The notes beneath the pieces are model-generated. The model did not search any database and had not been told where the DNA came from. It was given only the letters and a program-made list of their open reading frames with translations. Positions 1 to 64,000 of a DNA stretch of 64,000 bases are shown here, piece after piece. The DNA comes from Parcubacteria group bacterium Licking1014_17. Lineage in GTDB: Bacteria; Patescibacteriota; Minisyncoccia; 2-02-FULL-40-12; IGHO2-01-FULL-4-A. How positions within the stretch are numbered: position 1 is the first letter of the stretch; each line of letters opens with the position of its first letter. The stretch lies in NCBI GenBank assembly GCA_007376485.1, contig VMGJ01000006.1, positions 779-64,778 on the forward strand, in the 5' to 3' direction. A program made the position numbers and the translations under genes.

Positions 1-712
1 CGTAATCATAAAATTCCTTGGATGGTATTAATTCGCCGGGCATTGAGATAAACAATTCTTTATTGCCCAAAACGGCGATTTCAATTTCCTGATGTCCGGT
101 TAGCCCCTCTTCAATTACGATTTTAGCGTCATATTTGCGAGCTTCGTCTATTGCCGCGTTTATATTTTCAAAACTTTCAATTCTGATTATGCCCACCGAA
201 GACCCCGAATTGGATGGCTTCACAAAAACCGGCAATTGGAAATCGTTTTTTATTTCACTGATTATTCTGTCTATTCCATTTTGGCCCGCGGTTCCATAAT
301 TAATGACCCTAAATTTAACTTGGTTAATTTTTTGGCCGGCGAGAAACGTCTTAAAAACGGCTTTATCCATGCACAAAGCCGAACTTAAAACATGGCAACC
401 GCAGTATTTTATTTTTTGGCATTCCAATAAGCCCTGCAGGACACCGTCTTCACCAAATTTGCCGTGAGTCATCAGGAGAGCCACATCAAATTTTTCCGGA
501 AACCGCTCTACTGCTATTTGATTTTTTTTGTCGGGATTTTTCGCTCCTTCTATTTTATCCAATAAATAAAAAATGCCGTTGCTATGCCAATAAATCAAAG
601 CCAAGCCATATTTTTCATAATCAAAATTTCTTACGACGTTCTCGGCGGAATTCACGGAAACCTCCGCTTCATTGCTCAATCCCCCGAAAAATAGACCTAT
701 CGTTTTTTTCAT
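1..712 (-). CDS. ddl: D-alanine--D-alanine ligase (N-terminal ~237 aa; the gene continues beyond the window start)
   Basis: The ORF track omits it because no stop lies inside the window. ATG at 712..710. Translation MKKTIGLFFGGLSNEAEVS...ELFISMPGELIPSKEFYDY matches the Ddl N-terminal and central domains. Its start overlaps the stop of the upstream ORF by 4 nt (ATGA). Confidence 0.8.
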   Translation of the reverse strand, partial: MKKTIGLFFGGLSNEAEVSVNSAENVVRNFDYEKYGLALIYWHSNGIFYLLDKIEGAKNPDKKNQIAVERFPEKFDVALLMTHGKFGEDGVLQGLLECQKIKYCGCHVLSSALCMDKAVFKTFLAGQKINQVKFRVINYGTAGQNGIDRIISEIKNDFQLPVFVKPSNSGSSVGIIRIESFENINAAIDEARKYDAKIVIEEGLTGHQEIEIAVLGNKELFISMPGELIPSKEFYDY

Positions 713-1089
713 TTTGTTTTTGGCTTGATAAATTTTTCACCGACCATCTCCTTATATTGTTCGTCAATTGGCTTGATAGAGTTTTCATCAATGCAACTGG
801 TTTTTCTGCAGATATCGGGCCGATTTTCATAATCTTTGCATTTCCCGGTTTTCTTGTCTAAATTTGCGCATTCAAAAGTTTTAATTCTTATTGGTCGCCC
901 GCGTTCAATACTACTCTCTGGAATTATCGTTTCTTTCTTGTCTCTCCATATTTTTTCGCCTTTTTCATTTGTGGGTACCATATCATCCGGAAAATTTTCG
1001 TGGACTTTTACCGGATTGCAACACCAAGAACAATTTTTTCCCAAGCATGGACCGGGGTGATTTTTGACTTTTTCCTTACGTTCCATCAT
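709..1089 (-). CDS. Small Cys-rich protein (CxxxCxxCC cluster, YkgJ/UPF0153-like putative Zn/Fe-S binding)
   Basis: 126-aa ORF with GPCLGKNCSWCC near the N-terminus and further Cys residues. Translationally coupled to ddl. Confidence 0.4.
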   Translation of the reverse strand: MMERKEKVKNHPGPCLGKNCSWCCNPVKVHENFPDDMVPTNEKGEKIWRDKKETIIPESSIERGRPIRIKTFECANLDKKTGKCKDYENRPDICRKTSCIDENSIKPIDEQYKEMVGEKFIKPKTK

Positions 1090-1245
1090 TTTGATATTAG
1101 CATAATACGGCGTAAAAATGCAGGCAGCGCAGAGAACTGTTACTTTGCCCGAAAACTTTCGTATTTATTATATAGACGGTGTTTTTGTGTTATTTTAATA
1201 TAAGGTAATTAAAAGCCCCGCCGGTTCAGGCGGGGCGCAAAAAGT

Positions 1246-2649
1246 ATGAAAAAAAATAAATTTGGCGGATATATGGCGGTGCTTGCGGTTACGGCGGTTT
1301 TAATGTTTTCTATTCCGCTTCCCTCTCTTGCTTCTATGCCTCAGCCTCCGGTTCCGGACGGCGGTCTTGTTTTCGGTCAGAGCCATTATTATTCGGTGGT
1401 TTTCAGGGGCAACGGCGAGGCAGTGGTTTACGTTAGAATGACGCTGAATAATCAGAGCAGCAATCCCCTGAAAGAATTCAATTTTGAAATGCCCGGAGTT
1501 ACTCCGACTGAACTCTCGATTTTCCAGCAAATCTTAAAACCAATTTGCATCCGCTATGACTACGGAAAGGTAGTTCCTTTGGGCTATCCTTCCCCGGTTG
1601 CCCCGCCCAATGGAAAATGTCTTGAATATCAGGATGCCGGCAGTGAAGACGTCGGTAATTACATGAATTATTATCCGAATTATGACGGAAGAGTCGAGTA
1701 TAAAAAGATTGAATACGAAAAAATCGGCAATGAATACAAATTCAAACTGCCGACCGAAGTTGGAGCGTTCAAAGCGACAAATCTGATTATCTTCTATGCC
1801 GCCAAGGGCTATGTCAGCAAAAGCATGGGTTTGTTTAAATTCAACTTTGAAACTTTGAAAGTGCCGGCGAGAATTAGCTACTTAAGAGTCGCGATTGACG
1901 TTGATAGCAACCTTTATCTGAAGGGTATAAAGTCAAACGTGAATTATAACGACTGGGGAGTAACCGTCAGCGGCACACAAAAAGAAGTGGCGACTGGATT
2001 CGCCAGCCCGAAAATGGACAATGTCGTCTATCAGATCGGCAGCTATGGCGCGTTGGTAAAAGAAGCCAAAAACCTCTCCCCCAACGAAAGTTACACCGTC
2101 CGCGGCGATTATGCCGAGAATCAGTGGCGGCTTTATTTAAATTCAATAATTTGGACAATTGTCGCCATAGTTGCCCTAATTCTGTTTGCTTATTTTCTGG
2201 TTAGATTTTTGAGGCGGAAATACGCGAGCTATCCCACGGCCCTGGATGGTCAGAGCCAGATGAAAACCAGTTCAATCTTCGGGAGTTATCCGATGCTGGT
2301 AATTTTGGTTGGTCTCGGTTCGGCGGTGCTGGTGTTTTTGCTGACGATTTTATTCAACTGGCTGTTGCAATACGGCTGGTATCAGCTCTTCGGCTATTCC
2401 GGAGCGGTATTTCCGGCGTTGGCATTTATTGTCATTATCTTAATTTACATTTTTGCCATTTTCGGTCCCGGATTATTGCTGGCAAACAAACTCGGCTGGA
2501 AGGCACTTTTGTGGGTGGTTTTGTCTGAAATCCTCTGGCTTCTGATATTCTTCGTCATCTATGCCCTAGTGTTCTATAACAAGCCGCAGGTTTATCCTCT
2601 TTATAGAAGTGACGTGCCGATATTAGTGCCGAGTGCGGTAGAAAAATGA
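1246..2649 (+). CDS. Membrane protein with signal peptide and C-terminal multi-TM region; function unknown
   Basis: 467-aa ORF with an N-terminal hydrophobic signal and long hydrophobic segments at the C-terminus. Confidence 0.55.
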   Translation: MKKNKFGGYMAVLAVTAVLMFSIPLPSLASMPQPPVPDGGLVFGQSHYYSVVFRGNGEAVVYVRMTLNNQSSNPLKEFNFEMPGVTPTELSIFQQILKPICIRYDYGKVVPLGYPSPVAPPNGKCLEYQDAGSEDVGNYMNYYPNYDGRVEYKKIEYEKIGNEYKFKLPTEVGAFKATNLIIFYAAKGYVSKSMGLFKFNFETLKVPARISYLRVAIDVDSNLYLKGIKSNVNYNDWGVTVSGTQKEVATGFASPKMDNVVYQIGSYGALVKEAKNLSPNESYTVRGDYAENQWRLYLNSIIWTIVAIVALILFAYFLVRFLRRKYASYPTALDGQSQMKTSSIFGSYPMLVILVGLGSAVLVFLLTILFNWLLQYGWYQLFGYSGAVFPALAFIVIILIYIFAIFGPGLLLANKLGWKALLWVVLSEILWLLIFFVIYALVFYNKPQVYPLYRSDVPILVPSAVEK

Positions 2650-2706
2650 AAAACACTTGCCATTTATTAGGTTTTGTTTTATCTTTGCCTTGAAGGAGGA
2701 AAAATT

Positions 2707-3351
2707 ATGGACAGTAAGCAAGTTGAAAATTTTGCGGCGGATTTTCTTGGGTACCTGTATTTGCCAATTGAGAAATCAGCGAAGTTGTTTATTGTTGGTA
2801 TAATTGGTATTCCCGGCTCTGGCAGAACCACAGTTGCCAGAAAATTGGTCAGTCATCTGCCAGGGGTGGTTGTGGTGCAGGCAAACTCGGCGCGGTATCT
2901 GTTGAAACATGCCAATCTGCCTTGGGGCGACAATGTCCGCGAAGTCACGTGCGCCGTCGCCAGGAAGCTTCTATCGCAGGGATACAGCGTAATTTTTGAT
3001 GGTGGAGCCCTTGAACAGAAAGACCGCGACAACATCAAGAAAGCAGCCGCTCCAAGCAATGCCGAGGTTTTATTCATTCGGATTCATATAGACCCCTCAT
3101 TAGCTGAAACAAGAGAGATCGCGAAATATAACGACCCGAGGTGGGTTTCCAGTTTTAACGATTTTCGCGTAAACACACCCGAAAAAATGGCAGGGAATAT
3201 CCGAGTCCGCGCTGTGGTAGACGAAAAATTAGGCTCCCAGGAAATTCATGGTCTTATCACTGAAATTGACAACAGCGGAAGTTTAGCCGATCTCGATGCC
3301 CAAGTAGAGGCAGCAGTGGGGAATGTAAAGAATATTCTTGGCTCTCTTTAA
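2707..3351 (+). CDS. P-loop NTPase/kinase-like protein (Walker A GIPGSGRTT)
   Basis: Track ORF 2674..3351. The likely true start is the ATG at 2707, preceded by GAAGGAGG. Walker A motif GIIGIPGSGRTTVARKL. Confidence 0.5.
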   Translation: MDSKQVENFAADFLGYLYLPIEKSAKLFIVGIIGIPGSGRTTVARKLVSHLPGVVVVQANSARYLLKHANLPWGDNVREVTCAVARKLLSQGYSVIFDGGALEQKDRDNIKKAAAPSNAEVLFIRIHIDPSLAETREIAKYNDPRWVSSFNDFRVNTPEKMAGNIRVRAVVDEKLGSQEIHGLITEIDNSGSLADLDAQVEAAVGNVKNILGSL

Positions 3352-3522
3352 GTGTCCACGATACCGGGCAGGCCATTGCGCCTGCTCGTTTTTGTTTTCT
3401 CGGAGTTAAACTGATATGATTTTTTCAAATGATTTCCCTCTTAACTCTTGTTGAAAGACTTAGCTATAAGTTGTATAATTGAAAACAATAAATAATATTT
3501 TTTAAATATAATCCCAAATAAT

Positions 3523-3945
3523 ATGAAAATACCCCCAAAAGATATGATAATTGAGAAAGTTGAAATCGAGAAAAAACCCGATGGCATGTCGAGAACAACC
3601 ACAACCTTTAGGGAGAAGACGATGGAAGATGAAAAGGAAATAAATATTAAGGAAGCACAAGGGGAGGTGGGTACGTTAGAAAGAATAGAAGCGACTCTTA
3701 ATCCGTACTGGCCGGCAAGGCTCAGGGATATTGCCGAAAAGTTTAATGTTAGCGTATCTATGACCCTTCCCGTATATGAGGATAATGGCAGATTTTTTGT
3801 GTCTGACCCGAATGCCGAAGACGCGGTTTCTGGCAACCTTTTGGAAGTTAGAGTAAAGGATAAAAATGAGAAAGTAATATTTGTCTATCAAAGGGGAACA
3901 GAAAAATGGGTGCTTGGGTATCAACAGAAAGTCCATCACGGATAA
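3523..3945 (+). CDS. Hypothetical protein
   Basis: 140-aa ORF with protein-like composition, followed by a strong bidirectional terminator. Confidence 0.4.
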   Translation: MKIPPKDMIIEKVEIEKKPDGMSRTTTTFREKTMEDEKEINIKEAQGEVGTLERIEATLNPYWPARLRDIAEKFNVSVSMTLPVYEDNGRFFVSDPNAEDAVSGNLLEVRVKDKNEKVIFVYQRGTEKWVLGYQQKVHHG

Positions 3946-3975
3946 ATTTTAGTTGGTCTAAAGTGATAAGAGTAT

Positions 3976-4018
3976 CAAAAAATGGGCTGACGCGCGAAGC
4001 GCGTCAGCCCATTTGGCT
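3976..4018. terminator. Bidirectional rho-independent terminator (15-bp perfect stem, A-run upstream, T-run downstream)
   Basis: aatgggctgacgcgc-gaa-gcgcgtcagcccatt between convergent genes 3523..3945(+) and 4021..4464(-). Confidence 0.6.
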
Positions 4019-4020
4019 TA

Positions 4021-4464
4021 CTATGCTCGTTCCCTGCAAAGTTGTGAGAAGTAAATGGTGGTGAAGAACCCACCCAACGTCAGCGAGGTCAGCCAGATTA
4101 CAAAACCTCTAGACGGGTCGAGGGCGGTTGTTAGTGCAACCCCTGAGCAGAGAATCAAGAGAACCACAACACCCGCCCCGACGACCACCCCCCAAGACGG
4201 TTGGTAGAAAAAGCATTCTATAGCCTGCCCAAGCACCGCTGCAAATCCCGCCAGGACACAAACCAGCATGCAGAGACATACCGAGAAAGATATGTCCACC
4301 CAGATACCGGCGAAGCCTTGGTGATCTGCGGGCCTTTCTGGCATGGTTAGAATTGTTGCCAGCCAGATAGCAATTCCTGCGAGGGCAAGGACAACTAGCA
4401 GTCTTTTCTTCATACTCGTGCTCATGGTTCCTCTCTCCTTTCTCCCGACACGCACAATGCGCAA
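4021..4464 (-). CDS. Small integral membrane protein
   Basis: 147-aa ORF with four hydrophobic helices. Confidence 0.5.
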   Translation of the reverse strand: MRIVRVGRKERGTMSTSMKKRLLVVLALAGIAIWLATILTMPERPADHQGFAGIWVDISFSVCLCMLVCVLAGFAAVLGQAIECFFYQPSWGVVVGAGVVVLLILCSGVALTTALDPSRGFVIWLTSLTLGGFFTTIYFSQLCRERA

Positions 4465-4600
4465 CGGGGCCGAGTACTCAATGAACAGGGATACTTGTAT
4501 TATATCATAGAAAATGCGATAAAGTCAAGCTGTTAAAAATGCCATAAAACGGGCTAAAATCCTTTGTTTTTATTTATCTATAATTTAGAGTAATATTACT

Positions 4601-6763
4601 TTGTTTATGACCAATCTAAACACTCCCGTTGAAAAACTTAGCTATGTAGGGCCCAAAATGCTGCCGAGATTAAGGCATTTGGGTATTAAAACAATCCGCG
4701 ATTTGTTGCGGCATTTTCCGGCGAGGTACGAAGATTTCAGCAAACTAATATCACTGGCCGAAGTCGGGGAACCTAAAGTTGTAGTCAGCGTCAGGGGCGT
4801 CGTCAGGAAAATAAAAACAGACAGAATTTGGAAGCGCAGATTGGCAATTACCACCGCGATAATTGATGACGGCACAGGTAAATTAAGGGTCGTCTGGTTT
4901 AACCAGCCATATTTGCAGGATTCCTTTCCTGAAGGAACGGAATTGAGTTTGTCCGGCAAGACAGCCCTGGATAAACGGGGGCTATACTTATCTTCTCCGG
5001 TTTTTGAAAAAATAGGCAGAGCCGACGAAGATTTGGTCCATACGAGCAGAATCGTGCCAGTTTATCCCGAAACCGAAGGCGTTTCTTCCAAGTTTTTGAG
5101 ATTTTTAATAAAGCCGCTATTGGACAAACTGGGCGGTATCCCCGATTCTCTACCTGCCGAAATAGTAAAAAAATATAATTTTCCGGCTATCTCAAAAGCA
5201 ATAAAAAATATTCATTTTCCTAAAAAATTGGACGATGCCGAGGCAGCGAGAAAACGTTTTGCCTTTGAGGAACTGTTTTTATTCCAATTGAGAGCTTTGC
5301 TGGACAGGAAAAATCTGGAGAAAATGCCGGCTCCGAAGATTCTTTTTGATAAAGACGCAATTGCCAAATTCGTGAGAGGTCTACCTTTCCCGCTAACCAA
5401 CGACCAAAGATTGGCCGCTTTTGAAATACTGAAAGATTTGGAAAGAGGACGTCCCATGAATCGGCTATTGAACGGCGATGTCGGCTCCGGAAAAACCGTC
5501 GTTGCCCTGATTGCGATGTATCAAACGGTTAAAGCCGGTTACCAAGCGGTTATTATGGCGCCGACGGAGATTTTAGCTAAACAACATTTTGGCACTATTA
5601 CTTCAATTCTGGAAAAACAGAAAATAAACAACATAAAAGTCGGCTTACTGATTGGCAGTGAAGCAAGACAATGGCCCACGGATGAGATAACCGAAGCGGA
5701 TGTATCCAAAAAAATATTGAGAAACAAGGTGGCAAAGGGGCAGATAGACATTTTAATTGGTACCCACGCGGTCATCCAGAAAGATGTAGCATTTAATAAA
5801 CTGGCGTTGGTTGTTATTGATGAACAGCACAGATTCGGCGTGGGCCAAAGAATGAAACTGGTAAAAAATCAGGAGTTGGCGCCCCATTTACTCTCAATGA
5901 CCGCCACTCCCATACCTCGCACGCTGGCGCTGACTATTTATGGCGACTTGGATGTTTCATTGCTGAAGCAAAAGCCGGGCAACAGACCGAAAATTATTAC
6001 AAAAATAATACCGGCTAGAAGATCTGCGGAGGCTTATGAATTTATTGAAAATGAGATTAAAAAAGGCAGGCAGGTTTTTGTTATATGCCCTAGAATTGAA
6101 ACCCCATTAGAGACCGCGTCCGCCCAAGGCGGACTGCCTCTAACGGGGCAGGTTTCCCAAGCCAAACTAATGTGGGCGGAGGTCAAAGCCGTTACCAAGG
6201 AATTTGAGAAGTTGTCCAAGGAAACGTTCCCCCACCGCCGGGTGGCTATGCTTCACGGAAAAATAAAGCCCAAGGAAAAAGAAAAAATTATGAATGATTT
6301 CAGGGCGGGGGAATACGATATTCTGGTTTCAACTTCGGTCGTTGAGGTTGGCGTGGATATTCCCAACGCCACCGTGATGATGATTGAATCGGCGGAAAGA
6401 TTCGGCTTGGCCCAGCTCCATCAGTTCAGGGGCAGAGTGGGAAGAGGCGAGCACCAGTCGTATTGTTTTTTGTTCACCTCAAGCGGGGGAGAGTTTGGTT
6501 CCAGATTAAAAGCCCTTGAAAAAACCGGTGACGGCTTTGAGTTGGCGGAAATGGACCTTCAAATCCGCGGTCCCGGCGAATTCACCGGCGTGAAGCAGTC
6601 TGGCATTCCCGATTTAGTAATGGCTTCTCTGGGCGATATTGAACTTATAAAAAAAGCCAGAAGCGAAGCGGAGCAGATATTAAACCAATCTCCAACGCTG
6701 GCGAATTATCCCCTTCTGCGCGAAAGATTGGAGTATATCCAAAAAATGGTGCATTTTGAGTGA
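4601..6763 (+). CDS. recG: ATP-dependent DNA helicase RecG
   Basis: 720 aa. Wedge/OB N-terminus, Walker A GDVGSGKT, DEQHRFG box, helicase C motifs. Confidence 0.9.
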   Translation: MFMTNLNTPVEKLSYVGPKMLPRLRHLGIKTIRDLLRHFPARYEDFSKLISLAEVGEPKVVVSVRGVVRKIKTDRIWKRRLAITTAIIDDGTGKLRVVWFNQPYLQDSFPEGTELSLSGKTALDKRGLYLSSPVFEKIGRADEDLVHTSRIVPVYPETEGVSSKFLRFLIKPLLDKLGGIPDSLPAEIVKKYNFPAISKAIKNIHFPKKLDDAEAARKRFAFEELFLFQLRALLDRKNLEKMPAPKILFDKDAIAKFVRGLPFPLTNDQRLAAFEILKDLERGRPMNRLLNGDVGSGKTVVALIAMYQTVKAGYQAVIMAPTEILAKQHFGTITSILEKQKINNIKVGLLIGSEARQWPTDEITEADVSKKILRNKVAKGQIDILIGTHAVIQKDVAFNKLALVVIDEQHRFGVGQRMKLVKNQELAPHLLSMTATPIPRTLALTIYGDLDVSLLKQKPGNRPKIITKIIPARRSAEAYEFIENEIKKGRQVFVICPRIETPLETASAQGGLPLTGQVSQAKLMWAEVKAVTKEFEKLSKETFPHRRVAMLHGKIKPKEKEKIMNDFRAGEYDILVSTSVVEVGVDIPNATVMMIESAERFGLAQLHQFRGRVGRGEHQSYCFLFTSSGGEFGSRLKALEKTGDGFELAEMDLQIRGPGEFTGVKQSGIPDLVMASLGDIELIKKARSEAEQILNQSPTLANYPLLRERLEYIQKMVHFE

Positions 6764-6780
6764 AAATATTATCCGACACT

Positions 6781-6925
6781 CGGCCAACGCGCTTTTCGGG
6801 ACTGGAATTTCCCCAGCGTGGAAATTTCATCTGGTGAGATTGTCTCTGTTTGTCAAGGCATCCGCCAACCGGCGGAGCCGTTGACAAAACCGTGCCAGAG
6901 GCAATCTCAACAGCCCGAAAAGCAC
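6781..6925 (+). repeat. Structured intergenic repeat, copy 1 (about 140 nt, the same family as 27545..27690)
   Basis: About 85% identity with the copy after xerC. Conserved ttgacaaaacc and caatctcaacagccc. A long helix shows compensatory changes between the copies. Confidence 0.55.
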
Positions 6926-6990
6926 ATTGGCCTTGTTTTTTTATTTATCCCATGACAAACTGGAGTCAATAATTAATTTTTTTTAATAAT

Positions 6991-7650
6991 ATGAAGCCAA
7001 TAAACAATTTTGATACCCCCGATATTAACACCAATACCCGCAAGAGCTGCAAAAAAATGACACTGGCGATAATTTTGGCGGTGGTCATAACAGCCCTGAT
7101 TGTAGGCGGAATTATGTATTTATGGTTAGGGCGTAGCGGACAAACCCCAAATCCAATGGTTTCTTATACGCCCACTGCTACACCGACAAGCGTACCAATG
7201 GATACTACTGGCTGGAAAACTTATACAAACACACGATATGGATTTGAGTTTAGATATCCGAAGAACTGGTTTTTAATTGATAATTCAACCACCGGTAACG
7301 GGATCGTAAGCTCTTATGACGTCGCTTACTACGAGAAGGAGGATAACAAGAGTAAGATGATCGAAAATCCGATAAAAATTATATGGTCGGCTCTCGACAT
7401 TTCACCCAACTATAAAACCGCCGATGAGGAAATCAAAGCACTTTTGGCACGCTACACAACGCAGGTCAGCGAAACAAAGTTTAATAATTTTGTCGATTCC
7501 CCGGTGCTTGTAAGAAATGATGAAGGCGGTGGCACGACTTACTATTTGGCGCACGATAAATTTTGGGTGGAGATTGGATGCAGTGAGGCAGTGGCAGCGG
7601 CCAATCCAATTGTGGGGCTGGTTCTCTCAACCTTTAAGTTTACAAAGTAA
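6991..7650 (+). CDS. Membrane-anchored secreted protein with Pro/Thr linker; function unknown
   Basis: 219 aa. N-terminal TM segment, then a PTATPTSVP linker. Confidence 0.5.
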   Translation: MKPINNFDTPDINTNTRKSCKKMTLAIILAVVITALIVGGIMYLWLGRSGQTPNPMVSYTPTATPTSVPMDTTGWKTYTNTRYGFEFRYPKNWFLIDNSTTGNGIVSSYDVAYYEKEDNKSKMIENPIKIIWSALDISPNYKTADEEIKALLARYTTQVSETKFNNFVDSPVLVRNDEGGGTTYYLAHDKFWVEIGCSEAVAAANPIVGLVLSTFKFTK

Positions 7651-7666
7651 TTTCCTATTCCAGATT

Positions 7667-9226
7667 CTATTTCCTGTGTTTTGGTGTTACCCAGAAGCCC
7701 ATATAGCGTCCAAGCATCAAGCGGGTTTGAGCGTCCAAAGCCGGCACACAGCCCAGAAAAATAGTTGTCAGCGGGAATAAAAGCCACTGGACGACCATCC
7801 AAATATATTTGTGCCTGCCGTATTTTATTGGTCTTGGCGGGAGCAGAATTATTGAAAGTATTGAAGTGGTTATTAACCCGAACATAGATAGAAGCATAAT
7901 TATCCGGGTGAAGTAAGGAAGATTAAAAGAAAGAACTGTTTGGTTGAAATCCGAACCACCGACAAGAAGCGGCAGCCAACCCAGAAGGAATAAAATCAGG
8001 GCATTCGTTGCCCAGGACCAGTAGCCCTCTATAACCACAAGGGTATAAAAAAACTTTTTCGCGAAAGGAATCCGTCTGTTTTTTATAAAGCCGAAAAGGA
8101 AATAAGGGACATTTTCAGAGCCATAACCCCAGCGCCGGTGCTGCTTATAGACATTAATCATTGTTTTCCAGAAAGAAGGCGCGGAATTGGCATCCATGGA
8201 AACCGGGTAATATATGGGCACGACCCTGTAATTGCCGTCATAGCGCAATAAACACTGCCAGAAAACCCGCGAATCCTCATTAACCATATTTACCTGCCAG
8301 TAATCAATATCAATTAGAGCCGTCAGGGGCATTGAATGGCTTGAGAACGTAATCAGGTTTTCCGGCCTCTCCTGCTGAATCATCTGCCAGAAAGTTGATG
8401 AAAAAGAGACCACCCGTGCGAACGACGGCGCCTCCCAGATATTATTGGTGAAAAGCGGTATCGGCTGGTAAGAGGCGTGCAGGGGGTCAACGGATGTCAG
8501 ATAATTGTAGGTTAAAACGCCGAAATATTCAGGGTGGACCACTGTGTCCATATCAAAAGCCGATACCACTACTTTATTATGAGAAATGGCGTATTTGTTT
8601 ATTATATCCCTGACAGCTTGGCGCGCCGCCCAGGCGATATTTGAGCCCTTCCCTGCCTGTTCGCCTTCAATGCCGGACGGGTGTTTTGTTATCAGAAATC
8701 TGTAGAAGACGTCTTTGTATTTTGATTCAATGCGTCTAGTGATTTCTTGATTATGCTCCTCCCCGGCTCTCTCTTCTTGGGCAATAACCACAATCATTTT
8801 TTCTTTCGGGTAGTTCGCCTTAATCAAGCCCTCCAGCGACTCTGAAATAATTTCCGGTCCCTCTTTGTACGTAGGCAGGATAATCAGATGATAAATATCT
8901 CTCCAATTTACCACTCCCTTCACCGTGTATTCGGCATTTTTTATATCCTCTATTTTTTCCAGCCAGTTAATCTGCATATTTTTTCTCATTTGGGTGAAGC
9001 CGACGCGCAGATGGAGAGTCAGATAAAAAGTTTTAATTAGCCAGTAAATATCAAATAGAATTATAAAAATTGCCGCAATCAACGGATAATAAAATGAAGC
9101 CAGGACTATCGCTGCTAAAGTAATCCAGGACAGCATTCCCGGAAGCATTTCTAGCAATCTGTAAATAATGCGCCCACCGGCAGTCGGCAAGTCCGTGTAT
9201 TTTCCAATTTTCAGATTATTTTCCAT
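7667..9226 (-). CDS. Membrane glycosyltransferase family 2 (processive, cellulose-synthase-like)
   Basis: 519 aa. TM helices at both ends, DMD (DxD-like) motif, QHRRW (QxxRW) motif. Confidence 0.6.
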   Translation of the reverse strand: MENNLKIGKYTDLPTAGGRIIYRLLEMLPGMLSWITLAAIVLASFYYPLIAAIFIILFDIYWLIKTFYLTLHLRVGFTQMRKNMQINWLEKIEDIKNAEYTVKGVVNWRDIYHLIILPTYKEGPEIISESLEGLIKANYPKEKMIVVIAQEERAGEEHNQEITRRIESKYKDVFYRFLITKHPSGIEGEQAGKGSNIAWAARQAVRDIINKYAISHNKVVVSAFDMDTVVHPEYFGVLTYNYLTSVDPLHASYQPIPLFTNNIWEAPSFARVVSFSSTFWQMIQQERPENLITFSSHSMPLTALIDIDYWQVNMVNEDSRVFWQCLLRYDGNYRVVPIYYPVSMDANSAPSFWKTMINVYKQHRRWGYGSENVPYFLFGFIKNRRIPFAKKFFYTLVVIEGYWSWATNALILFLLGWLPLLVGGSDFNQTVLSFNLPYFTRIIMLLSMFGLITTSILSIILLPPRPIKYGRHKYIWMVVQWLLFPLTTIFLGCVPALDAQTRLMLGRYMGFWVTPKHRK

Positions 9227-9240
9227 TAGGGGTTATTTAT

Positions 9241-10239
9241 TCAAACCGCGAAAGCCAGCGAATAAAGGCTGTCTTCCATTTCCGTGACGCCGGCCTTGCT
9301 TCCTTTGTCCGCCTCGGCGATAAGACCGAAGATTTTGATAAGTTCGCTCATTTCCCACTTGCTTAAATACGCCGAGATTTTTTGCGCCACGTAAGGATGA
9401 AAACCGAACCGTTGGGCTATCGCCATTGCCGGTAATTTACTGCGTAAACCCTTAATTTGCAAAGCCGCCCGGAACTGCTTAGCGATAATAGCCAGAAGTT
9501 GGGGTGGCTCAATGTCCGACTCCATTTGTTTGTGAATGGCTCTGAACGCCGCCCGCCGGTTCCTGGCAAGCAGAGCATCGGTTACTTCAAAAACAGTCGG
9601 CCTGACGCGCGGTGAAGTGAGTAAAGCCACGTCATTGTGGTTAATTTCAGTTTTTTTATTGGCGGCGGCGTAGTTGGCTAATTTGTCAATTTCCTGCCCC
9701 AGCCAATAGCTTCTGTGAGGCTCGAAAAGCTCTTGTTCCTCTTTAGGGGCTCCGGTATCATAACTGAAATCCAGCAAAGATAAAACCGCCTTCTGGTCGG
9801 CGGTAATTCCCCTCTTTTTGAACTCGGATTTAATCCAAATCGGGTAGTCACTCTTTTTAAAAAGCGGGAGTTCCAGAACCTTGTTTTTTTTGCCGTTAAG
9901 CAAAGCAAAAAGTTCCTTTCCCTGCCGTTTTAACGCACTGGCGTCGGCGTATTCGCTGACAATCAGATTAATTTCCTTATCGGCGTCTATTTTCCACCTA
10001 TGAATCAATCCGGCAAGATTGTCGGGGTCATGAAAGGCGTTGGTTAATATCAGGCAACGGGGAGCGCCGAAAAAACTTCTTATTTTTACGTTATCCTCCA
10101 GCCGGTTTAAAGAGCCAGCTTCAGATAAATCAAGATGCGTGAAATCCGTTTCGGGAAAAGATTTTTTTATTTTTTCGGTGAAGTCGGCAAGAGCCAATTT
10201 CAGCCTGTAAGAATCTTTTCCGTATAGGAAAGTAATCAT
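9241..10239 (-). CDS. holA: DNA polymerase III delta subunit-like
   Basis: Track ORF 9241..10257. The likely start MITFLYGKDSYRL is at 10239 and forms an ATGA overlap with the upstream stop. N-terminus and size are holA-like. Confidence 0.55.
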   Translation of the reverse strand: MITFLYGKDSYRLKLALADFTEKIKKSFPETDFTHLDLSEAGSLNRLEDNVKIRSFFGAPRCLILTNAFHDPDNLAGLIHRWKIDADKEINLIVSEYADASALKRQGKELFALLNGKKNKVLELPLFKKSDYPIWIKSEFKKRGITADQKAVLSLLDFSYDTGAPKEEQELFEPHRSYWLGQEIDKLANYAAANKKTEINHNDVALLTSPRVRPTVFEVTDALLARNRRAAFRAIHKQMESDIEPPQLLAIIAKQFRAALQIKGLRSKLPAMAIAQRFGFHPYVAQKISAYLSKWEMSELIKIFGLIAEADKGSKAGVTEMEDSLYSLAFAV

Positions 10240-11243
10240 ATTTTTATTTCCACCCAAATCGGTCCGGGAGTGAATTCTATTTCTTTATGGATATTGTCAT
10301 AAAATGATAATTTGCCCTTATCACCGCTTTTTTCCCACGTGCCCGCGATGGCTTCACCGTTTTTATAAATAGTCGCCTGTCCCGAGCCGGTGGTTGAAAC
10401 TCTTATGTAATCTTTATTAACCGGCAGCCAACTGGTGTTCATAATCACCACGTTCGCGGCTTCAACCTGCTTGCTGTTGTTAAAATCGGTTTCGAAAATG
10501 CCGACGCGCTGGCGCTTATAGGTGTTTTTAGCGCTGTCGTAAATCCACTTTACGGCAAAATCATCGGCGTAAATCATTGGCGGCGACTGATCGCCCTTGG
10601 AAACGGCTTTTGAATCATGTTTGTATCCAATAATCGGATTGTCCAGCGAGTAATCCAGCTCCTTGGCTTTATTTAGCAGGGATTTGAAACTGGTAAAACC
10701 GTTATGCGGCCTTGGCCTTTCGCTTTTTCTGTAATAAACCGTGCCGTCGTATTTTAAGCCGTCAATATTATCAATAACACTGGAATTCAACTCTTCCAAG
10801 GCTGTCGCCTCGCCTCCCCAGTGGCTGTATATGGCGCCTAACCCCAAAGCCAGCGGGATAAAATCAACACGCGACGACCTGATTGAGCCGATTTCTTTCG
10901 GCTGATTGCACTGGAAAACCGCCATCATTCTGGTAACGCCGCCGTCGGTAACCGGCATTTCAAAAACCATATCCGCCTCGCTGATGCCCGAAAGCGGCAT
11001 TGCTTCGGGGTCGGACGGAATCATCACGGCAACAGGCCTCGCGCCCGCGTTCTCGCAATTTACGCCGCTTAACGGGCCCGGTTTCAGATTGCCGGTGAAT
11101 TTTGACGGCAAAGGCGTCAGCAAGCCGGTCTGGTTTCCTATTTCAATTTTATTTTTTTGAAAAAACAAAAAAACAGCCAGGGCGATTAAAATCGGTATTG
11201 AAGAATATGCGAGAATTTTTTTCATATGGATATTATAGCTCAT
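10236..11243 (-). CDS. Secreted/lipoprotein of the DUF3048-like family
   Basis: 335 aa. Signal peptide. GVTRMMAVF segment typical of DUF3048 (YerB-like). Confidence 0.45.
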   Translation of the reverse strand: MSYNIHMKKILAYSSIPILIALAVFLFFQKNKIEIGNQTGLLTPLPSKFTGNLKPGPLSGVNCENAGARPVAVMIPSDPEAMPLSGISEADMVFEMPVTDGGVTRMMAVFQCNQPKEIGSIRSSRVDFIPLALGLGAIYSHWGGEATALEELNSSVIDNIDGLKYDGTVYYRKSERPRPHNGFTSFKSLLNKAKELDYSLDNPIIGYKHDSKAVSKGDQSPPMIYADDFAVKWIYDSAKNTYKRQRVGIFETDFNNSKQVEAANVVIMNTSWLPVNKDYIRVSTTGSGQATIYKNGEAIAGTWEKSGDKGKLSFYDNIHKEIEFTPGPIWVEIKI

Positions 11244-11258
11244 TTTTGAAATTGACGG

Positions 11259-12149
11259 CTATTTTTTCTGATGGACCGGGCAAAAATGTGCCGAACGCCC
11301 GTTCAGGCGCAGACGCGATATGACTCCGCCGTCCTTTTTTGCGCACTTCTTGCCGGTTTGGTGGTAAGCTTTCTCCAGAAATTGGTAACCGCCCTTTTCG
11401 CCGTTCAGCATCCGGTAATCCGACTCACTCGTTCCTTTGGCTTTTATGGCTTCAAGAAGGACTTTTTCGGTAAATTTGTAAATGCCGGCGAGTTTTTCTT
11501 TGGATAATTTTTCAACTCTTGCCAAGGGATGAACACCGGCATGCCAAAGTATCTCATCGGAATATATGTTGCCGATTCCCGAAATTACATATTGGTCCAT
11601 CAGGACTTTTTTAATAGCACCCCTCTTTTTACCCAGCAACTTCAGAAAATATTCCAACGTAAAACTTTTATCAAGCGGTTCCGACCCTAATTTCCCAATA
11701 TCGCTTATGTTTTCTATCTTATCGGTTGAGCCCAAATAGATTCTGGCGAACCTTCTTAAATCGGAAAGAGCCAGCATGAAGCCGTTATTCAGGAAGAAAA
11801 TAAACCTGATATAGCGGTTATTCGGGTCATTGGCAAGCGGTCCGGACTGCGCGGAAACCCATTTTTCCTTGCTCCCCTTTTCGGCTTCTTTCCACTTTCC
11901 GTAAAGCAAATGGCCGGAAATTTTCTGATGTACAGCTATGGTTTTTCCGTTATTGAGGTCAACCAGTATGTATTTTGCCCTCCTCCGGACGCCGGTGATT
12001 TTCCCCCCGGTTATTCCTCTTCTAAATTCTTTCTCTCCGATTCCTTTTATGGTTTTAGGGCTGTCGCGCCAAATATCGGTAATCCTAACGCCCCTGGCTT
12101 TTCGATGGAGCTGGCGGACTATTGTTTCCACTTCGGGAAGTTCAGGCAT
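11259..12149 (-). CDS. mutM: Formamidopyrimidine-DNA glycosylase
   Basis: Begins MPELPEVETIV with the catalytic Pro2. Helix-two-turn-helix region and C-terminal CxxC...CxxC zinc finger. The true start is internal to track ORF 11259..12200. Confidence 0.85.
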   Translation of the reverse strand: MPELPEVETIVRQLHRKARGVRITDIWRDSPKTIKGIGEKEFRRGITGGKITGVRRRAKYILVDLNNGKTIAVHQKISGHLLYGKWKEAEKGSKEKWVSAQSGPLANDPNNRYIRFIFFLNNGFMLALSDLRRFARIYLGSTDKIENISDIGKLGSEPLDKSFTLEYFLKLLGKKRGAIKKVLMDQYVISGIGNIYSDEILWHAGVHPLARVEKLSKEKLAGIYKFTEKVLLEAIKAKGTSESDYRMLNGEKGGYQFLEKAYHQTGKKCAKKDGGVISRLRLNGRSAHFCPVHQKK

Positions 12150-12150
12150 A

Positions 12151-14763
12151 TTACAGTGGCGGTTCCATATCGGCCCAGTTCTTGCCGACTTTAACGTCAA
12201 TCGCCAGCGGCACTTTGAACTGGTAAATATGCTCCATTATTTCCTTAATGGCTTCGACCGCCGGCGACATTGATTTCTCGCGGATTTCAAAAAGCAGCTC
12301 GTCATGAATCTGCAGAAGCAAATTAACATCCTCTTCCCAGCCCTCCTTTTTTATCCTGTCATAAATCCTTCTCATGGCTATCTTCACGATATCCGCCACC
12401 GTGCCCTGGGTGGGCATGTTTATGGCCATTCTCTCGGCTTGAGCCTCAAGCTGGGGCATCTGGGAGTGGATTTCGGGCAGCAACCGGCGGTGCCCGAAGA
12501 GAGTTTCAACATAGCCGTCTTTTCTCACTTTCCGTTTCATTTCGTCCATATACCAGGCGATTCCCGAAAACTCTTTCAGATATTTTTCAATAAATTCATT
12601 GGCTTGTTTCCTGTCCATGCCCGCCGCCCGGGCAAATCCCGCCGGTCCCATGCCGTAAATAATGCCGAAATTCAGGACTTTCGCCTGCCGGCGCATTTCT
12701 TTCGTAACATCGCTGAAATCCACGTCAAACACCTCTGCCGCGGTGCGCGTGTGAATATCTTCATTCCTTTCAAACGCGGCAATCATGGTTTTGTCATCCG
12801 CTATGTGGGCAACGATGCGGAGTTCCACCTGGGAATAATCAAACGAAACCAGCATAAAACCCTCGCGGGCGATGAATGCCTTGCGGAATTTCTGCCCCAG
12901 CTCGGTGCGGGTCGGGATATTCTGCAGATTTGGATTCTGCGAAGCCAAACGCCCGGTAGCCGTGCCGGTCTGGTCATAAGTGGTGTGCAATCTTTTATCC
13001 TCGGGATCTATCAGAGTCGGAAACGGTTCGATATAAGTAGTTTTCAGTTTTTGAAATTCCCTGTGCTGTAAAATTAAATCAATAATCAGATGCTCGTCGC
13101 GCAATTTTTCAAGTTCCGGCGCCGCCGTCGACATCGCGCCGCCCCCAGTTTTTTTGATTTTGCCTTTTATGCCCAGTTTTCCAAAAAGGACTTCCGCAAC
13201 CTGTTGGGGCGAATTAATGTTAAATTCCCCACCGGCAATTTTGTAAATTTTAGTTTCAAGTTTGGCTATTTCCTTTTCAACGAGCTTTAGAAGCGCGCCG
13301 ACAACCTTTATATCAACCAAAACTCCCTTGTTTTCCATGTAAGCCAGCACTTCTATAAGAGGCATCTCAATCATCCGATAGGGTGCTTCCATTTTTTGAG
13401 CTTCCATCTCTTTTTCCAATTTTTCTCGGACTTTAAAAATATGGCTTAAAACCGAAACCGCGGAGTCGCCCGTTGATTTGGAAAAAAGCCGTTCGGCGAC
13501 CCCGGAAAAGTTGTAATCCCTGATCGGAAAGCCAAGCATATAAGACGCGATTTTAGAATCAAAAACAAGACCCTTTAGTTCAATACCCTCTTTCAGTAGC
13601 AATTTCACAGTTGGCTTCAAATCGTGCCCGATTTTTTGTATTTCCGGGTCTTCAAAAATCTTTTTCACCGGTTCCAAGGCAAGATTTTCACTTTTTACCG
13701 AATAAATACGCAACCCGTCGGGTGAAACAAGCAAGCCGTCTTCGTCCGCCGCTACGGCTACAGTTTTTATCTTACTCGATAATTCTTTCGCTTTTTCTTC
13801 GGTCAGTTCGGCAATCAGTTTTACCTGCTCGGTCGCGGGGATTTCTTTACTCGCGCCGTTTCCCTCTTTTTCAATTTCCGCCGCTTCCGAAAGCCGGTTC
13901 ATCAAACTGCTGAAGCCGAGCTCGCGGAACATGTCTTTGACTTTGGAAATATCGGCGTTTTTCCGCCAGTCGGCTTTCTCCAAAGAGAAATCCACGTCCA
14001 AGTCGCAAACAATCGTTGATAGTTGTTTTGAAAAGTACGCCTGCTCTTTGAATTCTTTCAGTTTCGCCTGGAGTTTTTCGGATATGTCTTTGGTTTTACC
14101 CTTTTCAAGCGCTTTATACAAAGAATCCAAATCGCCGTAATTTTTAATAAGCTCCGACGCGGTTTTGTCGCCAACCCCGGGAACGCCTGGAATATTATCC
14201 GACGGGTCGCCCTTAAGCCCTTTAAAATCGGGCATCTGCGAGGGATTTAATCCAAAACGTTTAATCACCGCATCTTCGTCGTAAATGACCGTATCAGCCA
14301 ATCCTTTTTTTAGAGTGAACACGGAGGTTTTATCCCCTTCCACCAATTGCAGTGTATCCAAATCGCCGGTAGCAATTATTGTTTTCAAATCTTTTATTTT
14401 TTTGCTTTTGGTCGCCAAAGTGCCGATAATGTCGTCCGCTTCATAGCCCTGCTGTTCGTAAACCGGCACCCCAAACGCCGCCAACAGATTTTTTACTATC
14501 GGCATCTGTTCGTAAAGTTCATCGGGCGCTTTCACGCGGTGGCTTTTGTATTCGGCAAACTCTTCGTGGCGAAAAGTCGGTCCCGCCAAATCAAAAGTAG
14601 CCGCGATGTAATCCGGCTTAATATCTTTGATTGCCCTCAATAGTATTGAAAAAAAACCAAATACGGCGTTGGTTAAAATCCCTTTTGGCGACTTTAAGGG
14701 CGGCAGGGCATGAAAAGCCCTATGAACCAAAGCGTTGCCGTCTATAAGCATCAGTTTTTTCAT
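12151..14763 (-). CDS. polA: DNA polymerase I
   Basis: 870 aa. 5'-3' exonuclease N-terminus, polymerase motifs A/B/C (for example RRQAKVLNFGIIYG). ATGA-coupled to tsaE. Confidence 0.9.
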   Translation of the reverse strand: MKKLMLIDGNALVHRAFHALPPLKSPKGILTNAVFGFFSILLRAIKDIKPDYIAATFDLAGPTFRHEEFAEYKSHRVKAPDELYEQMPIVKNLLAAFGVPVYEQQGYEADDIIGTLATKSKKIKDLKTIIATGDLDTLQLVEGDKTSVFTLKKGLADTVIYDEDAVIKRFGLNPSQMPDFKGLKGDPSDNIPGVPGVGDKTASELIKNYGDLDSLYKALEKGKTKDISEKLQAKLKEFKEQAYFSKQLSTIVCDLDVDFSLEKADWRKNADISKVKDMFRELGFSSLMNRLSEAAEIEKEGNGASKEIPATEQVKLIAELTEEKAKELSSKIKTVAVAADEDGLLVSPDGLRIYSVKSENLALEPVKKIFEDPEIQKIGHDLKPTVKLLLKEGIELKGLVFDSKIASYMLGFPIRDYNFSGVAERLFSKSTGDSAVSVLSHIFKVREKLEKEMEAQKMEAPYRMIEMPLIEVLAYMENKGVLVDIKVVGALLKLVEKEIAKLETKIYKIAGGEFNINSPQQVAEVLFGKLGIKGKIKKTGGGAMSTAAPELEKLRDEHLIIDLILQHREFQKLKTTYIEPFPTLIDPEDKRLHTTYDQTGTATGRLASQNPNLQNIPTRTELGQKFRKAFIAREGFMLVSFDYSQVELRIVAHIADDKTMIAAFERNEDIHTRTAAEVFDVDFSDVTKEMRRQAKVLNFGIIYGMGPAGFARAAGMDRKQANEFIEKYLKEFSGIAWYMDEMKRKVRKDGYVETLFGHRRLLPEIHSQMPQLEAQAERMAINMPTQGTVADIVKIAMRRIYDRIKKEGWEEDVNLLLQIHDELLFEIREKSMSPAVEAIKEIMEHIYQFKVPLAIDVKVGKNWADMEPPL

Positions 14764-15206
14764 AATATAAAAATTTTTCTGGTGTTTTCGTCCACGTGGC
14801 TGATTTTAACGATGGTAGCGCTTTTGGGTAAAATATCTTTCACTCTTTCAGCCCACTCTATCAATATTATATTAACAGAATTTTCCATTAATTCCTCTAC
14901 GCCGATGGTTTTCAAATCATCCCCTCCCGAAAGGCGGTAGGCGTCAATATGAACCAGATTTTCATATGGTTTGAATTTCAGTGCCAGCTCGTATTTTTTC
15001 ATTAAAACAAAAGTCGGGCTGGTGATGTGCTTTTTTATTCCAAGTGCCTTGGCAAAGCCCTGCGTGAAGGTCGTTTTTCCGGCGCCCAGTTCGCCCGAAA
15101 GAGCGATAACAGCCGCCCATTTCCCGGGCTTGGATTTTGATATTTTTCGGGCAAAATCCCCGGCTATTTTCTTTGTTTCTCGGACGCTTTTTGACAAAAA
15201 TTCCAT
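14760..15206 (-). CDS. tsaE: tRNA threonylcarbamoyladenosine biosynthesis protein TsaE
   Basis: 148 aa. GELGAGKTTFTQGFAKALGI P-loop typical of TsaE/YjeE. Confidence 0.8.
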   Translation of the reverse strand: MEFLSKSVRETKKIAGDFARKISKSKPGKWAAVIALSGELGAGKTTFTQGFAKALGIKKHITSPTFVLMKKYELALKFKPYENLVHIDAYRLSGGDDLKTIGVEELMENSVNIILIEWAERVKDILPKSATIVKISHVDENTRKIFIL

Positions 15207-15575
15207 TGGTTAAGTCCCGTATGAAGTAAGAAACCTTCGGTTTCTGCCGAAATAACATTTCGGACTTCATACGGGATAATGATAGCCCGCGACGGCCGCT
15301 TTTTCAAACTCTTTGGTGATGCCGGTGAATAACGCCTTTTATCGCCACTCGTCCCGCCAGCGACGGGACTCGTTCCGGTGAAATCGCAAATTCGGTCTGC
15401 GATGCTCGCGCGTATTATATCGTAAACCGACCGTGCAATTTGCGATTTCAACGGCGCTAAAAGGCATTATTCACCTTACTAATGTCGCTGGCAAAGTCAC
15501 GCTGGCTCGCCCGCCTAAGTTTTGCGGAGCAAAATTTAGGCGGGCTCAAAGGCAGTTTACCCTCGGCGTAAAATA

Positions 15576-15603
15576 AAAGCCGTATCCTTTTCGTTGGATA
15601 CGG
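15576..15603 (-). terminator. Rho-independent terminator for 15618..16358(-)
   Basis: agccgtatcc-ttttcgtt-ggatacggct. On the minus strand it is followed by ttttatttt. Confidence 0.5.
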
Positions 15604-15617
15604 CTGCAAAGTTCTAA

Positions 15618-16358
15618 TCAGTTTTTGAATGGCGGAAGGATATGGACTACTCTCCCACCGGTTTCTGTCCTCTCTATGTCAATCCGGCACCAGACCTGTG
15701 CCGGCTCGCTCCGATACTCGGACCCCTTCGGGCAGTTGGGACATTGATTCTCCCACCTCACGTTTTCCCAGAAGTATGCTTGTATCGGTTTCGGCTGGTC
15801 GAGACCGACGGAAACCGATTCCCCGTTTTTCAACCCATCTCCGGCATCGGTAACACCGTTGCCGTTGATGTCAACGGGGCTGTCATCTAATATGACGATT
15901 ACCCCGTCGAACCCGGACTCATTGATAAATTTGTATTTGTAGTAAGTCCGGGTGGACTCTTGCCGTTGTTGTTCTTCTTTCATCATCTGGGAGTATGTTT
16001 CCTCCTGCTGCCGTTGTTTTTTTGCTTGGCGACGCTCATAAATGAGCGTGCCAATTGCCATACCCCCCTCGACTGTCGCCGCGGTGCGGTAAGCGGCCCG
16101 GTAGTTTCCGGTCGTCCCGTAAACCACCTGTCCCACAGCATAGCCGAGATTGCTCGGTGGTCCGTAGTATGAGCCATACGAATACGAACTTAACCGGTTG
16201 ACCAGACTCAGGTTGTTCTGAACAAGCCGGTCGACCTCGGAACCACCCTGGAACAGGTTCCCGCCGCGGAGTCTGTATCCGTGGCCGCGATGGCCCTGGG
16301 CGAATGCGGGGACAGTAACAAGAAGGGCGATGAAAACAAAAACTACTAATCTTTTCAT
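15618..16358 (-). CDS. Secreted hypothetical protein
   Basis: 246 aa. Signal peptide MKRLVVFVFIALLVTVPAFA. Confidence 0.5.
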   Translation of the reverse strand: MKRLVVFVFIALLVTVPAFAQGHRGHGYRLRGGNLFQGGSEVDRLVQNNLSLVNRLSSYSYGSYYGPPSNLGYAVGQVVYGTTGNYRAAYRTAATVEGGMAIGTLIYERRQAKKQRQQEETYSQMMKEEQQRQESTRTYYKYKFINESGFDGVIVILDDSPVDINGNGVTDAGDGLKNGESVSVGLDQPKPIQAYFWENVRWENQCPNCPKGSEYRSEPAQVWCRIDIERTETGGRVVHILPPFKN

Positions 16359-16503
16359 TTCGAACCTCCTCCGCTTGAAGAGCGGATTAAAAGGGTTAAG
16401 TTGTCAAGTTTCTATCAAGTTCTTAAATTATAGCAAATACAGGCGAATATGTCAATACAAAAAGAAGCCCCAAAAGGGACCCCCTCAATTAACCCCATAT
16501 TTA

Positions 16504-17352
16504 TTAGCTATTTCGTATCTTTTTGAGTATTTCTATATCTTTTTGCCTACCCTCGCCTTCGGTCTCAATAATCCAGTCAATTTGTGAGAATTCCTTGGTT
16601 TTCAGCAGAATGGCCAGTCCTTCCTCCCCTATTTCTCCTTTTCCGATGTGTTCGTGTCTGTCTTTTTTACTGCCCAATGGGTAAACCGAATCATTGACAT
16701 GGACAAGTTTCAGAGCGTCAATGCCAACTTTGTCACTGAACTCTGTCATCATTTTGTCACGATCTTTTATTGTGACAAAATTGTAACCGGCGGCGAATGA
16801 GTGACAAGTGTCAAAACACACTCCGCCAAACCAATTCAGGCTTTTTGTCACAGTGACAATTGTCGCGATGTCATCAATCGTGTCACCCATTATGTCACCC
16901 GAACCGGCTGACATTTCAATCAGGAACTTTGTGTCACCATCATAATCATCCAATACTTTCTTGATTCCGTCAATAACCTTTTCCAGCCCCTCTTTTTCAG
17001 TCCTGCCCTTATAGGAGCCAAGGTGGGTCATAAGGTATTTTGCGCCCAATACACTCCCCCGTTCCAATTCTTCCCTAAGTACGCTTATTGACCCATATCG
17101 GATTCTGGGTTCCAGCGAGGCAAGATTAATAAAATAGGGTGCGTGTATGTAAAAACGGTCCATTTTATTCTTTTTCAGTTCAGATTTAAACTTTTCAGCT
17201 ATTTCAGGGCTTATTTCCGGCGCCGGACCACCCTGCGGGGGGCGCGTAAAACACTGAAATGTCTCGCATCCTTCTTCTACGGCTCTGCTTGGTGCCTTAA
17301 TAATGCTCTCTTTTATGGATATATGAGTTCCTATCTTGTTGGTTGGCGTCAT
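16504..17352 (-). CDS. nfo: Endonuclease IV (AP endonuclease family 2)
   Basis: 282 aa. HAPYFINL, CFDTCHSFAAGY and VHVNDS signatures. Confidence 0.85.
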   Translation of the reverse strand: MTPTNKIGTHISIKESIIKAPSRAVEEGCETFQCFTRPPQGGPAPEISPEIAEKFKSELKKNKMDRFYIHAPYFINLASLEPRIRYGSISVLREELERGSVLGAKYLMTHLGSYKGRTEKEGLEKVIDGIKKVLDDYDGDTKFLIEMSAGSGDIMGDTIDDIATIVTVTKSLNWFGGVCFDTCHSFAAGYNFVTIKDRDKMMTEFSDKVGIDALKLVHVNDSVYPLGSKKDRHEHIGKGEIGEEGLAILLKTKEFSQIDWIIETEGEGRQKDIEILKKIRNS

Positions 17353-17762
17353 AATATATCGCCGGCAATATTTTTCAGGTGTTTAATACTTGCCCTACTC
17401 ATATCATTATTGAACGTGACCGCGATAATATCAACCTGCCACTCGCAATCCTTTTTATGTTCACTAGCTATGAATAAGCTCGCGGCTTTGACAATTTTCG
17501 CGCTTTTCCGGGCGTCAACCCGCAGTTCCGGGCTGAAACTAGCGTAATTGGTTCTATTTGCCTTAACCTCAACAAAATATACTATACTGTCTTTCCGTGC
17601 GATTATATCTATCTCACCCCACGGCTTCCGGTAGTTTCTGGTCAATATTTCATAACCGTTTGACTCAAGGTAGTAACTGGCGACATCTTCAGCGTAGTTG
17701 CCGAAATCCTTGGTATTTATAGGGTTTTTGATATTGACATAATTCACAATATATTTTATCAA
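17349..17762 (-). CDS. YraN/UPF0102 family endonuclease-like protein
   Basis: 137 aa. GYEILTRNYRKPWGEIDIIA...FVEVKAN core. ATGA-coupled to nfo. Confidence 0.65.
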   Translation of the reverse strand: MIKYIVNYVNIKNPINTKDFGNYAEDVASYYLESNGYEILTRNYRKPWGEIDIIARKDSIVYFVEVKANRTNYASFSPELRVDARKSAKIVKAASLFIASEHKKDCEWQVDIIAVTFNNDMSRASIKHLKNIAGDIL

Positions 17763-17937
17763 CAGGTTTCAGTTGACCCAAAAAGCTGGTGTGTTAGGAT
17801 TCAGTCCTGGCGCTAATACGGTGTTACAGACAAGACGAGGTGTTCAAGATAAGCTGGAAAGCCGCCAAACTAATAAAAAACCTCAATTCTAATCTTTATC
17901 GCAAAACTAACACATTAAGACTCGTTCTAACAAACGT

Positions 17938-18984
17938 TTGGCTTATAAAGTCATGAAAAACGACAAAGTCGCCGTCGTTTCGGTTTTATTATTTACCCTT
18001 TTTCTCTTAATTTTTAAAAGCGGTCCGGAAGGGCAGGGAAGTTTTATAAAATACGCGATGGGTAAATATATTGATGAAACAGCGGCTTCAGTTGTGACTG
18101 GTGTCAGCAATGGCGGCATGAATGATGATGGAGACGTTATGGCTTACCCGGGTATGTGGGATAACCGCAAATCAACAATGATGACAACGGTGCAAGATAT
18201 TGCCGTTGTTTCACGGGAAACAGTCCTGACGGACGTCTATGATGAGGGAATAGGCGGCCGGGGTTCAATTATTACTTACGAAGTTCAGGAGGGCGACAGT
18301 TTGTCTTTTATCGCTTTTGATTTCGGCTTGAACATAAATACTCTGCTTTGGGCCAATAATTTAAGCAATCCCGACCAATTAAAACCGGGGATGGAGCTCC
18401 AAATTCCGCCGACCGATGGCGTTATTCACAAGGTTAAAGCAGGGGAAACAATAGAAACTATCGCCAAAAAATACCAATCGGATGTCCAAAAAATCTTTGA
18501 TTTTAACGGCTTGTCCAAGTCCGGGAGTCTGCAAATTGGCTCGGTTCTGGTAATCCCCGACGGTAAAATATCCAAGAGCGGTTCTGCAGTATTAGCCCAA
18601 AACAGCTCAAGTCCCTTTTCGTATCTGCCTAATTTGGGTAGTTTCTTTATGCTACCGACTGTCGGCTTCAATTGGGGGGTGATCCACAGCCGGAACGGCG
18701 TAGATATCGCCAATTCATGCGGCACATCTATAGTCGCCGCGGCTGATGGAGTAGTTACTTATGCCGTGAATATAGGCTGGAACAGCGGTTATGGTGAGTT
18801 TATAAAAATATCCCACGCCAACAATACGGAAACCATTTACGCTCATTTCAGCAAAGTCCTCGTTGCTATCGGCCAGCGCGTGGCAAGGGGTGAAATTTTG
18901 GGTCTAATGGGCACAACCGGCCATTCCACGGGCTGCCACCTGCATTTTGAAGTTCATGGCGCGAAAAACCCGCTTGCCAAGTAA
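17938..18984 (+). CDS. Secreted cell-wall hydrolase: two LysM domains plus M23 peptidase
   Basis: 348 aa. Two LysM-like segments, and a C-terminal HxxxD ... HxH M23 motif (TTGHSTGCHLHFEVH). Confidence 0.8.
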   Translation: MAYKVMKNDKVAVVSVLLFTLFLLIFKSGPEGQGSFIKYAMGKYIDETAASVVTGVSNGGMNDDGDVMAYPGMWDNRKSTMMTTVQDIAVVSRETVLTDVYDEGIGGRGSIITYEVQEGDSLSFIAFDFGLNINTLLWANNLSNPDQLKPGMELQIPPTDGVIHKVKAGETIETIAKKYQSDVQKIFDFNGLSKSGSLQIGSVLVIPDGKISKSGSAVLAQNSSSPFSYLPNLGSFFMLPTVGFNWGVIHSRNGVDIANSCGTSIVAAADGVVTYAVNIGWNSGYGEFIKISHANNTETIYAHFSKVLVAIGQRVARGEILGLMGTTGHSTGCHLHFEVHGAKNPLAK

Positions 18985-19013
18985 TAAAAGTAAGATGTTT
19001 CATGTGGAACGTT

Positions 19014-20549
19014 TTAGGACTCGGCAATAACTCTGAGATTTATGGCTTCGGCGACGTGAGGCAGTTCAACTTTTTCAACAGCTTCCAAATCGGCGATGGT
19101 CCTGGCTAATTTCATGATTTTATGCTGGGACCGTGCCGATAAACCAAAAGTTTCATCGGCTTTTCTTAATAAGTTCAAAGCTTCAGCGGTCAGATTGCAA
19201 TAATTGGGTATTTCCTTTGGTCCCATCTCCGAATTGGTTTTTAATGTTGCGTTTTTAAATCTTTCCGATTGGATTTTTCTCACGTTCAGCACCATATTTT
19301 TGGCTTTTTCAGCGGTAATACCGCTAAAGTTGCCGTGAATTTTATCAAATGTTTCACGGGGAACATTTATCTGGATATCTATTCTGTCTAATAAGGGTCC
19401 GGAGAGCCTGCTTCTGTATTTGGCGATCATGGCGGGGGAGCAGAGGCATTCTCTTGAGATGTCGCCGTTATTTCCGCATGGGCAGGGATTCATAGCGCCA
19501 ACAAGCATAAATTTGCAGGGAAATTTAACGTTATACGCGGCGCGGGAGATAACAATATCGCCATTTTCTATTGGTTGGCGCAGAGATTCCAGAACACCTC
19601 TTGGAAATTCGGGAATTTCATCCAGAAAGAGAATACCCCTGTGGGCTAAAGATATTTCTCCGGGTTTGGGTACGTTTCCGCCGCCCACGATAGCGACGGG
19701 GGATATCGTATGGTGGGGATTTCTAAAGGGGCGTGCCACAAGAAGCGGTTTATCCTGTGTTAACCCGCAAACACTGTATATTTTTGTTACTTCTATCGAT
19801 TCTTCAAAATCCATAGGAGGCAATATTGAGGTTAGGGAGCGGGCAAGTAACGTTTTACCCGATCCCGGAGGGCCGGACATTAAAATATTATGGCCGCCGC
19901 TGGCGGCAATAATTAACGCTCTTTTAGCGCTTTCCTGGCCTTTTATGCTGTCAAAGGTGAGGCCATCGCCGGATTCGTGCTTTGAGACAAAGGACTCAAA
20001 GTCCAGAGGTTCTGCCTGCGGCTGGACAACTGATTTATCCAAGTGTTCCGTAGCTTCTTTAAGCGAAGATACACCGGTTATTCTTATGTTTTTTACTATC
20101 TGGGCTTCGGATATGTTTTCCCGGGGTAAAATCACCTCCTTAAAGCCAGTTTTAGAGGCCGCAAAAACAGTAGGTAAAACACCATTTACCCGACGAATAG
20201 AGCCGTCCAGAGACAATTCGCCCAAAAAAATAATCCCTTGAGGATTAAATTTCACTTGGTCGGTACTCAGCAAATAACCCACGGCTATCGGTAAATCATA
20301 AGCGGAACCCTCCTTTTTCATATCGGCCGGAGCCAAATTGACAATCACTCTCCGGTTTTTCTGGCTGGGCGTGCCAAACCCGCAGTTCCTGATCGCGGAA
20401 GCTATCCTATCCTTTGATTCTTCTACGGATTTGTCAGGAAGACCCACAATATTAAAAAAGTGCAGGCCCGGCGTCGAGTCCACTTCAACATCAACTATAT
20501 TCGCGTCTAAGCCCACAATTCCGGCGGAATATACCCTGACCGAGCTCAT
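19014..20549 (-). CDS. comM: Mg-chelatase-like AAA+ ATPase YifB/ComM
   Basis: 511 aa. Walker A GPPGSGKT, ChlI-type AAA+ domain, C-terminal helical domain. Confidence 0.85.
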   Translation of the reverse strand: MSSVRVYSAGIVGLDANIVDVEVDSTPGLHFFNIVGLPDKSVEESKDRIASAIRNCGFGTPSQKNRRVIVNLAPADMKKEGSAYDLPIAVGYLLSTDQVKFNPQGIIFLGELSLDGSIRRVNGVLPTVFAASKTGFKEVILPRENISEAQIVKNIRITGVSSLKEATEHLDKSVVQPQAEPLDFESFVSKHESGDGLTFDSIKGQESAKRALIIAASGGHNILMSGPPGSGKTLLARSLTSILPPMDFEESIEVTKIYSVCGLTQDKPLLVARPFRNPHHTISPVAIVGGGNVPKPGEISLAHRGILFLDEIPEFPRGVLESLRQPIENGDIVISRAAYNVKFPCKFMLVGAMNPCPCGNNGDISRECLCSPAMIAKYRSRLSGPLLDRIDIQINVPRETFDKIHGNFSGITAEKAKNMVLNVRKIQSERFKNATLKTNSEMGPKEIPNYCNLTAEALNLLRKADETFGLSARSQHKIMKLARTIADLEAVEKVELPHVAEAINLRVIAES

Positions 20550-20959
20550 TTTTGTTTCTTAATGCAATTGGCGCAGAATAACGCGCATGGCATTGCTTCC
20601 AATCGTTTTAATTCAATGAGATTGCCGCAATTTTCGCATAAGCTGTACTTATCTTGGTCAATTTTGGCGATCGTTGAATCTATCAGGGCAATCCTTGCTT
20701 CCAGCATTTTTTCGATAGCTATCTCATCAGCGAATTCCGAAATGAAACGCGCCCTCTCGTCAGAGGTTACATGGGTGTCAAATTTACCCAGAATGGCAGA
20801 ATTAGAGACCGTTTTTTGGTCATTGCCGCCGGTTATCTTCTTGGACTCTTCCTCGAGTAATTTTCTTTCGGAAATTAGCTTCTGCCTGAGTTTTGATAGC
20901 GATTTAGCGTTCACCTTGGCAATATAATACAAAAAATTACTATTTGCAATAACAATCAA
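20546..20959 (-). CDS. DksA/TraR family C4-type zinc-finger protein
   Basis: 137 aa. Coiled-coil N-terminus and C-terminal CENCG...CALFCANC. ATGA-coupled to comM. Confidence 0.6.
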   Translation of the reverse strand: MIVIANSNFLYYIAKVNAKSLSKLRQKLISERKLLEEESKKITGGNDQKTVSNSAILGKFDTHVTSDERARFISEFADEIAIEKMLEARIALIDSTIAKIDQDKYSLCENCGNLIELKRLEAMPCALFCANCIKKQK

Positions 20960-21160
20960 AAAAGGGCACCATTGACCCCCGAATACCGTGTTGCTTATTG
21001 GGGAAATAATGCCCCTATTGATAAAAATTTACCAGTCCATCCACATTAGGAAAATACAAAATACACAATGTGAACTCTAACTTTGGAATGGACCAGTTCA
21101 AAGAGCCAAGCCAATTGTACATCTGGGACGTGTCGCAGTAAATAGCAAACTGTTGATAAC

Positions 21161-21320
21161 ATGTCATTTATGTCATAGTGACAAACTAATTATGTCATTT
21201 ATGTCACAGTGACATAAATGTATCGCGACATAACGTTTGTCACTATGTCACAATCTTTGTCACTCATGTCGCAATGTTTGTCGCGATCTTGTCATTTATG
21301 TCGTTGACACTTTGTGTCAT
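21161..21320. promoter_or_regulatory. Array of about 16 TGTCAY/GTGACA motifs with roughly 10-11 bp phasing, including a 32-bp tandem repeat and a perfect palindrome ATGTCAC-A-GTGACAT
   Basis: Lies in the 3' end of the methyltransferase gene and the promoter region of the DksA/TraR-comM operon. Tandem units at 21161..21192 and 21193..21224. Confidence 0.45.
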
Positions 21321-22206
21321 TGATGATATCGCAGATATCCTTCTTGATCTGGGGGTACTTGCGTAGCATTGCGAGGGGAGCCGCTTCGTTGATATCAAAA
21401 CCAATAGCATTCCTGCCCAACCGGCTGGCGGCATAAAGCGTAGTGCCGGACCCGGCGAAAGGATCCAAGACAGTATCTCCTTTCCGGCTGAAAAGACCGA
21501 TAAATCTTTCAGCCACCTCCGGAGGACATTCCGTGGAGTAATGAGAAAAAATATGTTCGTCTTTTATTAAGCCAGTTTTGTCCATTAACGGCTTAAGTGG
21601 ATTTATTAGTTGTTTGGGCAATATTTTTGACAAGCCGAATAAGAATCTGAAAATAAGCCGGGAATTCAATATTTTTGGATGGGTTTTAAGCGACCATACG
21701 GGGTCCCAGTAAAACTGTCTTAAAATCTCGCGGTAATTATTCGAAGAACCGCCTGTTTTCTGAAAAATTAAAATAAATTGAAATCTCGCGCCCCCGGATT
21801 TCATATCACCCCTGTCTTTCCGGAGATAACGGTCCCAAACCAGTAAATTTCTATAAATTAATTCAGGAGGCATGTTTTTAACGATGTCCGCGTGAAGGGG
21901 AATATAATTAAATGAGCCATCCTTATCTTGGCGGTACAAATCATGCAACCACATAATCAAAAAACCGCCGCCTTTCAATATTTGGGCGCACTCCTGCCAC
22001 ACTTTATTGATTTTCTCCAAAAAGGCCGGGTAATCCGGAATCGCGCTTAATTGAGAGTCGTCTCTGGAATATTCAACTTCATTCCAGTAAGGCGGTCCTG
22101 TCATTATCAAATCAACCGATTTGGGCGATAAAAAAGACCCCGCGTGGCGGGAGTCGGCTATGTAGTATTTGATTGAGGCCGGGAAAGCCGGGGTCTTTTT
22201 GGACAC
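21292..22206 (-). CDS. Beta-class N6-adenine/N4-cytosine DNA methyltransferase (motif IV DPPY before motif I)
   Basis: 304 aa. DLIMTGPPY near the N-terminus, VLDPFAGSGTT near the C-terminus. No adjacent restriction endonuclease is apparent. Confidence 0.75.
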   Translation of the reverse strand: MSKKTPAFPASIKYYIADSRHAGSFLSPKSVDLIMTGPPYWNEVEYSRDDSQLSAIPDYPAFLEKINKVWQECAQILKGGGFLIMWLHDLYRQDKDGSFNYIPLHADIVKNMPPELIYRNLLVWDRYLRKDRGDMKSGGARFQFILIFQKTGGSSNNYREILRQFYWDPVWSLKTHPKILNSRLIFRFLFGLSKILPKQLINPLKPLMDKTGLIKDEHIFSHYSTECPPEVAERFIGLFSRKGDTVLDPFAGSGTTLYAASRLGRNAIGFDINEAAPLAMLRKYPQIKKDICDIINDTKCQRHK

Positions 22207-22214
22207 TTTTATTT

Positions 22215-23447
22215 TTATTGGCCGCCAGTACCGCCTTTGTAATTCAAAAGCGTATCCACAGCCAGTCTGAACGACTCTTTAGACGATCCAATTACCAGGT
22301 AATCGCCGCTGTTAATACTGACCGCGGCGACGGCAAACCCAAGGTTTTTATCGGCAACTTGAATATATTTGAAAGGCACACCGGAGTATACATCGTCGTT
22401 AAGAGAATTTCCGGTGGTTTGATACCCGAATATTCCGGCAAAATCACTCGGCATGTTGGCGGCCCAGTCGCTTATAGTTTTCTGAATATCCGAATCGCCT
22501 GATGATTTAACCACCAACACAATTCTATTGCCAACGAAGGTTCCATTATCGCTTTGATTATATAATCCCAAAATCCAGTCGGTGGAAGAAAAGAGGGCAT
22601 CGTCATTCAGTGCGGAGATATCAATACTAAACCTGTTCAGAAACTCGCCGAATGAATAAAGGACGCCGCCTTTGGTATCGCCGACTATTTGATAAGGATT
22701 TATCGAACCGGCGGCAACTTGTTCTGCGGCAATCGCGCTGGATAAAAGAGACAACGCGTCGCCGGTGTAGGGAAGAGTAATATCTTTGGCGATGCCGAAG
22801 ATTGACTCAGTGGTTAACGGTGTGGCGTTTCCGCTAACCGTAGGCGTAGGCGTTGCGTTTTCTCCGCCGCCGCCGACTGTTTTGTATATTATATAGCCGA
22901 TAACACCCAGCAAAATCAGCGCGATTACGGCGACTATTATTATTTTTAAAGTTTTAGACGGCGATTGCTGGGGAGGAACCGGAATCGTGCTTGAGGGCAT
23001 CGGTTTGACGGGACCCGGGACAGTCAGTTTCGGAGGCACAATGATTGGTGCCGGACTTATTGTATTTATTGGCGGGGCGGTCCTGATAACCGGTGCCGGC
23101 GCTGAGGTTGGCGGTTTAGGCGCGATGGTAGGCGGAGCCGGGGGCGGCGTGATGGCGCTTTTTATATCAACACTGGAACCAATCGGCTGGGAACCCTTTC
23201 TTAAAGCGCTGACATCTTCCTGCATTGTGCGGATGGTTGTTTTGATATTGTCGCCGCTGGGAATACCAGTCGCCTGCACGCCCATGGGCGGTGTGGCTGG
23301 TTTCGGACTTGTGGCAATTTGAGACGCTATATCAGCCGCCATGTCGTTTTTTACGGGAGGCGGAGGCGTAGGTAGCGGGGGATTAATATTGTTGTTTTGG
23401 GGAGGGCGAGTTGGCGCAGGACCGCCGATTGGATTTATGTCAGCCAC
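22215..23447 (-). CDS. Pro-rich single-pass membrane protein
   Basis: 410 aa. Extremely Pro-rich N-terminal half, one TM helix, C-terminal globular domain. Confidence 0.5.
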   Translation of the reverse strand: MADINPIGGPAPTRPPQNNNINPPLPTPPPPVKNDMAADIASQIATSPKPATPPMGVQATGIPSGDNIKTTIRTMQEDVSALRKGSQPIGSSVDIKSAITPPPAPPTIAPKPPTSAPAPVIRTAPPINTISPAPIIVPPKLTVPGPVKPMPSSTIPVPPQQSPSKTLKIIIVAVIALILLGVIGYIIYKTVGGGGENATPTPTVSGNATPLTTESIFGIAKDITLPYTGDALSLLSSAIAAEQVAAGSINPYQIVGDTKGGVLYSFGEFLNRFSIDISALNDDALFSSTDWILGLYNQSDNGTFVGNRIVLVVKSSGDSDIQKTISDWAANMPSDFAGIFGYQTTGNSLNDDVYSGVPFKYIQVADKNLGFAVAAVSINSGDYLVIGSSKESFRLAVDTLLNYKGGTGGQ

Positions 23448-23515
23448 GATTATTTTGCGACTCGCGCCCTACTGTGGCGGTCAGCAGCACGCACAATTAA
23501 GGCCGGAGTCACAGG

Positions 23516-25630
23516 TTAAATATTCCCGCGCTCATTATCAGGGCGCATGGTCAAATTTATTCTACCATAGCTGTCTATATTTTTCACACGAACGTGGACA
23601 ACTTGGCCTGTCTTCAAAACATCCGAGGGTTTCGCGATTCTGCGGTCGGATATTTCCGACACGTGAACTAGCCCTTCGTGTCCCGGCATAAATTCAACCA
23701 TTGCCCCGAATTCAAACAATCTGGTTACTTTGCCGTCGAATTCATCGCCAGTCACCGCTTCGTAGGTAATCTCCTTTATCATGCCTTTGGCTTTTTCCAT
23801 GGCATCATTGCTCATCGCCGAAACGAAAACCGAACCGTCCTGCTCGATGTCTATTTCCACTCCTGTTTTATTGATTATGTCGTTTATAACTTTGCCCTGG
23901 GGACCAATGAGAGACCGGATTTTTTCGGGGTTGATGTGCAGTATTTCAATTCTTGGAGCGTGCTCGGAAAGATTTGCCCGAGGCGCGGCGATAGTTTTAT
24001 CCATAACTTCAAGAATTTCCAATCTGGCTTTTCTGGCTTGCGTGAGGGCTTTTTCAAGAATTTCAGCGGTGACTCCTTCCACTTTTACGTCCATTTGCAT
24101 AGCCGTAACGCCATCTTTGGTTCCGGCGACTTTTAAGTCCATATCGCCGAAGTAATCTTCCGGTCCCTGGATATCGGTTAGAATTTTGTAATCATTTTTA
24201 TCGCCCAACATTATGCCCATGGCTATGCCCGCCGCCGGAGCCGGTATTGGAACACCACCGTCCATCAACGCTAGCGATGAACCGCAAACCGAAGCCATGG
24301 AAGACGACCCGTTTGACGATAAAATTTCAGAAACAAGGCGGATAGTGTAGGGAAATTTCGTCTTTTCCGGAATTAAAGGCAGAAGAGCGCGCTCCGCTAA
24401 AGCACCGTGTCCGATTTCGCGCCTGCCGGCTCCGCCCATGCGTCCGACTTCGCCGACGCTGAAAGGCGGAAACACGTAATGGTGCATAAAACGTTTTTTT
24501 GTCAGGTTTATTTCCATCGTTTCTATCCATTGTTCCATACCCGGTGCCGCCAGAGTAAGAATTGAAAGCGCCTGCGTCGAACCCCTGTTGAATAATCCCG
24601 AGCCGTGCGCCTGTGGCAAAACCGCCACCTCGGCGCTGATATTTCTCAACTCATCCGGTTTTCTGCCGTCCGGCCTTTTGTCTTTTTCCAGGACATTTTT
24701 ATGAACCAACTGGCTGACGGTTTCATCAAATATAGCCGGCAGTTTTTTAAGTTTATTCCCCAAATTCTTATCGCCTTGGTAAGTAGCAGACACGTGTTCT
24801 TCGAGTGATTTTTTGGCGCTTTCAAGCCCGTGATAATAAGCCTGTTTATCAGCGGTGTAAACCACTTTTTCGAGGATAGGATTTAGAAATTCAGCCGCCT
24901 TTTTAGAAAACTCGCCGTCGGTGGGAATTATAACCGACATTTTCTTCTCAACGCCGGCTTCGGAAGCTATCTTTTTCTGGAAGTCGGATAATTTTTTTAT
25001 TTCTTTAAAGCCGAATTCGATGGCTTCGATAATATTTTTTTCGGGAATAATATTCGCGCCGGCTTCAACCATGTTAATTCTGTTTTCCGTGCCCGAAACC
25101 ACAATGTCAAAATCACCGGCAACCCTTTGTTCGTATGTGGGGTTTATGACAAGTTTGCCGTCAACTCTGCCGATTCTCACGCCGGCCACGGGACCGTCAA
25201 AAGGGATATCCGAAATCATAAGCGCCAGCGAGGCGCCGAAAAGCGCCGGAATATCCGGGTCATTTTCCCCGTCAAAAGACAAAACCAAAGCCACCACCTG
25301 CACTTCGTTGCGGATCGATTGGTCGAATCTCGGCCTGATTGTGCGGTCTATTAGGCGACCGCTTAAAATTGCTTCATCAGACGGCCTCGTTTCTCTTTTT
25401 ATCCATTTCGAGCCCTTTATTTTGCCGGCGGCGTAATACCTTTCTTCGTAGTCAACCATCAGCGGAAAATAATCCGATTCTTTCGGATTTTCGGACATCG
25501 TGGCAACCGCCAGTACGACGGTGTTGCCGTATTGAACTCTGCAGGAGCCATTTGCCTGCCCGGCAAGGCGTCCAAGCTCAACGGAGAGTTTTCTTCCGTT
25601 AAATTCCATGCTGTAATTTTTCACTTCCAT
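23516..25630 (-). CDS. pnp: Polyribonucleotide nucleotidyltransferase (PNPase)
   Basis: 704 aa. Two RNase PH domains, KH and S1 domains. Classic rpsO-pnp arrangement. Confidence 0.9.
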   Translation of the reverse strand: MEVKNYSMEFNGRKLSVELGRLAGQANGSCRVQYGNTVVLAVATMSENPKESDYFPLMVDYEERYYAAGKIKGSKWIKRETRPSDEAILSGRLIDRTIRPRFDQSIRNEVQVVALVLSFDGENDPDIPALFGASLALMISDIPFDGPVAGVRIGRVDGKLVINPTYEQRVAGDFDIVVSGTENRINMVEAGANIIPEKNIIEAIEFGFKEIKKLSDFQKKIASEAGVEKKMSVIIPTDGEFSKKAAEFLNPILEKVVYTADKQAYYHGLESAKKSLEEHVSATYQGDKNLGNKLKKLPAIFDETVSQLVHKNVLEKDKRPDGRKPDELRNISAEVAVLPQAHGSGLFNRGSTQALSILTLAAPGMEQWIETMEINLTKKRFMHHYVFPPFSVGEVGRMGGAGRREIGHGALAERALLPLIPEKTKFPYTIRLVSEILSSNGSSSMASVCGSSLALMDGGVPIPAPAAGIAMGIMLGDKNDYKILTDIQGPEDYFGDMDLKVAGTKDGVTAMQMDVKVEGVTAEILEKALTQARKARLEILEVMDKTIAAPRANLSEHAPRIEILHINPEKIRSLIGPQGKVINDIINKTGVEIDIEQDGSVFVSAMSNDAMEKAKGMIKEITYEAVTGDEFDGKVTRLFEFGAMVEFMPGHEGLVHVSEISDRRIAKPSDVLKTGQVVHVRVKNIDSYGRINLTMRPDNERGNI

Positions 25631-25748
25631 CTTTTTTCGGGCGCAAGGAGTACCGGGTTCTGGCTGGGCGCTTCAAGATATTGAATCGTCAAGCCAAAGC
25701 CCCATACATCGTTTCCCCTTTGTGCCCGGGGTTATTTATTATATTTTC

Positions 25749-26282
25749 TTACTTGATTAAATATTTTTTAATGTCCGTTTCAAGGTCAATAAACAAATCA
25801 GCCGCTTCCTTGAGCTTGTTTGATGTGCTTCTGCCGAACGACAAAACTTCGACTTTTAATCCTTTCGAGATTTTCAGATAATCTATTAAAGGTATAAAAT
25901 CGCCGTCGCCGGTGACCAAAACTGCGACATCCAGCTTATCCGCCAAGCTTATGGCGTCTATCGCGATGCCCACGTCCCAGTCGGCTTTTTTAGTGCCGTC
26001 GGCGAACACCTGAAGGTCTTTTATTTTGATTTCATAGCCGCTCTTCTCTAATGCCTCCAGGAAAGCTTTCTCCTCGCCGGTCTCAGTTTTAATCACGTAT
26101 ATGAAAGCGCGGATGAGCTTGCGATTTCTTAACGCCTCATCAAGCACTTGTTTGAAATTAACTTTCGCCCTGTAGAGGTTTTTGGCCGAGTGGTACATGT
26201 TCTGGGCGTCAACGAAAACGCCTACCCTTTGGGAAGGGGATGCCGATGTATCGGTCACGGGTTTTTTCGTGAATAAAGGCAC
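25749..26282 (-). CDS. NYN/LabA-like domain protein
   Basis: 177 aa. VFVDAQN and GDGDF motifs. Confidence 0.65.
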   Translation of the reverse strand: MPLFTKKPVTDTSASPSQRVGVFVDAQNMYHSAKNLYRAKVNFKQVLDEALRNRKLIRAFIYVIKTETGEEKAFLEALEKSGYEIKIKDLQVFADGTKKADWDVGIAIDAISLADKLDVAVLVTGDGDFIPLIDYLKISKGLKVEVLSFGRSTSNKLKEAADLFIDLETDIKKYLIK

Positions 26283-26286
26283 TTTA

Positions 26287-26562
26287 TTATTTCAAGCCCA
26301 GCTCCTTGGTAAGTTTAGCATATTTGCCGGGAAACTTATCCCTAAGATAGTCCATAAGCTTCTTGCGCTTGGCAATCATTTTCAGCAAACCCACTCTGGA
26401 ACTGTTGTCTTTGCGGTGTTTCTTCAAATGAGAAACGAGCTCTTCGATCTGCTCGGTAAATAAAGCCGCCTGCACTTCCGCGGAACCGGTGTCGCGCTCA
26501 TGGCGAGCGTGAGTTTCCATAATTTTTGACTTGGCCTTACCTTTTAACATATTAGGCTTCAA
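26287..26562 (-). CDS. rpsO: 30S ribosomal protein S15
   Basis: 91 aa with S15 signature sequence. Upstream of pnp. Confidence 0.9.
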   Translation of the reverse strand: MKPNMLKGKAKSKIMETHARHERDTGSAEVQAALFTEQIEELVSHLKKHRKDNSSRVGLLKMIAKRKKLMDYLRDKFPGKYAKLTKELGLK

Positions 26563-26620
26563 TCATGGCATAAAACCAAAAAACACGCAAATCCCGCTGT
26601 TTCTGGTATAATTCAACCAA

Positions 26621-27535
26621 ATGGGTAAAATTAACGAAATAAAATCCGAATTCCTGGAATACATCGAGATTGAGAAGAATCGCTCGCCGAGAACCGTGGC
26701 AAATTACGACCATTATTTGAGCCGCTTCTTTCAGTTCACGAAGCCGGAGTCCATTTCCGACATATCCGAGGACTCAATCAGAAAATTCAGATTGTATCTA
26801 AACCGGCTGGCTGATGAAAGGGGGCAACCGCTGAAAAAAGTCACCCAGAATTACCACGTAATCGCTTTGCGGGCGTTTTTGAAATATCTTACCAAGCGCA
26901 ATATCAAATGCGTGCCGCCGGAGCGAGTTGAGCTGGGCAAACAGGAGGAAAGAGAGGTTACTTTTCTGGACGAAAAAGAACTGGAAAAATTTTTGAAGTC
27001 GCCGGCGGGCGATTCGGTGGCAGCTTTGCGCGACCGGGCGATTCTGGAAACTCTTTTTTCGACCGGCTTGCGCGTTTCGGAGCTGTGTTCTCTGGACAGG
27101 GATGGCATCAATCTTGGCAGGGGAGAGTTTTCGGTCCGCGGCAAGGGCAATAAAATCAGGGTTGTGTTTTTATCGGATACGGCGAAAGAATGCCTGAAGA
27201 CCTACTTGAATAAGCGCATGGATGCCGACCCGGCTCTTTTTATCCGTGTTCCGAAGTCGGGCAAGTTCGAAAAATTTCCGGACCTGCGGCTGACTCCGCG
27301 AAGCATCCAGAGAATAATCACCAAATACGCGATTATATCCGGAATTGTGGGGAAAAAAGTTTCGCCCCACACCCTCCGTCATTCTTTCGCGACCGATTTG
27401 TTGCGAAACGGCGCGGATATCAGGTCTGTGCAGTCGTTGCTTGGGCACGCCTCCGTTACGACGACGCAGATTTACACCCATGTTACCGATAAACAATTGA
27501 GAGAGGTTCACGAGCGGTTCCACAGGAAGAAGTAA
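26621..27535 (+). CDS. xerC: Tyrosine recombinase XerC/XerD
   Basis: 304 aa. C-terminal catalytic HTLRHSFATDLLRNGADIRSVQSLLGHASVTTTQIYTHV with the active-site Tyr. Confidence 0.85.
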   Translation: MGKINEIKSEFLEYIEIEKNRSPRTVANYDHYLSRFFQFTKPESISDISEDSIRKFRLYLNRLADERGQPLKKVTQNYHVIALRAFLKYLTKRNIKCVPPERVELGKQEEREVTFLDEKELEKFLKSPAGDSVAALRDRAILETLFSTGLRVSELCSLDRDGINLGRGEFSVRGKGNKIRVVFLSDTAKECLKTYLNKRMDADPALFIRVPKSGKFEKFPDLRLTPRSIQRIITKYAIISGIVGKKVSPHTLRHSFATDLLRNGADIRSVQSLLGHASVTTTQIYTHVTDKQLREVHERFHRKK

Positions 27536-27544
27536 AAAAATCAG

Positions 27545-27690
27545 CTTCCTAACTCTTTTTCGGGACTGGATTTTCTCCAGCGATGAAAATCCATCTGGTG
27601 AGATTACCGCCATTTGTCAAGGCGTTCACTTCGTTCAGCCGTTGACAAAACCATGCTGGCGGCAATCTCAACAGCCCTCGAAAGAGTTAG
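27545..27690 (+). repeat. Structured intergenic repeat, copy 2 (the same family as 6781..6925)
   Basis: See copy 1. Immediately downstream of the xerC stop. Confidence 0.55.
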
Positions 27691-27718
27691 TTCGCTTTCT
27701 TTTTGTCTTGAATAATCC

Positions 27719-28081
27719 TTAGCCCTTGTATATCAGATGGATACTGCCGATAAGTGGCAGGGGTTTCATTTCGCCCTTTGAAGCGCTGATGATGCCCATT
27801 ATTAATAAAACCAGTCCGAAAAGTCCGATAAGCCAGCCGACAAAAAACACCCTCATCAGCAAAGAACCCACCAGCCATACGATTAAAATCAGCAGGTGCT
27901 GGTTGGCGTGGAACATCGCGAATTTGCTGTTCTTCGCTCCGGTAAGCAGAGGCACAAAAAACAGAACAGGGATTATGTATCCGATTATCGCCAATATCTT
28001 GTGTTTCTCGACGTCGCTTTGAGGAGCTGGCTGCTGCGGCTGCTGACCCCCGCCGGGTGTTTGTTGAGTTTGTTCGTCCAT
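27719..28081 (-). CDS. Small membrane protein with Gln/Pro-rich N-terminus
   Basis: 120 aa with three hydrophobic helices. Confidence 0.45.
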   Translation of the reverse strand: MDEQTQQTPGGGQQPQQPAPQSDVEKHKILAIIGYIIPVLFFVPLLTGAKNSKFAMFHANQHLLILIVWLVGSLLMRVFFVGWLIGLFGLVLLIMGIISASKGEMKPLPLIGSIHLIYKG

Positions 28082-28167
28082 ATGTTTTTTCTTTGGATAT
28101 TTTAGTCCAGAAGAATTAGTTATTTAATTCAAATGTTATCTCTAAATTTATTAAATAGCAAGAAGGA

Positions 28168-28815
28168 TTATTTAGGTTCCACCCTCAACATTAAGAACAT
28201 TGCGATTATAAACCCCGCTATTATAAACAGCAGGCTTATCAAAAACCAAAACTTCGACCTGATTTTTGATACGACTACAAACCTCTTTTCGAAACTGTCC
28301 ATAAAGGTTGCAACTTTATTATCCATATCATCTGCGCGTGATATTTTAGAGGCTGTTTTTTGGGTTCCTGCGTAGAGCTTTATTATGTCGTATCTGCTTA
28401 TGATTCCCACAAGCAAGCTATCTTTAACCACGGGCAGGGGATTCACCCCATGGTGCTCGCCAAAAATTTTAGCTGCCTCTTCCAGACCGACCTCCGGGCT
28501 TATAATCAGCGGCTCTTTATTCATTATATCTCCAACCTTCAAGGTTAATATTTTTTCCAATTCAGGGCGGATTTTCGACGAATCTTGCTTATGAATAGGG
28601 AAATCCTGCATTAGTTTGATGAATGTCGGAATATGCACATTGGCACCTTTGGAAACCAAGTCCCACTGGGTTATCACACCTAAGAGTTTATTGTCATTGG
28701 AAACTACTGGAACGCCGTCGAAGTCTCTGTCGAAAAGAAGCTGGGCGACCTCGATAACGCTGGTCTCCGGAGAAACCGAAACCACCTCCTTTGTCATAAA
28801 TTCCTTAACCTTCAT
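28168..28815 (-). CDS. CBS-domain pair protein with C-terminal TM helix
   Basis: 215 aa. Two CBS-like segments. Confidence 0.65.
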   Translation of the reverse strand: MKVKEFMTKEVVSVSPETSVIEVAQLLFDRDFDGVPVVSNDNKLLGVITQWDLVSKGANVHIPTFIKLMQDFPIHKQDSSKIRPELEKILTLKVGDIMNKEPLIISPEVGLEEAAKIFGEHHGVNPLPVVKDSLLVGIISRYDIIKLYAGTQKTASKISRADDMDNKVATFMDSFEKRFVVVSKIRSKFWFLISLLFIIAGFIIAMFLMLRVEPK

Positions 28816-29312
28816 ATGTTTTAAGTTTACACTTTTTTTGTCGTTTTTTATTAAATCTGTGGATAATTTTATTTATATACCCGGAGTATTGAGTTAAAAT
28901 ACATAAGAGGTCGAAAGTATTCTAATTACGACAAAGTGGAGATAGATAAACTATCCCATGAGTCTTTTTACGCAAAATGAATAATTCCAAAGGTACGATA
29001 ATAGAAGCCCTGATGTTGCTACTGTCCATTCTAATCTTCTACATGGTTTTTTCGGCAAATTACTCGCTGAAAAAATCAGATTCCAGCGCCAAGGTGATGC
29101 AGAATATTAGGTATTGGGAACTGCCTCGGACAATTAGTCCCGGGAAGTAAAATTAATATTTAAAGTACCCCGATTGCTTGAATAGTAATGGGGGGACAAA
29201 TTATCCAACTATGAAATTTTTATCAGGGGAAATATCAGTGGTGGCGGTTATAACGTTGATTCTACAGATGCTTACTTTCTATTTTTTGCTTGTGAAATAG
29301 TTTCCTCCATTT

Positions 29313-29352
29313 AAAAAAGAAAAAGGGGTCGCGACCTTTAGGTCGCGACCCC
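29313..29352 (-). terminator. Rho-independent terminator (12-bp GC-rich stem ggggtcgcgacc/ggtcgcgacccc plus T-run on the minus strand)
   Basis: Directly downstream of minus-strand gene 29392..29748. Confidence 0.6.
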
Positions 29353-29391
29353 GGTAATCTACCATGGATTCATACTTTTTTACCCGCGAGT

Positions 29392-29748
29392 TTACGTGCG
29401 AGAATCAACTAGCCCTTCCGATCTCTCAACGTCTTCTTCCGGTCCAACCCTGGTCTTACAGCCCGGGCAGGTTGCCCTGCCCTTATCTTCCACATCAACC
29501 CATTTATGCCCTTCTGGCCAGAATGCTGGAGATTCCCGCGAGAAACCGCAAAGCGGAAGCCCGCTATCAAGAATATGTATGACCATGCTGCTCTCCTTTT
29601 CTCTCCTCGTTTCCAGATAATATGTTTCTTGACGATGACATCCTCCCCGAGTGCAAATCATGATGAAGATATTGGTATCACTCGGCCCGCCGCCATATCT
29701 CATCAATGCTCCGCACTCCGGGCATCTCATTTCGGGTATTTCTGACAT
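29392..29748 (-). CDS. Zinc-ribbon protein (CPECG...CxxGGC...CPGC)
   Basis: 118-aa ORF with two Cys pairs and its own terminator. Confidence 0.4.
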   Translation of the reverse strand: MSEIPEMRCPECGALMRYGGGPSDTNIFIMICTRGGCHRQETYYLETRREKESSMVIHILDSGLPLCGFSRESPAFWPEGHKWVDVEDKGRATCPGCKTRVGPEEDVERSEGLVDSRT

Positions 29749-30089
29749 TTTTTTGCCTCTCTCATTTTACATGACAAGGTACAACCATAACCCATCTAGT
29801 CAATTTGTTCGCAAGTTTAGGTTAATGAAAATATCTGAGAAAATCAAGTAAAAGCAGAAACCGTTATGGAAGGGGAGTTAGCTTCGACTCTGCCCTCGCC
29901 GTACATTCGGCCTAGTGGCATCAGTATTTCCTCACATTCGTTCGTTAATCGCTCGGGCAGGTCTGGCCACCGCCTCGCGATTTTGTCTGGTGACAAAATA
30001 TCGCTCCGGCGTTCAACTCTCCCACGCAAGGTAAGCAATTGCCTTGCTCTCGCCACCAAACAAAAACCCGCCTCAGGCGGGTTTTTGTT

Positions 30090-30446
30090 TGGTGGACTCG
30101 GGGGGAGTTGAACCCCCGTCTGCGGGTGGTCACAGGGAAGCACTACACGCTTGTTCCATTTAGTTTTGATCCGTGAGCCGTTAAACGGACAAAATGCTCA
30201 CAGCCCGCCACAGTTTAGTGCGATGAAGCCCCGTTATGGCGGCCAAAACTTCAAAGTTTCTCGCAATAAGCGTCTCATCCCGTTAGCGAGAATCGCGGGT
30301 GAAACGGATGCCTTAATTTAGGCAACTGCCATTACAGGCGTTAAAGCGTTGTAATTTGCACTTGTGTTTTTGCGGGTTTTTACAAGGTTCCGCGAACTTG
30401 GCGTGCGCTTCGGCTGATCATGCCTGCATCGAAGCCTTTCAAGCCC
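30090..30446 (-). ncRNA. ssrA: tmRNA (SsrA), about 357 nt
   Basis: 5' GGGCUUGAAAGGCUUCGAUGCAGG. 3' T-arm GGGGGUUCAACUCCCCC, then acceptor CGAGUCC-A-CCA with encoded CCA. Acceptor pairing gives the G3-U70 Ala identity pair. An intrinsic terminator follows, and smpB is 1 kb away. Candidate tag frame GCA AAT TAC AAC GCT TTA ACG CCT GTA ATG GCA GTT GCC TAA (about 30318..30359). Confidence 0.8.
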
Positions 30447-30608
30447 GCCTAAGTTTTCAATTTTAGGAAAATTTAGCTTGAAAACTTAAGTGGGATAACA
30501 ATAAATACATTATATCAGATTCGGGGCGATTTGGCAAAAAACAAAAAACCCAGTAGCTTAGTGAACTAAGCGCCGGGTTTTGGGACTTTCAAAAGAAGCG
30601 TCTAAGTA

Positions 30609-30941
30609 TCACTCGTTCCAAAGGGAAAATTCCTTGAAAAGTTTCCACAAAAAATTGTATTCCCTTTCGCCCAACTTTTCATCCTTGATAAACTCCAGAA
30701 GCTCCTTCTTTTTCTTCAGGGATTTCGGTTTTCTTTCTTCGATGAGAATCTTCCTTTCAACCTCGGCAAACTCTTTGTTGACATTGGTGGGGGAGTAGTT
30801 TTGGGGAGCCGAGTTCTTTTTCAGATTGGGCTTGAGCCTATCCGGTGAGGTTACATGTGCGATATCGGCGTCGTTCAACTCGGCTTTATAATCTAAGACC
30901 TTCAATCCTTTCCGAGTTCCCCTTCTTTTATTTTCCGGCAT
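30609..30941 (-). CDS. Hypothetical Lys-rich protein
   Basis: 110-aa ORF with a downstream imperfect hairpin plus T-run at about 30540..30585. Confidence 0.4.
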   Translation of the reverse strand: MPENKRRGTRKGLKVLDYKAELNDADIAHVTSPDRLKPNLKKNSAPQNYSPTNVNKEFAEVERKILIEERKPKSLKKKKELLEFIKDEKLGEREYNFLWKLFKEFSLWNE

Positions 30942-31054
30942 ATAGCTCCCTTCGTAAAGCGTCCGCCATGGGCGAACGGAAAAATGTTTTTAAAGTAACC
31001 ACACAAACAATAACCTTGTAACAAATAAGGTGGTGCTTGTCAATAGTTTTTCCG

Positions 31055-31501
31055 TCAGAACGCCTTTTTGAGCAAACGTTCTATTTTTCTTTTGGACTCC
31101 CGTTTTGCGATGGTTTCGCGCTTATCAAATTTCTTTTTGCCTTTACCGACGCCGATTTCTAACTTCACCAACCCCTGTTTGCCGTAGATTTTTACCGGCA
31201 CGAGAGCCAAGCCCTTTTCGGCTGACTTCCCTATGAGATAATTCAATTCTTTTTTATTAAGAAGCAATTTCCGGTTTCTTTGCTGGTCGTAATCCGGCGG
31301 AGTGTTACCCGGCTGATAAGGAGAGACAATCGCGCCGACCAAAAACGGTTCGCCGTTCAGGATTTTTACATAGGCGCCTCTTAACGAAACTTTACCGCCC
31401 TTGATTGATTTAACTTCAAATCCCTTGAGGATTATTCCCGCCTCGTAGGTTTCAAGGATTTGATAATCAAAATTTGCTTTTGGGTTTGTGGCGTAAACCA
31501 T
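31055..31501 (-). CDS. smpB: SsrA-binding protein SmpB
   Basis: 148 aa. Typical SmpB sequence. Adjacent to tmRNA. Confidence 0.9.
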   Translation of the reverse strand: MVYATNPKANFDYQILETYEAGIILKGFEVKSIKGGKVSLRGAYVKILNGEPFLVGAIVSPYQPGNTPPDYDQQRNRKLLLNKKELNYLIGKSAEKGLALVPVKIYGKQGLVKLEIGVGKGKKKFDKRETIAKRESKRKIERLLKKAF

Positions 31502-31535
31502 AATTTATCCTGTTTACCCTGAGCTTGTCGAAGGG

Positions 31536-32597
31536 TTATCTGCGTTCTTCGAGAACGGTCGAGAGATTCAATGTTTCGCCGTCTCTAAGAACGGTAAGTT
31601 CAATTTTGTCTCCCACGCCCATATTATCAATAACATCAGCCACTTCCGTTTTTTCATCCAAATCCGTGCCGTTAATTGAAAGAATAAGGTCTTTTTCCTT
31701 AAGCCCGACTTTTTCGGCGGGAGAGCCGGGGACGACTGCCATCGCTCCAGGGGTGTGGTCTTTGAGAACCAGCGCGCCTTTGCGGTGGGGGAGATTATGC
31801 TTCTTGGCAATGCTTTCATTGAGCATAATGTAGCGGACGCCGAGAAACGGCTTAATAATCCGCCCATGCACGCGTAAATCATTCAAGTCGTCTTTCGCCC
31901 AATTGACGGGGATGGCAAAGCCGATATTTTGCGCTCCGTAAATGACAGCAGTGTTAATGCCGACGACTTCGCCGTCAAGATTCACAAGCGGCCCGCCGGA
32001 ATTGCCTTGATTGATAGCCACGTCGGTCTGGATGACGTGGCGGAGCTGTTCAACCAGATTGCCATCGCCCAAGGCGGCGGAGATTTTCCTGCCTAGGCCG
32101 GAAATTATTCCCTTTGAAACGGTGTTGGTAAATAAGCCGAGAGCGTTGCCGACAGCAATAACAGTCTGCCCGAGTTCAATTTCATCGGAATCGCCGAGTT
32201 CAAGCGTCGGCAATCCCTTGGCATCTATTTTTATGAACGCCACGTCATTCATCGGGTCGCGGAGGATTGTTTTCACGGGGTGTTCGCTTTCGTCGCTGAA
32301 AACCACGGTGTATTCCGCCGCCGCGTCGTAAACCACGTGCTTGTTGGTCATTATCAGGCCGTTTGAGTCCACAACAAACCCTGAACCGCCGCCGATTTTT
32401 ATTCTTTGGTCTTCCGGCTCTGCTTTGTTTTTTGTTTTGCCGTTGCTTTCGGCCTTGATATTCGTGTTTTCAACCCAAAACGTCGGACTTAACTTAATCT
32501 TTTTGATTTCCGACATCATCTTGGAAGCGGTAATGCTTACCACCGCCGGTCCCACTCTTTTGACAGTTTCTATTGTTTGCCGTTCAATGTCTGGCAT
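31536..32597 (-). CDS. htrA: HtrA/DegP-family serine protease with PDZ domain
   Basis: 353 aa. Catalytic triad context (TNKHVV...D...GNSGGPLVN). C-terminal PDZ. Confidence 0.85.
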   Translation of the reverse strand: MPDIERQTIETVKRVGPAVVSITASKMMSEIKKIKLSPTFWVENTNIKAESNGKTKNKAEPEDQRIKIGGGSGFVVDSNGLIMTNKHVVYDAAAEYTVVFSDESEHPVKTILRDPMNDVAFIKIDAKGLPTLELGDSDEIELGQTVIAVGNALGLFTNTVSKGIISGLGRKISAALGDGNLVEQLRHVIQTDVAINQGNSGGPLVNLDGEVVGINTAVIYGAQNIGFAIPVNWAKDDLNDLRVHGRIIKPFLGVRYIMLNESIAKKHNLPHRKGALVLKDHTPGAMAVVPGSPAEKVGLKEKDLILSINGTDLDEKTEVADVIDNMGVGDKIELTVLRDGETLNLSTVLEERR

Positions 32598-32695
32598 AGT
32601 TGAGTAAAGTATAACATGACCACAAAGAAGCTTACAAGGAAATTTTTTGTTTATCTTTCATTCCTGCCTCAAAATGTTAGTATTAACAAGGAAAA

Positions 32696-34414
32696 GTGAT
32701 GATTAGGGAAATTATTTCTAAAATTGTAGCTTCAGCCGCCGGCAAGTCCGGGTTTAAGCTTCCGGAAGAAGTTAAAATAACCCCCACCCCGGAAAAAGAT
32801 TTTGGCGATTATTCGACAAATATCGCTTTTATTTTGGCGAAACAAACCGGCAGGCCGTCGGAGGAAATCGCCGGAGAATTAGCTGAGACGATTAATTCAA
32901 TCAACCCGCCGGAATTTGAAAAAGTGGAAACCGCCGGTGGTTATGTGAATTTCTTTTTGAATAATAATTTTATTCAGAAAGAATTTGAGAAGACTACCGC
33001 TGATGAAAATTTCGGTATTGACCGCAAATTTGCCGGCAAAACCGTGATGGTTGAATTCACCGATGCGAATCCATTCAAGATTTTTCACATTGGGCATTTA
33101 ATGTCGAATTCAATTGGCGAAGCCCTTTCTCGGTTATATGAAGTAATTGGCGCGAAGGTGCTACGGGTAAATTGGCAAGGCGATATCGGTGTCCACGTGG
33201 CAAAAACCATTTGGGCGATAGGGACTGGAAAAATAAAAATGTCCGGCGAAGATGACCCGCTTGCGGGGAAATTAACCCAGCTGGGGCAGGCTTATGCCCT
33301 TGGGAACATCAGTTACGAGGATGATCCGGCGGCAAAAGTGGAAATTGATGAAATAAACAAGAAATTATACGAGCAGAGCGATCCAGAGCTCAATAAAATT
33401 TATACCACTGGCCGCCAATGGAGCCTGGATTATTTTGAAACAGTATATGATCGACTCGGGACCAAATTTATCCATTACTTTTTTGAAAGCGAAATGGGGC
33501 CGAAAGGGCTTGAGATGGTGTGGGCTCATCCGGATATTTTTGAGGAAGACAAGGGTGCTATTATTTTTCGCGGCGAGAATTACGGATTGCATACCCGCGT
33601 CTTTATAAGCGCGCAGGGTCTACCTACCTACGAAGCAAAAGAATTGGGCTTAAATCAGGAAAAATTTAATCTTTACCACCCTGATCTGTCCTTGATAGTT
33701 ACCGGTAATGAGATTGTAGAATATTTCAGAGTGCTTTTGAAAGTTATGAGTTTAATAATGCCGGACGTGGCCGAAAAAACACGCCACATTGCTCATGGAA
33801 CTCTACGCCTGCCAACAGGCAAGATGTCTTCGCGAACAGGCACCGTAATTTCAGCTGAAGAACTCATCGAGGACGTGAAAAAGGCGATAATCAGTTTACC
33901 AATAAAAGAGTCGAAGCTAACCGATGAAGAAAAGGGTACCAATGCCGAAGCCATTGCCATAGGAGCGATAAAATATTCCATTCTAAAACAGAGATCAGAA
34001 CAGGATATTATTTTTGATTTTGAAAAATCACTCTCTGTGAGCGGTAACAGCGGACCCTATTTGCAATACACTTTCGCGCGGCTGGCGGGAATTTTGGAAA
34101 AAGCGGGGGAGAATAACGGCGGGGGAGCGAACTATTCGGTTTTGGTTAAGGACGAAGAGCTAGACTTAATGAAGAAGATTTTGAGATTTTCAGATGCGGT
34201 TATGGCTTGTGCTGATGATAATTCCCTAAACCACCTAGCGACATTTTTATACGAGCTTTGTTCGCTGACGAATTATTTTTACGAGAAAGTGCCGGTCAAT
34301 AAGGAAAACGATGCTAAAATCCGCTACGTGCGGCTTGGGCTTATAAAAACGGTCAAAAATATTTTGGGAGCGGGACTAAATATTCTAGGCATCAAAACAC
34401 TGGAGAAAATTTAG
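32696..34414 (+). CDS. argS: Arginine--tRNA ligase
   Basis: 572 aa. HIGH-type motif FHIGHL. C-terminal DALR anticodon-binding domain. Confidence 0.9.
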   Translation: MMIREIISKIVASAAGKSGFKLPEEVKITPTPEKDFGDYSTNIAFILAKQTGRPSEEIAGELAETINSINPPEFEKVETAGGYVNFFLNNNFIQKEFEKTTADENFGIDRKFAGKTVMVEFTDANPFKIFHIGHLMSNSIGEALSRLYEVIGAKVLRVNWQGDIGVHVAKTIWAIGTGKIKMSGEDDPLAGKLTQLGQAYALGNISYEDDPAAKVEIDEINKKLYEQSDPELNKIYTTGRQWSLDYFETVYDRLGTKFIHYFFESEMGPKGLEMVWAHPDIFEEDKGAIIFRGENYGLHTRVFISAQGLPTYEAKELGLNQEKFNLYHPDLSLIVTGNEIVEYFRVLLKVMSLIMPDVAEKTRHIAHGTLRLPTGKMSSRTGTVISAEELIEDVKKAIISLPIKESKLTDEEKGTNAEAIAIGAIKYSILKQRSEQDIIFDFEKSLSVSGNSGPYLQYTFARLAGILEKAGENNGGGANYSVLVKDEELDLMKKILRFSDAVMACADDNSLNHLATFLYELCSLTNYFYEKVPVNKENDAKIRYVRLGLIKTVKNILGAGLNILGIKTLEKI

Positions 34415-34461
34415 ATTATATTTGAATTTTCCGCCGTTTTCGGTTAGTATTTCTATTACTT

Positions 34462-37400
34462 ATGCCCGAAAATTTTAATTTCGCTGAAAACGAGAAAAAG
34501 ATACTCAAATTCTGGAAAGAACAGAAGATTTTTGAGAAATCAATGGAACAAAGGAAAAAGTCCAAGCCCTTTGTGTTTTTTGAAGGTCCGCCGACGGCAA
34601 ACGGCTTGCCCCACGTGGGGCACTTTATGTCCCGTTCATATAAAGATGTTTTCGGACGCTATAAAACAATGCGCGGGTATTATGTTTTGAGGCGAGCCGG
34701 CTGGGATACCCACGGGTTGCCGGTAGAAATTGAAGTAGAAAAAGGGCTTGGTCTCAAAAATAAAAAAGAGATTGAAGAATATGGGATTGCAAAGTTCAAC
34801 AAAAAAGCCAAAGAGAGCGTATGGAAATACAAATCCGAATGGGAAAGAACTTCGGAAAGGATGGGCATCTGGCTGGATTTTGATAACTACTACGCCACCT
34901 ACAAAAACTCTTATATAGAATCCGTCTGGTGGTTTCTTAAAGAGGCGTGGAATAAGAAACTTCTGTATAAGGGGCACAAGGTTTTGCCTTACTGCACACG
35001 CTGTGGGACATCGCTTTCAAGCCACGAGGTGGCGCAGGGCTACAAAGACGTTACCGAGCCGGCGGTTTATATAAAGTTCAAACTTGAAAAAAAGCAAAAA
35101 ATAAAAGGGTGGAATATTCCCAAAAACACTTGTTTTCTTGCTTGGACGACAACGCCATGGACTTTGCCGGGAAACGTTGCCCTGGCAGTGGGCGAAAAAT
35201 TCAAGTATCTCGTAGTTCGCATTGGCGATGAGTTTTTGATTTTAGCCGAGGGCAGGGAGTCGGTGCTAAAAGGGGAACGCGAGCTGGTGAAAAGTTTTGC
35301 CGGGAAGGACCTGGTCGGTCTTCGATACGAATCTTTATTTAAAATTAAATCCCTATCGACTAAAAAATCACACCGGATTTATCCGGCGGATTTCGTTACC
35401 ACCGAAAACGGCACCGGCATCGTGCACACGGCGGTGATGTACGGCGAGGACGATTACGAACTCGGCAAAAAAGTCGGCTTGCCTATGCACCATACCGTGG
35501 ATTTGCAGGGAAAATTCACCAAAGAAGTAAAGGGACTGGCTGGGCAGTATGTTAAAGATGCCGACAAGGATATTATAGAGACACTCAAAAAAGGGGGACT
35601 GTTATACGGTCAGGAGCCCTATACCCATTCCTATCCGCACTGCTGGCGGTGCAAACTGCCGTTGATTTATTACGCCAAGGATTCCTGGTTTATCCGGATG
35701 TCGTCTCTGCGTAAAGAATTGATTAAAAGAAACGAAACGGTAAACTGGCGACCCGAGCACATTAAAGAAGGGCGTTTCGGAGAGTTTTTGCACGAGGTTA
35801 AAGACTGGGCGTTAAGCCGAGAACGTTATTGGGGGACTCCGTTGCCGGTTTGGCAATGTCTCAAATGCAAAAATTATATTGCCGTAGGGTCAATCGAGGA
35901 TTTGGAAAAATACCGCCCAAGGAAGAAAAATGTTTATTACATTCTTCGCCACGGGCACAGCGAAAAAAACGCCAACGGCGGAAAAGAAGACATTATCAGC
36001 ACCCTGCTTGAATCGGACAAATACCATCTGACCCATAAGGGAGTGGAGCAGGTAAAAAAAGCTATTGAAGAACTGAAAAAGAAAAAGGTCAAGCTGGACG
36101 CGATTTATTGCTCGCCGTTTATCAGGGCGAAAGAGACGGCGGAAATAGTCGGCAATCACTTCGGGATAAAAGCAAAAACAGATAAAAGATTAAGCGAAAG
36201 ATTGCACGGACCGATGTGCGAAGGCAAACCGGAAAGGCTTTGCGAAATGCTGGTGCCGGCGACTCCGGAAAGCAAGCATGCGGGCGGCGAGTCAATCATG
36301 GAGGTCAAGGCAAGGATGTCCCGGTTTCTTAGGGAAATTGATGAAAAACACGAAGGTAAGACAATATTGGTCATCAGCCATGGCGATCCGCTGTGGGCAC
36401 TGACGGCTTTCACCGAGAATATTTCCGAAGATAAAATAATAAGCACGCGGCAGCGCCTGATGCCCGGGACCGGCGAATTGAAAAAAATCAACCTCAAAAA
36501 TTATCCCTACAACGTGGAGGGCGACCTTGATGTTCACCGACCGTTTATTGATGGAGTGGCGCTAAAGTGCCCAAAATGCGGCGGGAAATCCGTAAGAACG
36601 CCGGAAGTCTGTGACTGCTGGCTCGATTCCGGCTGTATGCCTTTCGCCCAGTGGCATTATCCTTTTGAGAATAAAAATTGGATAGACAAACCGAGTGGTT
36701 CGGACAAACAGTATCCGGCTGATTTTATTGTCGAAGCCATTGACCAAACCAGGGGCTGGTTCTACACATTGCTGGCCGTGGCTACTATTCTGGGCCGTCC
36801 CGCTCCGTATAAAAATGTCGGTGTTACCGGGTTCGCCATGGCGAGCGAGGGCAAGAAATTGTCCAAGTCGGAAGGAGCGGGCGAAGGATTCACTAAAATA
36901 ATAGAAGAATACAGCGCGGACGGCTTGCGATGGTATCTTTTTACCGTCAATGATTTAGGTGACAATAAGACGATTACCGCGCAGGATGTCCAGAAGAAGT
37001 TCAGGAATTTTCTTTTGATTTTATTCAATACTCTAAGATTTTTCAGCTTGTATCCCATAAAGGATAAGGCATTGCTGATAAACGAACCGGAACCCCAGGG
37101 GCTTTTGGATAAGTGGCTCCTTGCCCGCCTTAAAAAAACAGTGGCGGAGGCGACAAAACTTCTTGACAGTTATTATCCGACTCCGGCGACGCGGCTGATC
37201 GGGCAGTTCGTAGTTGAGGATTTGTCGAAATGGTGGCTCCGCCTGTCGCGCCAAAGATTCCAAAGGCCCGAGAGCGAACTTTCCCACGTATACGTGAGTT
37301 CATATTTGAGGTATATCCTTTTGGAAATCGCTAAGTTGCTTTCGCCGTTTATCCCTTATTTTACGGAACATATATACCGCGAATTGAATCACGGGCTTAA

Positions 37401-37974
37401 GGTTTCCGTGCCCAGCATACATTTGCTCGACTGGCCCAAGCTGGCTCCGTTTGAGGAAGCAGAAAAATTGGCGCTGGAAGAAATGGAAGATGTCAGGCAT
37501 TACGCGGCTTGTGGGCTGGCTCAGCGCCAGATAAAACAGATAAAAGTCAGACAACCGCTGGCATCTGCGAAGATTAAGCGGGAAAAGCGTTTCGACGCGG
37601 AATTGCAGGATATATTGAGAGCCGAGCTTAACGTGAAAGTAATCGAATACGATCCCGCCCAAGCCGGGGAAGCGGAGATAGACGATAACATCACGGCTGA
37701 ACTGCGCCAGGAGGGCTATGCCCGCGAGCTTGTGCGCAATATCCAGGAAATGCGCAAGGACGCCAAATACCCGCTGGATTACAAAGTCGGGGCGTATTGG
37801 GAAACCGAGAACAAGGAGCTGGCGCTTGCCATCGAAAATCTGCGGGACTTGATTAAAAATGATTCCTTATTGTCCGAAATAAATCGCGGCAACGCCGGTG
37901 CGGGGCATTTTGACGTCGAAAAGAAATTCAATCTGGCGCCAGGCGTAGAAATTTGGCTGGGACTTAAAGCTTAA
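34462..37974 (+). CDS. ileS: Isoleucine--tRNA ligase carrying an inserted histidine-phosphatase-like domain
   Basis: 1170 aa. HVGH motif, CP1 editing domain (TTPWTLP), WALSRERYWG, KLSKS. About 200 aa at residues ~488-690 (nt ~35920..36530) show RHGHSEKN and VISHGDPLWAL motifs, between CLKC and CPKCGG. Confidence 0.9.
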   Translation: MPENFNFAENEKKILKFWKEQKIFEKSMEQRKKSKPFVFFEGPPTANGLPHVGHFMSRSYKDVFGRYKTMRGYYVLRRAGWDTHGLPVEIEVEKGLGLKNKKEIEEYGIAKFNKKAKESVWKYKSEWERTSERMGIWLDFDNYYATYKNSYIESVWWFLKEAWNKKLLYKGHKVLPYCTRCGTSLSSHEVAQGYKDVTEPAVYIKFKLEKKQKIKGWNIPKNTCFLAWTTTPWTLPGNVALAVGEKFKYLVVRIGDEFLILAEGRESVLKGERELVKSFAGKDLVGLRYESLFKIKSLSTKKSHRIYPADFVTTENGTGIVHTAVMYGEDDYELGKKVGLPMHHTVDLQGKFTKEVKGLAGQYVKDADKDIIETLKKGGLLYGQEPYTHSYPHCWRCKLPLIYYAKDSWFIRMSSLRKELIKRNETVNWRPEHIKEGRFGEFLHEVKDWALSRERYWGTPLPVWQCLKCKNYIAVGSIEDLEKYRPRKKNVYYILRHGHSEKNANGGKEDIISTLLESDKYHLTHKGVEQVKKAIEELKKKKVKLDAIYCSPFIRAKETAEIVGNHFGIKAKTDKRLSERLHGPMCEGKPERLCEMLVPATPESKHAGGESIMEVKARMSRFLREIDEKHEGKTILVISHGDPLWALTAFTENISEDKIISTRQRLMPGTGELKKINLKNYPYNVEGDLDVHRPFIDGVALKCPKCGGKSVRTPEVCDCWLDSGCMPFAQWHYPFENKNWIDKPSGSDKQYPADFIVEAIDQTRGWFYTLLAVATILGRPAPYKNVGVTGFAMASEGKKLSKSEGAGEGFTKIIEEYSADGLRWYLFTVNDLGDNKTITAQDVQKKFRNFLLILFNTLRFFSLYPIKDKALLINEPEPQGLLDKWLLARLKKTVAEATKLLDSYYPTPATRLIGQFVVEDLSKWWLRLSRQRFQRPESELSHVYVSSYLRYILLEIAKLLSPFIPYFTEHIYRELNHGLKVSVPSIHLLDWPKLAPFEEAEKLALEEMEDVRHYAACGLAQRQIKQIKVRQPLASAKIKREKRFDAELQDILRAELNVKVIEYDPAQAGEAEIDDNITAELRQEGYARELVRNIQEMRKDAKYPLDYKVGAYWETENKELALAIENLRDLIKNDSLLSEINRGNAGAGHFDVEKKFNLAPGVEIWLGLKA

Positions 37975-37983
37975 TTCTAAAAA

Positions 37984-38505
37984 ATGCGGCCAACTGCCAT
38001 AATTTTGAAAAAAATCCCGAAGGGTGAATACGACGACCTGATTATCTGCTACACAAAACATGAGGGCAAGCAAACCTATCAGGCAAAAGGCGTTAAACGC
38101 CATACGTCCCTGCAGGCGAACCATCTGGATATTTTAAACCTTATAGATTTTTCACTGGTCAGAGGGAACGGCCATCCTATAATAACCAGCGCGAATTGCC
38201 TGGATAGCTTTGGCGGGATCAAGTCATCGCTCAAGAGTTTAGCCGCTTCTTTCGTTGTGGTTGATTATTTCGACAAATTTATCTTTGCCGCCCAGCGGGA
38301 CGATAAGTTATGGGACTTTTTGAATGAAACCCTGCAGGAATACAACCGGTTGAGCGGTGATAATAATACGGATTGGAACCCCGTAATCCAAAAAACCAAG
38401 CATGATTTCATCCGAACGCTTGGATATCACGGCGATACCCTGGCGAGCCATTTAAGCGGCGCGCCTCTGGAATCGTTACGTTTTGTCCAAAAAGTGATAC
38501 AATAA
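37984..38505 (+). CDS. recO: DNA repair protein RecO-like (short form)
   Basis: 173 aa. N-terminal OB-fold pattern similar to RecO. Confidence 0.55.
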   Translation: MRPTAIILKKIPKGEYDDLIICYTKHEGKQTYQAKGVKRHTSLQANHLDILNLIDFSLVRGNGHPIITSANCLDSFGGIKSSLKSLAASFVVVDYFDKFIFAAQRDDKLWDFLNETLQEYNRLSGDNNTDWNPVIQKTKHDFIRTLGYHGDTLASHLSGAPLESLRFVQKVIQ

Positions 38506-38513
38506 AAAAATAA

Positions 38514-40409
38514 ATGAATGACGGTAATTTTACGGTGGAACCCCTTTCGCCGGCGACGGAAGAAAGGGTTCAGCCCGAAGAACAATTTGAAACAATGGTG
38601 TCGCCAAGCCAGAACCCTCCGGTGCAGGTTTCACCCTTGACGGTTGAACCCCAAGCTTCCGTCAAGATACCCTGGCTTAGCGCCTTTCTCACGCCCAGAC
38701 AGCTGAAATACGTAATGTTAGGAGGGTTGGGAATAATTATTTTAGCGGTAGCTTTGTTTTTCATATTCAGAAGCCCGTTTAACGAGACGCGGGTGTCGCT
38801 TAGTATTGAAGCAACTTCGAGTATCGCTTCCGGCCAGGAAGTTACCTATAAGGTCGCATACAAAAACGGCAACAGGGTAACTCTTAAGAATGTTAAGCTG
38901 GCGTTTTTTTACCCGGAAGATTCCGTGCCTCTGAAAGACGGGCAGCCGGCGGCTTTTACCAACGAAACGGTTGATATCGGCGAAATCGGCGGAGGGGGCA
39001 GCAGCGATAAAACCTTTACGGCGATAGTGGTAGGGGATAAAGGCGACGTCCGCACCGCCCGAGCGATTTTGACTTACAGGCCGAGCACCATCACTTCGTA
39101 TCTACAGAAAGAAGTCGTCCAGCCAATCAATGTCATGTCGCTTGAGGTGCCGCTTGCCATAGACGCGCCGCAGAATGCCATCAGCGGCCAGAGCGTCAGA
39201 TATGTCGTCACGATGAATAACGAAGCCGGCAGGGACATTAATTATTTGAGATTGAAAGCGACCTATCCTCGCGGATTCAGGGTGACTTCGTCCAGCCCCC
39301 AAGCGGCAGGCGATAACGACACTTGGGACATCGCGTCCCTGCCCGACGGCAAAAGCGGCAAGATTACCGTCCAGGGAGTTCTTGTCGGCGTGCAGAACGA
39401 AAATAAAACGATTTCCTTCCTATTGCAGAGAAAAATGACGCTTTCCGGCGGCGAGGACTATGTCAATTATGAAAAAAGCGAGGCAACCACCGTATTATCA
39501 CTTCCGCCCTTGAGCGCCCAGATTCTTGTTAATAATTCAGACAACTACACCGCCCATCTCGGAGACCGCCTGCAATACACGGTGATTCTTAAAAACAACT
39601 CCAACTCTACTTTGGAAAGAATAACCCTGACGTCGAAGCTGGAAGGCAATATGTATGATTACACTTCGGTTGACACCACGGGCTTTTTTGACAGCCGCGA
39701 GAAAACAATCAGCTGGAACGCGTCCTCGTTTCCCCAACTTTTGTCTTTGGGACCAAATCAGGAAGCGCGGATAAGCTTCACGGTGGCGCTAAACCGCTCT
39801 TTTGCCGGCAGTGCCAAAGACTCATCCGTAAAAGCCAGTGTGCATTCCGAAACTTCAAGCGTGCCGTCGGGCTACAGCGTGGACAAGATAGTTTCCGATT
39901 CCGATGTGACAACCCGCATAACCACTTCGCCGTCTTTGGATAATAAAGTTTTTGTTTCCGACCCGGTGTTCGGCTCGGGCGGACCAATGCCGCTGAAAGT
40001 TGACGTTAAATCTTTCTTTACAGTTAAACTGTCGCTGGTTAATCCATCCAACGACCTTTCTTCCGCCAAAATCAGAGTTGTCCTTGCGCCGGGCGTAACC
40101 TGGCAGGACAGGGTGCGCGTCAGCGGCAATTTCCCGCCGCCGGTATTTGACCCGATAAGCGGCATCGTCAGCTGGAACTTGGGCATTTTGCCGGGCGGCG
40201 CGGGAACGAAAACGCCGGCCGTTGAAGCTTACTTCCAGATAAGCGTTACCCCATCGGTCAATCAGATTAACCAAACGGTGTTGTTCACCCGCAGCGCGGT
40301 CTTGGAAGGAACGGACAACACTACAAATGAGTTTGTCGCGCGCACGCTGTCCGAATTGCGTTCAAGCAATTTGTCGGATTACAGTGGGAACAGTACGGTA
40401 GCCCAATAA
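38514..40409 (+). CDS. Membrane-anchored surface protein with DUF11-like (conserved repeat domain) repeats
   Basis: 631 aa. N-terminal TM. Repeated G(D/Q)x(V/L)xYx(V/I)xxxN motifs. Confidence 0.55.
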   Translation: MNDGNFTVEPLSPATEERVQPEEQFETMVSPSQNPPVQVSPLTVEPQASVKIPWLSAFLTPRQLKYVMLGGLGIIILAVALFFIFRSPFNETRVSLSIEATSSIASGQEVTYKVAYKNGNRVTLKNVKLAFFYPEDSVPLKDGQPAAFTNETVDIGEIGGGGSSDKTFTAIVVGDKGDVRTARAILTYRPSTITSYLQKEVVQPINVMSLEVPLAIDAPQNAISGQSVRYVVTMNNEAGRDINYLRLKATYPRGFRVTSSSPQAAGDNDTWDIASLPDGKSGKITVQGVLVGVQNENKTISFLLQRKMTLSGGEDYVNYEKSEATTVLSLPPLSAQILVNNSDNYTAHLGDRLQYTVILKNNSNSTLERITLTSKLEGNMYDYTSVDTTGFFDSREKTISWNASSFPQLLSLGPNQEARISFTVALNRSFAGSAKDSSVKASVHSETSSVPSGYSVDKIVSDSDVTTRITTSPSLDNKVFVSDPVFGSGGPMPLKVDVKSFFTVKLSLVNPSNDLSSAKIRVVLAPGVTWQDRVRVSGNFPPPVFDPISGIVSWNLGILPGGAGTKTPAVEAYFQISVTPSVNQINQTVLFTRSAVLEGTDNTTNEFVARTLSELRSSNLSDYSGNSTVAQ

Positions 40410-40416
40410 AATATTT

Positions 40417-41754
40417 ATGGAAAAAGAAAAAAATTTGGAAAAAATCGTCTCATTGTGCAAACGCCGCGGCTTTGTTTTTCCCGGCAGCGAAATATACGGC
40501 GGATTGGCTGGCATTTATGATTATGGGCCGCTAGGCGTGGAGTTGAGTATGAATGTAAAAAACGCTTGGCGTCGGGAGATGTTTCGTCTGCATGAAAATA
40601 TTTTCGAACTGGATAGCAGCATACTTATGCAGAAAAGAGTTTGGCAGGCATCAGGCCATACGTCCGCCGGCTTTACCGATCCTTTGCGGGAATGCAAAAA
40701 ATGCCACCACCGTTTTCGCGCCGACCACCTGACCGAGCAGGGGATTGATAAATGTCCGGATTGCGGCGGCGACCTAACGGAGCCGAAACGATTTAACCTT
40801 CTCGTAGAAACACATTTGGGGCCGGTTCAGGATGACTCTTCTTTGGTGTATCTGCGAGGCGAAACCGCCCAAGGTATTTACGTGAATTACAACAATGTGA
40901 AGATATCTCAAAGTGCTTCACTTCCGTTTGGAATTGGTCAGATTGGCAAAGCCTTCAGAAACGAAATCACTCCCGGGCATTTTATTTACCGAATGCGCGA
41001 GTTTGAACAGATGGAGCAGCAATATTTTATCAAACCATCCGAAGCGGATAAGTATTTTGAACAATGGAAAGAAGAGCGCCTGCACTGGTATTTGGACTTG
41101 GGCATCAAGAAAGAAAATCTGCGTCTCCGCCCGCACGTCACCGGTGAATTGGCCCACTACGCCAAGGCCGCCGTGGATATTGAATATAATTTCCCCTTTG
41201 GCTGGCATGAAATTGAAGGCATTCATAATCGGGGCGATTGGGATCTTTCTCGGCACAGCGAATATTCCGGCCAAGATTTATCGGAAATTGATACTGGAAC
41301 CGGGAAAAGATTTTATCCCTATGTCATTGAAACTTCGGCTGGGGTTGACCGTTTGACATTAGCGTTTATTGTTGATGCCTATGAGGAAGTTATCGGCGGG
41401 CGGACCACCACTACGCAAAGCATAAAAGAAATAGAGGTCGTTTTGAAATTAGACCATCGGCTATCGCCGGTAAAAATCGCCGTTCTGCCTTTATCCAAAA
41501 AAGAGCCGCTGGTGAATATGGCGAAAGATATTGCCAGTAAATTGCGCAAAAACTGGAATGTCCAATATGACGATACTGCCTCTATCGGCAAGCGTTACCG
41601 CCGACAGGATGAAATCGGCACGCCCTTCTGCATATCCGTGGATTTTGAATCCATTGACGACAAAAAAGTTACCGTCCGCGACCGGGATACGATGAAGCAG
41701 GAGAGGATGGAAATAGGGAAATTAGAAATTTATATTGCCGAAAAGCTGAAATGA
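40417..41754 (+). CDS. glyQS: Glycine--tRNA ligase (dimeric class II type)
   Basis: 445 aa. Typical GlyRS N-terminus FVFPGSEIYGGLAGIYDYGPLG and class II motifs. Confidence 0.9.
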   Translation: MEKEKNLEKIVSLCKRRGFVFPGSEIYGGLAGIYDYGPLGVELSMNVKNAWRREMFRLHENIFELDSSILMQKRVWQASGHTSAGFTDPLRECKKCHHRFRADHLTEQGIDKCPDCGGDLTEPKRFNLLVETHLGPVQDDSSLVYLRGETAQGIYVNYNNVKISQSASLPFGIGQIGKAFRNEITPGHFIYRMREFEQMEQQYFIKPSEADKYFEQWKEERLHWYLDLGIKKENLRLRPHVTGELAHYAKAAVDIEYNFPFGWHEIEGIHNRGDWDLSRHSEYSGQDLSEIDTGTGKRFYPYVIETSAGVDRLTLAFIVDAYEEVIGGRTTTTQSIKEIEVVLKLDHRLSPVKIAVLPLSKKEPLVNMAKDIASKLRKNWNVQYDDTASIGKRYRRQDEIGTPFCISVDFESIDDKKVTVRDRDTMKQERMEIGKLEIYIAEKLK

Positions 41755-42830
41755 GCTCATCTCTGGCGCAAAAATTAGAGCGTTTTGCCGAAGGTGAGAA
41801 TATTGACGCGACACGATTGATAACGCGAGAACCCGAGAATGCCCTTGAGGTTTTTCCTGAACTTTTTATTGAAGATCGCCCGATAAGCGAGGTTGAAATA
41901 CTGGAAGCCCTGTATAAGCGTTTATTGAAACACATAGTATCTCTGGATAAAAAAGATTTGGCGTATTTGGCATCCGTTGCCCAGAAACGCACGGGATTTA
42001 TTCTAAAATACAAACCCCATGGAATCAAAGCCACGATACCTCTGGGTTTCTCTCTTTTCTTTTTGGAACCAAATGAAGGGTTTAGCTTTCAGCGCCATAT
42101 TGATATAAAAACGGAAATGTTTAATTTCATTTCGATTTCAGAAGGCGGCTTTGTATATTTTTGTCAAATGGATGAATGGGAAAAAATGTACAGTCCGAAA
42201 CGCTTTTCGGCGTGGCTTGAAGGCGCGTTCAGCCCTTCATTTGAGCAATTTCGTTATATTCCAAAACCCGGAGACGTTATTCGCATAGATAAAACCAATT
42301 TAGTCCACACGGCTATCGGCTGTGTTTTGGAAGAATACTCCAATATTTCGACAGATATGGTGGATCGTCTGCACGATCAGAATAAAGGTAAAAAAATTCC
42401 GCCGAAGTTCAATCGTCGGTATTTTTCGCAAAAAATGGATGGTATTTGTTATCCGGAAAAAAATCATTTAATTGAATACAAGAAAGGTAAATTTATTACT
42501 AGTTCTTTGGAATGGGCCCAAAATGACGGTATTTTCATGATGCCGCTGATGGAGACCCCTACCTATAAAGCAGAACGAGTATCTTTGCCGGCAAACAGTA
42601 TTTGGCGGTTAAATACAGGCGGTAATTTTGTTTCAGCTTTTTTGAGCGATGGCGAAGTAAACTGTGAACTAACTAATAGTAACGAAAATCCGGTAGAGAA
42701 ATCTTTTGATTTATCGCGCCACGATGCGTTTCTAAGCCTGCCCGGGTGCGAATGGCAAATTAGAAATCTATCGGCGTCTGACTCCTGTTTATCGGTTTTG
42801 ACGGTCCGGGAAAAATACGCGCTCTTGTAA
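41751..42830 (+). CDS. Hypothetical bicupin-like protein
   Basis: 359 aa. GFSFQRHIDIKTEMFNFISISEGGFVYF cupin-like segment. ATGA overlap with the glyQS stop. Lies within the insert between the duplicated glyS 3' ends. Confidence 0.45.
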   Translation: MSSSLAQKLERFAEGENIDATRLITREPENALEVFPELFIEDRPISEVEILEALYKRLLKHIVSLDKKDLAYLASVAQKRTGFILKYKPHGIKATIPLGFSLFFLEPNEGFSFQRHIDIKTEMFNFISISEGGFVYFCQMDEWEKMYSPKRFSAWLEGAFSPSFEQFRYIPKPGDVIRIDKTNLVHTAIGCVLEEYSNISTDMVDRLHDQNKGKKIPPKFNRRYFSQKMDGICYPEKNHLIEYKKGKFITSSLEWAQNDGIFMMPLMETPTYKAERVSLPANSIWRLNTGGNFVSAFLSDGEVNCELTNSNENPVEKSFDLSRHDAFLSLPGCEWQIRNLSASDSCLSVLTVREKYALL

Positions 42831-42833
42831 AAA

Positions 42834-43334
42834 ATGAATGAATACGAAAAACCCGAACAAGAAGACGAGGGTTTTGTAAAAAATGAACTCGAGAAATTAA
42901 GAGCAATAAACGATCGTGAATGTGAGTCATTAGCGACGTTTTTGCAGTCTCATATTGATGAAATATATAGATTACTTATTGAAAGAAACAAAGGATCTGC
43001 GGATTTTGAAGGTTTATGCGAAGTTGCCGCGGAGGAACTCCATAAAAGATTAAAAGCCGCCGGTTATGACAGTAAGATGGTTGAAGGAGATCTGGTGGTA
43101 GGCGAGAAGGATTCTTTATCTCATATGATTAATATGGTCAAATTCCCAAACCACTGGGTATTGATTGATCTAACCATCAGGCAATTGCCTTGGTATAAAA
43201 ACAAGAGCTGGCTTCTTGAGGCGTTGCCTCCCGACAACGCAGAAATAAAGAAATTTCTGTATGACCGATATAACTGGTGGCTGGGTCCGAATCATGATTA
43301 TAAAAGGGAGCCATTTGTTAACTGCAAGTCTTGA
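42834..43334 (+). CDS. Small transglutaminase-like (Cys-His-Asp) protein
   Basis: 166 aa. GLCEVAAEELHKRLKAAGY ... HMINMVKFPNHWVLIDLT. Confidence 0.4.
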   Translation: MNEYEKPEQEDEGFVKNELEKLRAINDRECESLATFLQSHIDEIYRLLIERNKGSADFEGLCEVAAEELHKRLKAAGYDSKMVEGDLVVGEKDSLSHMINMVKFPNHWVLIDLTIRQLPWYKNKSWLLEALPPDNAEIKKFLYDRYNWWLGPNHDYKREPFVNCKS

Positions 43335-43443
43335 ATCTCTTGACGACAAAAAAGTCACCGTCCGCGGCCGGGACACAATGAAGCAGGAGAGGGTGGAAAT
43401 AAAAGAATTGGCAGTCTATTTTAGGAAAATACTTGATATATAA
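43333..43443 (+). pseudogene. Displaced duplicate of the glyQS 3' end
   Basis: The 70-nt core at 43333..43402 is about 90% identical to 41647..41716. It encodes ESLDDKKVTVRGRDTMKQERVEI versus the GlyRS C-terminus ESIDDKKVTVRDRDTMKQERMEI. Confidence 0.7.
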
Positions 43444-43621
43444 ACCGTTTTGATTTAATCTGGGAAAGGAAAGCTTTTGATATTCGGCAAATATTACAGT
43501 TCAATTTCGGCGAACATTAGTGCGTAGTAAAGAACGGCGCACGAACTCCGAAGATGACGATTAGATCGTTCGAAAATCGCGTTTCCGTTTGCACGGAGAC
43601 GCGATTATTGTTATCCAGCAA

Positions 43622-43662
43622 ACCGCATCCTCGCCGATTGGCGCGAAGATGCGGTTTTTTTG
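43622..43662 (+). terminator. Rho-independent terminator (accgcatc...gatgcggt plus T7)
   Basis: Hairpin followed by ttttttt, downstream of the plus-strand block. Confidence 0.5.
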
Positions 43663-43700
43663 TATTTAACTTAATTGGCATGTTTCGTGCTTTACAAAGA

Positions 43701-44348
43701 TCAGTTGCCAATTCCAACTTTACAAATTATCGAATCCACCAATTTTTCTTTTGACGACTGGGTTAGTTTTTTTCTCTTGAATAATTTCTCGATCATTAAG
43801 TGGATTAATTCGTGCGCGATAGTGTAATCGGAAAAAGTTATGTCGGATTTCACATCGGGGTTCGCGCGAACATATATTTGGTTGCCCCGCCCAAAGCTTC
43901 CTCCGCTACCGTAAAATGTAATGTAGCAAACATAGGACTCCACAGTTTTAACGTCGGGGATTTTAGTGATTTTTTGAAAAAATCCTCTTTCTGTTTTTTG
44001 CCACTTTTCGCGCAAGATATTCAAAACCGATTTGTATTTACTGAGCGAATAAATAGAATTAAATTCGCGTAAAAATAGAGCGCGATCGCCGTCATTAAGT
44101 AGGTTTATATAACCATAATTAACACTATTTCCCAAGGATTTACTTGTCAGTTTTTTTAATTTCGATTCCAATTGCTTGGAAAACTTCGGTAATATCAATT
44201 CTGACGACCACTTCTTTAGAAATGACATTTTGCAATAAGTCCATAATACCTCCTCGATTTCTTTCTCTTTTGAGATACGGAACTGAACCTTATTTTTTTT
44301 GATGAATTTAGGCAAACAGGAAACAAACCTTACTAAAGTTATTGACAT
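43701..44348 (-). CDS. HExxH putative zinc metallopeptidase (paralog 1 of 3)
   Basis: 215 aa. ITFYGSGGSFGRGNQIYVRANPD...TIAHELIHL. Paralogous to 46933..47469 and 49601..50479. Confidence 0.55.
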   Translation of the reverse strand: MSITLVRFVSCLPKFIKKNKVQFRISKEKEIEEVLWTYCKMSFLKKWSSELILPKFSKQLESKLKKLTSKSLGNSVNYGYINLLNDGDRALFLREFNSIYSLSKYKSVLNILREKWQKTERGFFQKITKIPDVKTVESYVCYITFYGSGGSFGRGNQIYVRANPDVKSDITFSDYTIAHELIHLMIEKLFKRKKLTQSSKEKLVDSIICKVGIGN

Positions 44349-44436
44349 TAGCAGGATTTAATATATTCTAATTTCAGATTAACTGTCCATTAACAATCTG
44401 TCAATTACCCGATTAGGGGACGCGGGGAGTTGTCAA

Positions 44437-44910
44437 ATGGATGAAAAAAACATACTTCGACTCAAGTTGCCATGGCTGTGGGGCACGGACCTGCTTTGTA
44501 CCGCAGGGTACGGACCTGATAGCGGAAGTCCTTATCATGATGATAAGCATAATGCCTTCTACGCGCTTGACTTTGACAAGCCGTGGAGGGGAAATATGAT
44601 GCCGGTTGTGCCGATACTGGCTGTGGAAAAGGGCAATATCGTAACAATTGAGACCAATCCCGAGCATCCTTTTGGATGCCACGTAGTTATTAACCACGGA
44701 GGGGGGTATAAAAGCCTATACGCTCATCTAATGGGAATGCCTGATATACCAGATTTGGTGCGGCAGGGTCAATTGTTGGGCTATATGGGCGAAACGGGAC
44801 ATGCCCAGGGGCCACATCTACACTTCCAACTTTTCTTTAGAAACTTGTGCAGAGAGAAAATCAAACGAGCAATGCCGGCCCGGGTCCACATTCTCGGAGT
44901 TGTTACGTAA
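44437..44910 (+). CDS. M23-family peptidase domain protein (no signal peptide)
   Basis: 157 aa. YHDDKHNAFYALDF (HxxxD) and GETGHAQGPHLHFQL (HxH). Confidence 0.65.
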   Translation: MDEKNILRLKLPWLWGTDLLCTAGYGPDSGSPYHDDKHNAFYALDFDKPWRGNMMPVVPILAVEKGNIVTIETNPEHPFGCHVVINHGGGYKSLYAHLMGMPDIPDLVRQGQLLGYMGETGHAQGPHLHFQLFFRNLCREKIKRAMPARVHILGVVT

Positions 44911-45000
44911 AAAGGTCGAATCTGAAAGGAGAACGCAAGAAGAAAAACGGGAAACCGATTTGAAGAATCTTATTGGGATATTATTTAAATAGGAGAAGAC

Positions 45001-45348
45001 ATGGATACTCTTGAGGAAAAAAAGAATCGATTATGCCAAATCGCTACAGAAGCATTGGAAGATGTGATTAGAGACGGCTTATTGAAAGAAGAAGATAGGG
45101 AAAGCGTAGTAAATGCGATAGGGCACGTTTTGGGAGCATATAACGACCTGAAACAGGAGAAGGATTTTAATAAGCTCTCAAATAGGCTCATTGACGAATT
45201 CGAAAAAGATAAAATAGTTGGGTTGATTTGTATCTTAGAACTTTCCGAGTTTAATAGCAAAGTTGAAATTGAGTTCTGTAAGACCCTGAAAAAACACCGT
45301 GATTTGATACGCAAGGCCATAGAAGCCGATAGCCGCGCTGACAAGTAG
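45001..45348 (+). CDS. Hypothetical helical protein
   Basis: 115-aa ORF, followed by terminator 45378..45399. Confidence 0.4.
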   Translation: MDTLEEKKNRLCQIATEALEDVIRDGLLKEEDRESVVNAIGHVLGAYNDLKQEKDFNKLSNRLIDEFEKDKIVGLICILELSEFNSKVEIEFCKTLKKHRDLIRKAIEADSRADK

Positions 45349-45377
45349 GGGATAGCCGTTTATTTGGGTCTTTCACC

Positions 45378-45399
45378 AGCCGGCTCTGCCGGCTTTTTG
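45378..45399 (+). terminator. Intrinsic terminator agccggc-tct-gccggc plus T-run (the same module as 46565..46587)
   Basis: Identical stem to the terminator after 46204..46530. Confidence 0.55.
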
Positions 45400-45566
45400 T
45401 TGGGGCAAGCTCGTCAGAAAACGCCAAATGTGTGTGCACATTACCCGAGATGTGGATCTCGAAGTAAATATTACCTGTGTTATATTTGAAGCGATAACTG
45501 ATTTGATTATTGTGAACAATCTTATATTGTTTCTAATCCGGAGTTATGTTAGTACTATAGATAATT

Positions 45567-46190
45567 ATGAGTAAAGAAGGTTTTTGGGGAAAATTTGAAG
45601 AAAAGTGTCGCCAGAAGACGGAGGAGTTGCGCAGTAAACGTCTGAAGATGAAGGAAGAAAGGGAAAAAAGATTTGCCGAAAGAGGAGAAAAGCCGGGTTT
45701 AATCGGGTCTTGGTTTGAAATGATGGACACGGCAATTAAATTAAATGATTTTGTGGAAAATAACAGAGGGGAGATAAATGATGCGTTTAGCAGAGCCAAG
45801 GAAACAATAAAAGCGCCGGGATCATTGGACCCCAGAGAGAGGGGAGGAAATTTTAAATTAGCCGCAAAGGGATTAGCTGTTGATTTAGTCGGAGTGGTGG
45901 GAAATTATGAAAGCAGAGTGAGGGAGCGGCAGTTTAAAGAGGAGAGTAGGATTTTGAATAAAATTATAGAAATAAAGGCCGAAAAAGAAAAAATAGAGCA
46001 ATTGGATAATTTGGGGGAGACTATCAAACAAAGACAGCAAGAGGTAGTTGATGATATCAGCAGTTCGGGAAGGTCGATCCCCGATCAAGATGTTACAGAT
46101 AAACTTAGCGAGAAAATCGCGGCAAAACTTGAAAATGCCGACGAAAAGACGAAGAGGGAATTGCTCAAGCTAATTGGATCTTTACCTTAA
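45567..46190 (+). CDS. Hypothetical coiled-coil protein
   Basis: 207 aa, Glu/Lys-rich. Confidence 0.45.
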   Translation: MSKEGFWGKFEEKCRQKTEELRSKRLKMKEEREKRFAERGEKPGLIGSWFEMMDTAIKLNDFVENNRGEINDAFSRAKETIKAPGSLDPRERGGNFKLAAKGLAVDLVGVVGNYESRVRERQFKEESRILNKIIEIKAEKEKIEQLDNLGETIKQRQQEVVDDISSSGRSIPDQDVTDKLSEKIAAKLENADEKTKRELLKLIGSLP

Positions 46191-46203
46191 CGAGGAGGAC
46201 ATT

Positions 46204-46530
46204 ATGAGCGAAGAAAATATTGAGGCAAAAGTTGGGGAACTGAAAGCAAGAATCATTGCCGCGGCAAAACGGCCCGAGCTTGAGCTCGGTGAAAAATATG
46301 GGCAGGAATTGGCCGATAGTATGGAGAAGATACTTAATCTTCTGGATGAACGCGGGCGGAAAGAGCCGACTGTTGATTGGCTTTTGGGTGAGTTTAGAAA
46401 AGAAGAAATAACGGGGCTTTGGCATGTTTCAAATATGACGCTATACATGAAAGCGTTTAAACCTCTTATCATTGGACAAATTCTTGAATGGCTTGAGGAA
46501 ATCAAGGAAGAGGAGAGGAAGAAGAAATAA
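46204..46530 (+). CDS. Hypothetical protein
   Basis: Track ORF 46174..46530. The likely start is the ATG at 46204, after GAGGAGG. Confidence 0.45.
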   Translation: MSEENIEAKVGELKARIIAAAKRPELELGEKYGQELADSMEKILNLLDERGRKEPTVDWLLGEFRKEEITGLWHVSNMTLYMKAFKPLIIGQILEWLEEIKEEERKKK

Positions 46531-46564
46531 GTTTTTTTACTTCACTTTTTGTTCTTCTTTTACC

Positions 46565-46587
46565 AGCCGGCAATGCCGGCTTTTTGT
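46565..46587 (+). terminator. Intrinsic terminator agccggc-aat-gccggc plus T-run
   Basis: Repeated terminator module. See 45378..45399. Confidence 0.55.
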
Positions 46588-46604
46588 TGGGGGGTTGCAT
46601 AGAA

Positions 46605-46667
46605 AGAGTGCTAAATGTGGTGGACGCATACAGGGACTTGACTAAACTCCTATTATTAATGTATTTT
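46605..46667 (+). promoter_or_regulatory. Conserved upstream box plus promoter TTGACT-N18-TATTTT for precursor A
   Basis: Box agagtgctaaatgtggtggacgcatacagg, 46605..46634. A box sequence almost identical to this one occurs at 51910..51941, immediately before the cassette copy at 51945. Confidence 0.45.
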
Positions 46668-46688
46668 TTGAGCAGGAGGTTAAACGCC

Positions 46689-46871
46689 ATGCCACAAGAA
46701 TTGTATGAATGGGTGTCTAACCTTGCCGGTGCCGGAATGTTAGCCGATAGCATACCGGCTGGCACTGGCCCAGCGCAAATGGGGCCGGGCAGTCATTGCG
46801 ACTGCGTTTGCGCGGAATGCGACAATGGCCGTGGGAGCGGCCAGTGCAACTGCGGCCCTAGGGATTGTTGA
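46689..46871 (+). CDS. Candidate RiPP precursor peptide A (60 aa; core HCDCVCAECDNGRGSGQCNCGPRDC)
   Basis: Internal ATG within track ORF 46584..46871, preceded by AGGAGG. Seven Cys in the C-terminal 25 residues. Upstream of the HExxH peptidase and radical-SAM/SPASM genes. Confidence 0.5.
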   Translation: MPQELYEWVSNLAGAGMLADSIPAGTGPAQMGPGSHCDCVCAECDNGRGSGQCNCGPRDC

Positions 46872-46884
46872 CTCCCGCAATTTC

Positions 46885-46918
46885 GTAGCTGCCGGTCTCT
46901 TGGGGGACCGGCAGCTAC
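46885..46918 (+). other. Perfect 13-bp stem hairpin (gtagctgccggtc / gaccggcagctac, 8-nt loop) with no U-tract
   Basis: Sits between the precursor A stop and the start of the HExxH gene (46933). Confidence 0.5.
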
Positions 46919-46932
46919 ACCCATTTCAATAA

Positions 46933-47469
46933 ATGAAAAATATTTCGGTAATAATATCATTTAAACCAATACTCAAGCATTTATTAGAGGTGGTGGTTAA
47001 AAGTCTTGAAGCCGGCAATTATAAAAAATGGGGGCTGAACCCGATTTTACCGCCTCGGCTAAGTGATAATGAAGATTACGGAGTGGCTGCTGAAAGATTT
47101 TGGAATGAATCGGGCTGGTCCGATAGAGTTCAACCTCTCGTGCCCAAAATCAATGACTGGTGGAATAAATTTGGCGCTAAATTTACCGAGTCGTTATCTG
47201 CCGATTTAAAAGTTATAGAACCGGAAAAATATTATATAATACTTACTCCTTTCGGTCCCGGCGGCAGTTATAACACGTCTCAGTCGGCGATTTATGTCAG
47301 AATCACTGATCCAAATGATAATCTGTGGTGGCAGAGAGTTATTGTGCATGAAATCGCGCATTTAGTTAGTGTTAAGCAAGAAAATAAAGACCATGCGCGA
47401 AATGAGGATAGAATAAATAAAATTGTGCGTGAAAAACTTGAAGCTATGGGTATGACTGAATTGTTATAG
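46933..47469 (+). CDS. HExxH putative zinc metallopeptidase (paralog 2)
   Basis: 178 aa. ILTPFGPGGSYNTSQSAIYVRITDP...VIVHEIAHL. Confidence 0.55.
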   Translation: MKNISVIISFKPILKHLLEVVVKSLEAGNYKKWGLNPILPPRLSDNEDYGVAAERFWNESGWSDRVQPLVPKINDWWNKFGAKFTESLSADLKVIEPEKYYIILTPFGPGGSYNTSQSAIYVRITDPNDNLWWQRVIVHEIAHLVSVKQENKDHARNEDRINKIVREKLEAMGMTELL

Positions 47470-47510
47470 CAAATTTTTGTCCTTTTTAAATTGAATATTG
47501 GAGGATTTCG

Positions 47511-48569
47511 ATGGAACAGTATATTTGCCGTCCTCGTGTGATGTGGCTGTCTATTGTTGATTACTGTAACAATAGGTGCCTATGGTGCTATGAACAGTGT
47601 AACGAAGTTCTAGGCCGAAGCATGAGCCTGGATTTGGTGAAAAGAATTTGTAACGCTATGCGATCCGTGGGGGTCAAAAAGTGCATAGTGATAGGCGGGG
47701 AACCCACCCTTCACCCGAATTTTTTTGAAGTGCTTTCAGAGATTAAGGAATGTGGATTCACGATTTCTCTTGTCACGAACGGGCGTCTTATCAGTAAACA
47801 CGAGATAGCCGAAAAATTGTCGCAAACCAGGCCTGATTTTCTGACCATTTCGATTCATGGGTGGTCGCCTGAATCCTATTGCAGGCTGACAAAATCAAAA
47901 AATGGTTTTTCTGAGGTAGCCGAAGGAATGACTCTCCTAAGAAAGCACGGCGTTAAATTTGAGGTGAATATCACCCTCAGTAAATTAACCGCTGGTTTAA
48001 CGGAAGAAATCCTTTCTTTTCTGGAAGCCAACAATATTAAGCACGCCGGATTTAATCTTGCGTCACCTTCGGTATCGGCCCAGAAAACCGTTGCTGAATT
48101 TGTCCCTACGATGCAGGAATTAGCGAGCCAAGCCGTATCCGTTTTCAAGGGCTGCTTGAGTCGGGGAATCAGGCCGTCATTCTTGCTGACCCTCCCTTTC
48201 TGCCTCTTTGGCGATGAGGAATTGTCAGAATTCTTCAAAGCCAGAGCTGTTATATCGGGATGTCAGCTACTATCGGGTTCTGGGATTGTTTTCCAAGCCG
48301 ACGGGTCTATATCCCTTTGCAACCATCTACTGGATTTCAAAATTGCCAATCCTCAACAGACAAGAGAATTGCTTGCTTCGGAAGGCAACTTTCTTGAATT
48401 CTGGAATGCGGAGAAATTGTGTGAAATAAGAAAACAAGCGAATTGTTTCAGGTCTCCTGTTTGCTCCAAGTGCAGTCAATGGGGCATTTGCGGTGCTGGT
48501 TGCATGGTAAGGTGGGCGCATCATAGCCTTTCCGAAGTAGAATTCAGAGAGGTAAATATTAACATCTAG
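47511..48569 (+). CDS. Radical SAM enzyme with C-terminal SPASM-type Cys cluster (RiPP maturase candidate 1)
   Basis: 352 aa. CNNRCLWC (Cx3Cx2C). C-terminal CNHL...CEIRKQANCFRSPVCSKCSQWGICGAGC. Confidence 0.8.
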   Translation: MEQYICRPRVMWLSIVDYCNNRCLWCYEQCNEVLGRSMSLDLVKRICNAMRSVGVKKCIVIGGEPTLHPNFFEVLSEIKECGFTISLVTNGRLISKHEIAEKLSQTRPDFLTISIHGWSPESYCRLTKSKNGFSEVAEGMTLLRKHGVKFEVNITLSKLTAGLTEEILSFLEANNIKHAGFNLASPSVSAQKTVAEFVPTMQELASQAVSVFKGCLSRGIRPSFLLTLPFCLFGDEELSEFFKARAVISGCQLLSGSGIVFQADGSISLCNHLLDFKIANPQQTRELLASEGNFLEFWNAEKLCEIRKQANCFRSPVCSKCSQWGICGAGCMVRWAHHSLSEVEFREVNINI

Positions 48570-48582
48570 GTCTACTCCGTAT

Positions 48583-48616
48583 GCAGATGGTGATTGTATG
48601 CCATCTGCTTTTATTT
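48583..48616 (+). terminator. Intrinsic terminator gcagatgg...ccatctgc plus ttttattt
   Basis: Directly after the radical SAM gene. Confidence 0.55.
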
Positions 48617-48625
48617 AAGAGGCTA

Positions 48626-48654
48626 TTGACAAATACTTTGGCTTGACTTATAAA
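48626..48654 (+). promoter_or_regulatory. Sigma70 consensus promoter cassette, copy 1 (TTGACA-N17-TATAAA)
   Basis: ctattgacaaatactttggcttgacttataaagga. Near-identical copies at 49339..49367 and 51945..51973. Confidence 0.6.
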
Positions 48655-48739
48655 GGAAGTATCAGTGTTGTCAGCTCTTTTGTGCTCTTCAACAATCGAA
48701 ACCGAGGCTAGGGTTTCTAGCCTGAAAGTGAGGTATGAA

Positions 48740-48865
48740 ATGAAAAAATTTCGTCGTGTCGCTCGCGGCAAGCCCTTTTTACCTATATCCGTAAACGAAT
48801 CTCAGTTTGAAAATTCACAGGCAAGAATGTTCTTGCCTGGTTTTTTTAAATTAGATTTTTACTAA
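48740..48865 (+). CDS. Small peptide, 41 aa (MKKFRRVARGKPFLPISVNESQFENSQARMFLPGFFKLDFY)
   Basis: Internal ATG of track ORF 48665..48865, after GTGAGGT. Driven by cassette copy 1. No Cys. Confidence 0.35.
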   Translation: MKKFRRVARGKPFLPISVNESQFENSQARMFLPGFFKLDFY

Positions 48866-48866
48866 T

Positions 48867-49244
48867 TTGGATGAACAAATTAAATTAACTCTTGAGTATA
48901 TTCAAAAATTGACTAAGGGTTGGTACAAATTCAGCAAAGCCACGGAGGCCTATAAAACATCTTTATTTGAATGTATTGCGCACAAGAAAACTGGTTGCAG
49001 CATGAAAGCAAGGTTTGCTCAACTGCTTTTGACTTTTCTTGGTTACGAAGTCGAAATAGTGAGAGGATACTATAAATCTCCTGAGAGATGGACTTTGCAT
49101 GCCTGGGTAAAGGTCAACGGCAAGGAGTACGACCCGACCAGGAAGAATTTTCAAATAACAAGAGACAAACACTCGCGAACAAATCCCGATCCTCACCTCA
49201 CTGATTGGGAACAGGTTTTCGAGAAAATGGAAGGGGAGAATTAA
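48867..49244 (+). CDS. Small transglutaminase-like Cys-His-Asp protein (putative cysteine peptidase)
   Basis: 125 aa. TGCSMKARFAQLLLTFLGYEVEIVRGYY...LHAWVKVNGKEYDPT. Confidence 0.5.
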   Translation: MDEQIKLTLEYIQKLTKGWYKFSKATEAYKTSLFECIAHKKTGCSMKARFAQLLLTFLGYEVEIVRGYYKSPERWTLHAWVKVNGKEYDPTRKNFQITRDKHSRTNPDPHLTDWEQVFEKMEGEN

Positions 49245-49338
49245 CCCCCAACTGAAACTCCATAGGCCGTCAGAATGTGGCATATACATACATTTTAACC
49301 CCCAAATGTCGCTAAGCCGTTGAACCATTACGTTACTC

Positions 49339-49367
49339 TTGACAAATACTTTAGCTTGACCTATAAA
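49339..49367 (+). promoter_or_regulatory. Sigma70 consensus promoter cassette, copy 2
   Basis: cttgacaaatactttagcttgacctataaaggagatagttgtt. Confidence 0.6.
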
Positions 49368-49410
49368 GGAGATAGTTGTTTTAAATCTGCGGAAAGGGGG
49401 TGAGGTAATA

Positions 49411-49548
49411 ATGCCCGAAGACCCGGGAACTCTTTCGCTTTTCATTGGTCCCGAGGACGACCAGGTGCCGTCCAAAATGAGTTGTGATTTTGATGTTGAC
49501 TGTTATGACTGCGACTATAACTGCGAGGAGTGCAACAACAGCGATTAA
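49411..49548 (+). CDS. Candidate RiPP precursor peptide B (45 aa; core SCDFDVDCYDCDYNCEECNNSD)
   Basis: Missing from the track because it is under 60 aa. Strong SD AAAGGGGGTGAGG 8 nt before the ATG. 5 Cys and 8 Asp/Glu in the last 21 residues. Followed by a hairpin (49569..49601). Confidence 0.55.
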   Translation: MPEDPGTLSLFIGPEDDQVPSKMSCDFDVDCYDCDYNCEECNNSD

Positions 49549-49600
49549 TAGCTCGTCAGTCGCCCGCTCAAGGCGACTCCGCAAGGAGCCGCCTTGAATT

Positions 49601-50479
49601 TTACCGAATTATTATAGATTTTCTATATTTTGAAAGTAGTTCTGTGTTACTAAAAATCTTGTTTCCGTGTTTTTTCCAAAGCGACATTTTTTCGGAAAGC
49701 TGCCCGTCTATTTTGAAGGCAGAACCTACAAGTTCTTCAATAAAATTTAAAAATGGCAATTTTTGTTCCAGCAAGTTCGCCAGTTGCTTCTCCACGTAGT
49801 CCTTGAAAAGCACAGGGCTATTGCCATTAGTTTTTATAAACAACTCTCTTATTTCCGGGTTACCCACTTCTCTAACGCTGAGGATTTCAGAAAGCCCTTG
49901 TTGATTAACAATAGCGGTAGCTACTAATTCTTTAAGTAAATAAACAGCATCTTCACTGATTATAATTCCTGTCCGTTTTTTAATTTCATCCAGATACCCC
50001 CAAAAAATTATGTGACTGATTTCGTGTATCGCCACATTAAGCAACCTTTTTTCAATGGTCTTCGCTGACTTTAATTCGCCGAGAATAGAATAAAAAAATA
50101 TTTTACCCCTGAACGGCGAAAACGGCAAAATGGTAAAAATTGCCTCATATTTGGCATCTTCCGGCCACTTATAATCCATAATTTTTGATAGTGCCGCAAA
50201 TGCATTGATGCCCCTTTCTTCGAGATGCCGCAAATTTGATTTCCTGATTTTTTCAATCGTATCGGCGTTATCTTTATAAAAATCGGACACATATCCGCTG
50301 ATTCTTTGCCGGAAATCAGTACCATTAGATAACTCGGCCAGCTTGGGATGGGCTTTAAAAATTGAAAACTTTGCCTGGACAAAGTAGGGGTGATTAACAA
50401 AACTCCAAAACAAGTTTGCATCTTCCCGCGGGTCTATTTTTATTGTTATTTTTGGGAGCTTAATTTGCTTTGTTACCAT
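49601..50479 (-). CDS. HExxH putative zinc metallopeptidase (paralog 3)
   Basis: 292 aa. ILPFSPFRGKIFFYSILGELKS...VAIHEISHI. Confidence 0.55.
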   Translation of the reverse strand: MVTKQIKLPKITIKIDPREDANLFWSFVNHPYFVQAKFSIFKAHPKLAELSNGTDFRQRISGYVSDFYKDNADTIEKIRKSNLRHLEERGINAFAALSKIMDYKWPEDAKYEAIFTILPFSPFRGKIFFYSILGELKSAKTIEKRLLNVAIHEISHIIFWGYLDEIKKRTGIIISEDAVYLLKELVATAIVNQQGLSEILSVREVGNPEIRELFIKTNGNSPVLFKDYVEKQLANLLEQKLPFLNFIEELVGSAFKIDGQLSEKMSLWKKHGNKIFSNTELLSKYRKSIIIR

Positions 50480-50548
50480 ACTTTGATTTTTTTTAGGATT
50501 TATTGTAGAATAACATAAGCTACTTTGAAAAGCAAAAGGAGAGAAACC

Positions 50549-51862
50549 ATGTATAGGAGACTGAAATCGCCATTAATTGTTCAGATTGAGTTGACCGAGG
50601 CATGTATTAATAAGTGCCAACATTGCTACAATCCCCGACGATTAGAAGGTAATCACAGGCAAAGTTTTCCGGAAGATAGAGCCAAACTCGCCGTGGACAT
50701 CTTGGCCAAGGAGGAAGTTTTCCATGTCGTTTTGACCGGAGGCGAGCCGTTGTTAAATCGCGGATGTCTTTTCCGGCTTGCCAAAGAAATTTCTGCGGCC
50801 GGGATGACTTTCGGACTTAACTCCACTCTCTTTGGGTTTTCTCAAAAAGACGCAATAAGTCTGAAAAAATTGGGCATTCTTAATATCCTAGCAACCCTAT
50901 TGGGATCAACCAAAGAAAAGCATGATGCTCTGACCATGAACTCTGAATCCTTTACAAAGACCATTGAAGGGTTGGGTATCGCCTTGGAGGCAGGCATACT
51001 AGTTGGTGTGAATATGGTTGTCACAAACTACAATATCGCAGACATAAGAGACACCGCCAAGCTGGTTAAGACATTGGGAATCCGGTCTTTCTATGCGACA
51101 AAAGCTGCTTGTCCAAGTGATCAAAGAGAATTCAAAGATGCGATACTGGGCAAGGATCATTTTAGAAATTATCTGGAAGAGCTAGACTTGATTGGCCGGG
51201 AGGAGGGGCTTAAATGCGGTTTTCTGGAAGCTTATCCGCTTTGCGGCATGAAGAACTTGGGGAAATACGCCTACTTTCTCGGCCGTCGCTGCCTAGCCGG
51301 TATAACAAGCATGACCATAGCCGCTGATGGCAATATCAGGCCGTGTTCGCACTCTGACATCACGTACGGCAATATTTTCGTTGATGGCGGCATAGGTAAG
51401 GCATGGAGCAAAATGAGTGAGTGGCCGGATGGTCAATTATTGCCTGCCGATTGCAAAAAATGTCCGTTGCTAAACCGCTGCGGAGGCGGTTGCAGGATGG
51501 ATGCTAAAATCGCCGGTGGGTCAATCGACGCCATGGATCCGTTCACTTCACTGCCGGATGTTGATTATGTATTCGAACAACTTAAATCCGCCATTAAAGA
51601 TGGAGAAAGGCCACCACTGAACTTGCCGGACAAGATTAAACTGTGTCGCAACGCGAGAATTCGTTCTGAACCATTTAGCGGTGCGGTTTTCCCCCGAGGA
51701 AAACTTGGTACACTTCTGAATTCGGAAGGTATGCGTGTGTTTATGCAATTAGGGAGGGAAGTGCGTGTAACCAAAGAGCTTGTGCAAAACGCTGATTCCA
51801 AAGAAAAAACCGAGGAGTTTCTAAAAAAGCTTCTGTCTAAATCTATCATTGAACCCGCATAG
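50549..51862 (+). CDS. Radical SAM enzyme with SPASM-type C-terminal Cys cluster (RiPP maturase candidate 2)
   Basis: Track ORF 50525..51862 starts on TTG. The likely ATG is at 50549, after AAAGGAGAG. CINKCQHC (Cx3Cx2C). C-terminal CSHSD...CKKCPLLNRCGGGCRMD. Confidence 0.8.
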   Translation: MYRRLKSPLIVQIELTEACINKCQHCYNPRRLEGNHRQSFPEDRAKLAVDILAKEEVFHVVLTGGEPLLNRGCLFRLAKEISAAGMTFGLNSTLFGFSQKDAISLKKLGILNILATLLGSTKEKHDALTMNSESFTKTIEGLGIALEAGILVGVNMVVTNYNIADIRDTAKLVKTLGIRSFYATKAACPSDQREFKDAILGKDHFRNYLEELDLIGREEGLKCGFLEAYPLCGMKNLGKYAYFLGRRCLAGITSMTIAADGNIRPCSHSDITYGNIFVDGGIGKAWSKMSEWPDGQLLPADCKKCPLLNRCGGGCRMDAKIAGGSIDAMDPFTSLPDVDYVFEQLKSAIKDGERPPLNLPDKIKLCRNARIRSEPFSGAVFPRGKLGTLLNSEGMRVFMQLGREVRVTKELVQNADSKEKTEEFLKKLLSKSIIEPA

Positions 51863-51881
51863 CTAAAAAGTTTGGAGCTAC

Positions 51882-51907
51882 AGCCACCAGAGAATGGTGG
51901 CTTTTTG
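51882..51907 (+). terminator. Intrinsic terminator agccacca-gagaa-tggtggct plus T-run
   Basis: Directly after radical SAM gene 2. Confidence 0.55.
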
Positions 51908-51909
51908 TT

Positions 51910-51973
51910 AGAGTGCCAAATGTGGTGGGGACGCATACAGGCTATTGACAAATACTTTGGCTTGACCTATAAA
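51910..51973 (+). promoter_or_regulatory. Conserved upstream box plus sigma70 consensus promoter cassette, copy 3
   Basis: Box agagtgccaaatgtggtggggacgcatacagg, 51910..51941. TTGACA 51945..51950. TATAAA 51968..51973. Confidence 0.6.
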
Positions 51974-52058
51974 GGAGATAGTTGTTCTTTAGGTGCTTTT
52001 TTGGCTCTTTAACTCAAAGGTTTCATTTTCCGGCTATGCCGGCGAAAGGAGGAAGGAA

Positions 52059-52946
52059 ATGAAGTTTTTACCGATTTTTGGGACAAAGGCGGCTTTCGTC
52101 GCCCTCATGGTGGTGCTTTGTCTTTTTACCATCACTGGCTGCGACAGAAACAGCCCCACCAAGCCCGAGCCGTCACCGACCCCAACCCCAGAACCGCAAT
52201 TTACCCCCACCCCTACCCCCGTATTTACTCCGACTCCAAGACCGACTTCAACTCCAACCGCTACTCCGACCCCGACTCCAACACCCACGCCAACTCTCGT
52301 GAATGACGCAGAATGTGTTAGGGTAAAAGCTAATTCCCCTGTTGAGGTGGGGGCGGTTTTTACCGCCACGGTGAAGATGAGAAACACGGGGACGAAGCCC
52401 TGGTCCGATCCGGATGCGGATGGTAATGACCAAGTCCACAAATTAGTAGGATTAAACCCCCTTACCTGGGGGACAAACGAAGTTAGTCTTCCATCCTCAC
52501 CAATAAACCCCGGGCAGACTGTAGTTTTTCACGTTACTGCCACAGCCCCAACTACAGCAGGGACATACGGCTTCAGCTGGCAAATGATCGAGGGCCAGGA
52601 ATGGTTTGGCGAGCTATGTTCGAAGGACATAATCGTCAATAATCCTGTCCTGATGTCAATTATTGTGACGTACCCTGTGTCTGGGTCTGTGTGGCACCAT
52701 GACGACGAAGTTGTAGTCATGTGGAATAGCACAGGCTATCCTGCCGATTTTGTTTACAGAATTTACGCGAAGTCGGGCAATTGGGAAAAAGACCTGGGCA
52801 TGAGTCAATACGGGCTACTGCTCTTCTACGTTCCGGCCGACTGGCCGCCTGGGGATTGCACGGTGTTTGTGACTGACCCCGCTTTCCCGCCCAAGACAAA
52901 TAACGGCGTGAGCGGGGACGAGAGCGAGGTTTTCCAGGTAGAGTGA
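52059..52946 (+). CDS. Secreted protein / lipoprotein candidate with long Pro/Thr linker
   Basis: ATG at 52059 after AAGGAGGAAGG. Signal peptide ending ITGC. (TP)n linker. Driven by cassette copy 3. Confidence 0.55.
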
Positions 52947-53032
52947 ATGTTTTTTTCAGGGTGGAGTTTTCGTACTCCACCTTTTTTTATATGTGGACAA
53001 ATTGAAATATTTTTTCGTGTTATAGTCGACAT

Positions 53033-54634
53033 ATGGGGAAAATATCTTTTCGCGCAAAAATCACGATGTCGCTAGTTCCCGTAGTCCTATCCGTGATGTT
53101 GTTTTCTATTTTTAATTTTTTCTCAAATAATTCAAACGCGGATGTTGGTTGCGTCACCCTCGCTCATCCTGTCGCGACTAAAATCAGTACACCAGCGCCC
53201 CCAACTGATTGGTTTATTGGGACAGCCGACAATGACACCGGCTCGCCTTGGGATTTAAATCATATTAAAACCCATATACAATGGTGGCCGAATTCCATAC
53301 CGGTAAAAGAGGTAGTGGTGGGGTCGCACATGGACGATGGCAGTGACCGCGCTGGCTGGTTTATTATGGACTGGGGCTGCTTTAAAGATTTACCCGGGAA
53401 TGATGTTGCTGAAAAAGAAAGGGGTGTTAATGAAGGAGGAGAATTCTGGGTAGGAACAAGCACCGCGAATTTAAACGTCTCCCCCACAAACCTATCAGGT
53501 AACCCCAAGGCTACGGGCTGGAAGTATGTAAGCAGCATATCAGAATCCGGTTGTAGCAATTGTCTCAATAGTTTCGATATAGGATTAAATAACGGCGCTG
53601 AATACAAATATGTCTATTTTTGGAGCAATGGCAGTCCGTCAGGATGTGTTGGGGGTATTTGTGAGGGCGTATCCGGTTCTAATGTTGAATACATCAATAT
53701 AGTAAATCCGCAGACTGAGACCGCGACTCCCACGCCCACGCCAACCCCTTCTGTTGATATTAAAGCCAACGGTTCGGACAATCCGCCGCAAGTAACATAC
53801 GGCGGGCAAGCGACGTTGACTTGGACTTCCAAGAACGCCACATCCTGCCAAGTTCCTCCGAATTCTCCGGAGGTGGATTGGTCGGGGGATAAGCCACTGA
53901 AGAACACCACCGGCGAGGTGAAGGCCAATCTTACCAATCCGACTTATACATATAAGATTAAATGTTCGGATTCTAAAGGCAATTCGGCCAGCGACTCGGT
54001 TACGGTCAAAATAGCCCTGCCGCCCCTCCTGGTGGATTTGAAAGCCGCGCAAAATGAAAGTTCGTTTGCCGACCCCGTGTCCGGAAGCGTGCCGTTTTTG
54101 GGGATTGATTTGAAAGCTACTGTCAGCAATGTTGCGAGCGGCTCTTTGAGTTATTATTTTTACTGCCAAAACACATTGGGCACCAGCGCGGCGATAAGTT
54201 CAAGCTATAACCCTTATCAAATAAATAATCTTTGCGATTACTGGGACCAAAATGGCGGGACTTATACCGCTAAAGTTCTGGTGAAGCAGGGGAGCAGGAC
54301 CGCCACCGACACGGCGACAATCACCTCGGTAAAAAATAACCTGCCGCAGGTTCTGAATGTGAAAGCTGAATCCGCCAACGGCTGTTTCTTGAGCGGCGGA
54401 CCGACCGAAATTATCAGCTGGACTTACAAAGACATTGATAACGACCCGCAGTCGGGATTCAAGGTGGTCGTCCATAAAGGGACTGCCACCGGTCCCGTAA
54501 TTCAGGATTCCTGTTCAAAAGGCACCTGCGCTCCGGGAAACACTTCCGCTTCCTATACCGTTACCGATTTGGAATGGGGGCAGAATTATTCGGTTGAGGT
54601 TTTCGTCTGGGATAAAAAGATGAATCCCGAATGA
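53033..54634 (+). CDS. Secreted protein with Pro/Thr linker and beta-rich C-terminal domains
   Basis: 533 aa. N-terminal hydrophobic signal. [10 protein letters not shown] linker. Confidence 0.55.
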   Translation: MGKISFRAKITMSLVPVVLSVMLFSIFNFFSNNSNADVGCVTLAHPVATKISTPAPPTDWFIGTADNDTGSPWDLNHIKTHIQWWPNSIPVKEVVVGSHMDDGSDRAGWFIMDWGCFKDLPGNDVAEKERGVNEGGEFWVGTSTANLNVSPTNLSGNPKATGWKYVSSISESGCSNCLNSFDIGLNNGAEYKYVYFWSNGSPSGCVGGICEGVSGSNVEYINIVNPQTETATPTPTPTPSVDIKANGSDNPPQVTYGGQATLTWTSKNATSCQVPPNSPEVDWSGDKPLKNTTGEVKANLTNPTYTYKIKCSDSKGNSASDSVTVKIALPPLLVDLKAAQNESSFADPVSGSVPFLGIDLKATVSNVASGSLSYYFYCQNTLGTSAAISSSYNPYQINNLCDYWDQNGGTYTAKVLVKQGSRTATDTATITSVKNNLPQVLNVKAESANGCFLSGGPTEIISWTYKDIDNDPQSGFKVVVHKGTATGPVIQDSCSKGTCAPGNTSASYTVTDLEWGQNYSVEVFVWDKKMNPE

Positions 54635-54646
54635 GACAGCAATAGT

Positions 54647-54904
54647 ATGTTTTACACGTATGTGCTAAAAAATAAGAATAATCGTTTGTACACTGGATTC
54701 ACTTATGATCTACGGAAACGCTTCAAGGAGCACAATGACAAAAAGTCAGAATATACAAAGCATCGTGGCCCCTATGAATTGATATACTATGAGGCGTGTC
54801 TTAATGAAAATGATGCTCGCCAAAGAGAAAAATATCTTAAATCTGGGACGGGTAAACGTTATCTCAAAGATAGATTGAAGCGTTTCCTGTCTCATACGGG
54901 ATGA
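54647..54904 (+). CDS. GIY-YIG nuclease-domain small protein
   Basis: 85 aa. FYTYVL...LYTGFTYDLRKRFKEHN matches the GIY-YIG motif. Confidence 0.7.
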   Translation: MFYTYVLKNKNNRLYTGFTYDLRKRFKEHNDKKSEYTKHRGPYELIYYEACLNENDARQREKYLKSGTGKRYLKDRLKRFLSHTG

Positions 54905-54924
54905 ACCCCTAAAGGCGCAAAGAA

Positions 54925-55851
54925 ATGAGCAAGAATAAATTTTTAAATAAAAAAACTATACTGCCGGTGATTTTGACGGTGTTGGTGATGAGTGCTGTTG
55001 TTTTTTTGGGAACCAGAGAAGGCAATATAGCGATTGGCGCCACGCCTACACCGACGAAAACCAAGACGCCAACACCTACTCCGCATCCAACTTCTACCCC
55101 GATTCCAACAAAGACTCCAACAAAAACACCTACTCCAACGCCGACTAAAACTTTGACCCCGACGCCTACGCCAACAGCGTCATTGCCGCCTCCTCCGAGT
55201 CAGCCGACAATCACCGCGGCGGGGGATTGCTATTCGGGGCCCTTCACTGCCCAGATTTCATGGACGGGCGCGCCCGGTTCCGGTTTTTACGTGGACGTAG
55301 ATGTCAATGAGTCCACTTTTTATGATTATTCTTTCTACAATAAATCCGCCGGCACGAGCACTCAAACCGATTCGGCGAATTTTCTCGGCGGCTGGCCAAG
55401 CCAAGACCAAACTTTGGTGATGATGCCCGGCGTTACTTATTACGCCAGAGTTTATAACGGCCAACACAGCCCGACGAGCGACCCCTTCATAAAACCGTAT
55501 TGCCCGAGCGTGCCGGGAACAACGAGCTGGATTTCGCCGCCTTATCCCTGCCCTCAACCAAATTTTGAATACAATCCGGTAAAGCCGTCATCGCAGAAAC
55601 CGGTGGACTTTACCGACAAGACCGTCTTTGGCGACGGCGGCACGCATCTTTTCAGCTGGGATTTCGGCGATAACAACACCAGTTCCGACCAGAATCCGAC
55701 GCATACTTACACCGCCAGCGCCAGCTACAACGTGACTTTGACCGCGACGGACAATTCTTTGACCCCACCCTGCACCTGCTCCGTCACCAAACCTCTAAAC
55801 ATCGGCAAGAAAAAATCTCCTCCGATTTTCAAAGAAGTGAGGCCAATGTGA
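54925..55851 (+). CDS. Secreted protein with Pro/Thr linker and C-terminal PKD-like domain
   Basis: 308 aa. FSWDFGDNNTSSDQNPTHTYTASASYNVTLTATDN is a PKD signature. The last 33 nt are duplicated at 56023..56055. Confidence 0.6.
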   Translation: MSKNKFLNKKTILPVILTVLVMSAVVFLGTREGNIAIGATPTPTKTKTPTPTPHPTSTPIPTKTPTKTPTPTPTKTLTPTPTPTASLPPPPSQPTITAAGDCYSGPFTAQISWTGAPGSGFYVDVDVNESTFYDYSFYNKSAGTSTQTDSANFLGGWPSQDQTLVMMPGVTYYARVYNGQHSPTSDPFIKPYCPSVPGTTSWISPPYPCPQPNFEYNPVKPSSQKPVDFTDKTVFGDGGTHLFSWDFGDNNTSSDQNPTHTYTASASYNVTLTATDNSLTPPCTCSVTKPLNIGKKKSPPIFKEVRPM

Positions 55852-56022
55852 GGAACTCACGCCGTTTTAAGCGGGCGAGCCCCCTCGCTACGCGCAAACC
55901 CCCAGCGAGGGTTCGCGCTGCCTTGTGACCTCGCTCGTCCCCCCGCAGAACCTGCAGGGGGACACCATGCCCGCTCGGTCACAAAGGCCGCTTGAGGGCC
56001 TGCCCGCTTTACCATGATGAGC
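55852..56022. repeat. GC-rich 171-bp insert flanked by 33-bp direct repeats (55819..55851 and 56023..56055)
   Basis: Repeats cctccgattttcaaagaagtSaggccaatgtRa, 31/33 identical. The insert is far more GC-rich than its surroundings and contains compound hairpins. Confidence 0.6.
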
Positions 56023-56041
56023 CCTCCGATTTTCAAAGAAG

Positions 56042-56560
56042 TCAGGCCAATGTAATGTAGTCAAGAAAATACTTTAGTACCGGCAGTTGCAAGGGGAAAA
56101 ATATCTCCGGTTTTGTTTGTAGCATCTCTTTTAATTCTGAAATGGTTACCCATTTCGGGTCTTTGACCTCGGCAGGATCAGTTTTAACGTCTCCTTTAGT
56201 TTCACATAGAAAAACAAATCCAATCCAAGGCAAACCGTTTTCAGATTTGAGTATTTGCTGGCAAATGAAAGGTTTAAAAGCGAAGAACTTATCCCGATTT
56301 TCATGCTCTAAAACCCGGGTTTGATAATCGTCAATGATTTTTGTAATTTCAAGACCGCACTCTTCCTTAACTTCTCGCCTTAATGCGTCATAAACATTTT
56401 CATAAGGTTTTATAACTCCTGCCGGTATTTCAATCATACCCGAATAGGCAGGACTTACTTCTGGCTTCCAGCGTGTTTGGATAAATACCTCCTTTTCTTT
56501 TTTATCTGCGTTATTTCGTATTAATATTGCCGAAACTACCGCCTTTATTTCTGTTTCCAT
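56042..56560 (-). CDS. NUDIX hydrolase
   Basis: 172 aa. Nudix box G...REVKEECGLEI. Confidence 0.75.
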   Translation of the reverse strand: METEIKAVVSAILIRNNADKKEKEVFIQTRWKPEVSPAYSGMIEIPAGVIKPYENVYDALRREVKEECGLEITKIIDDYQTRVLEHENRDKFFAFKPFICQQILKSENGLPWIGFVFLCETKGDVKTDPAEVKDPKWVTISELKEMLQTKPEIFFPLQLPVLKYFLDYITLA

Positions 56561-56575
56561 ATTTGATTGTTTGTT

Positions 56576-57238
56576 TTAATATTTTTGAGCCATAAAATTT
56601 ATAAACTGTGTTTCAATTTTATCCCAAATTTCACTTGTTCTGCCCATTTTAACCAGTATTAGGTCATGTTTTACTATAAGTTCTTTGATTAATTGCTCGC
56701 TCCAGAGTCTACGAATATGCCCGCCGCCATTTTCATAAAGGTGCGGGCAGATTTCCTTACTGGACTTTATTTTGGAGTTTGTGCCTGTTTTGCCCTCAAT
56801 CATAATATAACCTTTGTTTTTCAATAGTATCTTGCAGCGGCTGAAAAAATCATCCAATTCCTTATCTGTTAGGTGAAGTGATGAACGTGAATATACGGCG
56901 TCGATGCTTTCTGGCACATTAAGCGGCAGCGAACGTGCATCCGCAACAATCGGAGATACTTTTTCGATGGTGTTGTCGCGTTTTGATGCTTCTCTACATT
57001 GTCTAAGGGCATTGAACGAAAAATCAAGAGCCAAGACCTTACAATTTTTCTCGCGGGCGAAATATCACGCGTCTCTTCCATTAGCCGCGCCTATCTCAAC
57101 AATCGTTCCGTCTCTATGCAATAGCTTGATGCATTGCAAAGCAAACAAGTTGGGAGTGCCTTCAATCTCTCTGGATTCTTCCTCGCGCCGCTTATGTTGG
57201 TCCTCCCATAACTCTTTCTGTCCCTTAATTTTATCCAT
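56576..57238 (-). pseudogene. Class I SAM-dependent methyltransferase interrupted by a single in-frame TGA (57065..57067)
   Basis: ATG at 57238, then ...TIVEIGAANGRDA-TGA-YFAREKNCKVLALDFS... continues in the same frame to the stop at 56576. Motif I and the motif II acidic residue are intact. Confidence 0.6.
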
Positions 57239-57327
57239 TATTTTGTAATTATAACATATCTTGAAATTATTTCAGGATTATTGTACCATTCCATATAGTT
57301 TTGTTCTTTGTTGCGGAGGGAAATATT

Positions 57328-57657
57328 ATGTGTAGAAAGGAAATGACGCCAGAGAAATTTTATGAAGAGCTGGCCGCGGGTTGCAGTGATTTCACGGATG
57401 TAATTATCATAGGTAATATATTGCTTTCGGACCGTAATATTAAAAAAAGTATTATTATGGTTCGGTCGAGAGTAACGGGCAGGTTGGGGTTCCAATCGCT
57501 AGTTATTACCGGAGATTTGAACTTGAGCGGATCTCGGATTGCAGGCGATCTCCTCCTCGATAATTGCAGAGTATCGGGGAAGTTTAGTGTTAAAGGAGCC
57601 AGAGTAAAAGGCAGAAGACATATTGCTGACGTTCAATGCAAAGAGTATGAAGATTAA
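57328..57657 (+). CDS. Hypothetical small protein
   Basis: Internal ATG of track ORF 57301..57657, preceded by GGAGGG. Confidence 0.35.
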   Translation: MCRKEMTPEKFYEELAAGCSDFTDVIIIGNILLSDRNIKKSIIMVRSRVTGRLGFQSLVITGDLNLSGSRIAGDLLLDNCRVSGKFSVKGARVKGRRHIADVQCKEYED

Positions 57658-57782
57658 CGCAAGCACAAGTGCATCTCTAGAAGCCCCAAATCCTATTGGG
57701 GCTGTTTTTTAAACAGGTTGAGTTTTATGATTTATTTTGACCTGCTTTGCTACGCCAAAACTTTCCTAATTTAAAGCGGGAT

Positions 57783-57916
57783 TACATTTTATGCCGCAAA
57801 ACTGCCTTTGAGCAGTACAGCGAGCCAAGTTTTGCTTGGTCCGCCTTGGGCGGAAAACTTGGCGAGGTATAAGCGGAGATTTTCGCTGGAGAAATCGAAG
57901 CATCTGCGAAAAGGCA
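57783..57916. repeat. Nested inverted-repeat element: 17-bp perfect terminal IR gccgcaaaactgccttt / aaaggcagttttgcggc enclosing a 9-bp IR and an inner hairpin
   Basis: Seen directly. Lies between convergent genes. MITE-like or a complex bidirectional terminator. Confidence 0.5.
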
Positions 57917-57950
57917 GTTTTGCGGCCACGAGGGGCGATGTTCTTAAGCT

Positions 57951-58256
57951 TTATTTTATCCGGTTTTCCAGAGTGATAACGCGGCGCTCAAGAGCTGAAA
58001 ACTCATCTATATCCACCTTTCTTTTTAGAGAGGTTTTGATGAATTCAAGGTCCGTTTTCACTATCCCCATATCTTCCGCCAGCAAGTCAAACTTTCCGTT
58101 GAGGTCGTCAACCTTGCCCTCTATTTTGACGACTTTGTCTTTTATAAGGGGAATCTGGCTGGTTTGTTCCGCCAGCAAATCAAACTTATCGTTAAAATCT
58201 TCCAGCAAGGCGCCTATTTCTATTTTGTTTTCTTTTGCCGACCTTTTGGTTTTCAT
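57951..58256 (-). CDS. Coiled-coil protein with internal DKFDLLAE repeats
   Basis: 101-aa ORF with a duplicated ~30-aa segment. Confidence 0.45.
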   Translation of the reverse strand: MKTKRSAKENKIEIGALLEDFNDKFDLLAEQTSQIPLIKDKVVKIEGKVDDLNGKFDLLAEDMGIVKTDLEFIKTSLKRKVDIDEFSALERRVITLENRIK

Positions 58257-58374
58257 AACCTGATTTTAGCAGATCGGACCTGCAAGTCAAAAAAGCAATA
58301 ATGTTTGCCGCCTAGCACGATTGCCAACGCGGCGTTCCTCGTGTAAAACTTAATATAGGCGTAATTTTATTTTC

Positions 58375-59661
58375 ATGATTCACCACAAAAAATATAATCT
58401 TCAGACTTTGGAGACGGGGTTGAGATTAATCACGGTGCCGATGGAAGGCACCAAGACCGCGACGGTTCTGGTTTTGGTTGGCGCCGGCTCGCGTTACGAG
58501 GACAAAAAAATCAACGGTATATCGCATTTTCTGGAGCATATGATATTCAAGGGCACGAAAAAGCGCCCGAACACGTTGGCGATAGCAAAAGAAATGGATT
58601 CAATCGGCGCCGAATACAACGCTTTCACTTCCAAAGAATACACCGGCTACTACGCCAAGTGCGCCTCGGACAAAATTAATACGGCCATAGACGTAGTGTC
58701 GGACATTTTTCAAAATTCGCTTTTTGACGGGGAGGAAATCGGCAAGGAGAAGGGAACGATAAAGGAAGAAATAAATATGCATCACGACAATCCCGCCTGG
58801 CACGTCTCGGAGATTTACGAAGCGACCATGTTCGGCAACCATCCTTTGGGATGGGACGTGGCGGGGGAGAAGGAAATCATTGACGGTCTAGAGAGGCAGA
58901 ATTTCGTTGATTATTTCAACACCCATTATTTCACGCAGAATACCATCGTTGTTTTGGCCGGCGATATTAATCCCGAAGCCGCGGCAAGAAAAATTTCCGA
59001 CTGCTTCCTGAAAGCCAGGCAGGGAAAGATGATAAAACCGATGCCTTTTTCGCCGACCCAGAAAAAACCGGCGATGAAGATATTCAGTAAAAAAACCGAC
59101 CAGACCCACATGGTAATCGGATTCAGGGCTTATCACCGCCTGCATCCGAAAATGGACGCCCTCCAGCTTTTGTCCGTAATTTTGGGCGGGAGCATGAGTT
59201 CAAGATTATTCATGGAAGTGAGAGAAAGGCGCGGACTGGCTTATGCCGTGAGGACTTCCGCCGACGGGCTTGACGAAACCGGAGATTTTTCCACTTACGC
59301 CGGAGTGACCAATGATAAAGTCGCCACGGCAATTGAAGTTATTTTGGACGAGCATAAAAAAATAATTAAGGATTCGGTGCCGGAAGAGGAACTGAAAAAA
59401 GCGAAGGATTGCACCAAGGGGAGATTTGTCATCGGGCTTGAATCGTCCGATGAAGTCGCTTCATATTATGGCGGACAGCTTCTGCTTGAGAAAAGAATTT
59501 TAACTCCCAGTGAAAGAATGGAAAGAATCGACAAAGTTACCGTGAGGGATATTCAGGAAGTGGCGAAGGATGTTTTTACCGCCGACAAGCTGAACCTCGC
59601 CATTGTCGGTTCTTTCAAAGAAAACGATGAGGGTATTGCTAAAGCGTTTAATTCATTTTAA
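58375..59661 (+). CDS. M16-family (pitrilysin/insulinase-like) zinc peptidase
   Basis: 428 aa. HFLEHMIFKGT inverted zinc motif (HxxEH). Confidence 0.85.
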   Translation: MIHHKKYNLQTLETGLRLITVPMEGTKTATVLVLVGAGSRYEDKKINGISHFLEHMIFKGTKKRPNTLAIAKEMDSIGAEYNAFTSKEYTGYYAKCASDKINTAIDVVSDIFQNSLFDGEEIGKEKGTIKEEINMHHDNPAWHVSEIYEATMFGNHPLGWDVAGEKEIIDGLERQNFVDYFNTHYFTQNTIVVLAGDINPEAAARKISDCFLKARQGKMIKPMPFSPTQKKPAMKIFSKKTDQTHMVIGFRAYHRLHPKMDALQLLSVILGGSMSSRLFMEVRERRGLAYAVRTSADGLDETGDFSTYAGVTNDKVATAIEVILDEHKKIIKDSVPEEELKKAKDCTKGRFVIGLESSDEVASYYGGQLLLEKRILTPSERMERIDKVTVRDIQEVAKDVFTADKLNLAIVGSFKENDEGIAKAFNSF

Positions 59662-59669
59662 AATAAATC

Positions 59670-60713
59670 GTGGCCATAGATAGCCAGCAAACAGAAATCA
59701 CGGTAAAGACCGAAACAGTCCTTAGATTAGCAGGTCTGGTTTTGCTTTTCGTTTTGCTTTATATGCTCCGCGATGTCGTGGTTATCGTCCTGATAGCCAT
59801 ATTCCTGGCGTCGGCGTTGAATCCGCTTGTCAATTGGCTTGAAACCAAAAAAATACCGCGGCTCCTCGGCGTTTTGATTATTTACGTGACATTCTTCGGT
59901 ATTGTAACTGTGCTTTTGTCCCTGATAGTGCCAATCGTGTCTTACGAGCTGAATCAGCTTCTGTCATCTCTGCCTAAAATCGCTTCCTCGGCAAGCGCCG
60001 CCGGCTCTTCGTATTATTCAGACGCCCTTAAAGAAATTCAGAATGTCCTGAATAATCTAACGCAGTTTCTGACTCTGTCCTCGAAATCAATCCTTAATCT
60101 TGTAATCGGCATTTTCGGCGGCGTCATATCTTTTCTGGCGATTGTCATCATATCTTTTTATTTTTCGGTAATGAAGCAGGGCGTGGCGTCATTTATCAGG
60201 TCCATATTGCCGGAGAAATATGAAGATTACGTAGTGGAGTTATGGGCGAGGTCGGAGCGCAAAATCGGGCGCTGGTTCCAGGGGCATCTGCTGTTGGCGA
60301 TTTCAGTCGGGCTTTTGGTGTATGTCGGCTTGTCGCTGTTCCATCTGAAATACGCGCTGATTTTGGGAATAATCGCGATGGTTTTTGAAATCGTGCCGGT
60401 GGCGGGACCGGTTCTGTCCGCGATTCCGGCCGTGATTTTTGCTTTCATCCAATCTCCGGTTCTCGCGATATGGATTATTGTTTTTTATATTATTGTCCAT
60501 CAGATTGAAAGCAATGTTATCGCGCCGCTGACGCTGGGCAAAGCCACCGGGCTTAGTCCGGTCGTGGTTATAATAGCCATACTGGCGGGCGTAAAACTTG
60601 ACGGGATTTTGGGAATAATTCTGGCGGTGCCGATGGCGGTGGTTATAGTGGAACTGTTTGAAGATTTGGCGCGGGGCAAAGAAAGCCGCAAAGCCCAGGT
60701 AATAAACTCTTAA
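59670..60713 (+). CDS. AI-2E family transporter (UPF0118/PerM-like)
   Basis: 347 aa. Eight TM helices with typical AI-2E topology. Confidence 0.8.
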   Translation: MAIDSQQTEITVKTETVLRLAGLVLLFVLLYMLRDVVVIVLIAIFLASALNPLVNWLETKKIPRLLGVLIIYVTFFGIVTVLLSLIVPIVSYELNQLLSSLPKIASSASAAGSSYYSDALKEIQNVLNNLTQFLTLSSKSILNLVIGIFGGVISFLAIVIISFYFSVMKQGVASFIRSILPEKYEDYVVELWARSERKIGRWFQGHLLLAISVGLLVYVGLSLFHLKYALILGIIAMVFEIVPVAGPVLSAIPAVIFAFIQSPVLAIWIIVFYIIVHQIESNVIAPLTLGKATGLSPVVVIIAILAGVKLDGILGIILAVPMAVVIVELFEDLARGKESRKAQVINS

Positions 60714-60722
60714 AATTTAATT

Positions 60723-60794
60723 GCCGGAGTAGCTCAATGGCAGAGCAATCGCTTCGTAAGCGATAGGTTGTGAGTTCAAGTCTCACCTCCGGCT
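60723..60794 (+). tRNA. tRNA-Thr (anticodon CGU)
   Basis: GCCGGAG acceptor. D-arm GCTC/GAGC. Anticodon stem ATCGC/GCGAT with loop TTCGTAA. T-arm GTGAG-TTCAAGT-CTCAC. 72 nt. CCA not encoded. Confidence 0.8.
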
Positions 60795-60796
60795 CA

Positions 60797-60924
60797 TGGA
60801 GCGAGCCAATTTATTGGCTCGCGTTGAGGCTTGAACGGCGGAACGATGTCCCGAGCGCAGTCGGCGCGAGGGACAGTGAGCCGGTGGCTAGGCCAAGCCG
60901 GCGGAAGCCGGCGAGAGCCGAAGC
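60797..60924. repeat. GC-rich 128-bp insert between the tRNA-Thr 3' end and a perfect 20-bp copy of that 3' end (60925..60944)
   Basis: caagtctcacctccggctca occurs at 60777..60796 and at 60925..60944. Confidence 0.6.
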
Positions 60925-61103
60925 CAAGTCTCACCTCCGGCTCAAAATTTTCAATCAAGTCAACTACACAAAGCTGAAGTCTGGGAGTTGACTAATTATT
61001 TGATATATTATACGATTAGCGTTAGCTTTTTTACATCTTATTAAACGGGAAGTTTTAAATCCATGTCGCGATGATATCGCGCAATCATAGAAAGGAGGAT
61101 TTC

Positions 61104-61295
61104 ATGGACATTAAGATTTTCGGACTTCCAATGGGGGAATTCAGTAAAATGTTGATTGCTGAGGCGATAGATAAAGCACCACTTTGTACCGAAATCTCGC
61201 CTATTCCCATCCGTTTTGTTGACTCGTCAACCTATGTGCAAGGCAAAGGGGGTGGCAATAATGATTCGGGTCGAGGTAGACATGACAGGCGATGA
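61104..61295 (+). CDS. Hypothetical small protein
   Basis: ATG after AGAAAGGAGG. Internal to track ORF 61071..61295. Overlaps the next small ORF (61261..61461) in another frame. Confidence 0.3.
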   Translation: MDIKIFGLPMGEFSKMLIAEAIDKAPLCTEISPIPIRFVDSSTYVQGKGGGNNDSGRGRHDRR

Positions 61296-61461
61296 TTCCT
61301 CTCATGACCATAAACAAATTGCCACAACTATTGCTGATGTACTGGGCGAGGGGGCTTGTGGATACTTCCGGAGCTCTGTGGTTGTTACTGTGGTTACCTC
61401 GTTGTTGGGTGATGAGATGGCTCCTCGTGTCTCCAAGCTCTATCCCGAAGAACCCAAGTAG
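61261..61461 (+). CDS. Hypothetical small protein (MIRVEVDMTGDD...)
   Basis: ATG after AAAGGGGGTGG. Internal to track ORF 61216..61461. Terminator-like hairpin plus T-run at about 61500..61535. Confidence 0.35.
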   Translation: MIRVEVDMTGDDSSHDHKQIATTIADVLGEGACGYFRSSVVVTVVTSLLGDEMAPRVSKLYPEEPK

Positions 61462-61556
61462 TGCTAATCTAACACCCTGGATTTCCTCGTCCAAATTGTC
61501 CCGTGCGCGTTCGGCGGGGCTTTTTTATTTTCAAATATTTTGATACAATATTATTA

Positions 61557-62622
61557 ATGCAGGATTTGCGGTCGCTAATTCAGGAAATGCAAAGCAAGTT
61601 CCCGGCTGTCCGGGAGCGTCTTTGACTTAGACGGAATCAAAAAACGAGCGGCGGAAGTGGAAAAAGAAATGGCTGACCCGGCGTTTTGGTCCGACCGCCA
61701 AAGAGCCGGCGCTCTTTCAAAAGAATTATCGGGCTTAAAGGAAGAAGCCGCCTTTTGGGAGCATTTTGAAAACCATTTGGAAGATTATGCCGGAAAAACG
61801 AGCGAGGAACTTGCCGTACTGGAGAAAGAAATTATAGATTTCAAAAGGAACTTTGAAAAACAATACCTGAAACTTTTTCTTTCGGGCAAGTACGACAGGG
61901 GCGATGCGATTGTTTCTTTCCATTCGGGAGCCGGCGGAGTGGACGCGCAGGATTGGACTTCAATGCTCGTGCGCATGTTTGAGCGCTACTGCGAGCGTGA
62001 AAGTTTTGAACACACCTTACTGAACCGTTCGGAAGGGGAGCAGGGCGGCGTCAAAAATGCCGTGCTTGAGGTGAGAGGGCGCTATGCCTACGGTTACCTG
62101 AAAGGCGAATCCGGTGTTCATCGCCTCGTGAGAATTTCTCCTTTTTCGGCGAAAGCCCTGCGGCATACGTCGTTCGCGCTTGTTGATGTCCTGCCGGTTC
62201 TGGAAAAAGAAGCCGTTGCCATCAATCCCGCGGACATAGAAACGGATACTTTCCGTTCTTCCGGTCCCGGCGGGCAGAACGTGAATAAGCTTGAAACGGC
62301 GGTCAGGATAAAGCACATCCCCACCGGAATCACAGTGGCGGTGCAGTCGGAACGTTCGCAGGCACAGAACAAAGACAAAGCAATGGGCTTGCTTCAATCG
62401 CGTTTAGCTAGTTTAATGGAGAAGTACCGCGTAAAGGAACTGTCGGAGCTTAAGGCGAAAATCGGAGCGGGCGAAATTGAATGGGGAAGCCAGATTCGCT
62501 CGTACGTGCTGAACCCTTACAAACTGGTAAAAGATCACCGGACGGGAGTTGAAGATTCAAATCCGGATAGGGTTCTTGACGGCGATATCGAAAAGTTTAT
62601 TGAAAAAGAAATAATAAGCTAA
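61557..62622 (+). CDS. prfB: Peptide chain release factor 2 with programmed +1 frameshift (CTT TGA C at 61620..61626)
   Basis: Frame 0 is [22 protein letters not shown]-stop, with an upstream SD-like GGGAG. The +1 frame continues [22 protein letters not shown]... through the GGQ-containing body ([10 protein letters not shown]). Confidence 0.85.
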
Positions 62623-62646
62623 GAACGTGAGAATAAGATTAGACTC

Positions 62647-62778
62647 GGAGTGTTTCGCCTCAAATCACCATTCGCCCGCCCAGCGAGCGGGCTTATTCAG
62701 GTTAGACCTCAAATTCCTTCGGCGAGCTCATGACCATGCAATTTGAGGTCTAAACAGTGCTTTGAAGCAAAACACTCC
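62647..62778 (+). other. Structured intergenic element: outer 9-bp helix (ggagtgttt/aaacactcc) enclosing a GC hairpin and a 13-bp perfect stem (tagacctcaaatt/aatttgaggtcta)
   Basis: Seen directly between prfB and ftsE. Confidence 0.4.
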
Positions 62779-62839
62779 TATCAAGTATCAAATTTGAGGA
62801 AGAATCGGGTATTATATTGGGGCATAAACACATTATCAA

Positions 62840-63523
62840 ATGATTAAATTTCAAAACGTAAGGAAGGTTTATGAGCCGAACAACGTGGTTTTGGACAAGA
62901 TTAATCTTGAAATAAAACAAAGCGAGTTTGTGTCGCTGGTGGGGCTTTCAGGCGCCGGCAAATCAACGCTCATGAAAATGCTGACTAAGGAAGAATTGCC
63001 GACTACGGGAAAGGTTTACGTCGAGGGTGTGGATATAGCGACGATAAAAAACAACGAGATTCCGTTTTTCCGCAGGAATATCGGGACGATTTTTCAGGAC
63101 TTCAAACTGCTCGCCCAAAAAACGGCTTATGAAAACGTGGCTTTCGCGATGGAGGTTTCGGACGCTTCGGAAGAAGACATTAAGCGCGACGTGCCCCAGA
63201 TTTTGAATATTGTCGGTTTGGCGGACAAACTGGATAATTTCCCCCACCAGCTTTCGGGAGGGGAGAAACAGCGTCTGGCTATCGCCCGGGCGCTGATTCA
63301 CAGGCCGAAAATCCTTTTGGCGGACGAGCCAACCGGGAATCTGGACCTGGTGAACGCCTATGATGTGGTAAAATTGCTTATGAAGATAAACGAACTGGGC
63401 ACCACCGTCTTGCTTGCCACCCACGACACGAATATAGTGAACACGATAGGTAAGAGGGTCGTAAGCATGGACAGCGGCAAAATTGTCAGAGACCAGCACA
63501 AATCGGGGCGTTACATAATTTAA
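62840..63523 (+). CDS. ftsE: Cell division ATP-binding protein FtsE
   Basis: 227 aa. ABC ATPase with Walker A GLSGAGKST, LSGGEKQR signature, Walker B LLADEPTGNLD. Confidence 0.9.
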   Translation: MIKFQNVRKVYEPNNVVLDKINLEIKQSEFVSLVGLSGAGKSTLMKMLTKEELPTTGKVYVEGVDIATIKNNEIPFFRRNIGTIFQDFKLLAQKTAYENVAFAMEVSDASEEDIKRDVPQILNIVGLADKLDNFPHQLSGGEKQRLAIARALIHRPKILLADEPTGNLDLVNAYDVVKLLMKINELGTTVLLATHDTNIVNTIGKRVVSMDSGKIVRDQHKSGRYII

Positions 63524-63524
63524 T

Positions 63525-64000
63525 ATGAAGAAATCAATATTAAGAATATTAAAATCGGGCTGGACTAATTTTTCAAGAAACAGCTATTTGAGCGTTGCCG
63601 CGACGGCGATTATTGCCTTGACGCTGATTTTATTTCTTGGGCTTATCACGTTAAGATTTTTAACGAGTAGAATTACGGTCGCGCTGGAAAATAAAATTGA
63701 CATCAGCGCCTATTTTAAAACCGATGCCGCCGAAGACCAAATTTTGCAGATAAAGTCGGATTTAATGAGCCAACCAAGCGTGGAGTCGGTTGAATACGTT
63801 TCCAAAGAGCAGGCGCTTGAGCAGTTCAAGAGCCGGCACGCGGGGGACAAGCTGATTCAGGATTCGCTTTCCCAGCTGGATTTCAATCCGCTGACGGTCC
63901 CGACCGGCATCCCCGCTCCCTATCCGACGGGTATTTCCGGGGATGGCTCGGTGATCGTCGGCGGTCCGGAAGATAACGGCGGCAGCACCGTGGGCAGCGC
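63525..64000 (+). CDS. ftsX: Cell division permease FtsX (N-terminal part; continues beyond the window)
   Basis: ATG 2 nt after the ftsE stop. MKKSILRILKSGWTNFSRNSYLSVAATAIIALTLILF... is the typical FtsX N-terminal TM plus periplasmic domain. Absent from the track because there is no stop in the window. Confidence 0.8.
   Translation, partial: MKKSILRILKSGWTNFSRNSYLSVAATAIIALTLILFLGLITLRFLTSRITVALENKIDISAYFKTDAAEDQILQIKSDLMSQPSVESVEYVSKEQALEQFKSRHAGDKLIQDSLSQLDFNPLTVPTGIPAPYPTGISGDGSVIVGGPEDNGGSTVGS

Follow-up and report, generated by a model that had tools for sequence, protein, structure and literature searches.

The 128-bp insert behind the tRNA-Thr gene, together with the second copy of the 20-mer that follows it, is one member of a large family found downstream of the tRNA and tmRNA genes of Patescibacteria (CPR). 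The conserved core of the family consists of two irregular helices, P2 and P3, whose fold is backed by covariation. We consider it likely that the insert and the second repeat copy represent one copy of a small non-coding insertion-element family residing behind CPR tRNA and tmRNA genes.

The window, meaning the whole 64-kb stretch of DNA that was analysed, contains a single tRNA gene, tRNA-Thr(CGU), and a single tmRNA gene at 30090-30446 on the minus strand (ARAGORN, Rfam). The gene order around the former is M16 peptidase, AI-2E transporter, tRNA-Thr, about 750 bp, and prfB. The tRNA gene and the two copies of its 3' end are arranged as follows.

60723..60795, plus strand: intact tRNA-Thr(CGU), the target or host gene (ARAGORN; Rfam RF00005, 72.1 bits)
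60770-74: 5' strand of the tRNA-Thr T-stem
60775-81: T-loop, with C56 at 60777
60782-86: 3' strand of the T-stem
60787-93: 3' strand of the acceptor stem
60794: N73
60777..60796, plus strand: copy 1 of the repeat, from C56 through N73+2, belonging to the functional tRNA-Thr
60925..60944, plus strand: copy 2 of the repeat, C56 to N73+2, non-functional; closes helix P1 with the G1 segment

The repeated 20-mer, CAAGTCTCACCTCCGGCTCA, occurred in two exact copies (60777-60796 and 60925-60944), spanning T-loop C56 (60777) to N73+2 (60796) in the numbering of the tRNA. A search for a third copy across the window, allowing three mismatches, found none. The room between the copies is 128 nt (60797-60924), which is too little for an ORF. 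The GC content of this insert is 64-68%, against about 45% in the flanks, and it folded more stably than shuffled controls (z = -5.0 for the insert by itself, -7.2 when the tRNA was included). The original prediction of a perfect 20-nt duplication of the tRNA-Thr 3' end around a GC-rich, hairpin-bearing 128-bp insert was thus borne out in both parts. We regard the possibility that the repeat is a product of chance or an assembly artefact as negligible. None of 100 shuffles produced a second copy, the locus is also present in an independent ENA assembly (L001), and the same architecture was seen on more than 100 other contigs. The perfect identity still preserved over 20 nt suggests that the insertion at tRNA-Thr was a fairly recent event. 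We also noted a segment absent from the earlier description, TGAGGCTTGAA (60825-60835), which lies inside the insert and is complementary to the T-loop and the 3' strand of the T-stem.

Comparison with the other members of the family resolved the tRNA-Thr copy into the following parts.

60797..60800, plus strand: TGGA, remnant of the 5' region (G0 anti-acceptor segment / 'GA' motif), by comparison with full-length members
60801..60822, plus strand: HP1, a perfect hairpin, GCGAGCCAA-TTTA-TTGGCTCGC
60824..60835, plus strand: G1, an antisense 'guide' segment, TTGAGGCTTGAA, by complementarity to tRNA positions 54-64
60836..60884, plus strand: P2 domain, by RNAalifold and pair counts
60887..60924, plus strand: P3 domain, by the fold of aligned members

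The G1 segment pairs with tRNA positions 54-64, including one G.T pair, and hence with positions 56-64 of copy 2. Within P2, M1 (CGGCGGAACGATG, 60836-48) pairs with M2 (GTGAGCCGG, 60876-84) across a GGA/GA internal loop, and the M1/M2 helix encloses the hairpin HP2 (60849-60873). In P3, GCT (60887-89) pairs with the last three bases of the element, AGC (60922-24), and GGC (60891-93) pairs with GCC (60917-19). The apical hairpin of P3 is GCCGGC-GGAA-GCCGGC, and the element terminates in ...GAAGC. The copy is complete from HP1 onward and is missing the 5' motif (GA)ACGAAGTGA and most of G0, so that it looks 5'-shortened. We defined the family by a G1 segment matched to positions 54-64 of the upstream tRNA, an M1/M2 helix with a GGA/GA loop, a P3 closed by the terminal trinucleotide, and a repeat copy starting from C56. 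All four features can be read directly in the sequence of the tRNA-Thr copy. It scored 78 bits against covariance model R1, as one of the five sequences from which the model was built.

This model, derived from five inserts, matched further copies behind a second tRNA-Met, tRNA-Ser and the tmRNA gene of the window. Among 77 related genomes retrieved via the transporter gene, several tRNA-Met 3' ends were duplicated 134-170 nt downstream, always from C56, around GC-rich inserts laid out as at tRNA-Thr. A motif scan of public metagenomes returned at least 120 stretches and, after de-duplication, at least 121 distinct cores were listed; the scan pattern captures only about one in two sequence variants. 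The recurrence of the insert at other places, which had been proposed as a check, was therefore found at no fewer than 121 distinct sites. In 95 of the 121 listed cores, a tRNA end was located 29-209 nt upstream (median 64) on the same strand. The host genes among the listed cores comprised tRNAs of at least 33 anticodon types and tmRNA, and the orientation was always that of the tRNA. Most of the listed cores without an upstream tRNA were situated at contig ends. About 10 of those listed were 'solo' copies, which had matching G0, G1 and copy 2 with no intact tRNA nearby. Rfam 15 recognized no family at the element, finding tRNA and tmRNA only, and this included 30 member loci examined at the gathering score. 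BLAST against phages and plasmids gave no match to the element, a motif scan of viral contigs found nothing, and full-text literature searches found no description of such elements. With no Rfam, phage, plasmid or literature match that we could find, the family appears to be undescribed.

The second member in the window is arranged behind the tmRNA gene as follows.

30090-30446, minus strand: tmRNA gene (Rfam)
29864..30052, minus strand: second family member (covariance model 46.9 bits, E about 1e-8)
30052-48, minus strand: CGAGA
30047-26, minus strand: HP1
30023-12, minus strand: G1, GGGAGAGTTGAA, 11/12 complementary to the tmRNA T-loop/T-stem
30011 to about 29967, minus strand: P2
to 29881, minus strand: expanded P3
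29880-64, minus strand: decayed copy 2, TAACTCCCCTTCCATAA

Both tRNA-like genes of the window, tRNA-Thr and tmRNA, therefore bear an element.

The core of the element measures about 85 nt, extending to about 100 nt with the guide segment and to 125-145 nt with the 5' region. From 5' to 3', the full element is ordered as 5' motif, G0, HP1, G1, P2, P3 and copy 2. The 5' motif, (GA)ACGAAGTGA or GAGCGAAGCGAA, was located 2-15 nt past N73 in 16 of 85 members, compared with 3.5% expected. G0 is a segment of 6-12 nt complementary to the 3' strand of the acceptor stem; it reached 6 nt or more in 16 of 65 members (25%), compared with 1.9% in controls with other tRNAs. A hairpin like HP1 directly preceded G1 in 65 of 85 members, with compensatory changes in the stem and, in 23 members, the loop CTGC. 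G1 is typically 10-11 nt long and is matched to T-loop/T-stem positions 54-64 of its own tRNA. The pairing was 100% Watson-Crick at positions 54-56, 81-96% at positions 59-63 and 60% at position 64, and it fell to background level at position 65 and beyond. The T-stem score of G1 was 3.7/5 on its own tRNA and 2.6/5 on other tRNAs. Tandem G.A oppositions were observed at positions 57/58 in a quarter of the members. In tRNAs with a G50.U64 pair in the stem, G1 carried the complement of the 3' strand six times and the base of the 5' strand not once. The idea that G0 and G1 are copies of the tRNA 5' strands was ruled out by this 6:0 preference.

The fold was supported by the alignment of 40 members, in which 85.1% of the cells in P1, P2 and P3 were paired, compared with 68.0% in shuffled alignments. 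The covariation score was 0.467, whereas shuffles gave 0.155 and none of 500 reached 0.467; slid controls gave 0.07-0.11. Changes on both sides were found in 33 of 41 pairs, including all 16 pairs of P3. Pair 15:58 of P2 was C:G in 32 members and G:C in 7, pair 20:54 was G:C in 34, A:U in 3 and C:G in 2, and the upper stem of P2 covaried. In the fold model, G1 pairs with the direct repeat and so closes a three-way junction in the tRNA-sense strand; most members have 96 nt from G1 to copy 2. Mismatches of the G.A type (170) were far more frequent than those of the C.T type (14), so that the strand which folds is the tRNA-sense one. The counts of G.U (37) and A.C (27) do not separate RNA from single-stranded DNA.

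Other structural assignments were also considered and rejected. A permissive cmscan of 60600-61200 returned no Rfam ribozyme or intron family at E values up to 10. Group I introns are at least 200 nt long and group II introns at least 400 nt. A group I or group II intron was rejected on the absence of an Rfam match, the uninterrupted tRNA and the core of about 85 nt, which is too small. An intron in the T-loop, of the archaeal BHB type or of group I, was dismissed, since no splicing is needed for an intact tRNA and copy 2 is subject to decay. Hammerhead, hairpin and other ribozymes at the junctions were excluded by missing conserved core nucleotides and the lack of an Rfam match. The strand order of an HDV-like nested double pseudoknot does fit (copy 1a, copy 1b, HP1, G1, HP2, C, M2). 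This fold was nevertheless rejected: M2 instead forms covarying pairs with M1, and GGCGG is retained in the tmRNA copy despite its different acceptor.

The direct repeat provided information on how the element is joined to its target. An exact repeat of at least 8 nt was present 38-40 nt past M2 in 85 of 95 members. Its left end was exactly C56 in 52 of these 85, and 49 of the 52 showed no further leftward identity. In the 52 cases the 3' end of the element (GAAGC, GAGGC or GCGGG) abutted C56, and 32 of them had the terminal pentamer GAAGC or GAGGC. The repeat length was most commonly 19-23 nt, within a range of 8 to more than 60 nt. At eight loci the repeat was 36 to more than 60 nt long and ran into the locus-specific flank, including the terminator of the tRNA itself. 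This extension into the flank indicates that the repeat was made from the target and was not borne by an attP. Since the repeat from C56 directly follows the element, the tRNA stays whole. At 25 positions where the two copies differed, the base in G1 was complementary to copy 1 in 22 cases and never to copy 2. G1 thus stays matched to the actual tRNA as copy 2 degenerates, which makes copy 1 the functional tRNA end. At the initiator tRNA-Met site, copy 2 follows without the intervening native terminator, and here the repeat looks like part of an inserted module rather than a simple target-site duplication.

These features bear on the original prediction, which read the duplication as the signature of integrase-mediated insertion of an island or phage, with only a decayed stub remaining. 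Two genes of the window were examined in this and later contexts.

26621-27535: XerC/D-type recombinase gene, 33 kb from the repeat, the only tyrosine recombinase in the 64-kb window (Pfam/NCBIfam)
54647-54904: small GIY-YIG protein (Pfam/NCBIfam)

T-loop sites are one class of the sublocation preferences of integrases within tRNA genes, and the repeat, running from the T-loop to the tRNA 3' end, resembles this class. The window also contains the XerC/D-type recombinase. Still, a decayed tyrosine-integrase island or phage, or a CIME-like attL/attR pair with its interior deleted to 128 bp, is a very improbable origin of the locus. No integrase was found in the window within or beside the segment bounded by the repeats, and the nearest recombinase is Xer-like and distant. 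The repeat has a variable length with its left end fixed at C56, and at the eight loci it includes flanking sequence and terminators beyond what an attP could supply. The same core lies behind at least 33 anticodon types and tmRNA, and neither phage nor plasmid nor viral sequences matched it. The view of the insert as a stub is contradicted by the tight length of the family, seen in the 96 nt from G1 to copy 2, and by the covarying fold. The fallback of a miniature element fared better, as the insert is a full-size family member recurring at 121 or more sites. It had further been proposed that homologues showing a conserved RNA unrelated to integration would argue against insertion. The homologues do form a conserved structured element, but one that is still related to insertion.

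Comparison of relatives revealed sites with and without the element, as had been suggested for the tRNA-Thr locus. In the relative L008, tRNA-Thr is located 26 nt before prfB with no duplication, and in L013 it is also unduplicated. No element was present either at about 30 orthologous sites where tRNA-Met lies 0-45 nt ahead of the M16 peptidase gene. Among close relatives the tRNA-Met sites were filled sporadically, in about 4 of 35. The initiator tRNA-Met bears no element in L057 and is filled in L038, L061 and L066. An all-against-all comparison of the collected loci for pairs of filled and empty alleles found only L057/L066. By its flanking protein, the source is Parcubacteria group bacterium Licking1014_17, a CPR bacterium. 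The best identity of flanking proteins between this genome and its relatives was 59%, and because the nearest relatives in the databases are this distant, the tRNA-Thr locus has no empty counterpart to compare at the nucleotide level. Palindromes occur between tRNA and element, and at some loci they were also duplicated after copy 2. Fold-back synthesis (X, then its reverse complement) was rejected as their source, as they are orthologous terminators present at the empty L057 site.

The copies varied in arrangement and completeness. They were tandem in L134 and nested in L124, decayed copies were also present, and the 5' regions ranged from full (5' motif, G0 and HP1) to G1 only (L091, L125 and L162). 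On one contig (L125), the cores behind tRNA-Arg and tRNA-Lys were 97.6% identical, compared with 70.6 +/- 7.7% between cores paired at random and 72.6% between cores that share a tRNA type but not a contig. The cores were thus shown to be genome-specific and not tRNA-specific. The two G1 segments of L125 differed at 5 of 12 positions, and each matched the tRNA behind which it lies, which suggests that the guides may be re-specified at each insertion. In L157, two copies were 98.8% identical; the second has no tRNA nearby and duplicates the spacer and tRNA-Glu repeat of the first. The cores of L096 and L177, on one 378-kb contig, were 87.9% identical; they agree fully in P3, whereas their HP2 sequences are unrelated. 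The initiator-tRNA-Met elements of L038, L061 and L066 had in common an odd G0 (TTGTGGGTGGGG) with a U.G wobble, and the core of L066b resembled the other element of its own genome. The L096/L177 mosaic and the G0 shared by L038, L061 and L066 suggest long residence combined with gene conversion of the core.

A domesticated functional RNA would account just as well for the strong conservation of the structure. We therefore weighed a host-beneficial RNA. It could be a cis-acting 3' trailer, or a tRNA-like minihelix in which G0:acceptor stacks on G1:T-stem and P2/P3 replace the T-loop. Such an RNA might control the folding, processing or protection of the tRNA, for example as a decoy that draws off nucleases cutting the T-loop or acceptor, and would spread by duplication and gene conversion. 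Purifying selection on the structure is strong, tandem G.A motifs are present, and the guides fit the resident tRNA. With copy 2, a coaxial helix resembling the acceptor/T arm and ending in N73-CA is predicted to form. The idiosyncratic G0 of the three initiator tRNA-Met elements, with its wobble, and the presence of an element at both tRNA-like genes of the window also agree with a host role. On balance, we find this explanation unlikely. The element is sporadic among close relatives, as at the tRNA-Met sites, and occurs in tandem, nested and 5'-shortened forms, and the decay of copy 2 is uncompensated in G1 (22:0). Solo copies exist without a tRNA. A terminator was often located between the tRNA and the element, and because many copies sit behind one, co-transcription with the tRNA is doubtful.

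The insertion reading led us to consider possible enzymes. Pfam/NCBIfam searches of about 50 ORFs of the window found no reverse transcriptase or transposase. No DEDD or HUH transposase ORF was found beside the element, either here or in the loci examined. The 6-kb stretch between the two L157 copies, searched for an autonomous partner, contained no recombinase; it encoded a MazF-like toxin and a DinG-like helicase. Small GIY-YIG proteins were the other enzymes encountered. Cassettes of the giy2 type adjoined tRNA 3' ends in four of four cases (L001, L050, L056 and L182). In this genome (L001) the cassette lies behind tRNA-Gln, and in L050 the same duplication from C56 is present.

It is conceivable that the duplications are repair by-products of cuts made in the T-loop by small GIY-YIG enzymes, with the core copied from another element through T-loop microhomology. 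This reading offers a mechanism for the mobile-element explanation and is not a true alternative to it. GIY-YIG homing endonucleases such as SegB are reported to leave 2-nt 3' overhangs (PMC2330249). G1 contains AA, the complements of T54 and T55, in all members (100%); copy 2 starts from C56. Such a 2-nt offset between G1 and copy 2 is what would be expected from a break in GTT|C that has 2-nt 3' overhangs. The abutment of the cassettes to tRNA 3' ends, with the L050 duplication, points the same way. However, GIY-YIG genes were present at only 6 distinct loci among about 200, the 85-aa proteins correspond to the catalytic domain alone, and the conserved HP1 between G0 and G1 is left unexplained. 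We consider the repair reading quite unlikely. The small GIY-YIG cassettes at the T55|C56 site nonetheless represent a possible lead to the enzyme.

Returning to the insertion-element explanation, we infer that the element is a selfish, non-autonomous mobile unit. A folded strand, either RNA or single-stranded DNA, would recognize the T-arm and the acceptor 3' strand of a tRNA gene via G1 and G0, and the joining would take place where the gene is broken between T55 and C56. The geometry resembles that of a staggered-break or target-primed insertion, with an exact 3' junction, 5' ends that vary through truncation and filler, and a duplication of varying length. After insertion, the downstream copy would decay, and cores may be homogenized or exchanged within one genome. 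In a more specific form of the explanation, the elements would be programmable and guide-bearing. A folded strand of about 100-140 nt, paired through G0 and G1 with the 3' half of a tRNA gene, would be inserted at T55|C56 in a target-primed or staggered-break reaction, and its guides would be rewritten for each target. We hold this form to be unlikely.

The element has some features in common with every known class compared but, wherever a test was possible, lacks features that define the class. As in attL/attR pairs of integrases and CIMEs, the site is a tRNA 3' end and a direct repeat from the start of the T-loop restores an intact tRNA. Unlike integrase islands, the element has neither integrase nor cargo, the repeat varies in length and derives from the target, and what separates the repeats is a conserved folded unit of roughly 100-130 nt that includes an antisense copy of the target. 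Non-LTR elements and SINEs, such as R2 in rDNA and Dictyostelium TRE near tRNA genes, likewise have a precise 3' junction, a variable 5' end, variable target duplications, small non-autonomous copies, a structured 3' region and RNA genes as targets. R2 and TRE insert by target-primed reverse transcription. They differ from the present element, which contains internal target-complementary segments and has no reverse transcriptase among the ORFs of the window. To our knowledge, no site-specific reverse transcriptase of the non-LTR class is known in bacteria.

Guide-bearing elements form another class for comparison, including group II introns with EBS/IBS pairing, IS110/IS1111 with bridge or seek RNAs, and IS200/IS605 with PATE/MITE derivatives. 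In these too, short segments pair with the target, the pairing correlates with the choice of site, and a small structured non-coding part is present. The family differs in being far below the size of a group II ribozyme and without an Rfam match, and in having guides that span 10-19 nt of the tRNA 3' half and vary from copy to copy. IS110 and IS605 produce no long duplication and need an adjacent transposase, whereas here no transposase ORF is adjacent and duplications of 18-60 nt are present. MITEs and REPINs (Correia, RPE, ERIC and REP doublets) are similarly small, GC-rich, hairpin-forming, multi-copy, non-coding and intergenic. In contrast to these, the element has no terminal inverted repeats (its ends being TGGAGC... 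and ...GAAGC) and no fixed short TSD, lies almost exclusively 3' of a tRNA or tmRNA gene and always in one orientation, and has antisense and sense flanks derived from the target. RNAs adjacent to tRNAs, such as HDV-like theta ribozymes of phages, 3'-ETS, mascRNA and viral TLS, also place a structured domain directly 3' of the tRNA, and like tRNA-like structures the element with copy 2 is predicted to mimic an acceptor/T minihelix. The family is distinguished from this class by the tmRNA copy, where the pairing of M2 with the acceptor that an HDV-like fold needs is missing, and by the terminator that often separates tRNA and element. Taken together, the element is best classed among small non-autonomous mobile elements, with a target-matched architecture that is unusual.

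Each copy bears an antisense and a sense version of its own target. This raises the mechanistic questions of how the 10-19-nt target-matched segments are set and which enzyme acts at T55|C56. For genome annotation, the elements yield false 'integration scars' in island finders that rely on tRNA fragments, and they add a structured RNA or DNA family that is absent from Rfam. Guide-directed insertion of an element of this size, if true, would be of interest to genome engineers. If the programmable, guide-bearing form of the explanation were correct, the family would represent a bacterial SINE-like or RNA-guided insertion system without a described counterpart, able to colonize every tRNA gene and the tmRNA gene and inactivating none. 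CPR/Patescibacteria genomes are famed as minimal; if our main interpretation is right, these minimal genomes harbor abundant and seemingly unannotated structured non-coding elements.

The stretch that separates copy 2, the direct repeat of the tRNA-Thr 3' end, from prfB is about 600 bp long and AT-rich (60945-61545), and it has no counterpart in the relative L008, where tRNA-Thr lies 26 nt before prfB. It contains a promoter-like TTGACT...TATAC, a ribosome-binding site, and a small ORF split by a frameshift (61071-61295 / 61216-61461), for which no Pfam match was found. A terminator is located at 61497-61530; over 20 nt, its stem is 85% similar to HP2, one of the element's hairpins. In prfB itself (61557-62622), the sequence CTTTGAC at 61620-61626 is the classic site of +1 programmed frameshifting. 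Elsewhere in the window, we also noted the following gene:

34462-37974, + strand, class I aminoacyl-tRNA synthetase of 1170 aa (Pfam tRNA-synt_1 and Anticodon_1)

This enzyme is probably IleRS, and a histidine-phosphatase domain (His_Phos_1) is inserted at residues 493-659.

The tRNA-Thr element is accompanied in the window by a second member of its family, and by a single tyrosine recombinase:

29864-30095, minus strand, element directly 3' of the tmRNA (30090-30446)
26621-27535, + strand, XerC/D-like tyrosine recombinase, the only one in the window

In the tmRNA-associated element, the anti-T-arm segment G1 matched the tmRNA T-arm at 11 of 12 positions, P3 was expanded, and the copy of the tmRNA 3' end had decayed. 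The CCACCA end of the tmRNA falls inside a perfect 20-bp palindrome/terminator at 30095-30053. The recombinase lies 2.4 kb from this element. Its score fell short of the cut-offs for bacterial XerC and XerD but exceeded the one for archaeal XerA.

Other loci carried paired and solitary copies. In L157 (1561-8100), a 6-kb segment coding for a MazF-like toxin and a DinG-like helicase is enclosed by two direct repeats that are 98.8% identical, each consisting of spacer, element and tRNA-Glu 3' copy. The ends of the segment form an inverted repeat of 18 nt, ATGTTACAATTTGCCTAC, and no integrase was found within it. The 'solo' elements (L117, L137, L149, L155, L172, L183 and others) had no intact tRNA within 450 nt upstream, and their G0 (anti-acceptor), G1 and 3' tRNA-like copy match one another. 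In L066, copy 2 of a tRNA-Met element is immediately followed by another insert, about 120 nt long (2586-2700). This insert has its own hairpins and direct repeats, ACACTTGGCC, at both ends, and the close relative L057 lacks it.

Small GIY-YIG genes of two subtypes were represented in this genome:

L001 (independent assembly of the same genome) 15208-15660, GIY-YIG ORF cassette of 80-85 aa directly behind tRNA-Gln, ~0.9-1.7 kb past the window's right end
window 54647-54904, + strand, second-subtype GIY-YIG gene between two surface-protein genes

No tRNA lies near the window gene. The second subtype was also located in L131 (1476-1835), where it is embedded in the 5' portion of a tRNA-Met gene and accompanied by a 5' duplication of 14 nt, GACGCGGGGTAGAG. 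Cassettes of the L001 subtype adjoined tRNA 3' ends in all four cases (L001, L050, L056 and L182), three of them (L001, L050 and L182) starting with ACTTCGAC. After the L001 cassette, the tRNA 3' end recurs as a decayed copy, and in L050 the duplication begins from C56, as in the element family.
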